Shown: positions 1 to 64,000 of the stretch, piece after piece | Position numbering within the stretch: position 1 is the stretch's first letter | Layout: each line of letters begins with the position of its first letter | Assembly: GCA_018400615.1 (NCBI GenBank) | Contig: JAGYML010000001.1 | Span: 7,134-71,133 of the forward strand | Origin: a bacterium | Lineage (GTDB): Bacteria; Bacillota_I; Bacilli_A; Izemoplasmatales; Izemoplasmataceae | Length of the DNA stretch: 64,000 nucleotides | Direction: 5' to 3' | Program-made: the position numbers and the translations under genes | The notes under the pieces: model-generated | Told to the model about the DNA's origin: nothing | The model's database searches: none | Seen by the model: only the letters and a program-made list of their open reading frames with translations

Positions 1-1962
1 GACCCGAAAGTCATCATTGCCGATGAACCTACAGGGAACCTGGACAGTCGCAACACGCTTGAAGTCATGCAAATCATCAAGACCATTTCACAGGAAAAAC
101 TCGTGGTCATGGTCACCCATGAAGAAAGCCTTGCAACCTCTTATGGCGACAAGATAATCCGCATTGTTGATGGGAAAATCAATTCAACCATCGACAATGA
201 AGAAAAAACACGCCACACCAAAACCCATGAAACCGATATTTATCTCAAGGATTTGAAGCATATTCATGAAAGTGAGTCTGTCAATGTCTTCATGGACAGC
301 TCTTCAGACACCCCTCCAAAAGCAAGACTCATCCTTAAAAACAATACACTCTACATCGACGTCGATCACGAAGCTTACAATAAAGTCTACATGATGGACG
401 ACGAAAGCGACGTCAGGATTCACAATGCGTCCAGGGAGGAAGTCTCGAAAACTGAAGAAGAACTTCCAACTTTCAACTATGGCGAACAGTTTCCTACATC
501 CAAAGATGAGGATTTGAAGCAAGTCATCAGTTTCAAACATGCGTTTGAACGCAGTTTTAAATCGATGCGCCGTACCGGAAAATTCATGAAACTTTTGTAC
601 CTTGGATTCTTCTTTGGCGCCACCATATTCGCCCTGGCAGTCGCCATGTTCACAAATGTCTATTTCATCAACGAAGAAGATTTTCTCAATACCCCGAAAT
701 ACACTTTCTATGGCAATGTTGAACAAAGCTACAACGATTTTTATACTTTCGAAGAGTATGATGAAATCAGCCCGTATGCCTCACAATATGATGCAATCAC
801 GAGCTTTTACGTAGGAAGCGAAACCACGAATATTCAACTTGAACTCCCGAAATTCTATCAAACAGGCGGCTCGACCACAGAAAGTGCACACATGGCCCCA
901 CTTTCAAACGTAAGTGAGGGCGATCTCGTGGCTGGTTCCATGCCCAGTGATGAAAAGGGCTTTCTTATTGATTCGAATCTCGCAGATTCCATGCTCAGAA
1001 GTGGGACGCTGCCCAATCTTGGCATCGAAACCTATTCGGATCTTCTGAGTCTGGGGGCACAGGCCTCGGGCAATGGCTATGCGCTGAATATTACTGGTAT
1101 TGTCGAAAGTGAGGCCCCCATTCTTTATGGGGACAAGGCCTTGAAACTCTCGCTTGACAACAGCTCGTTTTTTGCCATTGAATTCATTGAAGACGATATG
1201 AGTGTCATCGCAGGCACCCGTCCTTCAAGTCCAAATGAAGTGATGTTGCCACTCGATAGATTGACTCAGAACTTTATCGATGACCCAAGCACCATCAACA
1301 TGGATGACATTGACGAAGCTTTGATTGAAGGGCGTAATTATGAAATCTCGGGTGTGTACACGCTTGAGGGAACTGAGGACAATACTCAATATGCCGCTAC
1401 AAGTGAAACCATTGAACGCCATATGTTTGAAAAAGGTTCTGTAAAGGCTTATTTCTATGTAGATGACCGCGAAGCGTTTGAAGAAGAAAGAGATCAAAAC
1501 GAAGCGCCGCTTTTCGATATGTATGAACAAAGCTATCAATCAGAATATGACAACCGTCGTATGTCTTCCAGAGGCATCCTTGTCTTCTCAGTCGTCACCC
1601 TCTTATCCACCGCCGCCGCATTCTACTTCATCATTCGCTCATCGATGATGAAACGAATCTATGAAATCGGTGTATACCGTTCACTCGGTGTGAGACGATT
1701 TGACATAGTCAAACTCTTCTTGATAGAAATTCTTCTCATTACCACATTCTCAAGTGTTTTTGGGTTCCTTGCGATGTCTTATGCACTCAATGAAGTCATT
1801 AAAGCATCCGGTGAGCTTGTTGACGTATTCAATGTCAGCACGTTCACCATATTGGGAGGCCTCCTCATTATTTATCTGATCAATGCATTATTTGGTCTTC
1901 TGCCACTTTTCGGTCTCTTGAGAAAAACCCCTGCCCAGATTCAAACCGTGTACGACTTATAA
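1..1962 (+). CDS. ABC transporter, fused ATP-binding domain (only C-terminal part in window) and FtsX-type permease (MacB-like); 5' partial
   Basis: Frame 1 is open from nt 1. It starts inside the Walker B/D-loop 'VIIADEPTGNLD', followed by the H-loop 'VTHE'. Then come TM1 'LLYLGFFFGATIFALAVAMF', a ~330-aa extracytoplasmic domain and a C-terminal 3-TM FtsX-like bundle. Confidence 0.8.
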   Translation, partial: DPKVIIADEPTGNLDSRNTLEVMQIIKTISQEKLVVMVTHEESLATSYGDKIIRIVDGKINSTIDNEEKTRHTKTHETDIYLKDLKHIHESESVNVFMDSSSDTPPKARLILKNNTLYIDVDHEAYNKVYMMDDESDVRIHNASREEVSKTEEELPTFNYGEQFPTSKDEDLKQVISFKHAFERSFKSMRRTGKFMKLLYLGFFFGATIFALAVAMFTNVYFINEEDFLNTPKYTFYGNVEQSYNDFYTFEEYDEISPYASQYDAITSFYVGSETTNIQLELPKFYQTGGSTTESAHMAPLSNVSEGDLVAGSMPSDEKGFLIDSNLADSMLRSGTLPNLGIETYSDLLSLGAQASGNGYALNITGIVESEAPILYGDKALKLSLDNSSFFAIEFIEDDMSVIAGTRPSSPNEVMLPLDRLTQNFIDDPSTINMDDIDEALIEGRNYEISGVYTLEGTEDNTQYAATSETIERHMFEKGSVKAYFYVDDREAFEEERDQNEAPLFDMYEQSYQSEYDNRRMSSRGILVFSVVTLLSTAAAFYFIIRSSMMKRIYEIGVYRSLGVRRFDIVKLFLIEILLITTFSSVFGFLAMSYALNEVIKASGELVDVFNVSTFTILGGLLIIYLINALFGLLPLFGLLRKTPAQIQTVYDL

Positions 1963-1963
1963 T

Positions 1964-1999
1964 AAAAAGAATGCCACAATTTTGTGGCATTACTTTTTT
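1964..1999. terminator. Bidirectional intrinsic terminator between convergent ABC and photolyase genes
   Basis: Stem aatgccaca (1970-1978) / tgtggcatt (1983-1991) with a 4-nt loop. It has a T-run at 1994-1999 and an A-run at 1964-1968. Confidence 0.7.
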
Positions 2000-3351
2000 A
2001 AATAGCGTTTTATGTAAGGATCCATGTCGAATTTTCGCTTGATGCCTCCACTGGTCATGGGTCTTAGTTTACCCAGTAACTTGGTTTCCTGAAACGCTCT
2101 GTCGTGTCGTCCGAAACACCATGCGACCCCTGCGAAGCTGTTGGGGTCCCGTCCATCAATAAAATACAGGTTGTTAAAGTGTTTGATGCGTTTATAGGCT
2201 TCTTCAAATGAGGGGCTCCACTTGATAATCTGCTTGCCCCAATACATTCGCATGTAGTTATGCATATACCCTGTATCGACCATTTCTCTCATGCAGGCAT
2301 TCCAGTAAGTGTCATCCGTCTGTGCGTTTTCAAGTGTTTTCTTTGAATAAAGGACGGTTTTTTCATCGTCTTTATGGACCTCCATGGTTTTATAGGCCCA
2401 TTCCACTGTCATTTTATCAAATGCATCATACCCGTCTTTATGGTAATATACGAAGTTGTAGGCCAGTTCTCTTCTGACAATGAGCTGTTCTAAAAACGCC
2501 TCGCCTGCATCCTTGTCTATTGTGCCCTTGTTCATGCCTTTTTCAATGGTCTTTAGCATGTGCATGGGAGAAAGTTGGGCGAAATGAAGATAAGGGGAGA
2601 GTTCACTGGTAAGGAATTTTCCCGGATCGTTACTGTGGGCATAGTGATTGATTTTTTGTGCAACATAGGCTTCAAACCGTCTCAACGCTTCGCTCTCCCC
2701 TCCGGTGAACCGGTCTGATTTCTTGACGGAGTGATTGATGTCACAGTGTTCAATGATGGTTTCCAAAGACGCATCCAAAATATCCGCGTGAGAGTCACTT
2801 CGGTTCTCTACAGGCTCGCGTTTTAAAAATTCGCTCCGGTTTTCAAGGGCTTTCCAAAGTTTCTTACGGATGGTGCGTGCCGCATATTCGAGTTTGTTTG
2901 AGGCTGTTTCAACCGGGACTGCGAGGTCATTTTCCACTTCAACGACCAATAGGGATTTCGCCTTTTTGACAAGGTGTTGTCTTAGTGCACGCAGCTCTCT
3001 CGTATAGGCTTTGTCCATCACAAGCAAAGCGGCCTTGTTTAAAAAGGGAGGGATGTCTTCTAAGAACCTGCCCAGTACTACAGTAAAATCAATGCCAAGT
3101 TTTTCAAAGTTGTTTTTAAGATCCCTGAGTCCCTCGAGCATGAAATGGTAGTGCCTGTCTGCCCCTTCAGGGAATGTCTTGGAAATCACAAAAAGCACCT
3201 TGAGGGGCTTATCAAGTCGATTGGCTTCATTGATGGCATAGATGAGTGATCCGTTATCATGGATACGCTGAGTATGCTGCATCCAGTATAAGACGTAGGC
3301 CCCGTCTTCATTGATGAACCCTTTGTTTCTAAGCTTTATGCGTTTATCCAT
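1990..3351 (-). CDS. phr: Class II cyclobutane pyrimidine dimer (CPD) photolyase
   Basis: 453 aa. It carries 'VLYWMQHTQRIHDN', 'LSPYLHFAQLSP', 'YMHNYMRMYWGKQIIKW' and 'DGRDPNSFAGVAWCFG', which match archaeal/eukaryote-type class II photolyases nearly colinearly. Confidence 0.9.
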   Translation of the reverse strand: MDKRIKLRNKGFINEDGAYVLYWMQHTQRIHDNGSLIYAINEANRLDKPLKVLFVISKTFPEGADRHYHFMLEGLRDLKNNFEKLGIDFTVVLGRFLEDIPPFLNKAALLVMDKAYTRELRALRQHLVKKAKSLLVVEVENDLAVPVETASNKLEYAARTIRKKLWKALENRSEFLKREPVENRSDSHADILDASLETIIEHCDINHSVKKSDRFTGGESEALRRFEAYVAQKINHYAHSNDPGKFLTSELSPYLHFAQLSPMHMLKTIEKGMNKGTIDKDAGEAFLEQLIVRRELAYNFVYYHKDGYDAFDKMTVEWAYKTMEVHKDDEKTVLYSKKTLENAQTDDTYWNACMREMVDTGYMHNYMRMYWGKQIIKWSPSFEEAYKRIKHFNNLYFIDGRDPNSFAGVAWCFGRHDRAFQETKLLGKLRPMTSGGIKRKFDMDPYIKRYLKK

Positions 3352-3379
3352 ACAATACTCCTAACGAAAAGGTGATAAC

Positions 3380-4573
3380 ATGATTGACCATGTCCATATT
3401 CAAAACTTCATGGCATTTAAAGACGAAACGGTGGTTCTTGGAAACCATACACTCTTCATAGGCCGTCATAGTTCTGGGAAAACGACCCTTCTGAGGGCTC
3501 TTGACCTCTTTTTCAACCATAAAGTCGATTTTGAAGATGTGAGAAACAAGAAAAAAGCCGTCGTCATAGAATGTTCAATTGATGAAAAGACCTATACCAA
3601 AGTCTTTTCACCGCCTTATTATACATTTGAGCCTTCCAAGAGTCAGGGGGCTTTTGAAGACATTATTGACATGCACTATCTTTATCTGCCCGTTAAATCG
3701 TATCCGCTGAGTCATTTTGTCAATCAGTGTTTCGCTCTTAATTATACACCTTCGAAGGGGGATATGGAAACACCGGATTTCTCCAATTTCGACAAGGGGA
3801 CTTACAAGGGCTTGATTGATTACAGTGTTCAACCCTATTATCAGATTACCTTCCCCCAAAACCTCAAAGAGACCAGGAAAAAACATCTCAGAGTGAATTG
3901 GCTTAGAAACCTTGTAAAAGGCAGACTCATATTGGCCGCGGATGAAATTGAGAAAAGCATCAATTTCGATGATTTGAATGATTTGCTCAAACTGAGCGAA
4001 CAGGCTTTACTTGTCTCAAGAAATAAAAGATTCATCAATGCGTTCCCATACCGCGTGCACCCACTTTACAAATCCGATATTGAAAGAGAAATGTCCACCA
4101 TCACCGACCCGCTTCACAAGTCGAGTATTTTTCTTCTTGTGGAAGGTAAATACGATGTCCCGTGGTTTGAAAGTGGGCTCAGACTGCTTGGCAGGGAAAC
4201 CCGCTACCGCGTCATTCCAAGTGGTGGCTCAGGCAACCTCAAATACGTCAACGAGCAATTGAAGAAGGCAGGCTACAAGACTTTGGTTGTCAGTGATGGA
4301 GATGTGTCCGTACCTGGATACAGCCTCAACAAAGATATTATTGAGCTTTATGTCGACGAGAAGTTTCTTAGAAAAACCTTTAATGTCACCTTTAAAAAAC
4401 CTCCCAAAAACAAACATCAGTTCTTTGCGTCAATCAATGAAAAAGATGATATCATAAAGAAAGTATTGTCGCGCTATGCGACCTATCATTTATACTTGCA
4501 CCATCCTTTTGTAAAAGAACTCAAGTCCATTTTGGAAGACTTTGAGAGTCGCAAGGGTTTAAATATCGATTAA
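3380..4573 (+). CDS. OLD-family-like ATPase-Toprim protein (short form)
   Basis: N-terminal 'IQNFMAFKD' plus Walker A GRHSSGKT and a Walker-B-like 'LILAADE'. The C-terminal region is Toprim-like: 'FLLVEGKYD' and DxD in 'VVSDGDVS'. RBS aaaaggtga lies upstream. Confidence 0.55.
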   Translation: MIDHVHIQNFMAFKDETVVLGNHTLFIGRHSSGKTTLLRALDLFFNHKVDFEDVRNKKKAVVIECSIDEKTYTKVFSPPYYTFEPSKSQGAFEDIIDMHYLYLPVKSYPLSHFVNQCFALNYTPSKGDMETPDFSNFDKGTYKGLIDYSVQPYYQITFPQNLKETRKKHLRVNWLRNLVKGRLILAADEIEKSINFDDLNDLLKLSEQALLVSRNKRFINAFPYRVHPLYKSDIEREMSTITDPLHKSSIFLLVEGKYDVPWFESGLRLLGRETRYRVIPSGGSGNLKYVNEQLKKAGYKTLVVSDGDVSVPGYSLNKDIIELYVDEKFLRKTFNVTFKKPPKNKHQFFASINEKDDIIKKVLSRYATYHLYLHHPFVKELKSILEDFESRKGLNID

Positions 4574-4608
4574 AGTCTTTTATAATGTTAAGATAAACGA
4601 GGTGAAGT

Positions 4609-5256
4609 ATGAAAAACTGTCTGATTTGCAATGCGAATACGGTGGCACTCTATGATCGTGAAATCAAAGTCACCCACCATGTATGTGAAAAATGTGGTTT
4701 TACATTCAAAGACGAGGCGGCAGTGAAATCCCCTGAGGAAGAACACGCTTTATATAAAAACCATCAGAATACCATGGAGAATGAAGGTTACGTCGCCATG
4801 TTTGAAAAGTTCCTGGCCGCAACCGTGGATCCTTACGTCAAAGCGGGAAGGGCCCTTGATTTTGGAAGCGGTCCTGGTCCTGTGCTTTATGAATTGCTGA
4901 AAAGAAGAGGGTTTCAAAGCAATCATTATGATCCCTACTTCAATCCGGATCAGTCGATCTTTGAGAAGTCATATGATCTCATAACCTCAACGGAGGTTTT
5001 CGAACATCTAAGCGATCCGCTTAAGGCATTCAAGCGGCTTGCGACCATGCTGAAACCAGGGGGCCACCTGGCCATCATGACGAGCTTGAGACCCAAGGAT
5101 GATGACGCCTTTTTGACATGGTGGTACCGACGCGACCAAACCCATATAGGTTTTTTCACAGAACCCGCATTCACGATTTTAAGCAATGAGGGTGGTTTGC
5201 GCTTTATCTATACGAACCACAAAAACTATTTCTTGTTCAAGAAGGAAAGTGAGTAA
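4609..5256 (+). CDS. Class I SAM-dependent methyltransferase with N-terminal CxxC...CxxC zinc ribbon
   Basis: 'CLICN...CEKCG' zinc ribbon, SAM motif I 'ALDFGSGPGPV', and 'LKPGGHLAI'. RBS gaggtga lies upstream. Confidence 0.75.
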   Translation: MKNCLICNANTVALYDREIKVTHHVCEKCGFTFKDEAAVKSPEEEHALYKNHQNTMENEGYVAMFEKFLAATVDPYVKAGRALDFGSGPGPVLYELLKRRGFQSNHYDPYFNPDQSIFEKSYDLITSTEVFEHLSDPLKAFKRLATMLKPGGHLAIMTSLRPKDDDAFLTWWYRRDQTHIGFFTEPAFTILSNEGGLRFIYTNHKNYFLFKKESE

Positions 5257-5259
5257 TTC

Positions 5260-6174
5260 ATGAGAGTCCATACATACAATGATAAATTAAGAGCCTTTTT
5301 AAAATCCCGTCTTCCAAAAGGGATTGAACTCAGTGAAACCGCAAAAGAAGCAGAAGTGCTTATCACTGGAAGGTTCTCAGAAAAAGACGTTACCAAAAAC
5401 CTGAAAGCCATCATCATACCTTTTACCGGTCACAACGGCATTGATTTGGAAGCATTGAAGGAAAACGACATCATGCTTTTCAATACCACGGCCCACTCCC
5501 ATTTTGTCAGTGAAAAGGCGCTTCAGCTCATCCTCGCGATGCTGGGCAATACGGTTCACTACCATAACAATCTTTTAGGGGGGGACTGGTCTGGGCGAAA
5601 CCTTCCCACAAGAAAAAAATGGGTCTCCCTTTGGAACAAGCACGTGGCCATCTTTGGGTATGGGCGCATTGGGCGAACCCTCAAGAACCTGCTTGAACCC
5701 TTTAACTGCACCGTGCATGTTATTGACAGAGGCAAGGATTATGGAGGCGCCGTAAAGGAAAAAAGCCTTGCAGCCCTCGTTAAAAACACGGACATCACCG
5801 TCATTGCCGCGCCCCTTACAAGTGAAACGGAAAACGCCTTTAACGGACCCATTCTGGATCTCTTGAAAGGGAAATATCTGGTTAATGTAGGCCGGGGTAA
5901 AATCATAGATGAAAAAGCCCTTTATGATTCACTGCAAAGTGGGGTCATTGAAGGCTTTGCGAGTGATGTATGGTTTCAATATCCAAAAGAAAACGAAGCG
6001 CTTGCGCCTTCAAAGTACCCGATACACACATTTGATAACGTTCTTTTGTCCCCTCATACGGGTGGCTTCACCACGGAAGCCGAAGCACGCATGCATGAAT
6101 CCATTCTAGAAAAACTGATTGCCATTGAAAAAGGCGACACAGCATCAAAACTTGATCCCAGCACATTGAAGTGA
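5260..6174 (+). CDS. D-isomer-specific 2-hydroxyacid dehydrogenase family, NAD-binding
   Basis: 'VAIFGYGRIGRTL' Rossmann motif, plus 'NVGRGKIIDE', 'ASDVW' and 'LSPHTGG' (catalytic R/E/H pattern). It starts 3 nt after the upstream stop. Confidence 0.85.
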   Translation: MRVHTYNDKLRAFLKSRLPKGIELSETAKEAEVLITGRFSEKDVTKNLKAIIIPFTGHNGIDLEALKENDIMLFNTTAHSHFVSEKALQLILAMLGNTVHYHNNLLGGDWSGRNLPTRKKWVSLWNKHVAIFGYGRIGRTLKNLLEPFNCTVHVIDRGKDYGGAVKEKSLAALVKNTDITVIAAPLTSETENAFNGPILDLLKGKYLVNVGRGKIIDEKALYDSLQSGVIEGFASDVWFQYPKENEALAPSKYPIHTFDNVLLSPHTGGFTTEAEARMHESILEKLIAIEKGDTASKLDPSTLK

Positions 6175-6183
6175 GGCGTTCAC

Positions 6184-7272
6184 ATGAAGAAAATCTATGA
6201 TGAAAGACATATTATGTTCTCAAGAGCCCGTCTTGTAAAAGGCAGTGAGCGTTACGTCACGTTTTACAAGGCCCATCCTGAATACAAAAAAGGCGACGAT
6301 GAAATAAGGGGGATGGCATTTCCTGAAAATCTCCGAAAAAGTGACATGTTCAAACGGAAGTTCTTTCCTGTATTTTCCAATAACGATGCCTACATGAAAA
6401 CCATGTATGATTTTCTTGATAGCCTCAAAAAGCCCGAGACTCCAATTGAAGTGCCTGAGACATTCAATACAAACATCAAGGGCATCGCCAAACAATACGG
6501 TGCCAAAGAAGTGGGAATTGTCAAACTTGAAACACTGCATTATTACGACACACACGGGGGTGTAAGCGAACCACTTGGCGACCTTTATGGAAAAAAAGTG
6601 GACAAGCATTATACCCACGCCATTGTCTTTTTCAAACCCATGCGTCTTGATTCCATCAACCGCTCACCGCATTTTGAAGAGCTCCTTGAAACCGAAAGTG
6701 TGTATCTTGATGTGGCTTTTATCGGCAGCCGTTTGGCAGCCTATGTAAAATCACTTGGGTATGACGCCACTTTTGCAAGTGAGATATTCTCACCTGCGCC
6801 CTTGGTGCCGCTTGCCTTTGATGGGGGTTTGGGACAGATTGGTATGACCAATCACATCGTCAATCAGACCTATGGGGATAGAATCCGCCTGGGAGCCGTG
6901 TTCACTACCCTGCCTTTAAAGCCGGATCAGCCCGTTGATTTCGGACTTGATGCCTTTTGCAAAAGATGCAGTCTCTGCCTCATGAACTGTCCGAATCAAT
7001 CCATCAAACCTTATAAGCGCAATGTAAACGGACGCGAATTTTACAAGTTTGATGATCAATCCTGTTTCAGGTTATGGAAAAACATGGGAACGGATTGTGG
7101 TGTTTGTATTCAAAGTTGTCCTTACACCCAGGGCATAGACCTTGAGACACAAAACTGGATGAAAAATGACCCTGAAAGAATTGATGCGTTCATCAAGGAC
7201 TATTTGAAAGACAAAAAAGGTCGGCGTGTATCCATCAAGACGCCCCTGGATAGTGTAAAGGGAGAGGATTAG
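6184..7272 (+). CDS. Reductive-dehalogenase / epoxyqueuosine-reductase-like 2x[4Fe-4S] protein, cytoplasmic (no TAT signal)
   Basis: C-terminal 'CKRCSLCLMNCP' and 'CGVCIQSCPY' ferredoxin-type motifs follow an RdhA/QueG-like core. There is no signal peptide. Confidence 0.6.
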   Translation: MKKIYDERHIMFSRARLVKGSERYVTFYKAHPEYKKGDDEIRGMAFPENLRKSDMFKRKFFPVFSNNDAYMKTMYDFLDSLKKPETPIEVPETFNTNIKGIAKQYGAKEVGIVKLETLHYYDTHGGVSEPLGDLYGKKVDKHYTHAIVFFKPMRLDSINRSPHFEELLETESVYLDVAFIGSRLAAYVKSLGYDATFASEIFSPAPLVPLAFDGGLGQIGMTNHIVNQTYGDRIRLGAVFTTLPLKPDQPVDFGLDAFCKRCSLCLMNCPNQSIKPYKRNVNGREFYKFDDQSCFRLWKNMGTDCGVCIQSCPYTQGIDLETQNWMKNDPERIDAFIKDYLKDKKGRRVSIKTPLDSVKGED

Positions 7273-7506
7273 ATGTTGCTGGATGTAGATGTACACGGTA
7301 TGATGGTCGAAGAGGCCATCGCCCACATACAAAAAGTTATAAAAAAAGCGGGTAAGGATGTTGAAGGCCTTCGCATCATCCATGGTTATAGAAGTGGTAA
7401 TGCACTGAAAAAGGCTGTACAAGACCCCAATAAAATTCGATCAAAACGCATTGTCAGAAGACGCTATACCATGAACCAGGGCGAAACCATTCTGGAGATT
7501 GAGTAA
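7273..7506 (+). CDS. Stand-alone Smr (small MutS-related) domain protein
   Basis: 'LDVDVHGMMVEEAIAHI...GLRIIHGYRSG...' matches the Smr consensus (DLHG...EA...IIHGkG). The ATG directly abuts the upstream TAG. Confidence 0.8.
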   Translation: MLLDVDVHGMMVEEAIAHIQKVIKKAGKDVEGLRIIHGYRSGNALKKAVQDPNKIRSKRIVRRRYTMNQGETILEIE

Positions 7507-7814
7507 TGTTTAAAGACACACTGGTGCGGTGGGTTTTGATTATTGGTCTTTTTGTCAGTGCAGTATTTTATCTGCTTGGGGTCCTACTGGAAACAGGCAG
7601 AGTGTTTTTCATTGTTTTTGGATTTGTGGTTTTCATGGTTACGGCTTTGAGTGCGCAAACGCTTTATACATGGCGTAAGTTCATAAATGAAGAGAAAGCC
7701 CACCAGGCTTCCATGAAACCCTGTGAACAATGTGGAAAGCCCATTTACAAGGATGATGCCATATGCCCTTATTGCAATGCGACACAAAAACAAGTAGAAG
7801 ATGACGAAAATTAG
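7506..7814 (+). CDS. Two-TM membrane protein with C-terminal zinc ribbon
   Basis: Two hydrophobic helices are followed by 'CEQCGKPI...CPYCN'. The start overlaps the Smr stop (TAATG). Confidence 0.6.
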   Translation: MFKDTLVRWVLIIGLFVSAVFYLLGVLLETGRVFFIVFGFVVFMVTALSAQTLYTWRKFINEEKAHQASMKPCEQCGKPIYKDDAICPYCNATQKQVEDDEN

Positions 7815-7835
7815 GTGTTCAGGCACCTTTTTTTA
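7813..7835 (+). terminator. Putative intrinsic terminator ending the 3380-7814 gene string
   Basis: Short stem aggtg (7813-7817) / cacct (7824-7828) followed by a 7-T run. The stem is weak. Confidence 0.5.
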
Positions 7836-7909
7836 TTGACAAGAAACCGTTTTATTGTTACGCTTTTAAGTATAAAGTTTGAATATCAAAATAAAGCTGG
7901 AGGTTAAGT

Positions 7910-8770
7910 ATGGAAAAGAAAATCGGATTTGTCGTATGTGGCAATTCAGGCATTGATTACATTGACCATCCCTATGATATCAGGGTGCTTAGAAGCATGC
8001 TGTTGTTTGGAGAAAACGAGTATGAAGATTATGTGGATATAGATGCGGATACCTTTTACAGACAATTGAGTGAATTTCCAAACGTGCCCCTGTCTACGGC
8101 TCAAACAGCCACGGGTGTGATGATGGAAACCTTTGAAAGTTTAAAGAATGACGGCTATACCGATATTATCGTGGTGACGATTTCCTCACAATTAAGCGGC
8201 ACCTACGAAGGGGCGCATATGGCTGCGAACATGGTCGAGGATGTCGACGTTCATGTTTTTGATTCTCTCAGTGTGGGGTATGCTGAAAGCTATATGATTT
8301 TACAGGCCGCAAAAATGGCCAAAGAAGGCGCAAATATTCCTGATATTCTTGATAGACTCGCATCAATCAGAGACAACCAGGGAATTTTGATTTCCGTAGA
8401 TACTTTGAAATTCCTCGTCAAGAACGGTCGCTTATCAGGAGCGAGTGGGCTGATTGGCAGCATGCTAAAGATCAAACCACTTTTGCATCTCTCACATGAT
8501 GGAAGAGTAGAAGCAATTGAGAAAATACGCACCAGAAAAAAAGCGTTGAACAGACTGGTTGAAAAGTTCTTGGAAGATCACCAGGAGGAAAACATCGAAG
8601 TCTTCTTGCTGCATGCGAATGCAAGGGAGACGGCTGAAGAAACAAGAGACAGATTGCAGGCTAAAAGAGACGATCTCAAGCAGATTGACATTCACCCGTT
8701 GACGCCGGTCGTAGGAGCCCACGCAGGCCCAGGGGCGCTTGGGATAGGTTGGATTATAAAAAAGTGGTAA
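7910..8770 (+). CDS. DegV family fatty-acid-binding protein (FakB-like), paralog 1
   Basis: 'TISSQLSGTY', 'LVKNGRLSGASGLIGSMLKIKPLL' and 'GAHAGPGALG'. RBS ggaggt lies upstream. Confidence 0.9.
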   Translation: MEKKIGFVVCGNSGIDYIDHPYDIRVLRSMLLFGENEYEDYVDIDADTFYRQLSEFPNVPLSTAQTATGVMMETFESLKNDGYTDIIVVTISSQLSGTYEGAHMAANMVEDVDVHVFDSLSVGYAESYMILQAAKMAKEGANIPDILDRLASIRDNQGILISVDTLKFLVKNGRLSGASGLIGSMLKIKPLLHLSHDGRVEAIEKIRTRKKALNRLVEKFLEDHQEENIEVFLLHANARETAEETRDRLQAKRDDLKQIDIHPLTPVVGAHAGPGALGIGWIIKKW

Positions 8771-8802
8771 AATGACCCGATTATTTGATATAATGGGGTG
8801 TA

Positions 8803-9264
8803 ATGAAAAGGGGGATTCGCCAAATGCCAACATCGCCTAAAGCAATCATCAATGAATTGCTTGTAGATGTATTCAATAACATTCTACGCATTGAACAGCA
8901 ACATATGAGACAACAAGGTGTCAAACTCTCCATGAATGAAATCCATGTGCTGGAAGCCATTCAAAAAAGTGAAGATTCGACGATGTCCAACATCGCCAAA
9001 CGTTTGCATGTCACAGTAGGGACCCTTACAACCTCCATGAACCGTTTGGTGGAAAAAGGGTATTGTGAACGCTACAGAACCGATGAGGACAAAAGAAAGG
9101 TCTTTATTCGCCTGACTAGGCAAGGGAAGGCCGTTTTGAAAATACATGAGACTTTTCATGAAGAAATGATTGATGCAGTCATTGAAGATATGCATCTTGA
9201 AGATAATGCAGTGCTTATCGATTCCCTTGAAAAGCTCACTGATTATTTCAAAAACAAGTATTAA
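8803..9264 (+). CDS. MarR family transcriptional regulator
   Basis: Winged-helix pattern 'LSMNEIHVLEAI...MSNIAKRLHVTVGTLTTSMNRLVEKGY'. The true start may be the internal ATG at 8824, which has a better RBS (aaggggga). Confidence 0.85.
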   Translation: MKRGIRQMPTSPKAIINELLVDVFNNILRIEQQHMRQQGVKLSMNEIHVLEAIQKSEDSTMSNIAKRLHVTVGTLTTSMNRLVEKGYCERYRTDEDKRKVFIRLTRQGKAVLKIHETFHEEMIDAVIEDMHLEDNAVLIDSLEKLTDYFKNKY

Positions 9265-9280
9265 TGCTTGGAGGGAAAGT

Positions 9281-9619
9281 ATGGCAACCATCAGTTCGGA
9301 TGTCTTAAGGGGTCATTTGGAAAGTGTTATTTTGACGTTAATCAAGGAAAAAGACCGTTATGCCTATGAAATCGCCAATGAAATACGCACAAGAACAGAA
9401 GAATCCTTTTCCGTCAAAGAGGCGACGCTTTATGCCATGGTCCAAAGACTTGAAAGAAAAGAACTCATACAGTCCTACATTGGAAGCAAGTCCCATGGAA
9501 GACAAAGACGCTATTATACGTTGACACCTTTGGGCAGAGCCTATTATCAGGAAAAAAAGCTCGAATGGTACGAGCTTAAAAATCTTATGTCAGTTTTTCT
9601 GGAGGATAATCATGAATAA
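9281..9619 (+). CDS. PadR family transcriptional regulator
   Basis: 'LESVILTLIKEKDRYAYEIANEI...LYAMVQRLERKELI...RRYYTLTPLG'. The ATG at 9281 is preceded by ggaggga. The ORF-track extension from 9170 overlaps marR. Confidence 0.85.
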   Translation: MATISSDVLRGHLESVILTLIKEKDRYAYEIANEIRTRTEESFSVKEATLYAMVQRLERKELIQSYIGSKSHGRQRRYYTLTPLGRAYYQEKKLEWYELKNLMSVFLEDNHE

Positions 9620-10028
9620 GAGACTTGACGATTTCGTGAAAAAAATCTTCAAAAACAGACAGTACGATGACTCTGCCAAAGAAAGTCTGAGGACGTTTCT
9701 TTATGAAAAAGTCGAGGATTTGAAAGATCAGGGCTACAGCGAAGAAGACGCCGTCACTAAAACCATAGATGAATTCGGGGATCCTGAAGAAATCTATTTG
9801 AAAGATTTGGAAGAACCGCATTCACAGAATTTGAAACTTGAAAAGAAACGCACCAAAAACGCCCTCCTTTTCTCGTTTTTGAGCAGCATGCTCATCATCG
9901 CAATCATCATGGTCATAAACTTTGTATTCATACCCGATATAGGACCTTGGTCCATTATATTGGCGCTTGGTCTGCTTTTTTGGCCACTAAGCATTCTTTA
10001 CAAACTCTTAAACAAAAAAGGAGAATAG
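9612..10028 (+). CDS. PadR-associated membrane protein (helical N-terminal 'prefix' domain + 2 TM)
   Basis: '...GYSEEDAVTKTIDEFGDPEEI' is followed by two TM helices. It overlaps the padR stop by 8 nt. Confidence 0.6.
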   Translation: MNKRLDDFVKKIFKNRQYDDSAKESLRTFLYEKVEDLKDQGYSEEDAVTKTIDEFGDPEEIYLKDLEEPHSQNLKLEKKRTKNALLFSFLSSMLIIAIIMVINFVFIPDIGPWSIILALGLLFWPLSILYKLLNKKGE

Positions 10029-10031
10029 TGT

Positions 10032-10904
10032 ATGTCTAAAACCGCTGTCATTGCAGTAAGTACCGGGTGCCTTGATTATGTCGAGATCAATACGAACAAT
10101 CTGTTCATCATTCGCTGTCAAATTGAAATCGGGGAAAATTCCTTCAGAGATTTCGTGGAAATCAACGCAAACGACTTCTATGATCAATTAAAAGAAGACA
10201 CCTCCCTGGTTCCTACCTCATCCATGCCACCGATCGGTGAGATTGATGCAACGCTTCATTCAGTTGAAGATGCAGGGTATGAGTCGGTTATCATCGTAAC
10301 CATATCCTCACAATTGAGTGGCACCTATCAAACGTGTAAAATGGCCAAGAATGCTTATGAAGGCCATTTGGATATTCATGTAGTGGATAGTAAGAATGCC
10401 GCTATTAGTGAAGGCTTCATCACAATCGAGGCCCTTCGGATGATTGAAGAAGGAAGCACGGTCAAAGAAATCGTGCCCTATCTCGAAAAACTCTCACTGA
10501 GTCGCAGACAATACTTCCTGGTGGATAATTTACGCCTTCTTGTGAAAAATGGAAGGTTATCAGGGGCTGCTGGATTTATGGGGCGCATGCTTAAAATCAA
10601 ACCGATTTTGCAGGTGAATGATGAAGGTAAAATCGTGCCATTTGAAAAAGTCCGCACCCTCAACAAGGCCTTGAAAAAAATGGCGGATCAGATTCTATCG
10701 GATCTTGAAGGTAAAGAAAATTTCGTGGTAACCTATGATACATCCGACAATAAAGAAGGCTTTGAATATGTCTTTAACAGAGTGGAAGAAGCGCATCCGA
10801 ATCATACTTACTATGCTGCCCCTATCACACCGGTAATCGGTGCCCATACGGGTATTGGCACGGTTGGTGTTGCCTACTTTGATATGGACAAGGCAAGAAA
10901 ATAA
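10032..10904 (+). CDS. DegV family fatty-acid-binding protein (FakB-like), paralog 2
   Basis: 'TISSQLSGTY', 'LVKNGRLSGAAGFMGRMLKIKPIL' and 'GAHTGIGTVG'. Confidence 0.9.
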   Translation: MSKTAVIAVSTGCLDYVEINTNNLFIIRCQIEIGENSFRDFVEINANDFYDQLKEDTSLVPTSSMPPIGEIDATLHSVEDAGYESVIIVTISSQLSGTYQTCKMAKNAYEGHLDIHVVDSKNAAISEGFITIEALRMIEEGSTVKEIVPYLEKLSLSRRQYFLVDNLRLLVKNGRLSGAAGFMGRMLKIKPILQVNDEGKIVPFEKVRTLNKALKKMADQILSDLEGKENFVVTYDTSDNKEGFEYVFNRVEEAHPNHTYYAAPITPVIGAHTGIGTVGVAYFDMDKARK

Positions 10905-10959
10905 ACAATAAAAGTTGTATTATAAGTTATCCCGTGATAAAATATTAGACGGTGATTTT

Positions 10960-11472
10960 ATGCAGACAAAAAGACTCGTTTTTCTGGCAATTATGCTGGG
11001 GGTCAGTGTGGTCTTGAACATTGTGGAACGCACGGCCATACAAGGGTTCACAGGCCTGCCCATGGTACGACTGGGCCTGGCTAATATCGTAGTGCTCATA
11101 CTGCTTTATACGTACGGCATCAAAGACGCTTTTGGTGTACTCATTATAAGAATCATTCTCGTAGGATTCGTCACGGGGCTTTTCAGTCCCGCATTCTTTC
11201 TCAGTTTGGCGGGAGGCATGGTGGCTTTTTCCTTGATGACTCTTTTCAAAAAGCTTCCGGGCTTCACCATCATCTCAGTCAGTATTATGGGGTCCCTCGG
11301 ACACGCGGTTGGTCAGATATTCATGGCAGTCTTTCTTCTCAATACAGAAGAGATTATCTTCATACTTCCTATCCTTATAGCCATCAGCATTCCAACGGGA
11401 ATCTTCACGGGGATGGTAGCGAGAAAGCTTCTTGAGTCAATGCGTGAACAGTTTACAGCTCACAGCTATTAA
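10960..11472 (+). CDS. Gx transporter family membrane protein (heptaprenyl-diphosphate-synthase-component-I-like fold)
   Basis: 5-TM protein 'LGVSVVLNIVE...VRLGLANIVVLILLY...G'. I chose the ATG at 10960. The ORF-track start at 10915 is a TTG extension. Confidence 0.75.
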   Translation: MQTKRLVFLAIMLGVSVVLNIVERTAIQGFTGLPMVRLGLANIVVLILLYTYGIKDAFGVLIIRIILVGFVTGLFSPAFFLSLAGGMVAFSLMTLFKKLPGFTIISVSIMGSLGHAVGQIFMAVFLLNTEEIIFILPILIAISIPTGIFTGMVARKLLESMREQFTAHSY

Positions 11473-11520
11473 TAATAAAACAAGCCTTGCCGATTATCCG
11501 GCAAGGCTTTTAAATTGCTT

Positions 11521-12597
11521 TTAATTGCGCCATTCCAATAAATATTCGTCAAATCCATCTGATGTTACAATGGAATCGTCTCCCAGATACCAAGTGGCTT
11601 CTACATCCTCTAGGTTATTGATGAAATCCTGTGACTCCTCAGGCTCCATCAAAAAGGCCGCTGTTGAGAGTATGTCACCGATAGACCCATCCTCTATCAG
11701 AAGAGTTACGCTTTTATGGTGATAGGAGGGTTTCAATGTATTGGGGTTAATCAGATGATGATACCTTTGAGAGTCTACTTCATAATAGCGTACGTAATCA
11801 CCGCTTGTGACAAGGGATGATCCCGAATCGAGTTTTACGGCCGCATACCCGGAAGGATTGCTTGGGTTTGTGGGATCAGTGACCCCGATGTGCCAAAGAT
11901 TCGATTCTCTTGTGGGATGGTCGCCATAGATCTCTATGTTTGAGGTGCCGGCATTGATAAGAAAACTTTCGACTTCATCATAGCTTTTCAATAAATCGGA
12001 AAGCTTGTTGGTGGCATAGCCTTTGGCAACCCCTCCAAGATTAAGATTCATATTTTCTTCCATGGTCACTTCATGGGTGTCGCCGTTCAAAGTAATGCCG
12101 TCAATTCCAACATATTCACCTGCAGCATTCAATTCAGCATCTGAAGGCACTTCACAGGTCCCCTGCTCATTGCAGGCTTCCAAATAGTCACTCCAAATAT
12201 CAAGTACGGGTCCCATAGTAATATCAAAATACCCATTGGTGAGTTCATGGTATTCAATGGAAATTTCCAACAATTCAAATAAGGCATCATCTACTTGATG
12301 GGTTTTCGTAGGCGCTTCATTCAGCGTCTTTACATTCGTTACGCCATTGTAGTTATTGTATCGGTCAGCCTGGTTGTGAATGTTTTCAAGCAGGGCTTCA
12401 CTCTTCTCAAATATTTCATCAGTGAGGCTTTCGTCTGTGGTTTCGTCCACGTATATGTCAATGGCAAACATGGAATCAAAATAAGAGGTATAAACATCCG
12501 ATGCCTTTTTGAGAGTTATGTCACTATCGGTATTACCACACGCGTTCAATGTAAAAACCATTAAAGTCAGTGATAAACCAAACATTATTTTTTTCAA
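11521..12597 (-). CDS. apbE: FAD:protein FMN transferase ApbE (Ftp), lipoprotein
   Basis: Lipobox 'FTLNAC', plus 'LGGVAKGYATNK' and 'TSGDYVRYYEVDSQRYHHLINPNT'. Confidence 0.9.
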   Translation of the reverse strand: MKKIMFGLSLTLMVFTLNACGNTDSDITLKKASDVYTSYFDSMFAIDIYVDETTDESLTDEIFEKSEALLENIHNQADRYNNYNGVTNVKTLNEAPTKTHQVDDALFELLEISIEYHELTNGYFDITMGPVLDIWSDYLEACNEQGTCEVPSDAELNAAGEYVGIDGITLNGDTHEVTMEENMNLNLGGVAKGYATNKLSDLLKSYDEVESFLINAGTSNIEIYGDHPTRESNLWHIGVTDPTNPSNPSGYAAVKLDSGSSLVTSGDYVRYYEVDSQRYHHLINPNTLKPSYHHKSVTLLIEDGSIGDILSTAAFLMEPEESQDFINNLEDVEATWYLGDDSIVTSDGFDEYLLEWRN

Positions 12598-12662
12598 AAC
12601 TATCAGTCCTTTCAGCGTGTGTTATTATATCATAATCAATGCAGTGTGGGGGAAATTTGATA

Positions 12663-12690
12663 AAGAAAAAAGAGGCCCGAAGGCCTCTTT
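12663..12690 (-). terminator. Intrinsic terminator downstream of the FMN lipoprotein gene
   Basis: Stem agaggcc (12671-12677) / ggcctct (12682-12688). On the minus strand it is followed by a U-run (plus-strand A-run 12664-12670). Confidence 0.7.
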
Positions 12691-12710
12691 AAACTATAGA
12701 AGGATATTAC

Positions 12711-13730
12711 TTATCTACCTAAAGCCATTTCGAAGGCTTCGATAACATGATCAATTGTGATTGAAACACCTGCTACTGCGTCATCAGGGCTTTCGAATTT
12801 ACCATCTACAATTGAGTAACTTTCGAGTCCTTGATTTTCTACAACTGCATCAGCGACTGCTTGCATTTGTTGTTCCCAAGCCATTTCGCCGTCTACAACG
12901 TTGCCATCTTCATCTCTGTGCATACCGTAATCTCTACCGTAGTCAAGAGACATTTTGGTAGTGATGATGCCTTCTGCTTCGCTACCATGATTCATCATAC
13001 CGTATACGGCAGTTTCAGAATCAGCTGATTTGAAGTATACTACGTCTACAGCAGCGTGAACGATATTGCCTTCTTCATTAACAGCAATGAATGCATGACC
13101 ATTTTGATGACCTTCTGAATATCCGTATTGGATACCAGGAGTGTAGTCGCCTTCGCTATCAAATTCAGGAACGTCGAAGTCTGTAGGTTCTTCGTCGCTT
13201 CCGAGTTCAGCGAGCTCGAGTGCGTTTTCCATTGCAGTGATATAGGCGCTCACTGTGATGGTAACACCCGTAATGGCGTCATCGTCAAATTTGCCATCTG
13301 CAATTGAGTATTCAGGAATACCTTGATTTTCTACTACGTCATCCGCAAGTGCGTCGACTTGATTAACCCAAAGAAGTTTGCCTTCTTCATCAGCTTCACA
13401 GTCGTCGTCTTCATCCGCGTGCATACCGTAGTCGCACCCGTCGTCGAGTGTACGTTTAGTGAGTCCGACATACGTTGTGCTTTCATCTTCCAAATCCCAC
13501 ATAGGGCCTTCAGAATCGCGTTTTGCATATACGCTGTCAATATGAACGTCTTGGATGAATCCTTCAGCATCTACATAGACATACGCAAAACTATTTCTGT
13601 TTCCTTCAGAATAGCCTAGATGAAGTCCTGGTTTATATTCACCAAGTTCTACTGGATCTTCTCCGTCATCACATGCAGCGATTGAGAAAACCATTGTAAG
13701 CATTAATAGTGCACTTAATAATTTTTTCAT
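12711..13730 (-). CDS. Lipoprotein with two tandem FMN-binding-like domains (PplA-like candidate ApbE substrate)
   Basis: Lipobox 'FSIAAC' (Cys20). There is an internal duplication (aa ~32-175 and ~196-339). Each repeat ends in a flavinylation-like motif, 'DAITGVT' (T157) and 'DAVAGVS' (S323). Confidence 0.7.
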   Translation of the reverse strand: MKKLLSALLMLTMVFSIAACDDGEDPVELGEYKPGLHLGYSEGNRNSFAYVYVDAEGFIQDVHIDSVYAKRDSEGPMWDLEDESTTYVGLTKRTLDDGCDYGMHADEDDDCEADEEGKLLWVNQVDALADDVVENQGIPEYSIADGKFDDDAITGVTITVSAYITAMENALELAELGSDEEPTDFDVPEFDSEGDYTPGIQYGYSEGHQNGHAFIAVNEEGNIVHAAVDVVYFKSADSETAVYGMMNHGSEAEGIITTKMSLDYGRDYGMHRDEDGNVVDGEMAWEQQMQAVADAVVENQGLESYSIVDGKFESPDDAVAGVSITIDHVIEAFEMALGR

Positions 13731-13774
13731 GGTTTGTTGCCTCCTAGTTATTTTTGTATTTTTAAACCACTTGT

Positions 13775-13803
13775 ATTATAAGTTTAATGCCAAGGTTTGT
13801 CAA
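13775..13803 (-). promoter_or_regulatory. Consensus sigma-A-type promoter for the di-FMN lipoprotein gene
   Basis: The minus strand reads TTGACA (13803-13798), a 17-nt spacer, then TATAAT (13780-13775). Confidence 0.6.
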
Positions 13804-13864
13804 CAATTTGCGGTAAAAAACTGTATTACAGAAGTACTTAATTTTGGTATGCGAACTAAATGCA

Positions 13865-13894
13865 TTGACCATGGCATGCGTTTATTGGTATGAT
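13865..13894 (+). promoter_or_regulatory. Putative promoter for the NusG-II / DUF1146 genes
   Basis: TTGACC (13865-13870), an 18-nt spacer, then TGgTATGAT (extended -10, 13886-13894). Confidence 0.5.
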
Positions 13895-13921
13895 ATACTA
13901 GATTCACAAGGAGGCGATTGA

Positions 13922-14368
13922 ATGAAGCGCAATGATATAAAATTGATTGCAGTACTGACCATTGTGGCACTTATCAGTGTTGTGGCCGTTCAATTGCTTC
14001 AGCGCAGTCAGTCTTATGATGACGGGATTGCCGTAGTCACGCACGGAAGCACCGAAGTGCTCAGAATTGATCTCAAGGATGGTTCGGCCTTGGTTATGGA
14101 CGAAGAAGAAGTTGTCAGCATCGATGAAGAGGCCGGCATCTATATAGTCAAAGGAAGTTATGGTGACAACAACACAGTCACCATCGGTTACGACAACGCA
14201 AACCACACCGTCCGAGTCCTTGATGAAGTCAGTCCGCAAAACATCTGCCAGAAACAAGGTGAAACCAATACACCTTTGAAACCCTTGACCTGTCTTCCCA
14301 ATGAAGTCGTCATACGCATTGAAACCCCGCTTCCTGCACCAGACGATGATGATGCCATCATCTATTAA
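13922..14368 (+). CDS. NusG domain II-containing membrane-anchored protein
   Basis: An N-terminal TM anchor, then 'SPQNICQKQGETNTPLKPLTCLPNEVVIRIE', which matches the NusG_II 'CPdqiC..G.I....ivCLPn.lvI' pattern. RBS aaggagg lies upstream. Confidence 0.7.
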   Translation: MKRNDIKLIAVLTIVALISVVAVQLLQRSQSYDDGIAVVTHGSTEVLRIDLKDGSALVMDEEEVVSIDEEAGIYIVKGSYGDNNTVTIGYDNANHTVRVLDEVSPQNICQKQGETNTPLKPLTCLPNEVVIRIETPLPAPDDDDAIIY

Positions 14369-14388
14369 AGTTTTTAAGGAGGAATACC

Positions 14389-14610
14389 ATGGACCCACTT
14401 GCACTTGCCATTTTCGAAGGTTTGCTATTTTTTATCATCTTTGCGATTACATTCAGGTCTCTCATGAGTATGGATATTAGTCCTATATTCAAAAAAGGCT
14501 CAATCCGTGAAATGCAGTTTATTTATATTTTCATGAGTATTGCAATTACTTATCTCGTACTCAAGGCCATCATGAACCTGGTTACGATTTCCATCACGAT
14601 TCTAGGCTAA
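14389..14610 (+). CDS. Small 2-TM membrane protein, DUF1146 (YwzB)-like
   Basis: 73 aa. 'SMDISPIFKKGSIREMQFIYIFMSIAI' resembles the YwzB 'vniDplikKgkv.qarll.ilL.iai' pattern. RBS aggagga lies upstream. Confidence 0.5.
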   Translation: MDPLALAIFEGLLFFIIFAITFRSLMSMDISPIFKKGSIREMQFIYIFMSIAITYLVLKAIMNLVTISITILG

Positions 14611-14611
14611 A

Positions 14612-14645
14612 TAAAAAATGCGAAAATTTTTCGCATTTTTTTTAT
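14612..14645. terminator. Bidirectional intrinsic terminator
   Basis: aaaaaatgcgaaaatttttcgcattttttt: the stem atgcgaaa / tttcgcat is flanked by A- and T-runs. It lies between convergent genes. Confidence 0.7.
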
Positions 14646-15266
14646 TTAAAGATATTCAAGTCTGGTCTCAAGTACGCTGATATCCGATTGATCACTGGTT
14701 TTCTCTTTGAGGTCAGCCTTTAAGGGTTCAATGGTTTCTTCTCTAAGTGTCACTATGAAATGGGCGCTTGAATCATAGCGTCTCTCAATTGAGTGGGTGT
14801 GGCTTTCAAGTTCGTGCTCGATTACTCCAATTAAATCGAAAGGGATGGTGATTTCAAGTGTCACAAGCGTGACAGGCTTTGTTTTTACAGCCTTCTCCAG
14901 TGCCCCTGACGCCGCTTTTCCATAAGCGCGAATAAGGCCACCTGCCCCAAGTTTGATCCCCCCGAAATAACGGACGACCACTATGATGATATTGGTCATG
15001 GTGTTCTTTTTCAGAGTTTCCAAGATGGGCATCCCTGCGGTTTTCGAAGGTTCGCCGTCATCCTCGGCCTTTTGAACAATGCCTTCGTCTCCGAGACTAT
15101 AGGCAAAACAGTGATGATTGGCGTCAGGATGGGCCTTTTTGATTTTTGATAAAAAGCCCTGCGCTTCATCTTTCGTAAATACCGGCTTCGCGTAGGACAA
15201 AAACCTGGAATGCTTGATGACGATTTCTTCTTGTACTTCCTTTTTTATGCTGTACATGCGTATCAC
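14646..15266 (-). CDS. yigZ: YigZ / IMPACT family protein (UPF0029)
   Basis: 'IKHSRFLSYAKPV...DANHHCFAY...DDGEPSKTAGMPIL...VVVRYFGGIKLGAGGLIRAY'. Confidence 0.85.
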   Translation of the reverse strand: MIRMYSIKKEVQEEIVIKHSRFLSYAKPVFTKDEAQGFLSKIKKAHPDANHHCFAYSLGDEGIVQKAEDDGEPSKTAGMPILETLKKNTMTNIIIVVVRYFGGIKLGAGGLIRAYGKAASGALEKAVKTKPVTLVTLEITIPFDLIGVIEHELESHTHSIERRYDSSAHFIVTLREETIEPLKADLKEKTSDQSDISVLETRLEYL

Positions 15267-15355
15267 CCAAATCCATCATAGCATTTTTTTGACGATTAAG
15301 GTCTATAGATGGAAAAAACCCTTGATTTATAGTATAATTCACATGGTGAATAATT

Positions 15356-16540
15356 ATGACAAAGTTACACGAAAACGGCATTGAAATCCTGAAAAGATTG
15401 AATGACGCTTCTTTTGAAGCGTATTTTGTCGGTGGGTATGTAAGAGATACGCTCTTGGGCCTTCCCACCAAGGATATTGACATCACCACCAACGCACGAC
15501 CCAAGGATTTGGAAACCCTCTTCAAAAAAGTCATTCCTACAGGCGCGGCCTTTGGCACGATGAGCGTCATCATGGACGGGGTGGGTTATGAGATTACGAC
15601 CTACCGCAAGGAAACGGTCTATGACAACCATCGCCACCCAAACGCCATTGAGTTTGCGGATACGCTTGAAGAAGATCTCAAAAGGCGTGACTTTACCATC
15701 AACCAGCTGACCATGGACAAAGACGGTCATATTGGCGACAGGTTTGAGGGCTTGAAGGATTTGAGAAAAAAACGTATCAAAACGATTGGTACGCCTGAAG
15801 AGCGATTTTATGAAGATGCACTCAGAATGCTCAGAGCCTTCAGGTTCGTGGCACGTTTGGACTTCTCACTCGAGGAAAACACCTTCAAGGCCATAGAAAA
15901 CCACCGCGAACTCATTAGGAAAATATCCATCGAGCGCATCCAGGAAGAATTGTTCCGACTGTTTGATGCGCCTCATTCACAAAAGGCGCTCAAAGCGATG
16001 GTGAAAAGCCAGGTTCATGAAACGCTTTTCGGCTTGGAAAAAGGCATCGAAATTCTAAGCGAAACGTCAATGGCCTTTCAAAAGGAAGTGGCCTTTGCCT
16101 GCTTGAGTCTTTTCAGGGATTTAACCCAAGGCCCTTGGAAATTGTCCAAGAAGTTTACACAAGAAATCAAAGCCATAAAGGCATTGCATGAAAAAACCAT
16201 GAACAAGGCTTTTACAGCCATGGATGTATTCACTTATACAGTGCCCATTGCCCACAAGGCCAATACTTTGAATCAGATGCTTGGAGCCAAGGATCAAGCC
16301 ACGGATATCGACATGCTTGATAAAAGACTCCCGATTCGTTCCCCTAAGGCCTTGAACATCAAGGGCAGTGACATATCTAAATACGTGCCCATCTCCCACA
16401 ATAAACAAATAAGCCTCATATTGAACAGGTTGCTTGAAGAGGTAGTGGAAAGAAAGATAGATAATACCTACGAAACGCTTTTGAAACGTGCCCATGAACA
16501 CTTAAATATTATTGAATGGAGTCATAAAAATGGAAAATAG
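15356..16540 (+). CDS. cca: CCA-adding tRNA nucleotidyltransferase
   Basis: 'YFVGGYVRDTLLGLPTKDIDITT', 'RRDFTINQL' and 'EDALRMLRAFRF'. Confidence 0.9.
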   Translation: MTKLHENGIEILKRLNDASFEAYFVGGYVRDTLLGLPTKDIDITTNARPKDLETLFKKVIPTGAAFGTMSVIMDGVGYEITTYRKETVYDNHRHPNAIEFADTLEEDLKRRDFTINQLTMDKDGHIGDRFEGLKDLRKKRIKTIGTPEERFYEDALRMLRAFRFVARLDFSLEENTFKAIENHRELIRKISIERIQEELFRLFDAPHSQKALKAMVKSQVHETLFGLEKGIEILSETSMAFQKEVAFACLSLFRDLTQGPWKLSKKFTQEIKAIKALHEKTMNKAFTAMDVFTYTVPIAHKANTLNQMLGAKDQATDIDMLDKRLPIRSPKALNIKGSDISKYVPISHNKQISLILNRLLEEVVERKIDNTYETLLKRAHEHLNIIEWSHKNGK

Positions 16541-18638
16541 AGTTGAAGCTTACCTGGATGCCTTTCACACGATTAGTGTGTTGGTTCCAAAAAAGCTCAC
16601 ACACGAAAAATTCAAGACCTTTACACTCGAAGGCAATGAAGAAATCATCACCCTGCATGTCACCGAGGTAAGAGAAAGCCACGACAGAATCAAATACATC
16701 ACCACGTTTGAAGGGTTCATCTTTCTCACCAAAGACTACTATGTAAAAACACACAGTGGTCTTGAGGCGGAACTTTATAGTGGCGCCATCGTGAGAAGTG
16801 ACATCTTTGACGAACTGTATGCTTACGACGGGGATGATCTTGGTGTCACGTACCATAAAAACCAGACCACCTTCAAACTGTGGTCCCCCATCGTCAAGCG
16901 AATCACCTTGAATCTGACGTCTCCTGAAGGAGAAAAGAGCGCCTATGACCTCAGCTATTTCAACCAGGGGGTCTGGTCACTGACCCTCGAAGGGGACTAT
17001 GAAGGCTACGGGTATTGTTATGAAAGCTATGTGAATGGGAAAATCCGTTCATTCAACGATCCCTACACCATCGCCTCAAAAGCCAATGGCAGACAAAATG
17101 TCATCGTCGATCCCGATAAGTTCGTATCGATGAACCATACGATGGACGACAGTTTTTTCTCTCCCGTGGATGCCATCATCTATGAAACAAGTGTCAGAGA
17201 CTTCACAAAGGATGCCTCAATCAACGCGCGTCACCCAGGACGGTTTCCCTCATTCACAGAAACCGGTTTGACCACCAAAAACGGGAAAGCGGCAGGATTT
17301 GATTACCTTAAAGACCTGGGAATCACCCATGTGCAGATTCTTCCCTTTTATGATTTTGAAGGGGTGGACGAGCTCGATGTGGACGCTTCATATAACTGGG
17401 GCTACAACCCCTCGCAATACAACGTGGTCGAAGGCTCGCTTTCAACCGATCCCGAAGACCCCTACACACGCATCAATGAACTGAGAACCATGATTGATAC
17501 ACTGCATAAACAAGGTATGAGAGTCGTAATGGACGTGGTATACAACCATGTCTATGATGTGGATACTTTCCCCTTTGACGCTCTTATTCCAGGGTATGCC
17601 TACCGCGTCAACCACCATGGCTATCTGACTGAGAGTTCGGGGTGTGGCAACGATTTGGCCACTGAACGCACCATGATACGCAAATTCATTGTCGATTCCG
17701 TATTGTTTTGGGCAAAAATGTTCAAAATCGACGGCTTCAGATTCGATCTCATGGGGCTTATCGACCTCAAGACCATGCATGTTCTGAGACAAAAACTTGA
17801 AAGTTATAGAAGAGACATCATTGTACATGGAGAAGGGTGGAACATCCCTACACCCCTCAAGGAAAACCGCATGACCCATCTTCAAAACAATTACGTCCTT
17901 TACAATATCGGGTTTTTCAACGACATCACCCGTGAATATATCAAAGGCTCGAATTTCGATGTGAAAGACAAAGGGTTTACCCAAGGCAAGAAAGGCCGAC
18001 ACAAAACCATTGAAAACATCTTGAAAGGCGGCACCGTTTCTCATGGAGGCATCAAATATCCGGCGCAGTCCCTGAATTATGTGGAATGCCACGATGACTA
18101 CACCTATTTTGATCAAACCCTCAAAGCCTGTCCGAAAGTAAAAGAAGCCACACGGCTTAAAATGCAGAGACTTGCCAACGCCATGGTCATCTTGTCACAG
18201 GGCGTGCCCTTCATTCACAGCGGTCAGGAATTTTTCAGAACGAAAAACGGTGTTAAAAACAGCTACATGTCTCCGGATGCCATCAACTTGCTTGATTGGA
18301 CAAGGAAAGATGCCTACCTGGACGCCATTGAAGAGTTCAAGACCCTCATTGAATTCAGAAAACACCATCCGGAACTTAAACTTAAAACCCCCCATGAAGT
18401 TGAAAACAGAGTCACCATCACATTCACCAAACAGGATACCTGCCTCTATGAGGTCAAGGGGGACCACGAAACACTCATGATGGTCTTCAAAAACACCGAC
18501 AAGGAAGAAACCATCAACCTGCCTTCGATGAACAGTCTGCTTTTCAAAAGCGAAGACGCCCATCACTTCACTGAAGGCACCTTGAAACTTAGCACGCTAT
18601 CCACCACCATCCTAAGCAGTACAAGAAAGGACGTTTGA
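16530..18638 (+). CDS. pulA: Type I pullulanase (GH13)
   Basis: 'YNWGYNP', 'MDVVYNHV', 'DGFRFDLMG', 'HGEGWN' and 'YVECHDD'. The ATG at 16530 has GGAG 8 nt upstream and overlaps the end of cca. Confidence 0.9.
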   Translation: MENRVEAYLDAFHTISVLVPKKLTHEKFKTFTLEGNEEIITLHVTEVRESHDRIKYITTFEGFIFLTKDYYVKTHSGLEAELYSGAIVRSDIFDELYAYDGDDLGVTYHKNQTTFKLWSPIVKRITLNLTSPEGEKSAYDLSYFNQGVWSLTLEGDYEGYGYCYESYVNGKIRSFNDPYTIASKANGRQNVIVDPDKFVSMNHTMDDSFFSPVDAIIYETSVRDFTKDASINARHPGRFPSFTETGLTTKNGKAAGFDYLKDLGITHVQILPFYDFEGVDELDVDASYNWGYNPSQYNVVEGSLSTDPEDPYTRINELRTMIDTLHKQGMRVVMDVVYNHVYDVDTFPFDALIPGYAYRVNHHGYLTESSGCGNDLATERTMIRKFIVDSVLFWAKMFKIDGFRFDLMGLIDLKTMHVLRQKLESYRRDIIVHGEGWNIPTPLKENRMTHLQNNYVLYNIGFFNDITREYIKGSNFDVKDKGFTQGKKGRHKTIENILKGGTVSHGGIKYPAQSLNYVECHDDYTYFDQTLKACPKVKEATRLKMQRLANAMVILSQGVPFIHSGQEFFRTKNGVKNSYMSPDAINLLDWTRKDAYLDAIEEFKTLIEFRKHHPELKLKTPHEVENRVTITFTKQDTCLYEVKGDHETLMMVFKNTDKEETINLPSMNSLLFKSEDAHHFTEGTLKLSTLSTTILSSTRKDV

Positions 18639-18639
18639 T

Positions 18640-19548
18640 GTGCAATCATTCTATGCGAAAATCGATTCATACAACCAGACCACCTATGACACCAATACCC
18701 TTTCAGTCTATGACAGTGAAGGCATTCGCCACACCATAAGGATTGATGAAAATGCGGATGTCAAAGAAGGGGAAGTGTACCGTTTTGAAGGGGAAATCAT
18801 TGAATTCAAGGGCAAGGATCAGTTCCTTGTGGAAAACCATGCGCATATCAATGCCATTGACATGAGTCTTGGTGAACGGGAAAAACTCATGGGCCACTTT
18901 TACAAGTTCGCACCCATCTCGATTGAAGCGATTCAGAAAATCGTCGAACACTACATCGCCCTGATTGACGACGACACCATCAAGACCCTCACCATGGATC
19001 TGTTCAGAACCCATGAAGAAAACTTCTATCTCTATCCTGCGGCGACGCGTTTCCACCATGCCTATATAGGCGGTGTGGCGCACCATACGGCCACCATGCT
19101 CAAACTGAGTGATGGGCTTGTTAAGACCTATCCGTTTTTAAACCACGGACTGCTCATTGCGGGTATTTTGCTTCATGACCTTTACAAGACTGTGGAACTC
19201 TCCGTTTACCACGCCCCTGAATACACCACTGAAGGAAAATTGCTCGGCCACATATCCATGGGAAGCGAAGCGGTCGGCGAAGCCGCAAGGCGTCTTGGAC
19301 TTTATGACACCGAAGCGAGAATGCTGCTGCAGCACATGATTTTGTCTCATCATTATTATGGCAATTTCGGGTCCCCTAAAAAGCCCAATATTCCTGAAGC
19401 CCTCGCCCTTCATTTTATCGACAACATCGATTCCAAATTCGCCGTGCTCGGCGAAGCACTTGACACAACCGAAACAGGCGCCTTCACCGGATCGCTTGGG
19501 GTGCTTGAGCGTGAACGCTATTACAAGTCCAAATATACAAAAAAGTGA
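18640..19548 (+). CDS. yhaM: 3'-5' exoribonuclease YhaM-like (OB fold + HD domain)
   Basis: GTG start. It has an N-terminal OB-like region, then 'RFHHAYIGGVAHHT', 'LLHDLYK' and 'LSHHYYGNFGSPK'. Confidence 0.8.
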   Translation: MQSFYAKIDSYNQTTYDTNTLSVYDSEGIRHTIRIDENADVKEGEVYRFEGEIIEFKGKDQFLVENHAHINAIDMSLGEREKLMGHFYKFAPISIEAIQKIVEHYIALIDDDTIKTLTMDLFRTHEENFYLYPAATRFHHAYIGGVAHHTATMLKLSDGLVKTYPFLNHGLLIAGILLHDLYKTVELSVYHAPEYTTEGKLLGHISMGSEAVGEAARRLGLYDTEARMLLQHMILSHHYYGNFGSPKKPNIPEALALHFIDNIDSKFAVLGEALDTTETGAFTGSLGVLERERYYKSKYTKK

Positions 19549-19636
19549 AAAAAATAGACAAAAACCATTGGCTGTGTTACACTATTGTTAGCCAAAATTC
19601 TAGTAGTATGCAGTTAATCAAGAGGAGTGAACGAAC

Positions 19637-20263
19637 ATGAAATTAGAAAAAAGAACGGACAAACTCAAAACCGTACGTGATAACCAGCTTGTACCCGGTG
19701 TTGTATACGGAAATGATATTGATCCAACCCCAGTACAAACACCTTATACGGACTTCGTTGAAGCTTACCGTGAATATGGTAAAAGCATGACCTTCAAGAC
19801 CAAACTCGGTGGGACAACCCACATGGTCTATTTCAAGGACATTCAAATCGACCCCATCCGCCAAAACAATGTATTGCACTTTGACCTTCAGAAAGTCAGC
19901 GCAAGTGAAACCATCGCGGCAGATATCCCTGTTGAACTTATCGGCAAGGAAGTCGTCGAGAAAAAAGGACTTGTCGTTGAACAAATTGAAAACGTGGTTG
20001 AAACCGAATTCCCAGCGGGATCAGGTATTTCCAAATTCACACTCGATGTCACCGACCTCGAAGGAAACGACACGCTTACCGTCAGTGACCTTGAACTTCC
20101 AGAAGGCTTCAAAGTCTTGGAAGAAGAAGAACGAATCATTGTGGCTGTCAACTATCCTCAAGAGGAAGAAGAACCAGAAGACCTCGATACCGAGGAAGAA
20201 GAGATCGAAGTCGAAGCCATCAAGCAAAAAGGCGAAGACGAAGAATCAGAAGACGAATCGTAA
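19637..20263 (+). CDS. rplY: 50S ribosomal protein L25 / general stress protein Ctc, with polyacidic C-terminal tail
   Basis: 'RDNQLVPGVVYG...', 'HFDLQKV' and 'ADIPVELIG'. RBS agaggag lies upstream. Confidence 0.9.
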   Translation: MKLEKRTDKLKTVRDNQLVPGVVYGNDIDPTPVQTPYTDFVEAYREYGKSMTFKTKLGGTTHMVYFKDIQIDPIRQNNVLHFDLQKVSASETIAADIPVELIGKEVVEKKGLVVEQIENVVETEFPAGSGISKFTLDVTDLEGNDTLTVSDLELPEGFKVLEEEERIIVAVNYPQEEEEPEDLDTEEEEIEVEAIKQKGEDEESEDES

Positions 20264-20272
20264 ACCATACAA

Positions 20273-20306
20273 ACACCGCATCCCATCCGGATGCGGTGTT
20301 TTTTTT
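20273..20306 (+). terminator. Intrinsic terminator after rplY
   Basis: 11-bp stem acaccgcatcc / ggatgcggtgt followed by a T8 run. Confidence 0.8.
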
Positions 20307-20316
20307 AGCTTTAATG

Positions 20317-20346
20317 CAAAAGAAAAGCCCGCGAATAGCGGGCTTT
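20317..20346 (-). terminator. Intrinsic terminator after the PrsA-like gene
   Basis: Stem aagcccgc (20325-20332) / gcgggctt (20338-20345). The minus-strand U-run comes from the plus-strand A-rich 20317-20324. Confidence 0.7.
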
Positions 20347-20352
20347 GAAGTG

Positions 20353-22944
20353 TTATTCTGAATCAATGACGTCAAGGGGTGGGAAAGTTCTGCGATCAAA
20401 CAGTTCACGGATGGTATCATACATATCCAGGTGTTCCTGGTTGTTATTTGTGAACTGTGCGTCATTTCTGATCATGTCAATGGTATGAATGGAATGGTTG
20501 ATGTTGCTGAAGAGTCGTGTGAAGCTTGTGGAGGCATAGGTATCTACAGCGTTGTAAAGGTCTTCACTTATAAGAGTGTAGTTTACTTCACCTTCGCCAC
20601 CAACGTTTTGAGCCTTGGTGTTTTCAATGCGTTGTTCACTGTATAGTTTGAGTTGTTCAAGGGAAGGCATCGCTCCATCGTTGATGAGATCATCGCTGAA
20701 GTCACCATCGGCATTGTCGAATGCGGCACTTGGTTTTTCGAAAGCGTCGCCTTTCTCAGCACGAATCAGGTGAATCCCGAATTGCGTGGTGGTGAGGTTG
20801 CTGGCGTACACTTCATCTTCATCTTCATATTCAGCAGTGTTGTAGTCTTCGTAGACTTCTTGAAGCGCCGCTACGAAATCTTCAACGTAGTTTTGCGTGT
20901 TGTTGAAATCAAGCTGGTCAGTACTTTGAGGCTGCCCTTGTTGATCGGTGCCTTCTTGAACCTGGAGGTTTTCATAGCGCAGTTCCAATCCGGCATTTTT
21001 GAATTCAGCCCATTCACTGTAATCATCGGCTGTGTCATCTTCAATGCGGGAGGCATCTTTATAGGCACTGACAATGTCTTCCATGGTTTCACCATCTTCG
21101 ATGGCATCGCGAATGGCGGTTTCAAGGTGGGCTTTTCTGGTGTTGAATTCAGTTTGTTCGCTTTCAGAGAGTCCTTCTTGGAATTCGTCGAAATCATCCG
21201 GTGCGAAGTTTTCATCCATATCCACGAATACGAGAATCTGATCGGCTTTCAAAGAGAAATAGTTTTCGTATTGTTCTTCAACGTAGTCCATGACTTTTGT
21301 AAAGTCGACCTCGTCGTATAAGTAATCATTACGAATGGTTTCCATCACGAGGGTGTTGAGGTATTCCTCTTCACCACCAAGACCGTAAGCCGCATAAAGG
21401 AATTCTTCCCAGCTCATGTCTTGTGGGGAGAAACCGTAGTTGGCGTACGCCCCGTTATTGAAGGATGTCTTGTCGGTACGCACATGTTCACGGAAGGCTT
21501 TCATCTTATCGCTTCTGTTTTCAAATACGTCACGGTTGTCACCGAACGTATCTTCGAAATAGGTACTGTCGAACAAGGTGAGTTCCTTGAGTTCTTCAAG
21601 GCTGTAAAGGGCCCCTACACGCGTTGAAGCAAAATCGAAGTAGTCATCAGCCGTTACTTCGAAATCATCAAGTGTGGCGAGTTTGTCAGGGTTGTCTTCA
21701 ATCTCTTCGTAAACTTCACTTCTGAACTGTTGTTCAAAGGAAAGAGCGAGTGGCTTGTCATGAATCTTGAGGTTGTTTTCTTCATAGAGGTTTTGCAAGA
21801 CCTGACTTGTTTGTTCACTTGTAATGAGGTCTTCAACGTAAGCGGCTTTAAGCTCTTCCAAATCCGCTTCACTCAATGTATCGAAGGCTGGCACATCGTC
21901 ACGGGTGAGTTCATACGCCATGTAACGGTAGTCGCCAATGCCTTTTGAGCTTTTCGAGTAGTCTAGGTCGCTTTCATTCAATGTGTTGAACAAGTAATCG
22001 CTTAAATCAAGAATGGCGCCTGTTCTGGAGGTTTCGCCTTCTTTTTGAAGGTCATATTGATTAAACATGAAGAAGTCGTTTTCCATCGCAACCAAATCTT
22101 CAATCGAGGTCGCTAAATCAATTTGTTCACGCTCCGGATTGAGGAAATTGTAGAGTTCGATGTAGATTTCGAGAGCTTCATCGTCTGTAAGCAACGTGGT
22201 ATTCGTATCGTCGAAATCATCACTTGCGACGTCTTCAATGGATGCGTCGCCTTCGTATAGACCCAAACCTTCATCGCCGTCTTCATTTTCGAAGTTTGGC
22301 ACGATGTTGAATCTGTTCAATACGTTCTCAAGGTCTTTTGAACTGAGGAAACGAAGCGTAATGGCTTGCATGTTGCCTTGTTCATAGTCATTGTAATACG
22401 ATTCAAGGTCCTCTTCACTTACAAAGAAATCGCTTGCTTCATCAGTTGTGAGATGCATGTCTTTGGTGTATGTGTCCTTGGCAATGACCAAGCGCATGAA
22501 AGCTTCAACGGAGGCATCATCATTGGGATCGAAACCGTTCATCACGAGTGTATCGTGATAATTTTGTTCCATATCTTCAATTTGACGCTCGCTGAATTCG
22601 GCAATTTCCGCGTCATCAGTAGTGCCATACGTCATTTCCGTAATCTGTTCATCGATTTCATCCTGTGTAACTTCGTTGATGTAATCTTTGTCTAGATAGT
22701 TGGAAAGCAGTTCGGTATCGATGTAGTTTTGAAGGTGCGAAAGGCCATCCATGACTTTAACACGTTCATAGACATCTTTTCTGGATAGATCATACCCATC
22801 ATAAGTCATGAACGTTTCGTCAGGATTTGAAACGGTGGGGGTTGAGTTGTCTTTTTGAAGTGCATTGCATGCAACCGACATGACAATCACTACAACAATG
22901 ATGCTGAGGACAATAGCGCCTCTTTTAATTAGTTTTGGGTCCAT
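20353..22944 (-). CDS. Giant, highly acidic PrsA/SurA-like lipoprotein with divergent parvulin-type PPIase domain
   Basis: The ATG at 22944 has RBS aaggag. Signal and lipobox 'IVMSVAC'. A PrsA-like N-terminal segment reads 'LSRKDVYERVKVMDGLSHLQNYIDTELL'. A C-terminal parvulin-like string reads 'KADQILVFV...DIVSAYKDAS...TTQFGIHLIRAEKG'. Confidence 0.55.
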   Translation of the reverse strand: MDPKLIKRGAIVLSIIVVVIVMSVACNALQKDNSTPTVSNPDETFMTYDGYDLSRKDVYERVKVMDGLSHLQNYIDTELLSNYLDKDYINEVTQDEIDEQITEMTYGTTDDAEIAEFSERQIEDMEQNYHDTLVMNGFDPNDDASVEAFMRLVIAKDTYTKDMHLTTDEASDFFVSEEDLESYYNDYEQGNMQAITLRFLSSKDLENVLNRFNIVPNFENEDGDEGLGLYEGDASIEDVASDDFDDTNTTLLTDDEALEIYIELYNFLNPEREQIDLATSIEDLVAMENDFFMFNQYDLQKEGETSRTGAILDLSDYLFNTLNESDLDYSKSSKGIGDYRYMAYELTRDDVPAFDTLSEADLEELKAAYVEDLITSEQTSQVLQNLYEENNLKIHDKPLALSFEQQFRSEVYEEIEDNPDKLATLDDFEVTADDYFDFASTRVGALYSLEELKELTLFDSTYFEDTFGDNRDVFENRSDKMKAFREHVRTDKTSFNNGAYANYGFSPQDMSWEEFLYAAYGLGGEEEYLNTLVMETIRNDYLYDEVDFTKVMDYVEEQYENYFSLKADQILVFVDMDENFAPDDFDEFQEGLSESEQTEFNTRKAHLETAIRDAIEDGETMEDIVSAYKDASRIEDDTADDYSEWAEFKNAGLELRYENLQVQEGTDQQGQPQSTDQLDFNNTQNYVEDFVAALQEVYEDYNTAEYEDEDEVYASNLTTTQFGIHLIRAEKGDAFEKPSAAFDNADGDFSDDLINDGAMPSLEQLKLYSEQRIENTKAQNVGGEGEVNYTLISEDLYNAVDTYASTSFTRLFSNINHSIHTIDMIRNDAQFTNNNQEHLDMYDTIRELFDRRTFPPLDVIDSE

Positions 22945-23121
22945 ATCTGAATCACTCCTTGTATAATTACGCAATATATATAGTACCATTAATTATTTTT
23001 TAATACAACTAGAAAAACACGGCATTTATAGGTTGCATTCTTTAAGCCATGTCGTGCAGTTCAATATATTGCATTCATGGCCATATGGTGTATAATAATA
23101 CCCGAATTGGAAGTGAAGATT

Positions 23122-23910
23122 ATGGAGATCACCATTCTTGGCAGTGGCTCAAAAGGCAATGCCACATACATAAAGACTAAAAACGCTGCGTTTTTGATTG
23201 ACGCAGGCCTGTCTTACAAGCAATTAAATGAGCGCATGCGCGTACGCGGGCTATCCTTATTACCCTTGGACGCCGTGTTTTTGACCCATGAACACAGTGA
23301 CCATACCAAGGGCCTTCACCAGCTCATCAAGCGCACCAACACACCGCTTTGGGCTGTGAAAGACACCTACAAGGCCACGCTTGCCAAAACAAAAGCACTC
23401 CCTGAAGTGCATACGCATCAGGCATTTGAAGCGCACCTTCCCTTTGAATTCAAAGGGGTGGCCTTCACTCCGATAAGAACCTCACACGATGCAGCCCATG
23501 CGGTAGGGTTCGTGATTGAGGAGGACGGAAAAAAGCTTGTCTACATTACCGATACAGGCTATCTCGATGAACGTGATTTTCATAAAATCACCAATGCGCA
23601 CATGTACGTTTTCGAGTCCAACTACGATATTTCAATGCTTTATACCTCTTCGCGCCCCCATTATCTCAAACAAAGGATTGATTCTGTCAGAGGCCATTTA
23701 TCCAATACAGACAGTGCGTATTATCTTTCACGCATTGTCGGAGAAGCGACCAGACACATCGTGCTAGCCCACCCCTCACAAGACTGCAACACCGAAGCCT
23801 GCGCGCTTTATACCCTTGAAGCGGTCTTCAAAAGCTACGAACTGGCCATAGACCAATACGATGTCCATGTGGCCAAGCAAAACACCCCAACCAAAACGTT
23901 CACTCTATAA
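23122..23910 (+). CDS. MBL-fold metallo-hydrolase (YycJ/WalJ-like)
   Basis: 'ITILGSGSKGNATYI...FLIDAGLS' and 'LTHEHSDHTKGL'. I chose the ATG at 23122 over the 23077 extension. Confidence 0.85.
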   Translation: MEITILGSGSKGNATYIKTKNAAFLIDAGLSYKQLNERMRVRGLSLLPLDAVFLTHEHSDHTKGLHQLIKRTNTPLWAVKDTYKATLAKTKALPEVHTHQAFEAHLPFEFKGVAFTPIRTSHDAAHAVGFVIEEDGKKLVYITDTGYLDERDFHKITNAHMYVFESNYDISMLYTSSRPHYLKQRIDSVRGHLSNTDSAYYLSRIVGEATRHIVLAHPSQDCNTEACALYTLEAVFKSYELAIDQYDVHVAKQNTPTKTFTL

Positions 23911-23927
23911 CAGAAAGGATTGTTAGT

Positions 23928-24797
23928 ATGACCCATGAAACACTCATTAAAAAAACCTGCGCCAAAGTCTTCGAGGTCCATGAAGATGCCGTCGTACTTG
24001 AAAGACGCTTGATGGGCGGCATGTCCAACTTCACATACGTCATATCGGTGGATGGTACCCTCTACACTTTCCGAGTCCCTGGCAAAAATGCAGAAAAATT
24101 CGTGGACAGGGAGATTGAAAGCTACCACATTGAACTGGAAAAACCACTTGGTTTAAACAATGAAACCGTGTATCTCGATACTGAATCGGGCATCAAGATT
24201 GCCAAGTATATAGACGGAGTCCCTCTTCATGAAAAGAAACCACTCGATTACCTGAAAGAAGCAGCCGATGTACTTCATACCATCCACGAGAGTTCCCTGG
24301 AATCCAAATACCCTTATGATCCCTTTACCCGCCTGGATAAATATGAAAGCTACATGAGCGAATTCAATCATACCCATGACACGCGTTACTTTGAATACAA
24401 GGAAACCCTCAAATCCTACAAACCATTTCTTGATCAGTTCGAACATACCTTCACCCATGGCGATGCCCAGGTCAGTAACTTCGTAGTCAGAGAAAATGAA
24501 ATCAGACTCATGGACTGGGAATTCTCAGGCCAAAACGACCCTTATTACGATGTTGCCTGCTTTGGCAACAACGATTTCGACCATGCGGTGGCCTTGCTTC
24601 CCATCTATCTTAAACGCACCCCTAAGCACGAGGATTACAAGCGTCTATACCTCTGGAGAACGTATCAGTGCCTGCAGTGGCACAACGTCGCTTTATACAA
24701 ACACGAGATAGGATTAAGTGAAGAATTGCATGTGCCATTTGACAAAGTTGCCGTGCTTTATCTTGACAAGGCCAAGAATCTTCTCGCTAAATTGTAA
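23928..24797 (+). CDS. Choline/ethanolamine kinase-like phosphotransferase (LicA/APH fold)
   Basis: Brenner motif 'FTHGDAQVSNF' and 'LMDWEFSGQNDPYYDVA'. Confidence 0.7.
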   Translation: MTHETLIKKTCAKVFEVHEDAVVLERRLMGGMSNFTYVISVDGTLYTFRVPGKNAEKFVDREIESYHIELEKPLGLNNETVYLDTESGIKIAKYIDGVPLHEKKPLDYLKEAADVLHTIHESSLESKYPYDPFTRLDKYESYMSEFNHTHDTRYFEYKETLKSYKPFLDQFEHTFTHGDAQVSNFVVRENEIRLMDWEFSGQNDPYYDVACFGNNDFDHAVALLPIYLKRTPKHEDYKRLYLWRTYQCLQWHNVALYKHEIGLSEELHVPFDKVAVLYLDKAKNLLAKL

Positions 24798-24823
24798 TAC
24801 AGATAATTATTTTATAATTAAAG

Positions 24824-24857
24824 GAAAACACTTCGTATGTAAGTGTTTTCTTTTTTA
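24824..24857 (+). terminator. Intrinsic terminator after the kinase-like gene
   Basis: Stem gaaaacactt / aagtgttttc followed by a T6 run. Confidence 0.75.
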
Positions 24858-24874
24858 AAATATCCCATGAAACG

Positions 24875-24903
24875 TTGTTAAAAGCGGATGGATATTGTAT
24901 AAT
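24875..24903 (+). promoter_or_regulatory. Putative nifJ promoter
   Basis: TTGTTA (24875-24880), a 17-nt spacer, then TATAAT (24898-24903). Confidence 0.5.
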
Positions 24904-24951
24904 TTACTTGTATGACAAAACGATACAAATTTAATAATGGAGGTAGTTGCA

Positions 24952-27900
24952 ATGGCGACTAAAAAAGAGTTTCAGTCAATGGACGGGAACCAGGCAGCGG
25001 CACACGCAGCCTACGCGTTCACGGAAGTAGCGGGTATTTACCCGATTACGCCATCCTCACCCATGGCTGAACATACCGACCTTTGGGCATCACAAGGAAA
25101 GAAAAATCTTTTCGGCATGCCAGTGAAGGTCATTGAAATGCAATCAGAAGCAGGTGCGGCCGGTACGGTGCACGGATCGCTTCAGGCGGGTGCGCTCACT
25201 ACGACTTACACAGCATCCCAAGGGCTATTACTCAAATTGCCTAACATGTATAAAATTGCTGGGGAACTTCTCCCAGGCGTCATCCACGTGGCTTCAAGAA
25301 GTATTGCCGTACAGGCACTTTCAATCTTCGGAGACCACCAAGACGTTATGGCGACCCGTCAATCAGGGTTCGCAATGCTCGCATCAGGCTCAGTTCAACA
25401 AACAATGGATCTTGCAGGACTTGCGCATTTGACCGCAATCAAATCAAGCATTCCATTCATTCATTTCTTCGATGGGTTCCGTACTTCTCACGAAGTGAAC
25501 AAAATCGAAGTGATGGATTATGACGTATATGATCGTCTTGTTGACAGAGATGCCGTACGCAATTTCAAAAAACGTGCGCTCAACTCAGCCAACCCTGTAA
25601 CCCGTGGGTCTGCACAAAACGATGATGTTTACATGCAGGGACGCGAACTTCAGGAAAAATACTACAAAGCCATCCCTGACATCATGAATGACTATATGCA
25701 AGAAATCACCAAAGAGACCGGCCGCGAATATGCACCGTTCGTCTATTATGGTGATGAAAAAGCTGAAGACGTCGTTGTCGCAATGGGCTCCGTTACGGAA
25801 ACCATCCGTGAAACCGTCGATTACCTTAACAATGTAGAAGGCCGCAAAGTGGGACTTTTAAATGTCCATCTTTACCGTCCTTTCAGCATCGAATACTTCA
25901 TGAACGCCCTTCCTGACAACGTCAAACGCATCGCGGTACTCGACAGAACCAAGGAAAACGGTTCAGTCGGTGAACCGCTGTATCTTGACGTACGAAGCGT
26001 ATTCTACGGCAAAAAAGATGCCCCAGTGGTTATCGGAGGCCGTTATGGACTTTCAAGCAAAGACACCACACCTGCCCAAATCAAAGCGGTTTTTGACAAC
26101 CTTCAAGGTGAACAGAAAAACGGCTTCACGATCGGTATCAATGACGATGTGAACCACACATCCCTTGATGAGCAAGCGCCTATTTCCACCATCGATCCTT
26201 CAACCACTGAACTCCTGTTCTACGGATTTGGTAGTGACGGTACGGTCGGTGCGTCCAAAAACACCATCAAAATCATCGGTGACAACACCGATTTGTATGC
26301 ACAAGGCTACGCGGCGTATGACTCCCGCAAATCAGGTGGGGTTACGCGTTTCCACATGCGTTTCAGCGAACAGCCAATCAGAAGCACCTACTTTGTAAAC
26401 CATCCTCACTTCGTATCGTGCTCAAAAGATTCCTATCTTGAAAAATACGATATGATTGCCGGTATGCGTGATGGCGGTACTTTCCTTCTCAATACCGTAC
26501 GTCCTAAAGATGAAGTTGAAGACCTTCTTCCAAACAAAGTCAAGAAACAACTTGCGCAAAAAGGCGGAAAATTCTACATCATCAACGCCGTCAAACTTGC
26601 TGAGGAAATCGGACTTGGCGAACGCATCAACACCATCATGCAATCTGCCTTCTTCGCACTCAACGAACACATCGTAGGATACGACGAAGCACAGAAACTC
26701 ATGAAGGAATACGCTAAAAAAGCGTACGGCCGCAAAGGTGAAGAAATCGTCAACAAGAACTACCAGGCGATTGAAAAAGGTAAAGAAGGCCTTATTGAAA
26801 TCGAAGTAAAAGATTCCTGGAAAGACCTCAAAGTTGAATCAGAAGAAAACGAAAACGCAAAACCTGGTTTCGTCGCTGATATCGCTGAACCGGTCAACCA
26901 GCTTGAAGGTTACAGTCTTCCAACATCCGCTTTTGAAGATTATGCAGATGGCACTATGGAAAACGGCTCTACAGCCTATGAAAAACGCGGCGTGGCGAAC
27001 TACACACCACGTTGGAACCCTGAAACCTGTATCCAATGTAACCAATGTGCCTTCGCATGTCCTCACGGCGTCATCCGTCCATACCTTCTCACTGATGAAG
27101 AAATGGCCAACGCCCCTGAAGGCATGGCTACGCTTGATGCTCGCGGAAAAGGCATTGACGACCTCAAATACAAAATCCAGATTTCAACCCTTGACTGCAC
27201 AGGCTGCGGTGTTTGTGTCTCCGTATGTCCTGCGAAACCGGAAAAAGCACTTTCCATGCAGCCAATCGGTGAAGAAATCGCCAACGGCGAAATCGAAAAC
27301 GCCAAATACCTTTACAACGAAGTGTCTCCTAAAGACAACCTTGTCAAGAAAACCAATGCCAAAAACAGCCAGTTTGCCAAACCGCTCTTTGAATTCTCAG
27401 GCGCTTGTGCAGGCTGTGGTGAAACACCATACATCAAACTCGTCACCCAACTTTACGGTGAACGCATGATGATCGCCAATGCTACGGGTTGTTCTTCAAT
27501 CTACGGTGGATCATTCCCTGCTACACCTTACACTACCAACGACGACGGACGCGGTCCGGCATGGGCCAACAGCCTATTCGAAGACAACGCGGAATTCGGC
27601 TTCGGTATGCGTCATGGTCTTGAAACTCAACGGGACCACTTGCATTTCCTTTATGAAGAAAACAAGGACAAACTCCCTAAAGAACTTGCAGACCTCTTCG
27701 AATCATGGGTTGAAAACCGTGATGACGGTGACAAGACCCTTGAAATATCCAAACAGATGCGTCCAATGATCGATGAGCTTGAAGGCGACCTCGGCGAACA
27801 ATTCAAAGACCTCGCACCATTCATCGTCAAACAATCCAACTGGATTATCGGCGGAGACGGCTGGGCTTACGACATCGGCTTCGGTGGACTTGACCACGTT

Positions 27901-28509
27901 ATCGCTAGTGGTGAAGATGTCAATATTCTCGTACTCGATACCCAGGTTTATTCAAACACTGGTGGACAGTCATCCAAAGCGGCTGGTAAAGGTTCAATCG
28001 CCGCATTCACCGCTTCTGGTAAAACCGGCAACCAAAAAGACCTTGCGTCTATGGCCATGACTTATGGTCACGTGTATGTCGCTCAAGTGTCACACGGCGC
28101 GTCACAACAACAAGTGCTTAAAGCCATTCGCGAGGCTGAGGCGTATCCAGGACCAAGTATCGTGATCGGATACAGCCCATGTATCGCCCACAAAATCAAA
28201 GGTGGTCTCACCAACTCTGCGAACCAGGCGAAACTCGCGGTTCAATCAGGCTACTGGCCAACCTTCCGTTTCGACCCACGCCTTGAAGACGAAGGAAAGA
28301 ATCCTTTCCAACTCGACTCCAAAGCGCCTAAGTGGGAGAAATACGATGAGTTCCTCATGAACGAAGCCCGCTATTCACAGCTCAAAGACATCAACCCTAA
28401 AAAAGCGGACGAACTTCTAGAGGCCAACAAGCAAGCTGCAAAACGCCGCTACAGACGTTACAAGCGTTATGAAGCGATGGATTACTCACAAGAAGGCGAA
28501 CAAGAATAA
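24952..28509 (+). CDS. nifJ: Pyruvate:ferredoxin (flavodoxin) oxidoreductase, single-polypeptide type
   Basis: ~1185 aa. 'DGNQAAAHAAYAF', two ferredoxin motifs 'CIQCNQCAFACPH' and 'CTGCGVCVSVCP', and the TPP region 'GGDGWAYDIGFGGLDH'. The ATG at 24952 follows ggagg. Confidence 0.95.
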   Translation: MATKKEFQSMDGNQAAAHAAYAFTEVAGIYPITPSSPMAEHTDLWASQGKKNLFGMPVKVIEMQSEAGAAGTVHGSLQAGALTTTYTASQGLLLKLPNMYKIAGELLPGVIHVASRSIAVQALSIFGDHQDVMATRQSGFAMLASGSVQQTMDLAGLAHLTAIKSSIPFIHFFDGFRTSHEVNKIEVMDYDVYDRLVDRDAVRNFKKRALNSANPVTRGSAQNDDVYMQGRELQEKYYKAIPDIMNDYMQEITKETGREYAPFVYYGDEKAEDVVVAMGSVTETIRETVDYLNNVEGRKVGLLNVHLYRPFSIEYFMNALPDNVKRIAVLDRTKENGSVGEPLYLDVRSVFYGKKDAPVVIGGRYGLSSKDTTPAQIKAVFDNLQGEQKNGFTIGINDDVNHTSLDEQAPISTIDPSTTELLFYGFGSDGTVGASKNTIKIIGDNTDLYAQGYAAYDSRKSGGVTRFHMRFSEQPIRSTYFVNHPHFVSCSKDSYLEKYDMIAGMRDGGTFLLNTVRPKDEVEDLLPNKVKKQLAQKGGKFYIINAVKLAEEIGLGERINTIMQSAFFALNEHIVGYDEAQKLMKEYAKKAYGRKGEEIVNKNYQAIEKGKEGLIEIEVKDSWKDLKVESEENENAKPGFVADIAEPVNQLEGYSLPTSAFEDYADGTMENGSTAYEKRGVANYTPRWNPETCIQCNQCAFACPHGVIRPYLLTDEEMANAPEGMATLDARGKGIDDLKYKIQISTLDCTGCGVCVSVCPAKPEKALSMQPIGEEIANGEIENAKYLYNEVSPKDNLVKKTNAKNSQFAKPLFEFSGACAGCGETPYIKLVTQLYGERMMIANATGCSSIYGGSFPATPYTTNDDGRGPAWANSLFEDNAEFGFGMRHGLETQRDHLHFLYEENKDKLPKELADLFESWVENRDDGDKTLEISKQMRPMIDELEGDLGEQFKDLAPFIVKQSNWIIGGDGWAYDIGFGGLDHVIASGEDVNILVLDTQVYSNTGGQSSKAAGKGSIAAFTASGKTGNQKDLASMAMTYGHVYVAQVSHGASQQQVLKAIREAEAYPGPSIVIGYSPCIAHKIKGGLTNSANQAKLAVQSGYWPTFRFDPRLEDEGKNPFQLDSKAPKWEKYDEFLMNEARYSQLKDINPKKADELLEANKQAAKRRYRRYKRYEAMDYSQEGEQE

Positions 28510-28516
28510 CCTTTCA

Positions 28517-28545
28517 AGAGGGTGCTCAGGCACCCTCTTTTTTTG
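28517..28545 (+). terminator. Intrinsic terminator after nifJ
   Basis: 9-bp stem agagggtgc / gcaccctct with a 4-nt loop and a T7 run. Confidence 0.85.
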
Positions 28546-28577
28546 CGCTTAAAATGAGAACGCCTTGTGAGGAGGAC

Positions 28578-28606
28578 TTGCATTTTCAATGCCAAACATG
28601 TATAAT
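28578..28606 (+). promoter_or_regulatory. Putative mgtC promoter
   Basis: TTGCAT (28578-28583), a 17-nt spacer, then TATAAT (28601-28606). Confidence 0.55.
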
Positions 28607-28663
28607 ATATAGATATCATTTGCACTCAAAGGGTATGTGCACGCTTTCAGAAAGAGGGATAGT

Positions 28664-29164
28664 ATGGGTATGAATCCAGACGTAAATCTAGTCTATATAT
28701 TGCAAGCCATCGGTCTTACTATTTTATTTGTGGGGCTTATCGGCTTTGAACGTCAACGCAGAAACAAAATCGCGGGTCTCACTACCCACTTGCTCGTGGC
28801 GCTTGGGGCAGTAGGCCTCACCATCGTCCAGCAAACCATGGTTCAGGACCTATTCCAATTCATAGAAGAAAATCCGCAATTTGCACAAGACTCCGGATTT
28901 GAAGTCGCCTTTCAACATCAGCGACAACGGATTGTGGCGCAGATTGTGAGCGGAATCGGCTTCCTGGGAACCGGGGCCATCCTTAAAACAAACGGCTACA
29001 TCAGCGGACTTACCACTGCGTCCACGTTGTGGATCAGTGCCATTATCGGCATTATCTTCGGGTATGGGATGTTCACCCTTGGAATCACGCTCTCTCTCTC
29101 AATCCTATTCGTGCTTACCATCATCAAAAACGTCATCAGGCACAATGTCGAAGACCATAACTAA
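28664..29164 (+). CDS. mgtC: MgtC/SapB family membrane protein
   Basis: 'GLTTHLLVALGAV', 'VSGIGFLGTGAILK' and 'GLTTASTLWISA'. The ATG at 28664 follows agaggga. Confidence 0.85.
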   Translation: MGMNPDVNLVYILQAIGLTILFVGLIGFERQRRNKIAGLTTHLLVALGAVGLTIVQQTMVQDLFQFIEENPQFAQDSGFEVAFQHQRQRIVAQIVSGIGFLGTGAILKTNGYISGLTTASTLWISAIIGIIFGYGMFTLGITLSLSILFVLTIIKNVIRHNVEDHN

Positions 29165-29168
29165 CCAT

Positions 29169-29197
29169 AAAAAAAAGCCCAAAACGGGCTTTTTTTA
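29169..29197. terminator. Bidirectional intrinsic terminator
   Basis: aaaaaaaagcccaaaacgggcttttttt between convergent genes. Confidence 0.7.
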
Positions 29198-30574
29198 TTG
29201 ACTGATGATCGATTGAGCTGCAATCTGTCCCATGACAAGACAATCCGTCAGTCCCAGACTGCCCAGGCGAGAAGCCCCGTGGACGCCTCCTGTGACTTCA
29301 CCTGCCGCATAAAGCCCGGGAATAGGGGTTCCATCCTTTTTAAGCACACGCGCTGAGGCATCGATGCTGAGGCCGCCCATGGTGTAGTGGACTTTCGGCC
29401 AGACACGCATGGCGTAATAAGGTGGCGTTTCAATCGGGGTGGCATCGTCCAGAGGTTTCGCAAAATCTTTGTCTTCGTTGTGCCATACGAAGTCGTTGAA
29501 GCGTGTCACAGTCTTTTCAAGGGAAGGCGCGTCAAGCCCATAATTTTCACTGAGGGATTTCAGCCCTTCAAAGGTTTTGACAACGCCTTTTTTCAAGGCT
29601 TTTTCCAGATTCATATTGGCCTCTTTTACCGCTCGCGTGTCAGCGAGCGCAATCACTGGATGGCCCACTTTCAAAATAGCGTTTGAAATGGTTTTGCGAT
29701 CTGCGAGTTCGTTGGTAAAGCGTTTCGACGTATCGGGATCCACGAGTATGCCCCTTTGAAGGGCAATGTAATCCGCAAACTTCGGTCCGTCCCCAAAACC
29801 TTTTTCATCAGGGGATGTCCAGGGTGCGAGACTGATGCGATCAAGGTCTTTGGTGTCTGCGCCATGTTTGATGGCGGATTTCAGCACTTCAGCAGTCGCA
29901 GACGCGATATTGGTCGTGTCAATCGAGGCGTCCAACAAGGCATCCTGTTTTTCTCTGAACGTGGTATCCGCCCCAAAACCTCCACTTGTGAGGATGACGC
30001 CTTTTTTGGCTTTGTATAGGGTTTCCTTCTCTGGTAAGGCTTTATTGAATGCATAGGGATGATAGGCCTTGACGCCTGTTATACTCATTGTTTCATCACT
30101 CAACAGGTCACTGACGTAGGTTTTGGTTTTCAAAACGCCTCCCATTTCAAGGAAGGTTTCTTCAGCCATCTTGATCATGGTACGTCCACTCAGTGCTTGG
30201 GGTGTGTAACATCTTGGGACACTGTGGCCCCCGAAAATATCGACTCTGTCCATGTAGGGGACTCCGATGGACTTCGTCCATTCATAGCCCTCTTTGGCGT
30301 GTTTGGTGATGGTATCCACCAGGGCTTCGTCATTCAAGCCCTTGCCAGCGTTTAACATGTCCGCTTTCATCGCTTCTATGGAATCTTCAATGCCTCTGGC
30401 TTTTTGCAAATCCGTCTCGGGTGCCGCGATGCCTCCATCGCTTAGCCACGTGTTGCCACCGGACTTATTCATTTTCTCAAGTATGAGGGTGCTAAGGCCA
30501 TGACTTCTGCATTCAATTCCGGCTCTCAGTCCTGCGATACCACTGCCTACAATTATCACATCATATGGTTTCAT
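29195..30574 (-). CDS. FAD-dependent flavocytochrome-c-type reductase flavoprotein (fumarate/urocanate reductase family), no signal peptide
   Basis: N-terminal 'YDVIIVGSGIAGLRAG', 'HYTMGGLSID' and 'GLYAAGEVTGGVHGASRLG'. The ATG at 30574 has RBS aagaggtga. Confidence 0.8.
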   Translation of the reverse strand: MKPYDVIIVGSGIAGLRAGIECRSHGLSTLILEKMNKSGGNTWLSDGGIAAPETDLQKARGIEDSIEAMKADMLNAGKGLNDEALVDTITKHAKEGYEWTKSIGVPYMDRVDIFGGHSVPRCYTPQALSGRTMIKMAEETFLEMGGVLKTKTYVSDLLSDETMSITGVKAYHPYAFNKALPEKETLYKAKKGVILTSGGFGADTTFREKQDALLDASIDTTNIASATAEVLKSAIKHGADTKDLDRISLAPWTSPDEKGFGDGPKFADYIALQRGILVDPDTSKRFTNELADRKTISNAILKVGHPVIALADTRAVKEANMNLEKALKKGVVKTFEGLKSLSENYGLDAPSLEKTVTRFNDFVWHNEDKDFAKPLDDATPIETPPYYAMRVWPKVHYTMGGLSIDASARVLKKDGTPIPGLYAAGEVTGGVHGASRLGSLGLTDCLVMGQIAAQSIISQ

Positions 30575-30717
30575 ACACTCACCTCTTGAATTCATCATAG
30601 CATTATTGTGAAGCATAGCCAATGAATTCCAGTGTGTGCGCTTAAAAAATAGTCATATCATTAGCAAAATAAAGCGAAATCCTTTAAAATGATGATTGAG
30701 TTTAAGGAGGTAAATTT

Positions 30718-31548
30718 ATGGCTACATTGGAAATTAAGAATTTGCACGCAAGTGTGAATGACATAGAAATATTGAAAGGCATCAACCTTACCATAAAAGG
30801 TGGCGAGACCCATGCCATCATGGGCCCCAACGGTACAGGGAAATCAACCCTTGCCAGTGTGATTATGGGTCACCCCAGATACAGTGTGACACAAGGCACC
30901 ATCACCCTTGATGGAGCGGACGTGCTATCGATGAGTACTGATGAACGTGCCCGAGCCGGGCTCTTTTTAGGTATGCAAGCGCCTGCGGAAGTACCGGGTG
31001 TGACCAACAGTGACTTCATCAAGACGGCCATCAACGCCAAAAGAGAAGATGGTAGCAGCGTACCGCTATTCAAATTCATTCGTGAGTATGACAAGGCGGT
31101 CCAGGACCTAAAGATGCGTGAAGACCTGCCACACAGATTTTTAAACGACGGGTTTTCAGGTGGCGAGAAGAAAAGGAACGAGATCTTACAGATGAGGATG
31201 CTCAAACCAAGCATCGCGATTCTGGATGAAATAGACAGTGGACTCGATGTGGATGCCCTCAAGGTGGTTGGAGAAAACGTGACCGGCATGAAAAATGATG
31301 ACCTTGGCTTGCTGCTCATTACCCACTACCAAAGATTGCTTGATTACATTACTGCCGACAACGTCCATGTCATGATGCAGGGAAAAATCGTGAAGAGCGG
31401 CGGAAGCGACCTTATGGAAACGATTGACCAAGACGGGTATGACTGGATTAAAGAAGAGCTTGGCATTGAAGACGAAAAAGTCGTACCGGATGAAGACGAA
31501 GAGCCGGTATTGCTTGAATCCTGTGCAACCAAAGAGGCAACCAAGTAA
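30718..31548 (+). CDS. sufC: Fe-S cluster assembly ATPase SufC
   Basis: 'GPNGTGKSTL', 'FSGGEKKRNEILQ', 'ILDEIDSGLD' and 'ITHY'. It has an acidic C-terminal extension. Confidence 0.95.
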   Translation: MATLEIKNLHASVNDIEILKGINLTIKGGETHAIMGPNGTGKSTLASVIMGHPRYSVTQGTITLDGADVLSMSTDERARAGLFLGMQAPAEVPGVTNSDFIKTAINAKREDGSSVPLFKFIREYDKAVQDLKMREDLPHRFLNDGFSGGEKKRNEILQMRMLKPSIAILDEIDSGLDVDALKVVGENVTGMKNDDLGLLLITHYQRLLDYITADNVHVMMQGKIVKSGGSDLMETIDQDGYDWIKEELGIEDEKVVPDEDEEPVLLESCATKEATK

Positions 31549-31550
31549 CC

Positions 31551-32615
31551 ATGCCTTCTTTGGAGCGTGAACTTGCGAACGCGTTACCCAAGTCCCTGCA
31601 TACACTGCTTGGGTCGCTTAAGGACGTACTGGTTTTCAAAAACGGAGAACTGCTAGGCAAACACCCTGAAACCTCAGGGCTCACCATTACGGTGGACAGC
31701 GATGTTACCCTCGACGATAAAGCCCTGATCAACAATTTCGATAAGACCAACACCTTTACAGAAGAAAATCTCAAAGGGGCCCAAACACTTAGAATCCATG
31801 TGGCAAAGGGTGTCAAAATCAAAGACCCCTTGCACCTGTTCTTTTCACAAAACCGTGCAAGCACCCTCGACCGTTTGACCGTCATACTCGAAGAGGGCGC
31901 AGAACTTTCACTCTTTGAGTATTTGGAAAACACTACACCCTCTGCTGTGAACTATCTATCAAACACCCGTGTCAAAAAGGGTGCAAATCTGACGTATACA
32001 GCCGTCGCAAACAACCATGCAGACAGTGCGACTGGCATCACGCGCAATGCCTGGGTTGACGGCTTGGCGGATGCCACCTACACACTGGCTGAATTCGGAG
32101 ATGGAAAAACCGCGCATGACACTACGTTGGAACTCAAAGCGCCCGGTGCCAGAGGCACGGTGTCCATCGTAGCCCTGACCAACAACAAACAGGAAGTCGT
32201 GGTCAAGACACTGATTGATCACCAAGCACGCAATACCGAAGGCCACATCAACCATCTCGGAGTGGCGAGTGACGAAAGTTTCCTCATATTCGAAGGCACT
32301 GGTAAAATCGGCAAAGGCTTCAAAGGAAGCATTGCCAGACAAAACAACAATGGCCTTCTGATGAGTCCAAACGCAAGACTGGATGCCAATCCGTTCTTGC
32401 TTATTGACGAGTTCGATGTCGAAGCCTCCCACGGCGCCGCTATCGGTCAGATAGATGAGGATCAGCTTTATTATCTTATGAGCCGAGGGCTCACAAGAAA
32501 AAGTGCGGAAGAACTTATCATTCACGGATTTTTGGCACCGTTTCAAAAAGCCCTTGATGATGAAACACTGAACGAACACCTGAGAACCCTGCTTGAGAAA
32601 AAAACCCAAAGATAG
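31551..32615 (+). CDS. sufD: Fe-S cluster assembly protein SufD
   Basis: It sits between sufC and sufS. The C-terminal 'DANPFLLIDEFDVEASHGAAIGQIDEDQLYYLMSRGL' is SufB/D-type. Confidence 0.85.
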   Translation: MPSLERELANALPKSLHTLLGSLKDVLVFKNGELLGKHPETSGLTITVDSDVTLDDKALINNFDKTNTFTEENLKGAQTLRIHVAKGVKIKDPLHLFFSQNRASTLDRLTVILEEGAELSLFEYLENTTPSAVNYLSNTRVKKGANLTYTAVANNHADSATGITRNAWVDGLADATYTLAEFGDGKTAHDTTLELKAPGARGTVSIVALTNNKQEVVVKTLIDHQARNTEGHINHLGVASDESFLIFEGTGKIGKGFKGSIARQNNNGLLMSPNARLDANPFLLIDEFDVEASHGAAIGQIDEDQLYYLMSRGLTRKSAEELIIHGFLAPFQKALDDETLNEHLRTLLEKKTQR

Positions 32616-32626
32616 GTGGTCAAAGC

Positions 32627-33832
32627 ATGAAACCCCTTAATTTGAAAAAAGATTTTCCGGTTTTTAATGAAGGGCCACTCGTATACCTTGATACGGCGGC
32701 TTCATCTCTCACGCCAACGCGAGTGATTGAAGCAATGGATACTTACTACAAAACCATGCCTGTCAATGTACACCGTGGCGTGTATCAAATGAGCTACAAC
32801 GCCACAAGAAAATATGAAGACGCAAGAGAAAACATTGCCAATTTCATCAATGCGGATTTTGAAGAAATTGTCTTTACAAGGGGCGCTTCCAGTGCCCTCA
32901 ATATGATTGCCAGGATCTATGAACCATTTATTGATGAAACCGATGAAATCATCGTCAGTGAAATCGAGCACCATTCGCACCTGCTTCCCTGGCAACAAGT
33001 TGCCAGAAGAACCGGCGCAAAACTCGTTTATGTGCCACTCACAAAAGCGGGCAGGATTACCGTGGACAACTTCAAGAAAGTGCTGAATGAAAATACGAAA
33101 ATTGTGGCACTTACCGCAGTCAGCAATGTCCTCGGCTACAAAACCCCTCTTGAAGAGATCATAGATTTAACCCATCAATCCGGAGCCATCATCAGTATAG
33201 ACGCAGCGCAAGGCGTGCCCCACGAAGTGGTGGATGTCAAAAAACTGGATTGTGACTTTTTAGCTTTCTCAGGCCATAAGATGCTTGGGCCTACAGGCGT
33301 GGGCGTACTTTATGGCAAGAAGGCCTTGCTTGACACCCTTGAACCACTCGAATACGGGGGTGACATGGTGGATTATGCTTACAAGGAAAACGCCACCTGG
33401 AAAGACGCCCCTTACAAGTTTGAAACGGGCACCCCGCCGATTGCGGAAGTTATTGGCCTCAGTGAAGCCATCAATTATCTTCGCTCTATCGGTATGGATA
33501 GAGTTAAAGCCCATGAATCGATGCTTCAGACCTATGCGCTTGAAGCCCTTGATAAACTTGAGGGTGTCACCATCTACAACCCCACAAGCGAAACCGGCAT
33601 CATCGCGTTCAATATTGATGATGTGCATCCCCATGACGCAGTGACCTTCTTTGATGAAGACCACATCGCTTTAAGAGCGGGGCACCATTGCGCTCAGCTC
33701 GTCATGGCATTCTTAAATGTTCCAGCCACACTCAGGGCATCTTTTTACATATACAATACCAAAGACGATGTGGACGCTTTTGTGAAAAGTCTAAAAGAAG
33801 CGCGCAATTTCTTCACATCGGTCGGCTTTTAG
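32627..33832 (+). CDS. sufS: Cysteine desulfurase SufS
   Basis: 'FSGHKMLGPTGVGVLYG' (PLP Lys) and 'LRAGHHCAQ' (catalytic Cys). Confidence 0.95.
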   Translation: MKPLNLKKDFPVFNEGPLVYLDTAASSLTPTRVIEAMDTYYKTMPVNVHRGVYQMSYNATRKYEDARENIANFINADFEEIVFTRGASSALNMIARIYEPFIDETDEIIVSEIEHHSHLLPWQQVARRTGAKLVYVPLTKAGRITVDNFKKVLNENTKIVALTAVSNVLGYKTPLEEIIDLTHQSGAIISIDAAQGVPHEVVDVKKLDCDFLAFSGHKMLGPTGVGVLYGKKALLDTLEPLEYGGDMVDYAYKENATWKDAPYKFETGTPPIAEVIGLSEAINYLRSIGMDRVKAHESMLQTYALEALDKLEGVTIYNPTSETGIIAFNIDDVHPHDAVTFFDEDHIALRAGHHCAQLVMAFLNVPATLRASFYIYNTKDDVDAFVKSLKEARNFFTSVGF

Positions 33833-33841
33833 GAGGCAGTC

Positions 33842-34264
33842 ATGAAAAAACTTGAACAGCTTTACCGCCAAATCATCATGGATCACTACAAAAATCCCAG
33901 AAACAAAGGCCTCAAAGATGATGAGGACTACCAGAGCGAGCACATCAAGAATCCGAGTTGTGGTGATGATATTACCATCCAGACCAAAGTCGAAGACGGC
34001 ATCGTCACAGACATCCGTCACGAAGGCAGTGGCTGCAGCATCTGTTGTTCTTCAGCCAGTGTTTTAAGTGAACTCCTGAAAGGCAAAACCGTAGAAGAAG
34101 CCGAACATATCGCAGAGAACTATCTGCTCATGCTCATGGACAAGGACTACGATGAATCCATCGACTTCGAAGACGCAGTCGCTTACCAGGGCGTCAAGCA
34201 GTTCCCCGCCCGTATCAAATGCGCGACCATTGCATTCAAAGCATTTCAAAACACACTTAAATAG
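33842..34264 (+). CDS. sufU: Sulfur-transfer/scaffold protein SufU
   Basis: '[10 protein letters not shown]', '[12 protein letters not shown]' and 'RIKCATIAF'. Confidence 0.9.
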
Positions 34265-34275
34265 TAGGTGAAACC

Positions 34276-35685
34276 ATGGACGATACAAAAAAAGAAATTG
34301 AACGGATCATTGGGGATTACAAGTACGGTTTCAAAACCGAAACCAAATCCGTATACGATACAGGCAAAGGCCTCACTGAAGATATCATCAGAGACATCTC
34401 ACGCATCAAGAATGAACCCAAGTGGATGCTCGATTTTCGTCTTCAGGGCTATGAAAACTTCAAAACCATCCCGAACCCGAAATGGGGGCCGGACTTATCC
34501 GGCATCAAATTCGATGAAATCACTTATTACGTCAAACCCTCTGAGAGAAGCGAAACCTCCTGGGATGAAGTCCCTGACGAGATCAAGGACACATTCGAAA
34601 AACTCGGGATTCCTGAGGCCGAACGTGAATTTCTAGCCGGCGTGGGGGCTCAGTTCGAAAGCGAAGTGGTCTACCATTCCACGCTTGAAGAACTCGAGAA
34701 AAAAGGTGTCATCTTTACAGACACCGACACCGCCTTGAGAGAATACCCTGAACTTCTAAAAGAATACCTCGCCCAAGCCGTCCCGAATGATGACAACCGC
34801 TACGCCGCCCTCAACAGCGCCGTATGGAGCGGTGGCTCTTTCATATACGTCCCCAAAGGCGTGCATCTTGAGAAGCCCTTGCAATCCTATTTCCGTATCA
34901 ACAGCGAACAGATGGGTCAGTTTGAAAGAACGCTCATCATCGTGGATGAAGGCGCAAGTTTGCACTACGTCGAAGGCTGCACGGCTCCGATTTACACCAA
35001 AAATTCCCTTCACGCAGCCGCAGTTGAAATATTCGTGAAGAAAGGCGGACATTGCCGCTACACCACCATTCAAAACTGGGCCGCAAATGTTATCAACCTC
35101 GTGACCAAACGGGCCATCGTAGAAGAAGATGCCCACATGGAATGGGTGGATGGCAACATCGGAAGCGGCATCAACATGAAATACCCTGCCTCCATTCTTA
35201 AAGGTGACCGTGCCAAGGGCACCACCATCTCAATCGCCTTTGCCGGGAAAAACATGCACCAGGATACGGGTGCGAAAATGGTCCATATCGGCAAGGACAC
35301 CACCAGCTCAATCACATCGAAATCGATGAGTGCAAAGGGTGGTAAAGTCAACTACCGCGGACTCATTCATCATACCAAAGGCGCAACCGGTGCCAAAAGC
35401 AACGTGGAATGCGACACCATCATCCTCGACGAAGAAAGCACGAGCGACACGTTGCCTTACAACATTGTCAAAAACAATGGGGCTCAGGTTCAACACGAAG
35501 CGAGCGTCTCAAAAGTGAGCGAAGAACAGCTCTTTTATCTCATGAGTCGCGGACTCACTGAAGCCGAAGCCACTGAGATGATCATCATGGGGTTCATCGA
35601 ACCATTCGCAAAAGAACTGCCTATGGAATACGCAGTGGAACTCAATCAACTCATCAAACTGGAAATGGAAGGGTCCATCGGGTAA
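34276..35685 (+). CDS. sufB: Fe-S cluster assembly protein SufB
   Basis: 'YKYGF', 'HYVEGCTAP', '[21 protein letters not shown]' and '[10 protein letters not shown]'. Confidence 0.95.
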
Positions 35686-35706
35686 TATACCCGGACCCTT
35701 TTTTCT
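35671..35706 (+). terminator. Putative intrinsic terminator overlapping the sufB stop
   Basis: gggtcc..cgggta ata tacccg gaccc followed by a T-run (35699-35705). Confidence 0.6.
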
Positions 35707-35805
35707 TGAACATTTGAACAAACTGGTCTGTTTGCTTTTTAAAACCCACCCTTTACGTTATAATGTATTTAGATGTTTAAACTTTAGAAAAAGAGGTAGA
35801 TACCT

Positions 35806-37749
35806 ATGGACCTAAGTATTAATGCACTTCGCTTCCTTGGGCTCGATCAGACCAACGAAGCCAACAGTGGGCACCCTGGAATCGTTTTGGGCGCAGCCCC
35901 TGTCGTTTATGAACTTTTCACCAAACACTTGAATGCGACCCCTAAAAAAAGCGACTGGTTTGACAGAGACCGTTTCGTACTTTCCGCAGGACACGGTTCA
36001 GGATTGTTATATGCACTTTACCATATTGCCGGGTATGACATTTCCATGGATGATTTGAAAGCCTTCCGTCAATTGGATTCCATTACACCCGGTCATCCTG
36101 AATACGGCATGACTGATGGCGTTGAAGCCACTACAGGCCCCCTTGGACAAGGCATTTCCATGAGCGTGGGAATGGCCATTGCAGAAGCGAACCTGCGCGC
36201 GCGTTTCAACAAGGACGACCTCAAGGTCGTTGACCATTATACCTATACCCTTTGTGGGGATGGTGACCTCCAAGAAGGTGTCACCCAAGAAGCCATGAGT
36301 CTGGCTGGCCACCTGGGTCTTTCACGACTCATCGTGTTGTATGATTCAAATGATATCCAACTGGATGGTCCTACAAAAGATGCCAACAGTGAAAATATGA
36401 AACTCAAAGCCGAAGCCATCAACTGGGATTATGAGCTTGTCGAAGATGCCAATGACCTCAAGGCACTCTCAAAAGCCATTGAAAACGCCAAAGCATCCGA
36501 TAAACCGACGCTTGTTGAAATCAAGAGCGTCATTGGCCTCGGGTCTTCTCTTGCCGGAACAAATGACGTACACGGAAAACCGATTGGCAAAGAGGAAACC
36601 GATCAGATGCGCAAAGACTTTGACTACCCATACGGCGCGTTCGAAGCACCGAAGGAAGCTTATGAGGATTTCAAAAACACTTTCTTGAAACGCGGAGACA
36701 GCGCCCTTGCCAAGTGGGAAGAAACCCTTAAAACCTATAAAGACAAATACCCCAAAGACTACGAAACCTTTATGAGCATCGTGGAAAACCGTTTCAACGT
36801 CAATTGGGACGCACTTATCGGTAAAGCGGAAATAGGTACAAGCGAAGCCACCCGTGCAACCATTGGCAACATTCTACCAAAAGTCAGTGAAGCGATTCCT
36901 TCCATGATAGGCGGGTCTGCAGACCTTGCGGGCAGCACAAAAGTTACAGGCAATGATGGCAACTTCACAAAAGAAAATCCCAAAGGCCGCAACATCAATT
37001 TCGGTGTACGTGAACACGCCATGGGCGCCATTGTGAATGGACTCAACCTTCATAACATGCGCGGCTTCAGTGGCGGATTCTTCATCTTCAGTGATTACAT
37101 GAAGCCTGCCCTTCGTCTTGCCTCACTTCAGCATCTTCCCGCCACTTTCATCTTTACCCATGACTCGGTTGCGGTAGGCGAAGATGGTCCGACCCACGAG
37201 CCAATTGAACAGCTTTCAATGTTCCGTGCGATGCCGAACATGACCACCATTCGTCCTGCAAATGCGGTAGAAACCCGCCATGCACTGCGTTTCGCCATGG
37301 AATCAAGCTCAACGCCTACTTCACTCGTACTGACCCGTCAGGGGACTGAAGTCATTGAAGACGTCAGCTATGAAGATTTCCAAAAAGGCGCCTACATCGT
37401 AAGAGACAAAGACGACTTCGAAGGCATACTCATCGCAACAGGCAGCGAAGTTGAACTCGCTCTTCATGCTCAGGACGAACTTGCCAAGGAAGGCATCAAC
37501 GTCCGCGTAGTTTCCATGCCCTCACAAGAACTCTTCAACCAACAAAATGCAACCTATAAACAAAAAGTACTGCCAAGCACTGTACAAAAACGCGTCGCCG
37601 TGGAACTCGGGGCTCCGGATTCATGGTACCGCTATGCCAATAATGTCTATGCCCTTGATCGTTATGGATTGAGTGCCCCAGGCGATGTTGCATTAAAAGC
37701 CCTTGGCTTCACACCAGATGCGCTCAAAGAATATTACCGTTCACTATAA
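35806..37749 (+). CDS. tkt: Transketolase
   Basis: 'NSGHPGIVLGAAP', 'GDGDLQEGV', 'GSADLAGST' and 'THDSVAVGEDGPTHEPIEQ'. Confidence 0.95.
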   Translation: MDLSINALRFLGLDQTNEANSGHPGIVLGAAPVVYELFTKHLNATPKKSDWFDRDRFVLSAGHGSGLLYALYHIAGYDISMDDLKAFRQLDSITPGHPEYGMTDGVEATTGPLGQGISMSVGMAIAEANLRARFNKDDLKVVDHYTYTLCGDGDLQEGVTQEAMSLAGHLGLSRLIVLYDSNDIQLDGPTKDANSENMKLKAEAINWDYELVEDANDLKALSKAIENAKASDKPTLVEIKSVIGLGSSLAGTNDVHGKPIGKEETDQMRKDFDYPYGAFEAPKEAYEDFKNTFLKRGDSALAKWEETLKTYKDKYPKDYETFMSIVENRFNVNWDALIGKAEIGTSEATRATIGNILPKVSEAIPSMIGGSADLAGSTKVTGNDGNFTKENPKGRNINFGVREHAMGAIVNGLNLHNMRGFSGGFFIFSDYMKPALRLASLQHLPATFIFTHDSVAVGEDGPTHEPIEQLSMFRAMPNMTTIRPANAVETRHALRFAMESSSTPTSLVLTRQGTEVIEDVSYEDFQKGAYIVRDKDDFEGILIATGSEVELALHAQDELAKEGINVRVVSMPSQELFNQQNATYKQKVLPSTVQKRVAVELGAPDSWYRYANNVYALDRYGLSAPGDVALKALGFTPDALKEYYRSL

Positions 37750-37756
37750 ACATTCA

Positions 37757-37787
37757 GGCGACGCATTCCATTGCGTCGCCTTATTTG
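37757..37787 (+). terminator. Intrinsic terminator after tkt
   Basis: 9-bp stem ggcgacgca / tgcgtcgcc followed by T-rich sequence. Confidence 0.8.
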
Positions 37788-37817
37788 TTATAATGGCTTT
37801 TGAAAGAAGGTGCTCTC

Positions 37818-38378
37818 ATGCAAAAACTCCATGTTCATATGCAACAGGCTTCTGAGCACACGATGGTCAAAGCTTTGTTGATTGATCTTTACCCTTCCAT
37901 GGAATTTGTCGAAAAGACCAAAACGTACACACATTTCACAATCGATAAGGCAGACATCATCGAACTGCCCCTTGAAAGTCTTTATGATCTGCTGGTTACG
38001 GATTTTGAAATGCGCTTTACCCTGGTCTTTCATACAATAGGGGCGAACAAGCTGATTGGAACAGCATTCAAAGCCCATCTAAACAAGTTGCCCAGTGGCA
38101 CATTCTCTTTTGAAGAAACCCTTTTTCACCTTTACAAACTCAATCCCAAAAGTCTTGAAGGCATCAAGCACAACCTGGATGCCCTTATCACACAAAGTGA
38201 TAGAACCACCCTCCTTGCGTTTGGCAATGCGAATATGAAAGCCACAAACGCCGCCAAAAGATTGTTTATTCACAGAAACACCATGCAATACCGACTTGAC
38301 CACATACAGGAAGTGACCGGTATCGATGTTAAAACCTTCAAAGGACTCTTTATCATACACGCGCTGCAAACGCTTTAA
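37818..38378 (+). CDS. PucR/CdaR-type C-terminal HTH regulator-like protein
   Basis: C-terminal 'ATNAAKRLFIHRNTMQYRLDHIQEVTGIDV'. The ATG at 37818 follows gaaggtg. Confidence 0.6.
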   Translation: MQKLHVHMQQASEHTMVKALLIDLYPSMEFVEKTKTYTHFTIDKADIIELPLESLYDLLVTDFEMRFTLVFHTIGANKLIGTAFKAHLNKLPSGTFSFEETLFHLYKLNPKSLEGIKHNLDALITQSDRTTLLAFGNANMKATNAAKRLFIHRNTMQYRLDHIQEVTGIDVKTFKGLFIIHALQTL

Positions 38379-38388
38379 ATTTTGTGCA

Positions 38389-38416
38389 AAGTGCCCATAG
38401 TTTCGGGCACTTTTTA
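38389..38416 (+). terminator. Intrinsic terminator
   Basis: Stem agtgccc / gggcact with an 8-nt loop and a T5 run. Confidence 0.65.
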
Positions 38417-38461
38417 TGTGTATACTTGTAAGTGAGTAAATAATCTATAGGAGGCCCCAAT

Positions 38462-39568
38462 ATGGCTCAATTAACATTCAAGGAACTGAAAAAGGTATAT
38501 GAAGGCGACGTCGTCGCAGTACAGGATTTCAATCTCAAAGTCGATGACCAGGAATTCATCGTTCTAGTCGGTCCATCCGGGTGTGGTAAATCCACTACGC
38601 TACGTATGGTCGCAGGACTTGAAGATATCACACAAGGTGATCTTTACATCGATGACGTACGCGTCAATGACGTAGCCCCAAAAGACCGCGACATCGCGAT
38701 GGTGTTCCAGTCATACGCACTCTATCCACACATGACCGTTTATGACAACATGGCGTTCAGCTTGAAACTCAGAAAAAAACCAAAAGATGAAATTGACGAG
38801 CGCGTACAAAACGCGGCTGATATTCTCGGACTCAAAGCGTATTTGGATCGTAAACCGAAAGCCCTCTCCGGTGGACAGAAACAGCGTGTTGCACTCGGAC
38901 GTGCGATTGTCCGTGACGCAAACGTATTCCTCATGGATGAGCCACTTTCGAACCTCGATGCAAAACTGCGTGTACAAATGCGTGCAGAAATCATCAAACT
39001 TCACAAACGCATTAAAACCACCACTGTCTACGTAACCCATGACCAGATTGAAGCGATGACCATGGCCGACAGAATCGTTATCATGAATGACGGATTCATC
39101 CAGCAAGTCGGCGTACCAAAAGAAATCTATGACTACCCGAACAATGTATTCGTCGGGGGCTTCATCGGAACACCGGCAATGAACTTCGTATATGGTAAAT
39201 ATACCAAAGGGGGCTTCTTTGAAAGCGACAATGTCAAAGTCAAAGTTCCGGATGCGAAAGCCAAACTCCTCAAAGACAAAGGCTATGAAGACAAGCGCAT
39301 CATTCTCGGAATCCGTCCTGAAGACATCCATGATGAAAACATCGTGCTTGAAACTTACAAGGATTCACACGTAAAACTCAAAGTCGAAGTATCCGAGCTA
39401 CTCGGTGCGGAAACCAACGTATACGCTAAGATTGGCGACAAGGAAATCGTCGCACGTGTCGATGCCCGTGACGATATCAAAATGGGCGATGAACTCGAAC
39501 TCGCGTTCGATATGAACAAGGTTCACTTCTTCGATATCGACAGTGAAGAACGCATCAAAAACAACTAA
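38462..39568 (+). CDS. Sugar ABC transporter ATP-binding protein (MsmK/MalK/UgpC type), orphan of permease genes
   Basis: 'GPSGCGKST', '[14 protein letters not shown]', '[10 protein letters not shown]' and 'VTHDQ', plus a C-terminal TOBE-like regulatory domain. Confidence 0.9.
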
Positions 39569-39587
39569 TACCTACATCCATCAATCA

Positions 39588-39612
39588 AAGGACGGCTAAG
39601 CCGTCCTTTTAG
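39588..39612 (+). terminator. Intrinsic terminator
   Basis: Stem aggacgg / ccgtcct with a 5-nt loop and a T-run. Confidence 0.75.
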
Positions 39613-39693
39613 TTTGAAAAACACGTGATTTTTTCATCACTGAAGGGTACCGCTCTTAACGTAGGAAAGCTACACTGATTGCGAGGTGATGTT

Positions 39694-40089
39694 ATGCAAT
39701 TCATTGAAAGGACAACCGAAGGCTTACGCATAAAATCAAGAGATGCGGACCAGGTTGTCAAAAAAGGCTTGAAACAATTTTTGAATGCACTCCTCCAAAA
39801 GGAATATTCCACGTTGGATGGGCGAATAAAAGCACTGAAAAAGGAATTTGGACTCAAAAACAATGTCCCAATCTACATTCATGAGTCCCTGTGTTTTTAC
39901 ATGAGTACGAACATGAGAGACACACAGTCCACCTGCATCAATTATCACGAGGTCCTCTCGATCCGCCAAGGATCCCACCAAAATACAGAAATCATATTCA
40001 AGGACTTGTCCATCAAGCATTTGGATGTCAGTTATCAAAAATTGCTCAAAAGACACATCCAAACCGCAAGATTCCTCTCAAACCTGTAA
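39694..40089 (+). CDS. ComK-family-like protein (short, 131 aa)
   Basis: 'YSTLDGRIKALKKEFGLKNNVPIYIHESLCFYMSTNMRDTQSTCINYHEV' aligns by eye with the B. subtilis ComK core 'SSYAGRK...KPPIMVDPSNQIFLFPTLS....WIS'. RBS gaggtga lies upstream. Confidence 0.5.
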   Translation: MQFIERTTEGLRIKSRDADQVVKKGLKQFLNALLQKEYSTLDGRIKALKKEFGLKNNVPIYIHESLCFYMSTNMRDTQSTCINYHEVLSIRQGSHQNTEIIFKDLSIKHLDVSYQKLLKRHIQTARFLSNL

Positions 40090-40112
40090 ACCATCCTTCG
40101 GGGTGGTTTTTC
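40088..40112 (+). terminator. Putative intrinsic terminator
   Basis: Stem aaccatcc / gggtggtt (one G-U pair) with loop ttcg and a short T-run. Confidence 0.6.
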
Positions 40113-40223
40113 TCATGTAAACGCTTTATATAAAAGAAAATGCTTACAACTTGCCGCATGAATAGAAAAACAGGCAAGTATCTAGTATAATGAAGTTGAT
40201 AAAATGAGTAAAGGAGTAATCAA

Positions 40224-41417
40224 ATGGCTAAGAAAACTGTAAGAGACATCGAAGTGAACGGCAAGACTGTACTGGTGCGCGTTGACTTCAACGTACCAAT
40301 GGAAGGGGATAGAATCACCGACGACAATAGAATTCGTCAAGCAGTCCCGACCATTGAAACATTGATTGAAAAGAATGGGAAGGTCGTCCTTTTCTCACAT
40401 CTTGGACGAGTAAAAGAAGAAGCGGACAAAAAAGGCAAATCACTTGCGCCCGTAAGTGAGGCTTTGTCAGAGAAACTCGGCAAAAAAGTGACTTTCATCG
40501 GTGAAACCCGCGGTGAGAAACTCGAAGAAGCCATCAAAAACATGAAAAACGGCGACGTACTCATGGTGGAAAATACCCGCTTTGAAGACGTCGAAGGTAA
40601 AAAAGAATCCAAAAACGATCCGGAACTCGGTAAATACTGGGCATCCCTTGGGGATGTATTCGTCAATGACGCATTCGGCACTGCCCACCGTGAACACGCA
40701 TCAAATGTCGGCATTGCAACCAACACCGATGTTGTGGCAGCCGGACTTCTGCTTGAAAAGGAAATCAAATTCATTGGAGGCGCTGTGGAAAACCCTGAGC
40801 GTCCGTTCATCGCCATTTTAGGTGGTGCCAAAGTTTCTGATAAAATCGGTGTCATTAAAAATCTTCTGACCAAGGCAGACATGGTGCTTATCGGTGGGGG
40901 TATGAGTTATACCTTCATGAAAACCCAAGGCCTTGAAATCGGCACAAGTCTTGTAGAAAACGACAAGCTTGATCTCGCAGAGTCACTTCTTGAACAGGCA
41001 AAAGGCAAACTCGTATTGCCAAGTGACTTCAAAGTGACCAAGGAATTTGACAAGGATGCGGATTTCCGTATTGCTGGAAAAGAAGACATCCAAAAAGATG
41101 AAATGGGCCTTGATATCGGCCCCAAGACACTTGAAGACTACCAGGAAATCCTTGAAAATGCCAAAACGGTCGTATGGAATGGCCCTGTGGGCGTATTTGA
41201 ATTCGACAACTTCGCCAAAGGCACACTGGGTATTCTTGAAAAACTTTCTAATCTTGAAGAGACCACAACCATCCTCGGTGGTGGCGACAGCGCAGCTGCA
41301 GCCATCTCGCTTGGGTATGAACATAAAATCACCCATATTTCCACAGGTGGAGGCGCAAGCCTTGAGTACCTCGAAGGTAAAAGCCTTCCAGGCATCGACT
41401 GTGTCGATGAACTGTAA
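40224..41417 (+). CDS. pgk: Phosphoglycerate kinase
   Basis: 'VRVDFNVP', 'SHLGRV', 'NTRFE' and '[14 protein letters not shown]'. Confidence 0.97.
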
Positions 41418-41441
41418 GGTAAATAGGAAGGAGACAATGCG

Positions 41442-41687
41442 ATGAAAAAAGAAATCGTTATACAAAGTACGCAAGGTCTTCACGCGGCACTTGCAAGCAA
41501 ACTCGTACATATTGCCGCATCATTTCAGTCGGATGTATACCTCGACTATGCAGACAAAAGAGTCGACGCCAAAAGTGTCCTCGGTCTCATGAGTCTTGCT
41601 GTGCCGCCTGGAGAAAACGTCAATGTGGTTGCTGAAGGCGACGATGCTGAAGCAGCTATTGATGAAATTACGAAAGTATTGGAGTAG
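41442..41687 (+). CDS. HPr-family phosphocarrier-like protein (His15 and Ser46 equivalents present, Arg17 equivalent absent)
   Basis: 81 aa. It has 'QGLHAALASKLV' where HPr has 'GIHARPAT', and 'DAKSVLGLMSLAV' where HPr has 'NLKSIMGVMSLGI'. RBS ggaagga lies upstream. Confidence 0.75.
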   Translation: MKKEIVIQSTQGLHAALASKLVHIAASFQSDVYLDYADKRVDAKSVLGLMSLAVPPGENVNVVAEGDDAEAAIDEITKVLE

Positions 41688-41693
41688 ATAAGC

Positions 41694-42455
41694 ATGCGTA
41701 AACCCATGATTGCAGGAAACTGGAAAATGAACAAGAATCGTGATGAAGCACTTCAGTTCATCTACAACGTCAACCAGGAAGTTCCGGGCAAAGAATTTGT
41801 TGATACGGTTATAGCCTCTCAGGATCCGGTCTTGAGAGACCTTGTCAAAAGACAGGGCGACAACCTTAGAATCGCCGCACAGAACATGCACGAAAAAACA
41901 GAAGGCGCCTTTACCGGAGAGACCTCTGCAGAACTACTTGAAAACCTGGGCGTGGCATACGTCATCATTGGTCACAGCGAACGCCGTGCCTATTACAACG
42001 AATCCGATGCGTCCGTGAACAAGAAGCTTCATCAGGCCTTCCGTTACGGCCTCACTCCGATTCTTTGTGTGGGTGAATCCCTTGAAACACGCGAAGCCGG
42101 TGAAACTGATATGTTTGTCAAAGGTCAGATCAAGGAAGCCTTGAAAGGCCTTGGCAGCGAACAGGTCAAGGAACTCGTCATTGCTTATGAACCTATTTGG
42201 GCGATCGGCACAGGTAAAACCGCTTCAGCGGATCAAGCCAACGAAACCATCGGTGTCATTCGCGAATCAGTAAGTGCCTTATACGATGCTTCGGTCAGTG
42301 ACATGACCCGCATTCTTTATGGTGGAAGTGTCAAACCTGCAAACATCGATGAACTCATCGCAAAAGAAGACATTGATGGCGCACTTGTCGGTGGCGCATC
42401 CTTAGACCCTAAAAGTTTCCTTACTTTGGTCGAAGCCGCAGCCCCTAAAAAATAA
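41694..42455 (+). CDS. tpiA: Triosephosphate isomerase
   Basis: 'IAGNWKMN', 'IIGHSERR', 'AYEPIWAIGTG' and 'YGGSVKP'. Confidence 0.97.
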   Translation: MRKPMIAGNWKMNKNRDEALQFIYNVNQEVPGKEFVDTVIASQDPVLRDLVKRQGDNLRIAAQNMHEKTEGAFTGETSAELLENLGVAYVIIGHSERRAYYNESDASVNKKLHQAFRYGLTPILCVGESLETREAGETDMFVKGQIKEALKGLGSEQVKELVIAYEPIWAIGTGKTASADQANETIGVIRESVSALYDASVSDMTRILYGGSVKPANIDELIAKEDIDGALVGGASLDPKSFLTLVEAAAPKK

Positions 42456-42461
42456 CCATGT

Positions 42462-42494
42462 ATCCCGTCTACTACCTAGTAGGCGGGATTTTTA
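42462..42494 (+). terminator. Intrinsic terminator after tpiA
   Basis: 12-bp stem atcccgtctact / agtaggcgggat followed by a T5 run. Confidence 0.85.
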
Positions 42495-42511
42495 ATTGGA
42501 AAATTTCGGTA

Positions 42512-42545
42512 TAAAAAAAAGACCGCAAAATACATTGCGGTCTTG
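42512..42545 (-). terminator. Intrinsic terminator after rpsD
   Basis: Stem aagaccgcaa / ttgcggtctt. The minus-strand U-run comes from the plus-strand A8 (42513-42520). Confidence 0.8.
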
Positions 42546-42557
42546 GTTGTTTACCTA

Positions 42558-43157
42558 TTAACGGTTGTAGAATTCAACGATGAGGTTTTCCTTGATGTCG
42601 GTTAAGAATTCACGACGTTCAGGGAAGCGTTTATAAACGAATTGACGTTTTTCATCATCAAAATCAACGAAATCCGCGCGTTCTACTTTGGCTTCAAGCG
42701 CATCTTTTACGACGACTAGGTCTTTGGATTTCTCTTTGAGTCCAACGGTTTGACCCGGTTTGACGCGGTATGATGGAATGTCCATTTTCTTGCCATCGAC
42801 CGTTACGTGTCCGTGTGCAACAATCTGGCGGGCTTGACGACGGGTGCGTGCAAGGCCTGAACGGAAGACGAGATTATCAAGACGGCTTTCAAGTAGGAAC
42901 AAGAAGTTCTCACCTTGTCTACCTTCCATTTTCTTCGCTTCGTTGAACGTTTTCTTGAATTGACGTTCGTTGACACCATACGTGAAACGTACCTTTTGCT
43001 TCTCTTGAAGCTGTTGGCCGTATTCACTGATTTTGCTGCGACGCTGGCCATGTTGACCAGGTGGGTAAGGGCGTTTGCCAAGATCTTTTCCTGTTTCAAG
43101 TGTTGAAAACTTGAGACGACGGGAAACTTTCCATTGTGGTCCGGTATATCTAGACAT
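42558..43157 (-). CDS. rpsD: 30S ribosomal protein S4
   Basis: '[15 protein letters not shown]' and '[33 protein letters not shown]'. Confidence 0.97.
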
Positions 43158-43327
43158 ACGATTTCCTCCTTTAGTTTTATTTGCGATAAAAAGAAGTTCA
43201 TGAAACCTTCAAGGGCTGAACAATTTATACGTTTCACCTCGTCAGCTGAGGGTACTAAGCGCCCGGATTAGACGGATTGTTCGGCGGTCTTGAAACCTTG
43301 CATGTAGCTGCCTTTAAAACGCATGCG
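43158..43327 (-). promoter_or_regulatory. Long structured 5' leader of rpsD (candidate S4 autoregulatory site)
   Basis: About 170 nt lie between the predicted -10 box and the rpsD ATG. Several complementary segments are present, for example gcatg...catgc and ttcaag...cttgaa. Confidence 0.4.
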
Positions 43328-43333
43328 TAAGCA

Positions 43334-43361
43334 TTATATGATAAATACTAGAGTTTGTCAA
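43334..43361 (-). promoter_or_regulatory. Consensus promoter of rpsD
   Basis: The minus strand reads TTGACA (43361-43356), a 17-nt spacer, then TATAAT (43339-43334). It overlaps the 3' end of the upstream GAF gene. Confidence 0.7.
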
Positions 43362-43827
43362 CCACAATAGCCATTACGCGCTCAAGACTTTCTTTGTCAG
43401 TGTCATCAAAGCGCGATTCAATCGGACTGTCGATATCAAGAACACCATAAAGCGTGTGGCCTTTCATGAAAGGGACGACGATTTCGCTTTTGGAATTGGA
43501 ATCGCAGGTGATGTGGCCCGCGAACTGATTCACGTCTTTTACAATCAGTGTGGCTTCATTCTTGGCACTTGTTCCAACAACCCCATTGCCAATGGTGATT
43601 TTCGTGCAAGCGGCCAATCCTTGAAAAGGCCCGAGATAAAGGGCATCCTTTTCACTTAAATAAAATCCGACCCAGTTGACGTCGTCTAAAAAATACTCAA
43701 CGATACTCGCCGCATTGGACAAAGTGGTATACCAGGGATCGGTCTCGTTCAGGTAATAGGGAAGCGTATCAAGGAGAAGTCTGTAGTTTTCCTTTTTGTC
43801 ATTGCTTTTTTCTACGGGTATGAACAT
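43348..43827 (-). CDS. GAF domain protein, free methionine-(R)-sulfoxide reductase type (YtsP/MsrC-like)
   Basis: 'VNWVGFYL', 'GPFQGLAACTKITIGNGVVG', 'ITCDSNSKSEIVVP' and 'GVLDIDSP'. The ATG at 43827 has RBS aagaggtga. Confidence 0.85.
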   Translation of the reverse strand: MFIPVEKSNDKKENYRLLLDTLPYYLNETDPWYTTLSNAASIVEYFLDDVNWVGFYLSEKDALYLGPFQGLAACTKITIGNGVVGTSAKNEATLIVKDVNQFAGHITCDSNSKSEIVVPFMKGHTLYGVLDIDSPIESRFDDTDKESLERVMAIVVDKL

Positions 43828-43914
43828 AGTGTCACCTCTTTTACAAATGATATTAAATAACCTTAAAAAATGCAATGAATATGGTACAATAAGAATGATT
43901 TTTGGAGGGATACC

Positions 43915-45150
43915 ATGATAGATAGAATACTCGTAAGATACGGCGATTTACTGCTCAAAGGTAAAAACAGAAGACGCTTTGTGAAAATGGCTCAAAAGCG
44001 AATCGCTGAACGCATAGTTAACGAAGCGATCACCTTAGAACCCCGACACGATCGTTTGTACATCGTATTGAACGGTGAAGATGAACAAGAAGTGATTGAA
44101 GCACTCAAGACTGTAAGTGGATTGCATAGCTTCTCACGGGTTATGAAAAGCCCAAAAGACCTCGAAGCCATCAAGCACACAGCCCTAGAACTCGCAAGAA
44201 GCACAGTCAAGGAATCTGACACATTCAAAATTGAAACCAAACGGGCTGACAAGACCTATCCATTTGGGTCCACTGAAACCTCACAGGCCGTTGCGGGGTA
44301 TGTAATAGAACATGCCAAAAATCTAACAGCCGATATCTTTGAACCTGACAAGGTCCTTACCGTCGAAGTGAGGCAAGACGGTGCGTATCTTTTTTGTGGC
44401 AAGGAACCGCTTATGGGCGGATTTCCTGTGGGCACGATGGGCAAAGGCATGGTCATGATGAGCGGGGGCATCGACTCTCCAGTTGCGGCTTATTACGCCA
44501 TGCGCAAGGGCATAGAAGTGGAACTCGTGCATTTTGAATCCACCCCTTACACATCAATCGAGTCTGTTCAAAAGGTATATGATCTTGCCAAAGTACTGGC
44601 ACGCTATACCGGAGGGATGCGCGTCAAACTTCACCTTGTGCCCTTTACAGATCTTCATGCAAAGCTTTTAAAAGAAGTCCCCGAGCCCTACATCGTCACC
44701 ATCATGCGAAGAATGATGGTGCGCATTACAGACCGGTTTGCAGCCCTTGATCATACGCCTGTCCTCATCAACGGTGAATCAGTTGGTCAGGTGGCGAGTC
44801 AGACCCTTGACAGCATCCATGTGACACAGGCGGTAACCAATACCCCCATTCTCAGACCGCTCCTTGCCTTTGACAAGGAAGCCATCATGAACAAGGCAAG
44901 AGAAATCGGAACATACGACATTTCAATCAGACCCTTTGAAGACTGTTGCACGGTCTATGTCCCAAGTCAACCCTCGACATCACCGAGAAACTACTACGCT
45001 GATCGGTACGAACGCAGGTTTGACTGGAACAGTCTTGTAGAAAACTGTGTCGAGACTATCAAGACCTTTGATGTGACACCCACATCCGAATATGACTTCG
45101 CTTCTCATGGTTTCACCATTGATGAACTCTTTGAAGAAGGGACTGATTAA
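43915..45150 (+). CDS. thiI: tRNA 4-thiouridine(8) synthase ThiI
   Basis: 'YGDLLLKGKNRRRF', a THUMP region, and the PP-loop 'MSGGIDSPVAAY'. Confidence 0.95.
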   Translation: MIDRILVRYGDLLLKGKNRRRFVKMAQKRIAERIVNEAITLEPRHDRLYIVLNGEDEQEVIEALKTVSGLHSFSRVMKSPKDLEAIKHTALELARSTVKESDTFKIETKRADKTYPFGSTETSQAVAGYVIEHAKNLTADIFEPDKVLTVEVRQDGAYLFCGKEPLMGGFPVGTMGKGMVMMSGGIDSPVAAYYAMRKGIEVELVHFESTPYTSIESVQKVYDLAKVLARYTGGMRVKLHLVPFTDLHAKLLKEVPEPYIVTIMRRMMVRITDRFAALDHTPVLINGESVGQVASQTLDSIHVTQAVTNTPILRPLLAFDKEAIMNKAREIGTYDISIRPFEDCCTVYVPSQPSTSPRNYYADRYERRFDWNSLVENCVETIKTFDVTPTSEYDFASHGFTIDELFEEGTD

Positions 45151-45870
45151 GTGATAACTTCACCAGCCAACAAACTCATCAAACGCTTTGCCAAACTACA
45201 TCAGAAAAAATACCGTGACCAGGAAAACATGATGATCATAGAAGGCCCCCATTTAGTGGAAATTGCCCAGGCGAAAGGCCTTGTGCACACCGTGTTTTCT
45301 CTTGAAGAATTGCCGAACATTAAGACTACCCTCGTAAGCGAAAGTGTCATGAAAAAACTCACACAGACAAACCACGTTCCACCGGTTGCAGCCGTTTGTA
45401 AAAAACCAATCAGGAAGTCGGTGACCGACAAGGTTTTGATTCTTGAACATGTCCAGGACCCTGGAAACGTCGGCACACTTCTTAGAACCGCCCTCGCATT
45501 CGGGTTTGATACTGTGGTACTTGACAGATGCGCCGATCCTTTCAGTGCGAAAGTACTCAGAAGCACCCAGGGAGCACTCTTTGATTTGACGCTGCTTGAA
45601 ACAAACGTCCACGCTTTCAAGGAAACCTATCCCGATTACACATTGATTGGCACTGACTTGTTTGGCGATTCTCATGCGCAAAAACCATCCCTTCCCTATG
45701 CCCTGATACTCGGCAACGAAGGCCAGGGCATGGAAAAAGAAACACGGAAACATTGCGATCAGCTTATCAAAATACCAATCAAATCCATCGATTCACTCAA
45801 CGTCGGCATTGCCGGCGGCATCCTGATGCACAGTCTCACAAATGGGGGAGCCCCTCTTTTCAAGCTCTGA
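45151..45870 (+). CDS. TrmH/SpoU family RNA 2'-O-methyltransferase
   Basis: GTG start abutting the thiI stop. 'VQDPGNVGTLLRTALAFG', 'ILGNEGQGM' and 'SLNVGIAGGILMH'. Confidence 0.85.
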   Translation: MITSPANKLIKRFAKLHQKKYRDQENMMIIEGPHLVEIAQAKGLVHTVFSLEELPNIKTTLVSESVMKKLTQTNHVPPVAAVCKKPIRKSVTDKVLILEHVQDPGNVGTLLRTALAFGFDTVVLDRCADPFSAKVLRSTQGALFDLTLLETNVHAFKETYPDYTLIGTDLFGDSHAQKPSLPYALILGNEGQGMEKETRKHCDQLIKIPIKSIDSLNVGIAGGILMHSLTNGGAPLFKL

Positions 45871-45871
45871 C

Positions 45872-45900
45872 TTGCCATTTTTCTTTCCTTATGATATAAT
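45872..45900 (+). promoter_or_regulatory. Promoter of the rimP-nusA-infB operon
   Basis: TTGCCA (45872-45877), a 17-nt spacer, then TGaTATAAT (extended -10, 45892-45900). Confidence 0.65.
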
Positions 45901-45920
45901 TAACGCGCATATGGGTTAGG

Positions 45921-45946
45921 AGAGTGGGTCAAAGCCCGCTCTTTTT
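45921..45946 (+). terminator. Leader hairpin plus short U-tract between promoter and rimP (candidate NusA-sensitive attenuator)
   Basis: 8-bp stem agagtggg / cccgctct (one G-U pair) with a 6-nt loop, followed by TTTT(T)A. Confidence 0.45.
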
Positions 45947-45967
45947 ATGCCCTAAGGAGGAAGCCCT

Positions 45968-46426
45968 ATGAATAAACTAGACGCACCACTAAAAAACCAA
46001 ATCAAAAGTGAAGTGGATTCACTTGATTATGCGTTTTATGATGCCCACTTAGAGACCCGCCAAGGTGATAGGGTTTTAAGTATTGAAATCGACCATAAGA
46101 ACGGCATTGATCTTGATGATTGTGTGAAAGTCTCTGAACATATCTCAGAGTTCCTTGACAAAGTCGATCCTTTCGATGATGCCTACATGCTCGAAGTGAC
46201 CAGTGCAGGCGCTGAACATCCTCTTAGAAATGCTGAGGAAATTGAACGTGCACTTGGAAAATACGTCCACGTGGAGACCTTTGAACAGGTCTTGGAGGGC
46301 ACACTTGAACAAATTGACGGAGCATCCGTCACAATCAGAGAAAACAAAAAAGTTTCAACCATATTGATGGCAGACATACAGGAAATTCGCCTTGCGATTG
46401 ATATCAAGGGAGGAAAAAAGAAGTGA
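45968..46426 (+). CDS. rimP: Ribosome maturation factor RimP
   Basis: 'LEVTSAGAEHPLR' and its position directly upstream of nusA. RBS aaggagga lies upstream. Confidence 0.9.
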   Translation: MNKLDAPLKNQIKSEVDSLDYAFYDAHLETRQGDRVLSIEIDHKNGIDLDDCVKVSEHISEFLDKVDPFDDAYMLEVTSAGAEHPLRNAEEIERALGKYVHVETFEQVLEGTLEQIDGASVTIRENKKVSTILMADIQEIRLAIDIKGGKKK

Positions 46427-47598
46427 AATCCAAACAATTTTATGAAGCCCTGGACGCGATTGCCAAAGATCGCGGCCTGCAAAAGGAACAGGTATTGGAA
46501 CTGCTAAGAAGAGGCCTGCTCAATGCCTACAAGAAAGAATACGACAGCTCAGAGAATGCCCGCGTCGAATTCAATGAAGAAAAAAACGAAATCAAGGTCA
46601 AAGCCGATTTTACCGTCGTCGAAAGCGAAGCGGCAAGCGATCAAATGACGCTTGAAGAAGCCCGCAAACACAGAAAAACCGTTAAAATCGGGGATACCTA
46701 CACCAAAGACATCACACCAAAGGATTTTGGACGCATTGCGGCCGTGAGTGCCAAACAGATTCTCACCCAAGGCCTTAAACAGCTTGAACGTGAAAAAGTC
46801 TATGAAATCTTCAAAGATCGTGAAAGCGAAATGATTACCACAGAAATTTCAGGTCTCAACAAGGACTTTGTGACATTGTCACTGGGTCACGACCTTGAAA
46901 CAAGCCTCCCGAGAAAAGAGTTGCTGAAAACAGACGAAACCAAAATCGGTTCCAAGCTCAAAGTTTACGTTACCCGCGTGGACATGACCACCAAAGGGCC
47001 TAAAGTATTCGTCTCAAGAACAGACAGAAACCTTGTCAAGCGCCTCCTTGAACAGGTAACCCCTGAAATCATGGATGGCACTGTCGAAATCATGGGCTTG
47101 GCCCGTGATGCAGGCAGCCGAAGTAAAGTCGCCGTGTTCTCACATGACAAGAACGTCGACCCTGTGGGTGCGGTTGTCGGCTACAAGGGTGAACGCATTC
47201 GTGAAGTGCTCGATGCGCTTCAAGGTGAAAGGATTGATGTCTACGAATGGTCGAAGGATCCTGTCACACTCATTGCGAGTGCCCTGGAACCAGCAAAAGT
47301 CGTTGCCATCAACACTGATCAAAAAGAGAAAGAAGCGGTTGTCATTGTAGAGGACCGTTATTATACATCCGCCATCGGCGCCAAAGGACAAAACGCACGC
47401 CTGGCCGCTCAGTCAACTGGCTGGAAAGTCGATATCAAATCCATAAGCGATGCCAAGGAAATGGGCATCAATTATCAACCAATCGATGAGATGCCTACCA
47501 ATGCCGAAGACGTTGACAACACCGACTATGATGAGGAAGACACCTGCGAACACGATGACTACGATGCGTATGACGAGGTGGATGATGATGAGTCGTAA
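46423..47598 (+). CDS. nusA: Transcription termination/antitermination factor NusA (acidic C-terminal tail)
   Basis: GTG start overlapping the rimP stop. 'FGRIAAVSAKQIL', S1 and two KH regions ('DPVGAVVGYKGERI' and 'AIGAKGQNARLAAQSTGWKVDI'). Confidence 0.95.
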   Translation: MKSKQFYEALDAIAKDRGLQKEQVLELLRRGLLNAYKKEYDSSENARVEFNEEKNEIKVKADFTVVESEAASDQMTLEEARKHRKTVKIGDTYTKDITPKDFGRIAAVSAKQILTQGLKQLEREKVYEIFKDRESEMITTEISGLNKDFVTLSLGHDLETSLPRKELLKTDETKIGSKLKVYVTRVDMTTKGPKVFVSRTDRNLVKRLLEQVTPEIMDGTVEIMGLARDAGSRSKVAVFSHDKNVDPVGAVVGYKGERIREVLDALQGERIDVYEWSKDPVTLIASALEPAKVVAINTDQKEKEAVVIVEDRYYTSAIGAKGQNARLAAQSTGWKVDIKSISDAKEMGINYQPIDEMPTNAEDVDNTDYDEEDTCEHDDYDAYDEVDDDES

Positions 47599-47851
47599 AG
47601 AACCCTTGCGAAAATGCGTCGCTACAGGCGAGATGCTTCCAAAAGAAGCGCTCCTGCGCATTGTCAAAAACAAACAGGGTGTCGTGAGTGTCGACCCTAC
47701 GGGTAAGGCTCACGGACGTGGTGCATATGTAAAAAAAGACGCAAGCGCCATAAAAACTCTTAAAAAGAAACACATCCTTGATCGCGTATTCCAGATGAAA
47801 GTCGATCCTTCCGTTTATGAAGCCTGTGAGGCGGTACTGGACGATGAGTGA
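47582..47851 (+). CDS. ylxR: YlxR (RnpM/DUF448) family RNA-binding protein
   Basis: 'PLRKCVATGEMLPKEALLRIV...GRGAYV'. A triple ATG at 47582-47590 lies inside the nusA tail codons. Confidence 0.85.
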   Translation: MMMSRKEPLRKCVATGEMLPKEALLRIVKNKQGVVSVDPTGKAHGRGAYVKKDASAIKTLKKKHILDRVFQMKVDPSVYEACEAVLDDE

Positions 47852-48143
47852 TAAACGCGCACTGGGATTGCTTGGCCTTGCCGCACGCGCCGGAGGGCTC
47901 ATAGACGGCAGTGAGCGTGTGTTGAACGCCTTTCAGAAAAATCCACATATGATTGTGTTTCTCGCAAACGATGCGGGAGAAAACATTCACAAGAAAATCA
48001 GAAACAAAGCAGCCCACTACCATACCGAGCTTAATGAAATGTTTACCGCCAGTGAACTTTCAAAAGCCATCGGTAAGGAAAAACGGACAGTCATTGCTGT
48101 GACGGATGAACGTTTTATCAAACCGTTAAGCAAAACTCCATAG
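47844..48143 (+). CDS. ylxQ: L7Ae-family ribosome-associated protein YlxQ-like
   Basis: 'LGLLGLAARAGGLIDGSERVL...FLANDAGEN'. It overlaps ylxR by 8 nt. Confidence 0.85.
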   Translation: MSDKRALGLLGLAARAGGLIDGSERVLNAFQKNPHMIVFLANDAGENIHKKIRNKAAHYHTELNEMFTASELSKAIGKEKRTVIAVTDERFIKPLSKTP

Positions 48144-48158
48144 AAAGAGGTGGTTTTG

Positions 48159-49997
48159 ATGGCTAAGAAACATCAAACCAATCAACGCAGAAACACCAGA
48201 AGACCCAATCGCAAGAAGACCAAGAAAAAACAACCGCCGAAACCTCAAGGCCCGGTTCATTTCAAAGAAGGCATGAACGTCAGCGAGCTTTCACAGATGA
48301 TGGGGATTCCCATCAGTACCATCATCAAGAAACTCATGACCCTTGGCACCATGATCAACCAAAATCAGCCACTCGACAAGGAAACAGTCGAACTGATTGC
48401 CATGGAATACAACATCGAGGTACTTGAAGATACTTCACAGCAGGAAGCCATTCACTTTGAAGAACTTCAAACCGAAGAAAAGGAAGACGACTTAGAAGTT
48501 CGTCCACCGGTTGTTACCATCATGGGACACGTCGATCATGGGAAAACAACGCTGCTTGATACCATTCGTCACGCCCGCGTAACAGAAGGCGAAGCCGGAG
48601 GCATCACCCAGCATATCGGAGCTTATCGATACATGAAAGATGGTCAATCCATTACGTTTATCGATACGCCAGGCCATGCCGCCTTCACCGAGATGCGTGC
48701 ACGTGGCGCTAGCATTACGGATATTGCGATACTCGTAGTAGCTGCGGATGACGGTGTCATGCCACAAACACGCGAAGCCATCGACCACATCAAGGCTGCA
48801 GACGTCCCAGTGATTGTCGCCGTCAACAAGATGGACATGGCCGGTGCCAATCCTGACAAAGTCAAACAGGAACTCGCAGAATTCAACCTTATTCCAGAAG
48901 AATGGGGTGGAGATACAATCTTCGCCGAACTTTCAGCCCTTAAAAACGAAGGGGTTGAAAACCTGCTTGATATGATTCTTCTGACAGCGGAAGTCACTGA
49001 AATAAAAGCCAATCCTAACCGTGAAGCAAGCGGCCACGTGATTGAAGCAGAACTTGACAAAGGCAGAGGCCCTGTAGCCACATTGCTCGTCCAAAACGGG
49101 ACCCTTCACCTTGGCGATACCATCGTCATAGGGGATACTTACGGACGCGTGAGAAACATGACCGATGACTTTGGCAAGCAAGTGGAACATGCCCTACCCA
49201 GCATGGCCGTGGAAATCATCGGCCTCTCAGACGTGCCCGCCGCAGGGGATCCTTTCAAAGTCTTTGACGAAGAGAGAACGGCTCGCCAAATTGCTGAAAA
49301 ACGGGCTGAAGAAACCTGGAAAGACGAACATGGCGTAGCCAAGTCCGTCAGTCTTGATGATATGTTCGCCCAAATCGGTGAAAATGAGAAAAAACAACTC
49401 AATATCATTATCAAAGGGGATACCCAGGGCTCCATTGAAGCTCTCAAAGGTGCACTTGAAACCATAGAAGTCGAAGGGGCGAACATTACAGTCATTCGTG
49501 CCAGTGTCGGAACCATTACTGAGACAGATGTGACACTTGCCAATGCCTCTGGCGCTTACATCATCGGCTTTAACGTACGCCCAAGTGCGGCCGTACGCGA
49601 TACAGCTCGTGATAAAGGCGTTGAAATCAGACTTTACAGCATCATCTACAAAGCCATAGAAGATATTGAAATGGCCATGGAAGGGATGCTTGACCCTGAA
49701 TTTGAGGAAGTCGTTACCGGACAGGCTGAAGTGCGAGATACCTTTAAAATATCCAAACTCGGAACCATTGCCGGGTGCTACGTCACGGATGGCTTCATCA
49801 AACGTGACGCGACCGTACGCGTTCTTCGTGACGGTGTGGTGGTCTATGAAGGCGATCTTGCAAGTCTGAAACGTTTTAAAGACGACGTAAAAGAAGTCCG
49901 TCAAGGCTTCGAATGCGGCATCATGATTGAAAAATTCAACGATATCAAAGAAGGCGACATCATTGAAGCCTCCGTGATGAAGGAGATTGAGCGCTAA
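48159..49997 (+). CDS. infB: Translation initiation factor IF-2 (short N-terminus)
   Basis: '[20 protein letters not shown]', 'DTPGH' and 'NKMD'. The ATG at 48159 follows agaggtgg. Confidence 0.95.
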
Positions 49998-50350
49998 TGC
50001 CAAACATTCCAAGGTTGGAATCGGACATTGAACGTGCCCTCACAAGAATATTGAGAGAAGACGCTAAAGATCCCGATATCGGCTTTTTGACCATTACGGA
50101 AGTCGATCTTACCAAGGATCTTTCCTATCTCACAATTTACTACACCGTCATTGAAGACGAAAAACACTCAAGAGAAGTCGTACAGAACGCACTTGAACGT
50201 TCAAACAAGTTTTTGAGAACAGCCCTTGCGCAGAAGGTTCATTTGCGCAAGATGCCTGAGCTCAGATTCCGCTATGATGATACATTGGACAGAGCCATTC
50301 GCATCAGTGAAGGGCTCAAAAAAGTCATGGATGACGATAAAGAAGAATAG
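49997..50350 (+). CDS. rbfA: Ribosome-binding factor A
   Basis: 'LTITEVDLTKDLSYLTIYYT' and 'MPELRFRYD'. The ATG overlaps the infB TAA by 1 nt. Confidence 0.9.
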   Translation: MPNIPRLESDIERALTRILREDAKDPDIGFLTITEVDLTKDLSYLTIYYTVIEDEKHSREVVQNALERSNKFLRTALAQKVHLRKMPELRFRYDDTLDRAIRISEGLKKVMDDDKEE

Positions 50351-50400
50351 AAGCGAATATTTCGCTTCTATTTTCTATACATATGAAAGGAGGGCGCACT

Positions 50401-52167
50401 ATGTTCAAAGAACGGTTGAAACAAGTACCTGAAAAACCGGGCTCCTATCAAATGCGCAATGCCAGCGGACAAATCATCTACGTTGGTAAAGCGAAAAATC
50501 TTAAAAAAAGACTGACCAGCTATTTCAGGGGCACCCATGATTACAAGACCACCAAAATGGTTCAATCGGTGGCGGATTTTGAATACATTGTGACCCACAG
50601 CGAACTTGAAGCCCTCATTTTAGAACTGGACCTGATCAAGGAATACCAGCCAAGATACAACATCCTTCTTGTCGATGACAAGTCCTACCCCTACATCATC
50701 ATCACAGACGAAGCGCATCCCAAGATGATTGTAAGCAGAAGAGTCACGAGAAAAGTGCGAAGACGCTTTGGACCCTATCCAAATGTCAGCGCGGCCCGTG
50801 AAACTCTGAAACTGCTCAATAAGCTCTATCCGCTTAGAAAGTGCCAAAAGCTTCCTGATGAGCCATGTCTTTATTATTACCTCGGGCAGTGCCTTGCCCC
50901 CTGCATCCATAAAGTTGAGAAACACACCTACACCGACATCATCAAAGACATCACAAGGTTCTTGAAAGGGGACACCAAAGACATCGTCAATGACTTGAAA
51001 ACAAAAATGGAAACCGCGTCAAAAAATCTCGAATTCGAACGGGCTCAGGAATACAAGGAAACCATTGAAGCAATCCATACGACGACGTCCACAAAACAAG
51101 CCGTCAACATTACCGATTTAAAAGACAGAGATATCATCGGGGTCACCTACGATGACGAGTTTGTCGCGATCGCCATTCTGTTCGTCCGCTATGGCAAAAT
51201 CCATGCCCAGGACAAGAAAATCATGCGCTACACGGTCGACCCGGTTCAAAGCGCCCAGGCATTCCTCGGGCAGTTCTACAGGACCTACCCAGTACCCAAG
51301 GAGATCTTCATCAACGACTTGGATAAATTTGAGATGCTGCCGTCCTTACTGGATACCCACGTATCCATGCCTCAAAGAGGTCTTAAGAAAAAACTCCTTG
51401 ACATGGCTCTCATGAATGCGAAGGAAACCCTTGCAACAGAAAAATACAAGGCGGACAAGGACTATCAAAAAACATTTGGAGTGCTTGATGAACTCGCGGA
51501 ACTTCTCCAGATTCCAACCCCCTATCACATCGAAGCCTTTGACAACTCCCACACTTATGGGACGTACCCTGTAAGCAGCCTCGTGGTTTTTAAAAATGGA
51601 AAACCCGACAAGAAAAATTATCGAAAATTCAAACTCGCAACCGACAAACTGCAAGCGGGTGATACCGACCAGATGAAAGAAGTGCTCTACAGACGCTACA
51701 GACGCGTATTGATGGAGCAAAGACCCCTGCCTGACTTGATACTTGTTGACGGAGGGATTCAGCAGATGAATGCGGCACGTGACATCCTTTCGAACCTTGA
51801 GATAGAAGTGCCACTGGCAGGCCTCGTCAAAAGCAAGGACCACAAGACGCACCATTTGCTTGATGGGGATGACAACACCATTGATTTAACCCCTGCAACC
51901 CCTCTTTTCACCCTACTTTCAACCATACAGGAAGAAGCCCATCGTTTTGCAATCACCTTTCACAAGGATCTCAGAAGCAAGGGCGTCTATGAAAGTATTT
52001 TGGATACCATCGAAGGTGTGGGCGATAAAACCAGAAAAAAACTACTGAAAACGTTCGGTTCAGTTGAAAACATAAAAGAAGCGTCGTATGATGATCTCAA
52101 GGGCCTGGGCATTCCACACAATACCATTGAAAACCTTCGACGCGCTTTAAATGCTAAAAAGAATTGA
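50401..52167 (+). CDS. uvrC: Excinuclease ABC subunit C
   Basis: GIY-YIG motif 'PGSYQMRNASGQIIYVGKAKNLKKRL', a UVR domain 'EFERAQEY', and C-terminal (HhH)2. Confidence 0.95.
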   Translation: MFKERLKQVPEKPGSYQMRNASGQIIYVGKAKNLKKRLTSYFRGTHDYKTTKMVQSVADFEYIVTHSELEALILELDLIKEYQPRYNILLVDDKSYPYIIITDEAHPKMIVSRRVTRKVRRRFGPYPNVSAARETLKLLNKLYPLRKCQKLPDEPCLYYYLGQCLAPCIHKVEKHTYTDIIKDITRFLKGDTKDIVNDLKTKMETASKNLEFERAQEYKETIEAIHTTTSTKQAVNITDLKDRDIIGVTYDDEFVAIAILFVRYGKIHAQDKKIMRYTVDPVQSAQAFLGQFYRTYPVPKEIFINDLDKFEMLPSLLDTHVSMPQRGLKKKLLDMALMNAKETLATEKYKADKDYQKTFGVLDELAELLQIPTPYHIEAFDNSHTYGTYPVSSLVVFKNGKPDKKNYRKFKLATDKLQAGDTDQMKEVLYRRYRRVLMEQRPLPDLILVDGGIQQMNAARDILSNLEIEVPLAGLVKSKDHKTHHLLDGDDNTIDLTPATPLFTLLSTIQEEAHRFAITFHKDLRSKGVYESILDTIEGVGDKTRKKLLKTFGSVENIKEASYDDLKGLGIPHNTIENLRRALNAKKN

Positions 52168-52178
52168 CAGGTGATACC

Positions 52179-53039
52179 ATGCAGATACTCTATGGAAAAA
52201 TACTAGAAGTCGATACACGAAAACGTACCATCAAAATGGTTTACAAAGATAAGAAGCGAACCCTTTATTTTCAAAGATCGCTGTTCAATACCTACCTTCC
52301 GTTTCTCAAGGAGAATCACTTTGCCGTTTTGAAAGTGGAAGCCCCAAAACTCAGAAGACGTGAAAAACTTTATACGGTTAGAGAAGTCATCAAACTCATA
52401 CAATCCCTTGCTGGAAAAAGACGCGTGCTTTTTTCAATCAAAAACCTCAAGCAAGACATGCGTGAGTTCATCAGTAATTTGGGCAAGAAGCTCTATCTTG
52501 ATTTTGAGATGACCATGCACCCTTACACAGTGGATAAGACCTTTACACAGGAAATCATTCAGATGGGCTACATCCTCGTGGATGAAAATGACATTGTTCT
52601 CGATCGTTTTGAAGGGTATATCAAACCCACCAAACACAAGAAACTGACCAAACGTACACTCAAGTTTTTGAAAATCGTGCAAGGTGACGTGGATGAAGGA
52701 CTGGATTTCAAGGACTTCTATGACCATCTCAAAACCCTCATCATGGACCATGATCCCGCCATCATCGTATGGGGTAAAAACGATTTTTTAGCCCTTGATG
52801 ATGCGTATAAAATAAACAGGGTCCCTTCACTTGCAAGTGAAAGCAGATTCGTGAATCTGCTTTCGTTACACAAAATCTATTTCGGCTATAAAAATGATCT
52901 GGGACTCAAAAACGCCTTTACCATGTATGGCAATACACTTGAATCTCAAAAACATGATGCGTATGAAGACGCCTGGATGACCAAGAAGGTTTTTGAAGGC
53001 TTCAAGAAGACCATTTTAGAAGAAGGCCGCGAAACTTGA
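52179..53039 (+). CDS. DEDDh 3'-5' exonuclease (KapD/ERI-1-like) with ~100-aa N-terminal domain of unknown function
   Basis: ExoI 'YLDFEMT', ExoII 'VWGKNDFLAL' and ExoIII 'HDAYEDA'. The ATG at 52179 follows aggtga. Confidence 0.75.
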   Translation: MQILYGKILEVDTRKRTIKMVYKDKKRTLYFQRSLFNTYLPFLKENHFAVLKVEAPKLRRREKLYTVREVIKLIQSLAGKRRVLFSIKNLKQDMREFISNLGKKLYLDFEMTMHPYTVDKTFTQEIIQMGYILVDENDIVLDRFEGYIKPTKHKKLTKRTLKFLKIVQGDVDEGLDFKDFYDHLKTLIMDHDPAIIVWGKNDFLALDDAYKINRVPSLASESRFVNLLSLHKIYFGYKNDLGLKNAFTMYGNTLESQKHDAYEDAWMTKKVFEGFKKTILEEGRET

Positions 53040-53101
53040 TTGAAAGACGCCCCAACCTATAGTAGAATTCAAGTAGAAAGTCACATCTTTGGAGTGAAGT
53101 C

Positions 53102-54244
53102 ATGAAAGCCTTGAAAGAAATACATCAATCAATTTATGGAACAAATGCGAAGACTGAAAGCTTTATCCCTGCGGTATTCACTTTGCTTGGCACCCATACG
53201 GATTATGCGGGTGGAAGTACATTGAGCATTGCACTGGATGAAGGCGTAAAGGGCGTAGCAAGTCCCAGAGTGGACAGACTTATTCGCCTTTTTTTCAACG
53301 GTATAGACCAAGAGGCTTTTTCGCTTGATCTTGAACATTTGGAAATTCAAACGAAAAAACCTCACCATACCATGCTTACAGGCATCATCAAGAAACTGGT
53401 TCATGAAGGGTACGATGTTTCCAGAGGCATGGATATCACACTAAGAAGTGACATTCAAAAAGAAAGTGACATCGGGTTTACGTCTGCAGTGCTTCTGAAT
53501 ATGCTCAGTCTGCTTTTGAAACAAAACGGCGTATCGCTCAGCTCTGAAAAACAAGTCCGCTATGTTTTGCATGTGGAAAAAGAGACGCTTGGCAGTCTGG
53601 CCACCCCTACTGAACCTGTAACCATGTTGAATAAAAAAGCGGGCAGTTTGCTGTTCATCGATCAATTCAATGAAGAAATCAAACAGGTGCCCTTTGATTT
53701 CGACAAGTATGCACTTTTACTGCTAGACACCAACCGCTCACCAGAATTAAGCATGAACAGCATTGTCAAAAGAATGAAACAAATTGACAAGGGCTATGAA
53801 GCCATCAACGCCAAGCGCTCCATCGAGACACTCGGAGATTTGGATATCCAGAAATTCAATCAATTTAAACCCTTTATCACCTCTCCCTTGGTCATGAAGA
53901 GAGTTGAACACGTCATCTTTGAAAATGACCGAGCCAAACAAGGAGTAGAAGTCATCAACAATCATGAGTACCCTTTGTTGGGAGAGCTTTTCACCCAGTC
54001 ACACACCTCCTTGAAGGAACTTCTTGAAGTGTCTTGTGAAGAGCTTGATTATATCGTGAATGATTTAATCAAGATGGAGGCACTCGGTGCCAAGATGACC
54101 GGCCTGGGCTTCGGAGGCTGTGTGGTTGCATTATTTGAAAAAAGCGCAGTGCCTGATAGTCAAACCCTGGATGATCTTAAAAAAAGATACACAAAACGGT
54201 TTCACAAAAACCTTACCCTAAGCCATATCAATCCTACCCAATAA
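53102..54244 (+). CDS. Galactokinase-like GHMP-family protein with degenerate catalytic motifs
   Basis: Motif I is 'FTLLGTHTDYAGG' where GalK has 'GRVNLIGEHTDY'. The GHMP motif II is degenerate ('SDIGFTSAV' where GalK has 'GSGLSSSA'). Motif III 'GAKMTGLGFGGCVVAL' is conserved. Confidence 0.7.
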   Translation: MKALKEIHQSIYGTNAKTESFIPAVFTLLGTHTDYAGGSTLSIALDEGVKGVASPRVDRLIRLFFNGIDQEAFSLDLEHLEIQTKKPHHTMLTGIIKKLVHEGYDVSRGMDITLRSDIQKESDIGFTSAVLLNMLSLLLKQNGVSLSSEKQVRYVLHVEKETLGSLATPTEPVTMLNKKAGSLLFIDQFNEEIKQVPFDFDKYALLLLDTNRSPELSMNSIVKRMKQIDKGYEAINAKRSIETLGDLDIQKFNQFKPFITSPLVMKRVEHVIFENDRAKQGVEVINNHEYPLLGELFTQSHTSLKELLEVSCEELDYIVNDLIKMEALGAKMTGLGFGGCVVALFEKSAVPDSQTLDDLKKRYTKRFHKNLTLSHINPTQ

Positions 54245-54271
54245 AAAAAGTCCGCGTTTTGGACTTTTTTA
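54243..54271. terminator. Bidirectional intrinsic terminator
   Basis: aaaaaaagtccgcgttttggactttttt between convergent genes. Confidence 0.65.
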
Positions 54272-54892
54272 TTTATGGATAGCATAATCGATGGCATTGA
54301 CGGGACAGTTTCTAATCCATTCGCCGCATGCCAAGCATTCCTTCGCCTCAATAAAGTACCGTTTGCCTTCATGATGAACGGCCTCTGTTGGACAGACTTC
54401 TTCACATTTGCCACACCCCACACAAAGCGATTCATCGATTGCCACATCGCGTTTTGGTTTGCGAGCCGTGAATGAGAGAATCGTACCATAGGGACATACA
54501 TGTCTGTGAAAAAAGGCTTCATCAAACAACAGGGCAACCACAATGCCACCAAAGAAGAGCCCTGGAAGAATGGGGAGGATGTTTCCGGTAATTTGAGTCA
54601 CTGCGAACCCAGCGATAAATAATACCAGAATGAAATAGCGGAACCAGCCCTTCGTGAAAAATTTTGGAATAGGAATCTCTTTTATATTAAACTTTCGTTT
54701 GGCATAACTTATGGGCTTCATCGCAGTATTGATTGGGCATGCATAGCCACAGTATAGCCTTGAGAAAAACGGAGATATCAATACTCCAATTAAAAACACT
54801 GCCATCCAAAGTTGGATGCGATTGGTGATGAAAAGCCCGATGAAAAGGACTAAAAAAACCATTTGAATGGTGATTTGAACTTTTTTATTCAT
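54269..54892 (-). CDS. Polytopic membrane 4Fe-4S binding protein (NapH/MauN-like)
   Basis: 'CGYACP' and 'CPYGT' loop motifs, plus C-terminal 'CVGCGKCEEVCP' and 'CLACGEWIRNCP'. The ATG at 54892 has RBS ggaggt. Confidence 0.75.
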   Translation of the reverse strand: MNKKVQITIQMVFLVLFIGLFITNRIQLWMAVFLIGVLISPFFSRLYCGYACPINTAMKPISYAKRKFNIKEIPIPKFFTKGWFRYFILVLFIAGFAVTQITGNILPILPGLFFGGIVVALLFDEAFFHRHVCPYGTILSFTARKPKRDVAIDESLCVGCGKCEEVCPTEAVHHEGKRYFIEAKECLACGEWIRNCPVNAIDYAIHK

Positions 54893-54974
54893 ACTGTGTA
54901 CCTCCAATGTATTTGTAGTATACTATGAGTAGACACCCTTAATGTGTTACTCAAGTCACACTTTGGAGGATTGT

Positions 54975-55658
54975 ATGCAATTAATCAATCAACTGGTACG
55001 TACTTGCCGTCTCTTTGATGGTATGGAACACTCCAATTTGGAGAAGCAGATGAAACAAAAACGCCTTACAGCACGCACCTATGACGCCACGGATTATATA
55101 GATATCACGGACGCCAATGCATTGGTATGCATTCTTGCAGGGTCGCTTGATATTATGGAAATGTCTGAGGCAGGCAATTTGATGCTTATGGAGCATTTTG
55201 AAAAAGGGGCTTGCATTGGGGCGAACACCCTCTTTTCAAAAACGGGTGTCACCAATGTGATAGGCAGGACTTACACGGGTTTGAAAGTTGTCATGATTCA
55301 TAGAGACGCCGTGTTCGACCTGCTTCGCCGCGACACGCAATTTTTGAAGAATTTTCTTGAACTCGTATCAACAAGAAGCACAATGTTGACACGGAAAATA
55401 AGCAACCTCTCCTTTACAAGTCTGGAAGACAAAATCATGCATTACCTAGAGGGGTTATCCGTGCGTCAAGATACCCATCACGTAAGGCTTTATCTGAGTA
55501 AAAAACGTCTTGCGGAGCTTTTCGGTGTTGCGCGCACATCACTAAGCAGACGGCTGAGCGAGATGGAAAGAAAAGGACTCCTTGAAGTCAGAAAAGACAC
55601 CATTGTTTTAAACCCATTATTTTTCAAGATCCATAAAAAAAACTTTGCCAATGTGTGA
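54975..55658 (+). CDS. Crp/Fnr family transcriptional regulator
   Basis: A cNMP-binding-like beta-roll is followed by the HTH 'KKRLAELFGVARTSLSRRLSEMERKGLL'. The ATG at 54975 follows ggagga. Confidence 0.8.
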   Translation: MQLINQLVRTCRLFDGMEHSNLEKQMKQKRLTARTYDATDYIDITDANALVCILAGSLDIMEMSEAGNLMLMEHFEKGACIGANTLFSKTGVTNVIGRTYTGLKVVMIHRDAVFDLLRRDTQFLKNFLELVSTRSTMLTRKISNLSFTSLEDKIMHYLEGLSVRQDTHHVRLYLSKKRLAELFGVARTSLSRRLSEMERKGLLEVRKDTIVLNPLFFKIHKKNFANV

Positions 55659-55675
55659 TTGGCAAAGTTTTTTGA
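55634..55675. terminator. Bidirectional intrinsic terminator
   Basis: 12-bp stem aactttgccaat / attggcaaagtt flanked by an A8 run and a T-run. It overlaps the crp-like stop. Confidence 0.8.
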
Positions 55676-55678
55676 ATA

Positions 55679-57358
55679 TTATATGGCGCTAATGACAGGT
55701 AAAATCATTGGATTTCTTTCTGTCTTGGCATGGATATGCTTATTGAGAATCTTGACGGTTTCCTTTTTGATGGCCCCTTCATTAATGGTGCCATCCTTTT
55801 TAAGCAATTCCTTGACACGTTTACCTACAAGGGTGCTCATTTCGTTGGTGAGTGCAATGTTGTCTTTCATGTAGATGAATCCGCGGGACACAATAATCGG
55901 TTTATCAATCATTCTTTTGGCGTCCTTGTCAACAGTGATGATGACGCTAAGTACCCCGTCTTCACTTAGAATGCGTCTGTCTTTTAGAACGACACTTCCA
56001 ATGTCACCGATGCCTTTACCGTCAATGTAGACATTGCCGGCTTGGATTTTCCCCGCTTTACGGCAACTTTTTTCACTGACAGCCACAACGTCTCCGTTAT
56101 CGCAAATAAATGAATGGTCTCTTGGGACACCACATTCCGCAGCGGTTTCAGCATGCACTTTGAGCATGCGGTGTTCACCGTGAATCGGCATGAAGAATTT
56201 TGGCTTCATGAGTTTGAGCATAAGACGCAATTCCATGTTGCCTGCGTGTCCACTTGCATGGGTATCTGTCAAAGGGGAGTGGGTAACGACATTCGCACCC
56301 TGTTTGAACAGGTTGTTGATGGTGTTGTTGATGCTTGATTGGTTACCGGGAATGGCACTTGAAGAGAAAATGACGGTATCGCCTTGTTGGATCTTGATTT
56401 GTCTGTGGGTTCCGTTTGCAATTCTTGAAAGTGCGGCAAAGGGTTCACCCTGGCTACCCGTTGAGAGGATGGTGATTTCTTCAGGTTTGAAATGTTTGAG
56501 CGCTCTTGATGATACGAAGGTACCATGGGGTGCCTTGATGTGGCCCATTTCCTGACCAACTTCAACAGTTCGCTCCATCGAGCGTCCAAATACGGCAATC
56601 TTTCTTTTGCTTGCGATGCTCGCTTCGACGATTTGTTGTACACGGTGCAAGTTTGAGGCAAAGGTTGCCACAACGGCCCGTCCTTCTATGCGTGAGAAGA
56701 TGTCTTTAATGTTTTCACTGACCGTGGTTTCACTTTTTGTGAATTTGTTGACTTCCGAGTTCGTGGAATCCGAAAGAAGAAGCAATACACCACTGCTACC
56801 GAGTTTGGCCATTTTGGCATAATCGGCATCAGGGCCCGTAGGGGTAAAGTCAAATTTGAAATCCCCTGTATGAACGATTTTCCCTTGTGGGGTCTTGACG
56901 ACCACACCGAATGAATCGGGGATAGAGTGGTTGGTTCTGAAAAATCCCACACTGAGCTTGTCAAAGCGCAGAATGTCGTTTTCGAAGAATTCCATGAGAT
57001 TGTATGCAATCCCTTTGTGTTCTTCCATTTTTTTCTTGATGAGACCAGCCGCTAAGCCCGTCGCATAGATTTTCGGAATTTTTACATGACGTAAAAGCCA
57101 AGGTATGCCACCGATATGGTCTTCATGACCATGGGTGATAACCAACGCTTTGATTTTATCTTGATTTTCTTGTAGATATGTATAATCGGGAATAACGTAG
57201 TCTATGCCGGGAAGGTTTTCATCTGGGAACATGACCCCTGAATCGATGATTACAATCTCGTCTTGATATTCCACGCAATACATATTCTTTCCAACTTCAC
57301 CAAGACCGCCTAATGCAAAAACACCGACTTCGTGCTTTTTAAAAAGTTGATTTTGCAT
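55679..57358 (-). CDS. rnj: Ribonuclease J
   Basis: 'ITHGHEDHIGG', a beta-CASP region, and 'HASGHA'. 559 aa. Confidence 0.95.
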   Translation of the reverse strand: MQNQLFKKHEVGVFALGGLGEVGKNMYCVEYQDEIVIIDSGVMFPDENLPGIDYVIPDYTYLQENQDKIKALVITHGHEDHIGGIPWLLRHVKIPKIYATGLAAGLIKKKMEEHKGIAYNLMEFFENDILRFDKLSVGFFRTNHSIPDSFGVVVKTPQGKIVHTGDFKFDFTPTGPDADYAKMAKLGSSGVLLLLSDSTNSEVNKFTKSETTVSENIKDIFSRIEGRAVVATFASNLHRVQQIVEASIASKRKIAVFGRSMERTVEVGQEMGHIKAPHGTFVSSRALKHFKPEEITILSTGSQGEPFAALSRIANGTHRQIKIQQGDTVIFSSSAIPGNQSSINNTINNLFKQGANVVTHSPLTDTHASGHAGNMELRLMLKLMKPKFFMPIHGEHRMLKVHAETAAECGVPRDHSFICDNGDVVAVSEKSCRKAGKIQAGNVYIDGKGIGDIGSVVLKDRRILSEDGVLSVIITVDKDAKRMIDKPIIVSRGFIYMKDNIALTNEMSTLVGKRVKELLKKDGTINEGAIKKETVKILNKHIHAKTERNPMILPVISAI

Positions 57359-57464
57359 TGTCGAGTCCTCCTAGTAGAATCGAGTGTTTCTTTCTTCTTA
57401 TTATAGCTTATTTTATAGAATAAACCAATTCTTATGTGTTATAATTTTCATATAGGTGATACAA

Positions 57465-58250
57465 ATGAAAAAGCGGGTTATATTCTTTTTCGATGTGGAT
57501 GGAACACTTTATGATTCATTGAACAAAGTGGTGCGTCCTTCAACTGAAAAAGCATTGAAGGCACTACATGAACGCGACGATACTGTCATTGCGGTTGCGA
57601 CAGGTCGTGCTTTTTATATGCTTGATATCATCGAGGGTCTCAAACCCTACATCGATGTCTATATTACCATAAATGGACGCATAATTTACAATAAAGACAC
57701 CATAATTCATGATGAACCCATGAAAGCTCAAACAATCGAACGCTTTAAAAAACAGTTTCAGGCACACGGACTCAATTTCGGGTTTATTGGCAAACATGAA
57801 CAGGCGGTTTACCGTCTGGACTCCTACGCCAAATGCATGTTCGACAAGGCGCGTCTTCCAAGGCCTATGGAAGGGCCAGACTTCAACCTCACCCATGATG
57901 TCTATCAAATGTGGGCCTTTGGAGCCAAACGCAAGATGGAAGTCTTCAATATGACCCATGAGGAATACGAAGTCGTACCATGGTTGAAAGATGGCTTCGA
58001 TCTGATCCACAAATCCTTTCATAAAGGCAGTGGCGTCTTGAAAGTTTTAAATCATCTGTCTCTCAATGAAACAGACGCTTACAGCTTTGGCGATGCGGAT
58101 AACGACATTTCAATGTTCGAAGTCATAGAAAAAAGCATCGCCATGGGTAACGGGACACGGTCCCTTAAAACCCATGCCTGGTCAGTAACAGACAGTGCAG
58201 ATCAAGAAGGCCTAGCAAACGCCTTGAAATCCTTAAATTTTATAAAGTGA
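57465..58250 (+). CDS. Cof-type HAD-IIB family hydrolase
   Basis: 'FFFDVDGTL', 'VATGR' and 'FGDADNDISM'. The ATG at 57465 follows aggtga. Confidence 0.85.
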   Translation: MKKRVIFFFDVDGTLYDSLNKVVRPSTEKALKALHERDDTVIAVATGRAFYMLDIIEGLKPYIDVYITINGRIIYNKDTIIHDEPMKAQTIERFKKQFQAHGLNFGFIGKHEQAVYRLDSYAKCMFDKARLPRPMEGPDFNLTHDVYQMWAFGAKRKMEVFNMTHEEYEVVPWLKDGFDLIHKSFHKGSGVLKVLNHLSLNETDAYSFGDADNDISMFEVIEKSIAMGNGTRSLKTHAWSVTDSADQEGLANALKSLNFIK

Positions 58251-58258
58251 GTGGTATC

Positions 58259-60592
58259 ATGTACGCAGAAGTACTCGTAGACATTACCCATCAAGCCGTG
58301 GATCAGGTATTCGATTATGAAATCCCTGAAATGCTTGAAGAGAATATCGCCATCGGTCAGCGCGTGAAAGTCCCTTTTGCAGGTAGGACGATTACGGGCT
58401 TTGTGGTCAGTACCAAAAACGAAACGCATCTTGAAAAAGTAAAACCGATTGATACGATTATGGATTTGATACCGTATTTCAACAATGAACGTCTTACGTT
58501 GTCCAAAACCTTGTCGTTTTATCATGTGTATCCGCGTGTAGCCTATTTGAATGCCATGATTCCAAGTGCCCTCAAAATGCGCTACGAAACAGTGTATACC
58601 ATACTGGACGAACCCAGTCTTCCTGAGGTGTTGAAACCCTTTGTCACGAAAGACCGAATAAGAAAAAAAGATCTGAAACCCATGCATTTGTCGCTTGTGA
58701 AGGAGGCCCTTCAAAAGGGCGCTCTAAAAGAGACGGTGAAAGTATTCAACAATGCCCGTATTAAAACCGTAGACTATATCTTACTAGAAGATGGCCGCGA
58801 AGTCAAAGGCAAAAAACAGCGTGCCATCATAGAAACCTTGAAAGAAGCGGATGGGGCTTACGAAAAGCAGGCGCTTTTAAAAGCCGTCAATACGACATCA
58901 CAACCCCTGCGTGCGTTGATTGAAAAAGGCCACGTCAAAAAGGTCTCAAAGGAACGTTACCGTGAAATCAAGAGTCTTTACGAGCTTGAAGACGCCCCCG
59001 TGACTTTGAACTCTGAACAGTCGACCGTCAAGGAAACCATCAGTGCAGCACTGAATACCTATCATCCCTTTTTACTTCACGGTGTGACTTCAAGTGGAAA
59101 GACAGAAATCTATATCAAATTGGTCAAGGACGTATTGGCACAAGGTAAAAGCGCCATCGTGTTGTTGCCTGAGATCAGCCTGACACCAAAAATCACGGCC
59201 CGCTTCAAGAGTGTTTTTGAAAGTGAAATCGCCGTCCTTCACAGCCGTCTTTCAATCAATGAGCACTATGATGAATGGCGCCGTATCCTAAAAGGTGAAG
59301 CCCACGTCGTCATTGGGGCGAGAAGCGCCATATTCGCACCACTTGAAACCATCGGCATCATCATTGTTGATGAAGCCCACAGCGACACCTATATTCAAAG
59401 AGACGCCCCAAAATATAACGCCATCGACGTGGCGAAACTAAGAGCGAGTGTTCACCGCGCCCCAGTCGTACTGGGAAGCGCCACCCCTTCGGTTGAAAGC
59501 ATGTACGAAGCCAGGATGGGTGATATGACGCTTCTGACGCTTACACAAAGAGCCCTCAAAAGCAAATGGCCCAAAATCAGACTCGTTGACATGAGAGAAG
59601 CGTTTTTAAAAGGCAATACGTCCATATTCTCAGATGAATTGAAATCTGCGATTGAAAGCCGTATTGCAAAAGGTGAACAGACCTTGCTTCTCATCAACCG
59701 GCGTGGACATTCGCAGTTTGTAATGTGTCGTTCCTGCGGGGAAACCATGCGCTGCAAACAATGCGGCATTTCCCTAACCTACCACAAGGAAAACGATGCG
59801 CTCATGTGTCACCACTGTGGCCACAAGGAACCCATGCCCAAAACGTGTCCTAACTGTTCAAGCAAACATATACGCTATATGGGCCTGGGCAGTGAACAGG
59901 TTGAAGACGCAGTCAAAAAGACTTTTGAACAGGCGTCGGTCAATCGGCTCGACAAAGACAGTGCCTCAAGAAAGCATGCCCATGAAGAAATTCTTTATGA
60001 TTTTGAGGAAAACGGAGACGTATTGGTGGGTACCCAGATGATTTCCAAAGGCCTGGATTTTGAAAAAGTCACGCTTGTAGGGGTTTTAAGCGCCGACATG
60101 AGTTTTCATGTTCCGGACTTTTTCGCTGAAAGTGACACCTTTGCACTGCTTACCCAGATTGCGGGTCGAGCTGGAAGAAGGCACACCCAGGGTGAAGTCA
60201 TCATTCAGGCATACGACATCAACCACCCGGTTCTTGAAGACGTTTTACATGGGGATTATGACACCTTCTACAAACGTGAGATAGCTTACCGCCAAAGTGT
60301 CCAGGTCCCACCATTCAAGAAAATCACCCAAATCACCATAGGGCACGAGACATACAATGAAGCCTACAAACAAGGTCTCACGATGGTGAGAGAACTTAAA
60401 AACGGCTTGCGTGCCAAGGTCATGGGTCCCATCAAACCCACAATCTATCAGACCAAGGACAAGGCTTTCGTACAGATACTCATAAAACACGATGGCAAGA
60501 AAACACTCTATGAAAGACTTCACCAGATTATGACTTCAATCAATCTCAGACACTTTCAAATCAATATTGAACACAACCCGAGAAACATGTAA
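58259..60592 (+). CDS. priA: Primosomal replication restart helicase PriA
   Basis: 'LLHGVTSSGKTEIY', 'IIVDEAHS', zinc-binding 'CRSCG...CKQCG...CHHCG...CPNC', and 'QIAGRAGR'. Confidence 0.95.
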   Translation: MYAEVLVDITHQAVDQVFDYEIPEMLEENIAIGQRVKVPFAGRTITGFVVSTKNETHLEKVKPIDTIMDLIPYFNNERLTLSKTLSFYHVYPRVAYLNAMIPSALKMRYETVYTILDEPSLPEVLKPFVTKDRIRKKDLKPMHLSLVKEALQKGALKETVKVFNNARIKTVDYILLEDGREVKGKKQRAIIETLKEADGAYEKQALLKAVNTTSQPLRALIEKGHVKKVSKERYREIKSLYELEDAPVTLNSEQSTVKETISAALNTYHPFLLHGVTSSGKTEIYIKLVKDVLAQGKSAIVLLPEISLTPKITARFKSVFESEIAVLHSRLSINEHYDEWRRILKGEAHVVIGARSAIFAPLETIGIIIVDEAHSDTYIQRDAPKYNAIDVAKLRASVHRAPVVLGSATPSVESMYEARMGDMTLLTLTQRALKSKWPKIRLVDMREAFLKGNTSIFSDELKSAIESRIAKGEQTLLLINRRGHSQFVMCRSCGETMRCKQCGISLTYHKENDALMCHHCGHKEPMPKTCPNCSSKHIRYMGLGSEQVEDAVKKTFEQASVNRLDKDSASRKHAHEEILYDFEENGDVLVGTQMISKGLDFEKVTLVGVLSADMSFHVPDFFAESDTFALLTQIAGRAGRRHTQGEVIIQAYDINHPVLEDVLHGDYDTFYKREIAYRQSVQVPPFKKITQITIGHETYNEAYKQGLTMVRELKNGLRAKVMGPIKPTIYQTKDKAFVQILIKHDGKKTLYERLHQIMTSINLRHFQINIEHNPRNM

Positions 60593-60606
60593 CGAGGAGG
60601 CAAAAC

Positions 60607-61536
60607 ATGAAAATCGTATTTATGGGAACCCCGGACTTCAGTGTCCCGATATTAAACGCACTTGCAAAAGCCTACAACGTAGTCGGGGTCGTGACACAAC
60701 CCGACAAACCAAAAGGAAGAAAGAAAACACTGACCCCCTCACCTGTCAAAATCGCAGCTGAGTCACTTGGTATAAAGGTGTTGCAACCTAGAAAAATCAA
60801 ACAGCATGAAGAGGCGATACTGGCATTGAATCCCGATGTAATCGTGACGGCTGCCTATGGTCAGATCATTGGCGACAAACTGCTCAACGTACCGACATAC
60901 GGTTCGGTGAATGTCCATGCAAGCCTGCTTCCGAAACTCAGAGGCGGCGCCCCGATTCAGCGTGCCATCGAAAGGGGCCACAAAGAGACAGGTGTGACCA
61001 TCATGATTATGGGCAAAGGCATGGACACTGGCCCTATTCTCTCCAAGCGCAGTGTTGAGCTCACCCCTTATGAAACAGCGGAGTCCCTTTTTGCAAGGTT
61101 GTCACTTTTGGGGCGTGATCTGCTTTTGCAAACCCTGCCCTCTTACTTCGAGGGAACCCTCAGACCTACCCCGCAAAACGATGGGGAAGCGACCTATGCC
61201 TATGCCATCAAACGCCATGAGGAAAAACTCGATTTCAGTAAAGAAGCGCTTCACCTTGATAGAAAAATCAGGGCCTTCTACCCTGAACCGAACACCTACT
61301 TCGATACGCCTGCTGGCCGTTTGAAAGTCATTGAGGCCTTTGTCAGGCCAAAAGACTTCAAAGCCGAACCGGGCACACTCCTGGGTTTTGATAAAACCGG
61401 ACTGGTCATCGCCACCAAAAAAGACGCCCTTGTACTCAAGACCGTTCAACCCACAGGCAAGAAACCCATGGACGCCTTTGCGTTTATGAACGGAGTCGGT
61501 CGCAAGTGGTTCAAAGAAGGGCAGAAGGTTTTGTGA
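60607..61536 (+). CDS. fmt: Methionyl-tRNA formyltransferase
   Basis: 'IVFMGTPDFSVPIL', 'NVHASLLPKLRGGAPIQRAI' and 'MDTGPIL'. Confidence 0.95.
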   Translation: MKIVFMGTPDFSVPILNALAKAYNVVGVVTQPDKPKGRKKTLTPSPVKIAAESLGIKVLQPRKIKQHEEAILALNPDVIVTAAYGQIIGDKLLNVPTYGSVNVHASLLPKLRGGAPIQRAIERGHKETGVTIMIMGKGMDTGPILSKRSVELTPYETAESLFARLSLLGRDLLLQTLPSYFEGTLRPTPQNDGEATYAYAIKRHEEKLDFSKEALHLDRKIRAFYPEPNTYFDTPAGRLKVIEAFVRPKDFKAEPGTLLGFDKTGLVIATKKDALVLKTVQPTGKKPMDAFAFMNGVGRKWFKEGQKVL

Positions 61537-61621
61537 AAAGGTTTTTGTTTCCATTTTCATTTTCCGCTGAATAATGCTATAATACTGTATTAAGAAAGCC
61601 ATTACAGTAAAGGAGATACTT

Positions 61622-62185
61622 ATGGAAAAAAGAACCCTTTTCTCACGCAGTGAGATGTTACAGATGAACAGCGAACGCTTGAAAGAGCGTGGCGTTAAAA
61701 TTGAAGAAATTGCAGAGGTTGCTTACGCGCAACAATCCAAATGGACCGATGTCATTTCAAGACAGGACTGCATTGACAGTGTCGAAAAGATTTTGTCACT
61801 CCGCGACACTTTTCACATTCTTCAACTTGGTGCCGAAATCGACCGTTTAACAGAAACCGGTGAAATCAAAGGCCCCATACGTGACGTGCTCAATGCCGAT
61901 CTCGGGCTCTTTGGTATCGACGAGCTTTTCGGTCTTGAACTCGCAGGCATTTATGGCACCATTGGAAAAACCAATTTCGGGGACATCGATGTCAACAAGC
62001 CCGAAGTCATCGAACGCCTCAACACCGCGGGCAAGGGTGACAAGAAGGAGTGCCATACCTTCATGGATGACATTGTCGGTGCGATAGCCGCCGCCGCAAG
62101 TACGCGCGTGGCTCAGATTATCAATGAAACCGAAGCACGTAAAGATCCACGCTACAAGGAAATCAAACTGGACTTCGATGTTTAG
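61622..62185 (+). CDS. Phosphatidylglycerophosphatase A-like protein (YutG-like)
   Basis: 'DLGLFGIDELFGLELAGIYGTIGKTNFGDIDVNKP' resembles the YutG/PgpA family. This rests on recognition by memory only. Confidence 0.6.
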   Translation: MEKRTLFSRSEMLQMNSERLKERGVKIEEIAEVAYAQQSKWTDVISRQDCIDSVEKILSLRDTFHILQLGAEIDRLTETGEIKGPIRDVLNADLGLFGIDELFGLELAGIYGTIGKTNFGDIDVNKPEVIERLNTAGKGDKKECHTFMDDIVGAIAAAASTRVAQIINETEARKDPRYKEIKLDFDV

Positions 62186-62219
62186 AATGCACGCATGACA
62201 TTGCGGGGGGTGGGAAACC

Positions 62220-63773
62220 ATGGCCAATCAGAAGAAAAGTCTTGACGATTTTTTCAAAAAAGCCGATCAGGATCCAGATGAACTCAAGACCTATGTCGAT
62301 GAAATGGGCAAGGGCGTTGATCCCAACAAGACCACCCGCCTTGATAAAATCGCCATGTTTTTTAAGCATACCGTCGACCGCATTAAAATAGGCTCTAAAA
62401 CAGACAGTAAAAAAGACAAACCAAAACGAAAAAGCGGACAATTTACAAGACGCCTCAAGATTATTTTCAAGCGTTTATTCCAAAAGGCCTCCAAACGGTT
62501 CAACTTTGAATCCGGAGTGGATATTCTTGATGAAACCAGTGTGCTATACAGACGCAACCGGGTCATCAAGAATATTCTCATCATCACCAACATCGTGTTT
62601 TTGATCTTCACCCTCATCGGCAACAAGAACCCCAACTACATCGTCATCTTCGGATTTGGAATCATCATGTTCGCTACCAATACGACACTTAAACGCATTA
62701 TCAAAGAACAACCGCGAACGCTTATCAAGCAAAAAATGGCGATGTACATCGCCAGTGTCTATATCCTGCTCGCCTCGTTTGGGGTCTATATCAAATTGCG
62801 CGTGGGGGTTGAAGCGGATGTCCTCGCAGGCTTTTCAATCACGCAAGCAGGCTACGTCCTCATTTACTTCGCCCTCGTAGTGATTGCGCTTTATCAAGAC
62901 GCTACTTTGCTGAGAATTCTATTCAAATGGATTTTGGTGCTCATGACGGTTATCCATGTCACCATCATGTACCCGCTTTATGAGTATGCAACTTCCATTG
63001 AAGCCCTTTATCAGTATCTGATCATCGACAATCCAAGCATCGCTATTGACATTCTCCTACGTACACTGGTGCTCATTATTTTCAATATCGCGCTTTATTC
63101 ATCGGTCGCAATTGGTGAGATGATGAACAACAAACGCAAGGAAGAACTTATCAAGCGCCGTGATATGGAATCAGACTTCAAAGCCGTGGTCGGCGACGTA
63201 TTCGACGTTATCGGTGTTTTCAATGTACATTCGGACTCCCAGGACAAATCAGCCGCTCACAGAGTCGCGGAAATCGCTTCGAGACTCGGCAACGTCCTAG
63301 GACTTTCACCAAGCATCTGCAGTGAAATCTATGACTATTCCAAAATACATGTGGACCGTGTCAAGGATCTCTCCATCATTGAGTATGAAGACAAAGATGT
63401 ACTCAATGAAGAAGACTATCAGGTTATTCGTGAGAAAACGATTCTTGGAAGCGTCATTATCAAAAGGCTTCAGCTCAATCAGAAAAGTGAAGATGTCGTC
63501 CGTGCACACTTTGAAAAAACCGCAGATAAAAGCTTTACTGAGAAGATGAAACGCATTCAGCGTTCACAGGAAGGTCAAATCATTTTACTTGCGGAAATCT
63601 ATGAGATTCTTCGCCAATCACGAAACTATAAAACAGCGCTCAACCATAAAAGAGCGATTGAGCTTCTTGAACTTGAATTCAAGGAATACTTTGAACCCTA
63701 CATTCTCGACAGGTTCATCAAATACGGCTCTGAATTTGAAAACTATTATCAAAGGTTCAAAGCAAGAGCTTAA
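62220..63773 (+). CDS. Polytopic membrane protein with C-terminal degenerate HD-GYP-like domain
   Basis: A basic N-terminus, ~6 TM helices (aa ~115-300), then 'AAHRVAEIASRLGNVLGLS...IYDYSK' in place of 'HS.RVa...lHDiGK', 'AHFE...SFT' in place of 'HHE..GsGYP', and 'LAEIYEILRQSRNYKTAL'. Confidence 0.55.
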   Translation: MANQKKSLDDFFKKADQDPDELKTYVDEMGKGVDPNKTTRLDKIAMFFKHTVDRIKIGSKTDSKKDKPKRKSGQFTRRLKIIFKRLFQKASKRFNFESGVDILDETSVLYRRNRVIKNILIITNIVFLIFTLIGNKNPNYIVIFGFGIIMFATNTTLKRIIKEQPRTLIKQKMAMYIASVYILLASFGVYIKLRVGVEADVLAGFSITQAGYVLIYFALVVIALYQDATLLRILFKWILVLMTVIHVTIMYPLYEYATSIEALYQYLIIDNPSIAIDILLRTLVLIIFNIALYSSVAIGEMMNNKRKEELIKRRDMESDFKAVVGDVFDVIGVFNVHSDSQDKSAAHRVAEIASRLGNVLGLSPSICSEIYDYSKIHVDRVKDLSIIEYEDKDVLNEEDYQVIREKTILGSVIIKRLQLNQKSEDVVRAHFEKTADKSFTEKMKRIQRSQEGQIILLAEIYEILRQSRNYKTALNHKRAIELLELEFKEYFEPYILDRFIKYGSEFENYYQRFKARA

Positions 63774-63787
63774 GGAGGCAAGACGGC

Positions 63788-64000
63788 ATGTTCGAACATA
63801 TTTGGCTTGATTCCATATTGATACTCGCCCTGATTCTTTTGACAGTCGTCTCCATCCTCGTCATAAGAAGCAGACTCTTGAGACTGTGGCACAAGGTAAG
63901 CAGACTCGAAATCTCATTTCACTCAGCATTTGAAGCATGCATTTCTACATTCCTCAAATATGAGGCGTCCCTCAAGCCTTATGATCCCAGTCATTACCTG
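63788..64000 (+). CDS. Hypothetical N-terminally membrane-anchored protein, 3' partial (runs off window)
   Basis: The ATG at 63788 follows aaggagg. The frame stays open to nt 64000: 'MFEHIWLDSILILALILLTVVSILVIRSRLLRLWHKV...'. It is not in the ORF track because no stop is reached. Confidence 0.4.
   Translation, partial: MFEHIWLDSILILALILLTVVSILVIRSRLLRLWHKVSRLEISFHSAFEACISTFLKYEASLKPYDPSHYL

Follow-up and report, generated by a model that had tools for sequence, protein, structure and literature searches.

The locus analysed here, positions 10,960 to 14,610 of a 64,000-nucleotide stretch of DNA that we refer to as the window, belongs to a known type of gene cluster for FAD export and the attachment of flavins to a two-domain surface lipoprotein, and the electron feeder is not encoded nearby. 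Judging from the sequence, it probably encodes one half of a Gram-positive-type system for extracytosolic electron transfer through flavins, namely the half that supplies and attaches the flavin, along with the surface protein that serves as substrate, and the electrons would come from a conduit encoded elsewhere, most likely Rnf. All five ORFs lie at the coordinates of a first-pass annotation; in a profile search they exceed the Pfam gathering thresholds, and the families assigned to them in that annotation (Hpre_diP_synt_I, ApbE, FMN_bind, NusG_II and DUF1146) are borne out by the scores given below. The claim of that annotation that EetA and EetB are absent from the window was wrong: homologues of EetB are defined operationally by the Pfam family PF07456, and PF07009 (NusG_II) proteins are labelled EetA in Data Set S1 of the same study (Rivera-Lugo et al. 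2023, PMC9973259). As indicated by their profile matches, members of both families are encoded at the locus.

Predicted flavin supply and flavin attachment

The eetB-family gene (10,960 to 11,472, plus strand), which had been annotated as a Gx transporter, encodes a protein that matches PF07456 (Hpre_diP_synt_I) with 118.7 bits at a cut-off of 30, and the match spans profile positions 2 to 147 of 147. The Pfam search also gave a weak match to ECF_trnsprt (E 0.044). The protein has about six hydrophobic helices, and a low-quality structure model computed from the single sequence likewise has six (pLDDT 64, pTM 0.34); thus, six helices look likelier than the five counted previously. The family had been described as having no assigned mechanism, and this is outdated for EetB: the Listeria protein is an FAD-binding, ECF-S-like subunit that is required for the export of FAD to the ApbE protein FmnB (Rivera-Lugo et al. 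2023, PMC9973259). By analogy, the eetB product is predicted to be an ECF-S-like membrane subunit through which cytosolic FAD reaches ApbE outside the cell, and its role would be flavin supply rather than electron conduction. It would need ECF-T and ECF-A proteins encoded elsewhere to deliver FAD to the membrane's outer face; the window showed neither an ECF-T (CbiQ-type) nor an EcfA-type gene, and its ABC ATPases are limited to SufC-like and MalK-like ones. The eetB gene and degV, which lies upstream, probably share a transcript: the gap between the two is 55 nt, and the promoter search on the plus strand gave no match there.

The apbE gene (11,521 to 12,597, minus strand, TTG start codon) is convergent with eetB, 49 nt apart. 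It encodes a predicted FAD:protein FMN transferase of the ApbE/FmnB type with 208.3 bits in Pfam, covering profile positions 5 to 265 of 266. The earlier reading as an ApbE lipoprotein holds, as the protein has the lipobox LNAC, the strings GGVAKGYA, TSGDY and HHLINP, and a full-length ApbE domain. Moreover, solved ApbE structures match it (1VRM, E 5.8e-35; 7ESA, E 4e-31).

The putative substrate of this enzyme is a lipoprotein of 339 amino acids (12,711 to 13,730, minus strand; lipobox IAAC) with two FMN-bind2-type domains of about 160 amino acids each. Two FMN-binding-like repeats had been proposed for this protein. They are indeed homologous (46% identity, E 4e-38) and both carry the motif, but the Pfam FMN_bind domain (PF04205; 27.8 bits, cut-off 22) is matched by repeat 1 only, at residues 115 to 172; repeat 2 alone gave no match at E 0.01. 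The predicted FMN attachment sites are T157 in the motif DAITGVT (codons 13,260 to 13,280, minus strand) and S323 in the motif DAVAGVS (codons 12,762 to 12,782, minus strand). Compared to the consensus D-x-x-[ST]-G-A-[ST], repeat 1 differs at one position (V for A) and repeat 2 at two (V for A, and A for [ST]). In the wider family, the residue after the glycine of the motif is V in 173 cases, C in 39 and A in 32, so that the G-V-[ST] form is dominant, and D-x-x-x-G-V-[ST] appears from these sequences to be the typical motif of the FMN-bind2 subfamily. A change from A to V in the motif of the Klebsiella pneumoniae fumarate reductase still gave about 50% flavinylation. Among 21 homologues, the most distant at 39% identity, D151, G155 and V156 as well as D317, G321 and V322 are invariant, which supports the earlier prediction of T157 and S323 as flavinylation sites. 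Motif conservation and the adjacent position of the two genes both suggest that the ApbE lipoprotein attaches FMN, derived from FAD, at these two residues. The AlphaFold model of the lipoprotein (pTM 0.79) is confident between the domains, and a single PDB entry, 2KZX, is a neighbour by structure or sequence and bears a DAISGATI motif. FMN-bind2 proteins have been described as having an even number of domains of about 160 amino acids that form a two-flavin unit (Huang et al. 2024, mSystems), and the modelled two-repeat lipoprotein fits this description. The two domains probably pack as a two-flavin unit with pseudo-symmetry, exposed at the surface of a probably wall-less Izemoplasmatales-like cell, and external acceptors or other flavoproteins would receive electrons from this unit.

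Transcription units and conservation of the locus

The eetA-family gene (PF07009; 13,922 to 14,368, plus strand; 55.0 bits, cut-off 29.6) lies 2.4 kb from eetB, an arrangement that is kept in relatives. As annotated before, its product is a membrane-anchored NusG-II protein with a cysteine signature: a single N-terminal transmembrane helix (residues 8 to 26) is followed by an extracytosolic domain with the signature ICQKQG...TCLPN, in which C109 and C124 are invariant. EetA would assist EetB as an extracytosolic accessory protein; the Listeria protein is dispensable, and deletion of eetA has no phenotype in extracellular electron transfer (Rivera-Lugo et al. 2023, PMC9973259). In the same operon, 20 nt 3' of eetA, a gene (14,389 to 14,610, plus strand) encodes a small YwzB-like protein that was correctly recognized as DUF1146-like (PF06612, 36.0 bits) with two transmembrane helices. 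Judged from the genomes compared, this gene is tied to the module by lineage-wide synteny only, and it is probably just an operon neighbour.

The locus had been divided into three transcription units with their own promoters and terminators. We confirm the terminators and the divergent promoters, but count four likely units. A strong hairpin terminator with a 12-bp stem (11,482 to 11,509, minus strand) separates the convergent eetB and apbE genes. The lipoprotein gene is preceded by a perfect sigma-70 consensus promoter (TTGACA-17-TATAAT, 12 of 12 matches; 13,775 to 13,803, minus strand) and followed by a hairpin terminator (12,669 to 12,690, minus strand). From reading the sequence we infer that apbE may have its own promoter downstream of this terminator, for which an extended -10 element (TGATATAAT; 12,624 to 12,632, minus strand) is the candidate. 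Divergent from the lipoprotein promoter, a promoter-like site (TTGACC-18-TATGAT with TG; 13,865 to 13,894, plus strand) precedes the eetA-DUF1146 operon, which is closed by a terminator hairpin (14,613 to 14,641, plus strand).

Synteny of the module extends over at least 16 Izemoplasmatales-like MAG species. However, the entire 20-kb neighbourhood is syntenic in the lineage, and gene adjacency is therefore weak as evidence. A sister clade of Izemoplasmataceae/Acholeplasmatales-like MAGs (L026, L027, L029 and L030), which splits cleanly from the clade of the window in a neighbour-gene tree, has the same flanking genes and shares the gene order eetB, apbE, flavoprotein, eetA-DUF1146, but carries genes for an RnfC-like and an RnfD-like protein between apbE and the flavoprotein gene. 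The RnfC-like proteins have 379 to 397 amino acids, and the copy of L026 has two 4Fe-4S clusters and no Complex1_51K match; the RnfD-like proteins have 328 to 331 amino acids, and the L026 copy lacks an SGAT-type site. The flavoprotein of this clade is never of the two-domain form: it has one domain (171 to 175 amino acids), is a divergent protein of 257 amino acids, or has 852 amino acids with six matched FMN-bind2 stretches, five of which contain the motif. The flavoproteins of L027 and L030 are 46 to 49% identical to repeat 1 of the window protein.

The source of the electrons

Of the larger ORFs of the window, 45 were scanned against Pfam, and the other large genes were annotated through syntenic relatives only. 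In agreement with what had been stated before, no Rnf, Nqr, Ndh2 or Dmk was found among the window ORFs of at least 140 amino acids; the survey of the window also revealed no quinone-synthesis genes. Pfam matches to RnfB, NqrF or a membrane subunit of the PF03116 family were absent from the 64 kb, and tblastn of the window with the RnfC/D-like proteins of L026 gave no match. Since genes for ECF-T/A, Rnf, Ndh2 and quinone synthesis were not found in the window, we assume an energising module and a source of electrons that are encoded elsewhere. Flavinylation clusters in which a core transmembrane system is missing form a recognised class.

The lack of Rnf, Nqr and Ndh2 in the window had also been taken to leave the Gx transporter, the NusG-II protein and DUF1146 as the only candidates for the conduit. 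This does not follow, since there is a NapH-like gene in the window, Rnf is reported in the lineage, and the sister clade has the RnfC/D-like pair. That the three proteins themselves form the membrane conduit to the lipoprotein is in our view very improbable. Such a conduit might make use of the two invariant extracytosolic cysteines of EetA, and eetA and the DUF1146 gene remain adjacent in L013, L015 and L016 even though the locus is rearranged there. Yet the synteny of the whole region makes adjacency uninformative, and among the matches listed for eetB neighbourhoods in Data Set S1, PF06612 occurs 0 times versus 164 times for PF07009. Moreover, no redox-cofactor site can be recognised in any of the three proteins (the Pfam matches are only PF07456, PF07009 and PF06612), and the functions established in Listeria, FAD export for EetB and no phenotype for the eetA deletion, argue against it as well.

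The NapH-like membrane polyferredoxin (54,269 to 54,907) is encoded by the only PF12801 (Fer4_5) gene in the window. It has two ferredoxin-type clusters, four transmembrane helices and CxxCP motifs, and might feed the lipoprotein in trans from cytoplasmic 4Fe-4S clusters, for example with ferredoxin reduced by PFOR, the gene for which is also located in the window. NapH-like proteins are a described class of flavinylation-associated conduits, in which the FMN-binding protein is a separate gene in 539 clusters (Meheust et al. 2021), and the gene is kept on the same contig in the closest relative (P0202, 73,656-bp contig). Nevertheless, we consider this route unlikely: the gene is 40 kb away from the module, its neighbours (galactokinase, RNase T-like, Crp-like and RNase J genes) are not flavinylation genes and include no FMN_bind gene, and none of 18 homologues has a fused FMN_bind domain.

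As the likeliest source of electrons we favour an Rnf-type complex encoded elsewhere in the genome, based on the RnfC/D-like pair in the module of the sister clade and on the published genomes of Izemoplasmatales, which are reported to retain Rnf complexes. The position of this pair inside the locus points to the sort of conduit that the module would use. The same ApbE and EetB would then mature RnfG and RnfD as well. Among 4,214 genomes, eetB is colocalised with eetA in 3,328 and with apbE in 2,169, and in 572 Clostridia genomes it is colocalised with rnf (Rivera-Lugo et al. 2023, PMC9973259).

The latter number and the presence of Rnf in the order would also suit a different division of labour, to which we give a small but somewhat better chance than to the NapH-like route: ApbE, EetB and EetA may be general maturation machinery for an unlinked Rnf, and the lipoprotein may be an outward-facing flavoprotein that is not fed from inside and has another job. 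The lipoprotein gene has its perfect promoter and its terminator separate from apbE, and the recognised clusters with no core transmembrane system are compatible with this possibility. On the other hand, the clade shows no variation in either flavinylation motif, and the homologous flavoprotein of the sister clade directly adjoins the RnfC/D-like pair, which argues for inside-out electron delivery to this flavoprotein family. Jobs that can be named for a lipoprotein of this kind are the sensing or buffering of the external redox state and the binding or salvaging of flavin.

Even with Rnf as the preferred source, the clade of the window has a two-domain flavoprotein and no RnfC/D-like pair in the locus. 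For this reason we also considered, with an equally small chance, that electrons reach the di-flavin lipoprotein outside the ten described flavinylation-associated conduits. Conceivable routes of this sort are direct transfer from the outward-facing flavin that RnfG carries in a canonical Rnf complex, or the conserved cysteine pair of EetA. Separately, the stand-alone RnfC-like and RnfD-like pair of the sister clade may be a two-subunit conduit of a kind not described before.

Comparison with known flavin-based systems

The NQR/RNF-like and NapH-like systems (Meheust et al. 2021) likewise combine ApbE and an extracytosolic FMN-binding protein, with a simple membrane conduit. By the definitions of that study, neither conduit belongs to the cluster of the window, which is without a PF03116 gene and has PF12801 only 40 kb away.

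Among the nearest known systems is the locus for extracellular electron transfer of Listeria monocytogenes (FmnB, PplA, EetA, EetB, FmnA, Ndh2, DmkA/B; Light 2018, Rivera-Lugo 2023). Each of the two loci has genes for an ApbE-type lipoprotein, for EetB (PF07456) and EetA (PF07009), and for a further lipoprotein bearing two sites of flavinylation, which are predicted in our case. By analogy, the same logic of FAD export, flavinylation and electron relay at the cell surface is expected. Unlike the Listeria locus, the window lacks a membrane-anchored Ndh2, genes for DMK synthesis and a dedicated ECF-T (FmnA); the genes of the module form about four transcription units on both strands, and the lipoprotein is of the FMN-bind2 type with domains of about 160 amino acids and G-V-[ST] motifs. 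The name PplA did not occur among the lipoprotein profile matches looked up. The Listeria type is defined by an NADH dehydrogenase (K03885) with a transmembrane helix inside the flavinylation cluster (Meheust et al. 2021), and none was found in the 64-kb window.

For the lipoprotein itself, the protein with two FMN-bind2 domains from an Erysipelotrichaceae bacterium (Huang et al. 2024, mSystems) is similar in domain size, in the even number of domains, and in the pseudo-symmetric two-flavin unit that is predicted for both; this likeness rests on domain size, repeat architecture and the published description.

EetB and EetA in the flavinylation module

The main outcome of our analysis is a correction of the annotation: The genes that adjoin apbE and carry the labels "Gx transporter" and "NusG domain II" correspond to EetB and EetA, and the locus is thus a recognisable FAD-export and flavinylation module and no orphan. 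All five ORFs of the module surpass the Pfam gathering scores, and each of the five families named in the first-pass annotation matched its ORF: the eetB-family ORF (10960-11472, + strand; Hpre_diP_synt_I/PF07456, 118.7 bits), apbE (11521-12597, - strand; ApbE, 208.3 bits), whose product carries an N-terminal lipoprotein signal (...TLNAC), the gene for a 339-aa lipoprotein (...SIAAC; 12711-13730, - strand; FMN_bind, 27.8 bits, residues 115-172), the eetA-family ORF (13922-14368, + strand; NusG_II, 55.0 bits) and a DUF1146 ORF (14389-14610, + strand; DUF1146, 36.0 bits). The NCBIfam profiles contributed no more than a DUF1146 match and, below threshold, one to ApbE. Hydropathy gives one helix for the NusG_II protein, in line with the TM anchor proposed for it, and agrees with the two helices of the DUF1146 protein, but it gives about six helices for the PF07456 protein, which had been described as having five.

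The identification of EetB and EetA came from literature found through the Pfam accessions. In Listeria, the flavinylation of PplA needs EetB, and external FAD rescues the flavinylation defect in part; EetB binds FAD, its model looks like ECF-S subunits, and its partners are the ECF-T protein FmnA and EcfA/A' (Rivera-Lugo et al. 2023, PMC9973259). The same study defines eetB homologues operationally by PF07456 and reports them in 4,214 genomes, with eetA adjoining in 3,328 and apbE in 2,169, and its Data Set S1 names the NusG_II (PF07009) proteins EetA. Since PF07456 is EetB and PF07009 is labelled EetA, genes of both families are, as judged from these profiles, present in the window, where the first-pass annotation had held them to be absent. 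It had also left the Gx-transporter gene without an assigned mechanism, which is contradicted by FAD export for the EetB family; its suggestion that the Gx, NusG-II and DUF1146 proteins serve as conduit or flavin supply was right for EetB as far as flavin supply is concerned. By its family matches, the locus is of a known kind, made up of a predicted EetB/EetA FAD-export pair, ApbE and an FMN-bind2 two-flavin lipoprotein. The residual novelty lies in the roles of EetA and DUF1146 and in the contrast with a clade that carries an RnfC/D-like variant of the locus.

For EetB, structure prediction from the single sequence gave a model too poor for use. Deletion of eetA in Listeria results in no EET phenotype. 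Two cysteines of EetA, C109 and C124 in the motif SPxNxC...TCLPN, are invariant in nine orthologues of 41-86% identity; outside the cytosol, the pair may be linked as a disulfide or act as a ligand site. Outside the lineage, PF06612 (DUF1146) occurs in none of the listed eetB-neighbourhood rows of Data Set S1, as opposed to at least 164 for PF07009. Within it, synteny around the module extends over about 20 kb in all relatives, so that adjacency, that of DUF1146 included, says little about function.

These relatives are MAGs labelled Izemoplasmatales, Izemoplasmataceae, "Mollicutes bacterium" or "Bacillales bacterium", many of them from soda-lake sediment; the members of the order are probably wall-less fermenters. 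The lipoprotein of the closest relative is 87% identical (JASMTQ010000086.1). At one related locus, two paralogous di-FMN-bind2 lipoprotein genes lie on either side of the eetA-DUF1146 pair (L016:10001-12911), and this pair is likewise reordered relative to the lipoprotein gene at L013 and L015. The ApbE proteins of L003, L005, L007, L016 and other relatives comprise 424-475 aa (e.g. L016:13018-14445), the additional length including a C-terminal hydrophobic anchor in the two copies read (L016 and L023); the ApbE of the window has 358 aa, with the lipobox as its sole anchor.

The first-pass annotation had divided the module into three transcription units with their own promoter and terminators. 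Such signals are indeed seen, but the predicted units number about four. A perfect TTGACA-17-TATAAT promoter (13803-13775, - strand) and a separate terminator (12690-12669, - strand) belong to the lipoprotein gene, and apbE has a putative extended -10 element (TGATATAAT; 12632-12624, - strand) and a terminator hairpin with a 12-bp stem (11509-11482, - strand). Divergently, a predicted promoter (13865-13894, + strand) precedes eetA and DUF1146, which are separated by 20 nt and followed by a terminator hairpin (14613-14641, + strand). The eetB ORF begins 55 nt after degV and has no promoter match of its own. No Rfam family reached its gathering score in the whole 64 kb; neither tRNAs nor leaders nor riboswitches were found, and the surroundings of the module contained no FMN riboswitch.

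The two-repeat lipoprotein

The proposed two-repeat architecture was borne out: The lipoprotein consists of two halves with 46% identity (E 4e-38), both of which end in D-A-[IV]-x-G-V-[TS], even though repeat 2 by itself stays below the Pfam FMN_bind threshold. Among 5.8 billion proteins, a word-indexed search returned only 24 close homologues. In 21 of them D151, G155, V156, D317, G321 and V322 are invariant, and the predicted FMN attachment positions 157 and 323 are occupied by S or T without exception. A full HMM search yielded 733 representatives (173 with E <= 1e-10), whose repeat number ranges from one or two to many. The textbook residue before the modified Ser or Thr is Ala. In the wider family (homologous proteins P0025-P0179), the residue at this position is V in 173 cases as against C in 39 and A in 32, which makes G-V-[ST] a subfamily trait and no oddity of a single gene. 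In many multi-repeat members of the wider family, the last repeat carries G-A-[ST] and is preceded by several repeats with G-V-[ST]. In the fumarate reductase of K. pneumoniae, an Ala-to-Val exchange in the motif lowers flavinylation to about 50% but does not abolish it (review PMC12052999).

The FMN-bind2 subtype, with domains of about 160 aa, occurs in even numbers and forms a pseudo-symmetric two-flavin unit (Huang et al. 2024, PMC11334425). The lipoprotein fits such a unit by the size of its domains, by their number and by an inter-domain model of good confidence (pTM 0.79). Against the PDB, the two-domain model had a single fold match of note, 2KZX from C. thermocellum (E 1.1e-2, probability 0.99); everything else was noise. 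This only related solved structure shares the pattern K...Y.M...W.EQ...D-A-I-S-G-A-T with the lipoprotein. No named PplA or Cad proteins were among the profile hits inspected, and the term "PplA-like" would describe the architecture of the lipoprotein only.

Electron input within the window

A Pfam scan of 45 larger ORFs of the window revealed no gene for Rnf, Nqr, Ndh2, quinone synthesis or ECF-T, in agreement with the first-pass annotation for the first three; the other large genes located between 4.6 and 20.3 kb of the window were annotated through syntenic relatives. That no conduit was found is a genuine result, but a negative one that covers the 64-kb window only; clusters lacking a core transmembrane system are already recognised as a category. 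The survey of candidate genes brought up a PFOR gene (24937-28509) and, about 700 nt downstream of it between an MgtC-family gene and the SUF operon, a gene for a cytosolic 475-aa flavoprotein of the fumarate-reductase type (29195-30622, - strand; FAD_binding_2, 243.8 bits). The latter lacks both a signal peptide and a flavinylation motif and was therefore ruled out as a reductase partner at the surface. NapH-like proteins are one described class of flavinylation-associated conduits, and the window encodes a NapH-like membrane polyferredoxin (54269-54907, - strand; PF12801) with two ferredoxin-type motifs, four TM helices and CxxCP motifs, next to a divergent gene for a Crp-like regulator (54942-55658, + strand). 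It lies 40 kb from the module among unrelated genes, and its 18 homologues are all stand-alone proteins with no FMN domain fused to them. In the closest relative, the NapH-like gene and the module share one contig.

A cytosolic 362-aa Fer4 protein with two 4Fe-4S motifs, matching only Fer4_7 (31.9 bits), is encoded at 6184-7272 (+ strand), and most relatives keep its gene on the upstream side of the module, at a distance of 4-5 kb. The Fer4 protein was discarded as a relative of the RnfC-like protein described below, since the alignment covers only the cluster motifs. An 878-aa very acidic protein (20353-22989, - strand) matches no Pfam family and carries a single TM or lipobox-like segment at its N-terminus; all relatives have it at the same position, with 807-864 aa.

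The most economical electron source would be an unlinked Rnf complex, since published Izemoplasmatales genomes retain Rnf complexes; for three Izimaplasma genomes, "two Rnf complexes" are reported. RnfG and RnfD of such a complex would be flavinylated by the same ApbE together with EetB.

A sister clade with an RnfC/D-like pair

At four loci of related MAGs, RnfC-like and RnfD-like genes are located between apbE and the flavoprotein gene, with the flanking genes unchanged (L026:12601-14777, L027:10596-12717, L029:8853-10990, L030:8853-10996). The pair was inside the module in all four loci inspected, two of them reached by an RnfD-like search (L029, L030), which returned 18 clusters, and two via their flavoproteins (L026, L027). 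The RnfC-like proteins have 379-397 aa; the one copy scanned (L026) has weak RnfC_N and SLBB matches and two 4Fe-4S motifs but no Complex1_51K match, i.e. none to the NADH-binding domain. The RnfD-like proteins (328-331 aa) match PF03116, and the one copy read (L026) carries no SGAT-type flavinylation site. The accompanying flavoprotein occurs in three forms: a single-domain protein (171-175 aa), a divergent version of 257 aa and a protein of 852 aa in which six stretches match FMN-bind2 and five of these have the motif. In a neighbour-joining tree of three flanking genes, these loci stand apart from all window-type loci; since the tree is unrooted, loss and gain of the pair are indistinguishable.

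As a by-product, our work provides a natural comparison of two clades within one order: in one, the module contains the RnfC/D-like pair and its flavoprotein has a single domain or multiple repeats; the other, which includes the window, lacks the pair at the corresponding position and has a two-domain flavoprotein. The contrast offers a concrete handle on how FMN-bind2 surface flavoproteins obtain electrons, and it indicates that in close relatives an Rnf-type membrane conduit supplies this flavoprotein family. The published definition of "NQR/RNF-like" systems requires PF03116 fused to PF00175. The RnfC-like/RnfD-like pair of the sister clade falls outside this definition and may be an undescribed two-subunit conduit.
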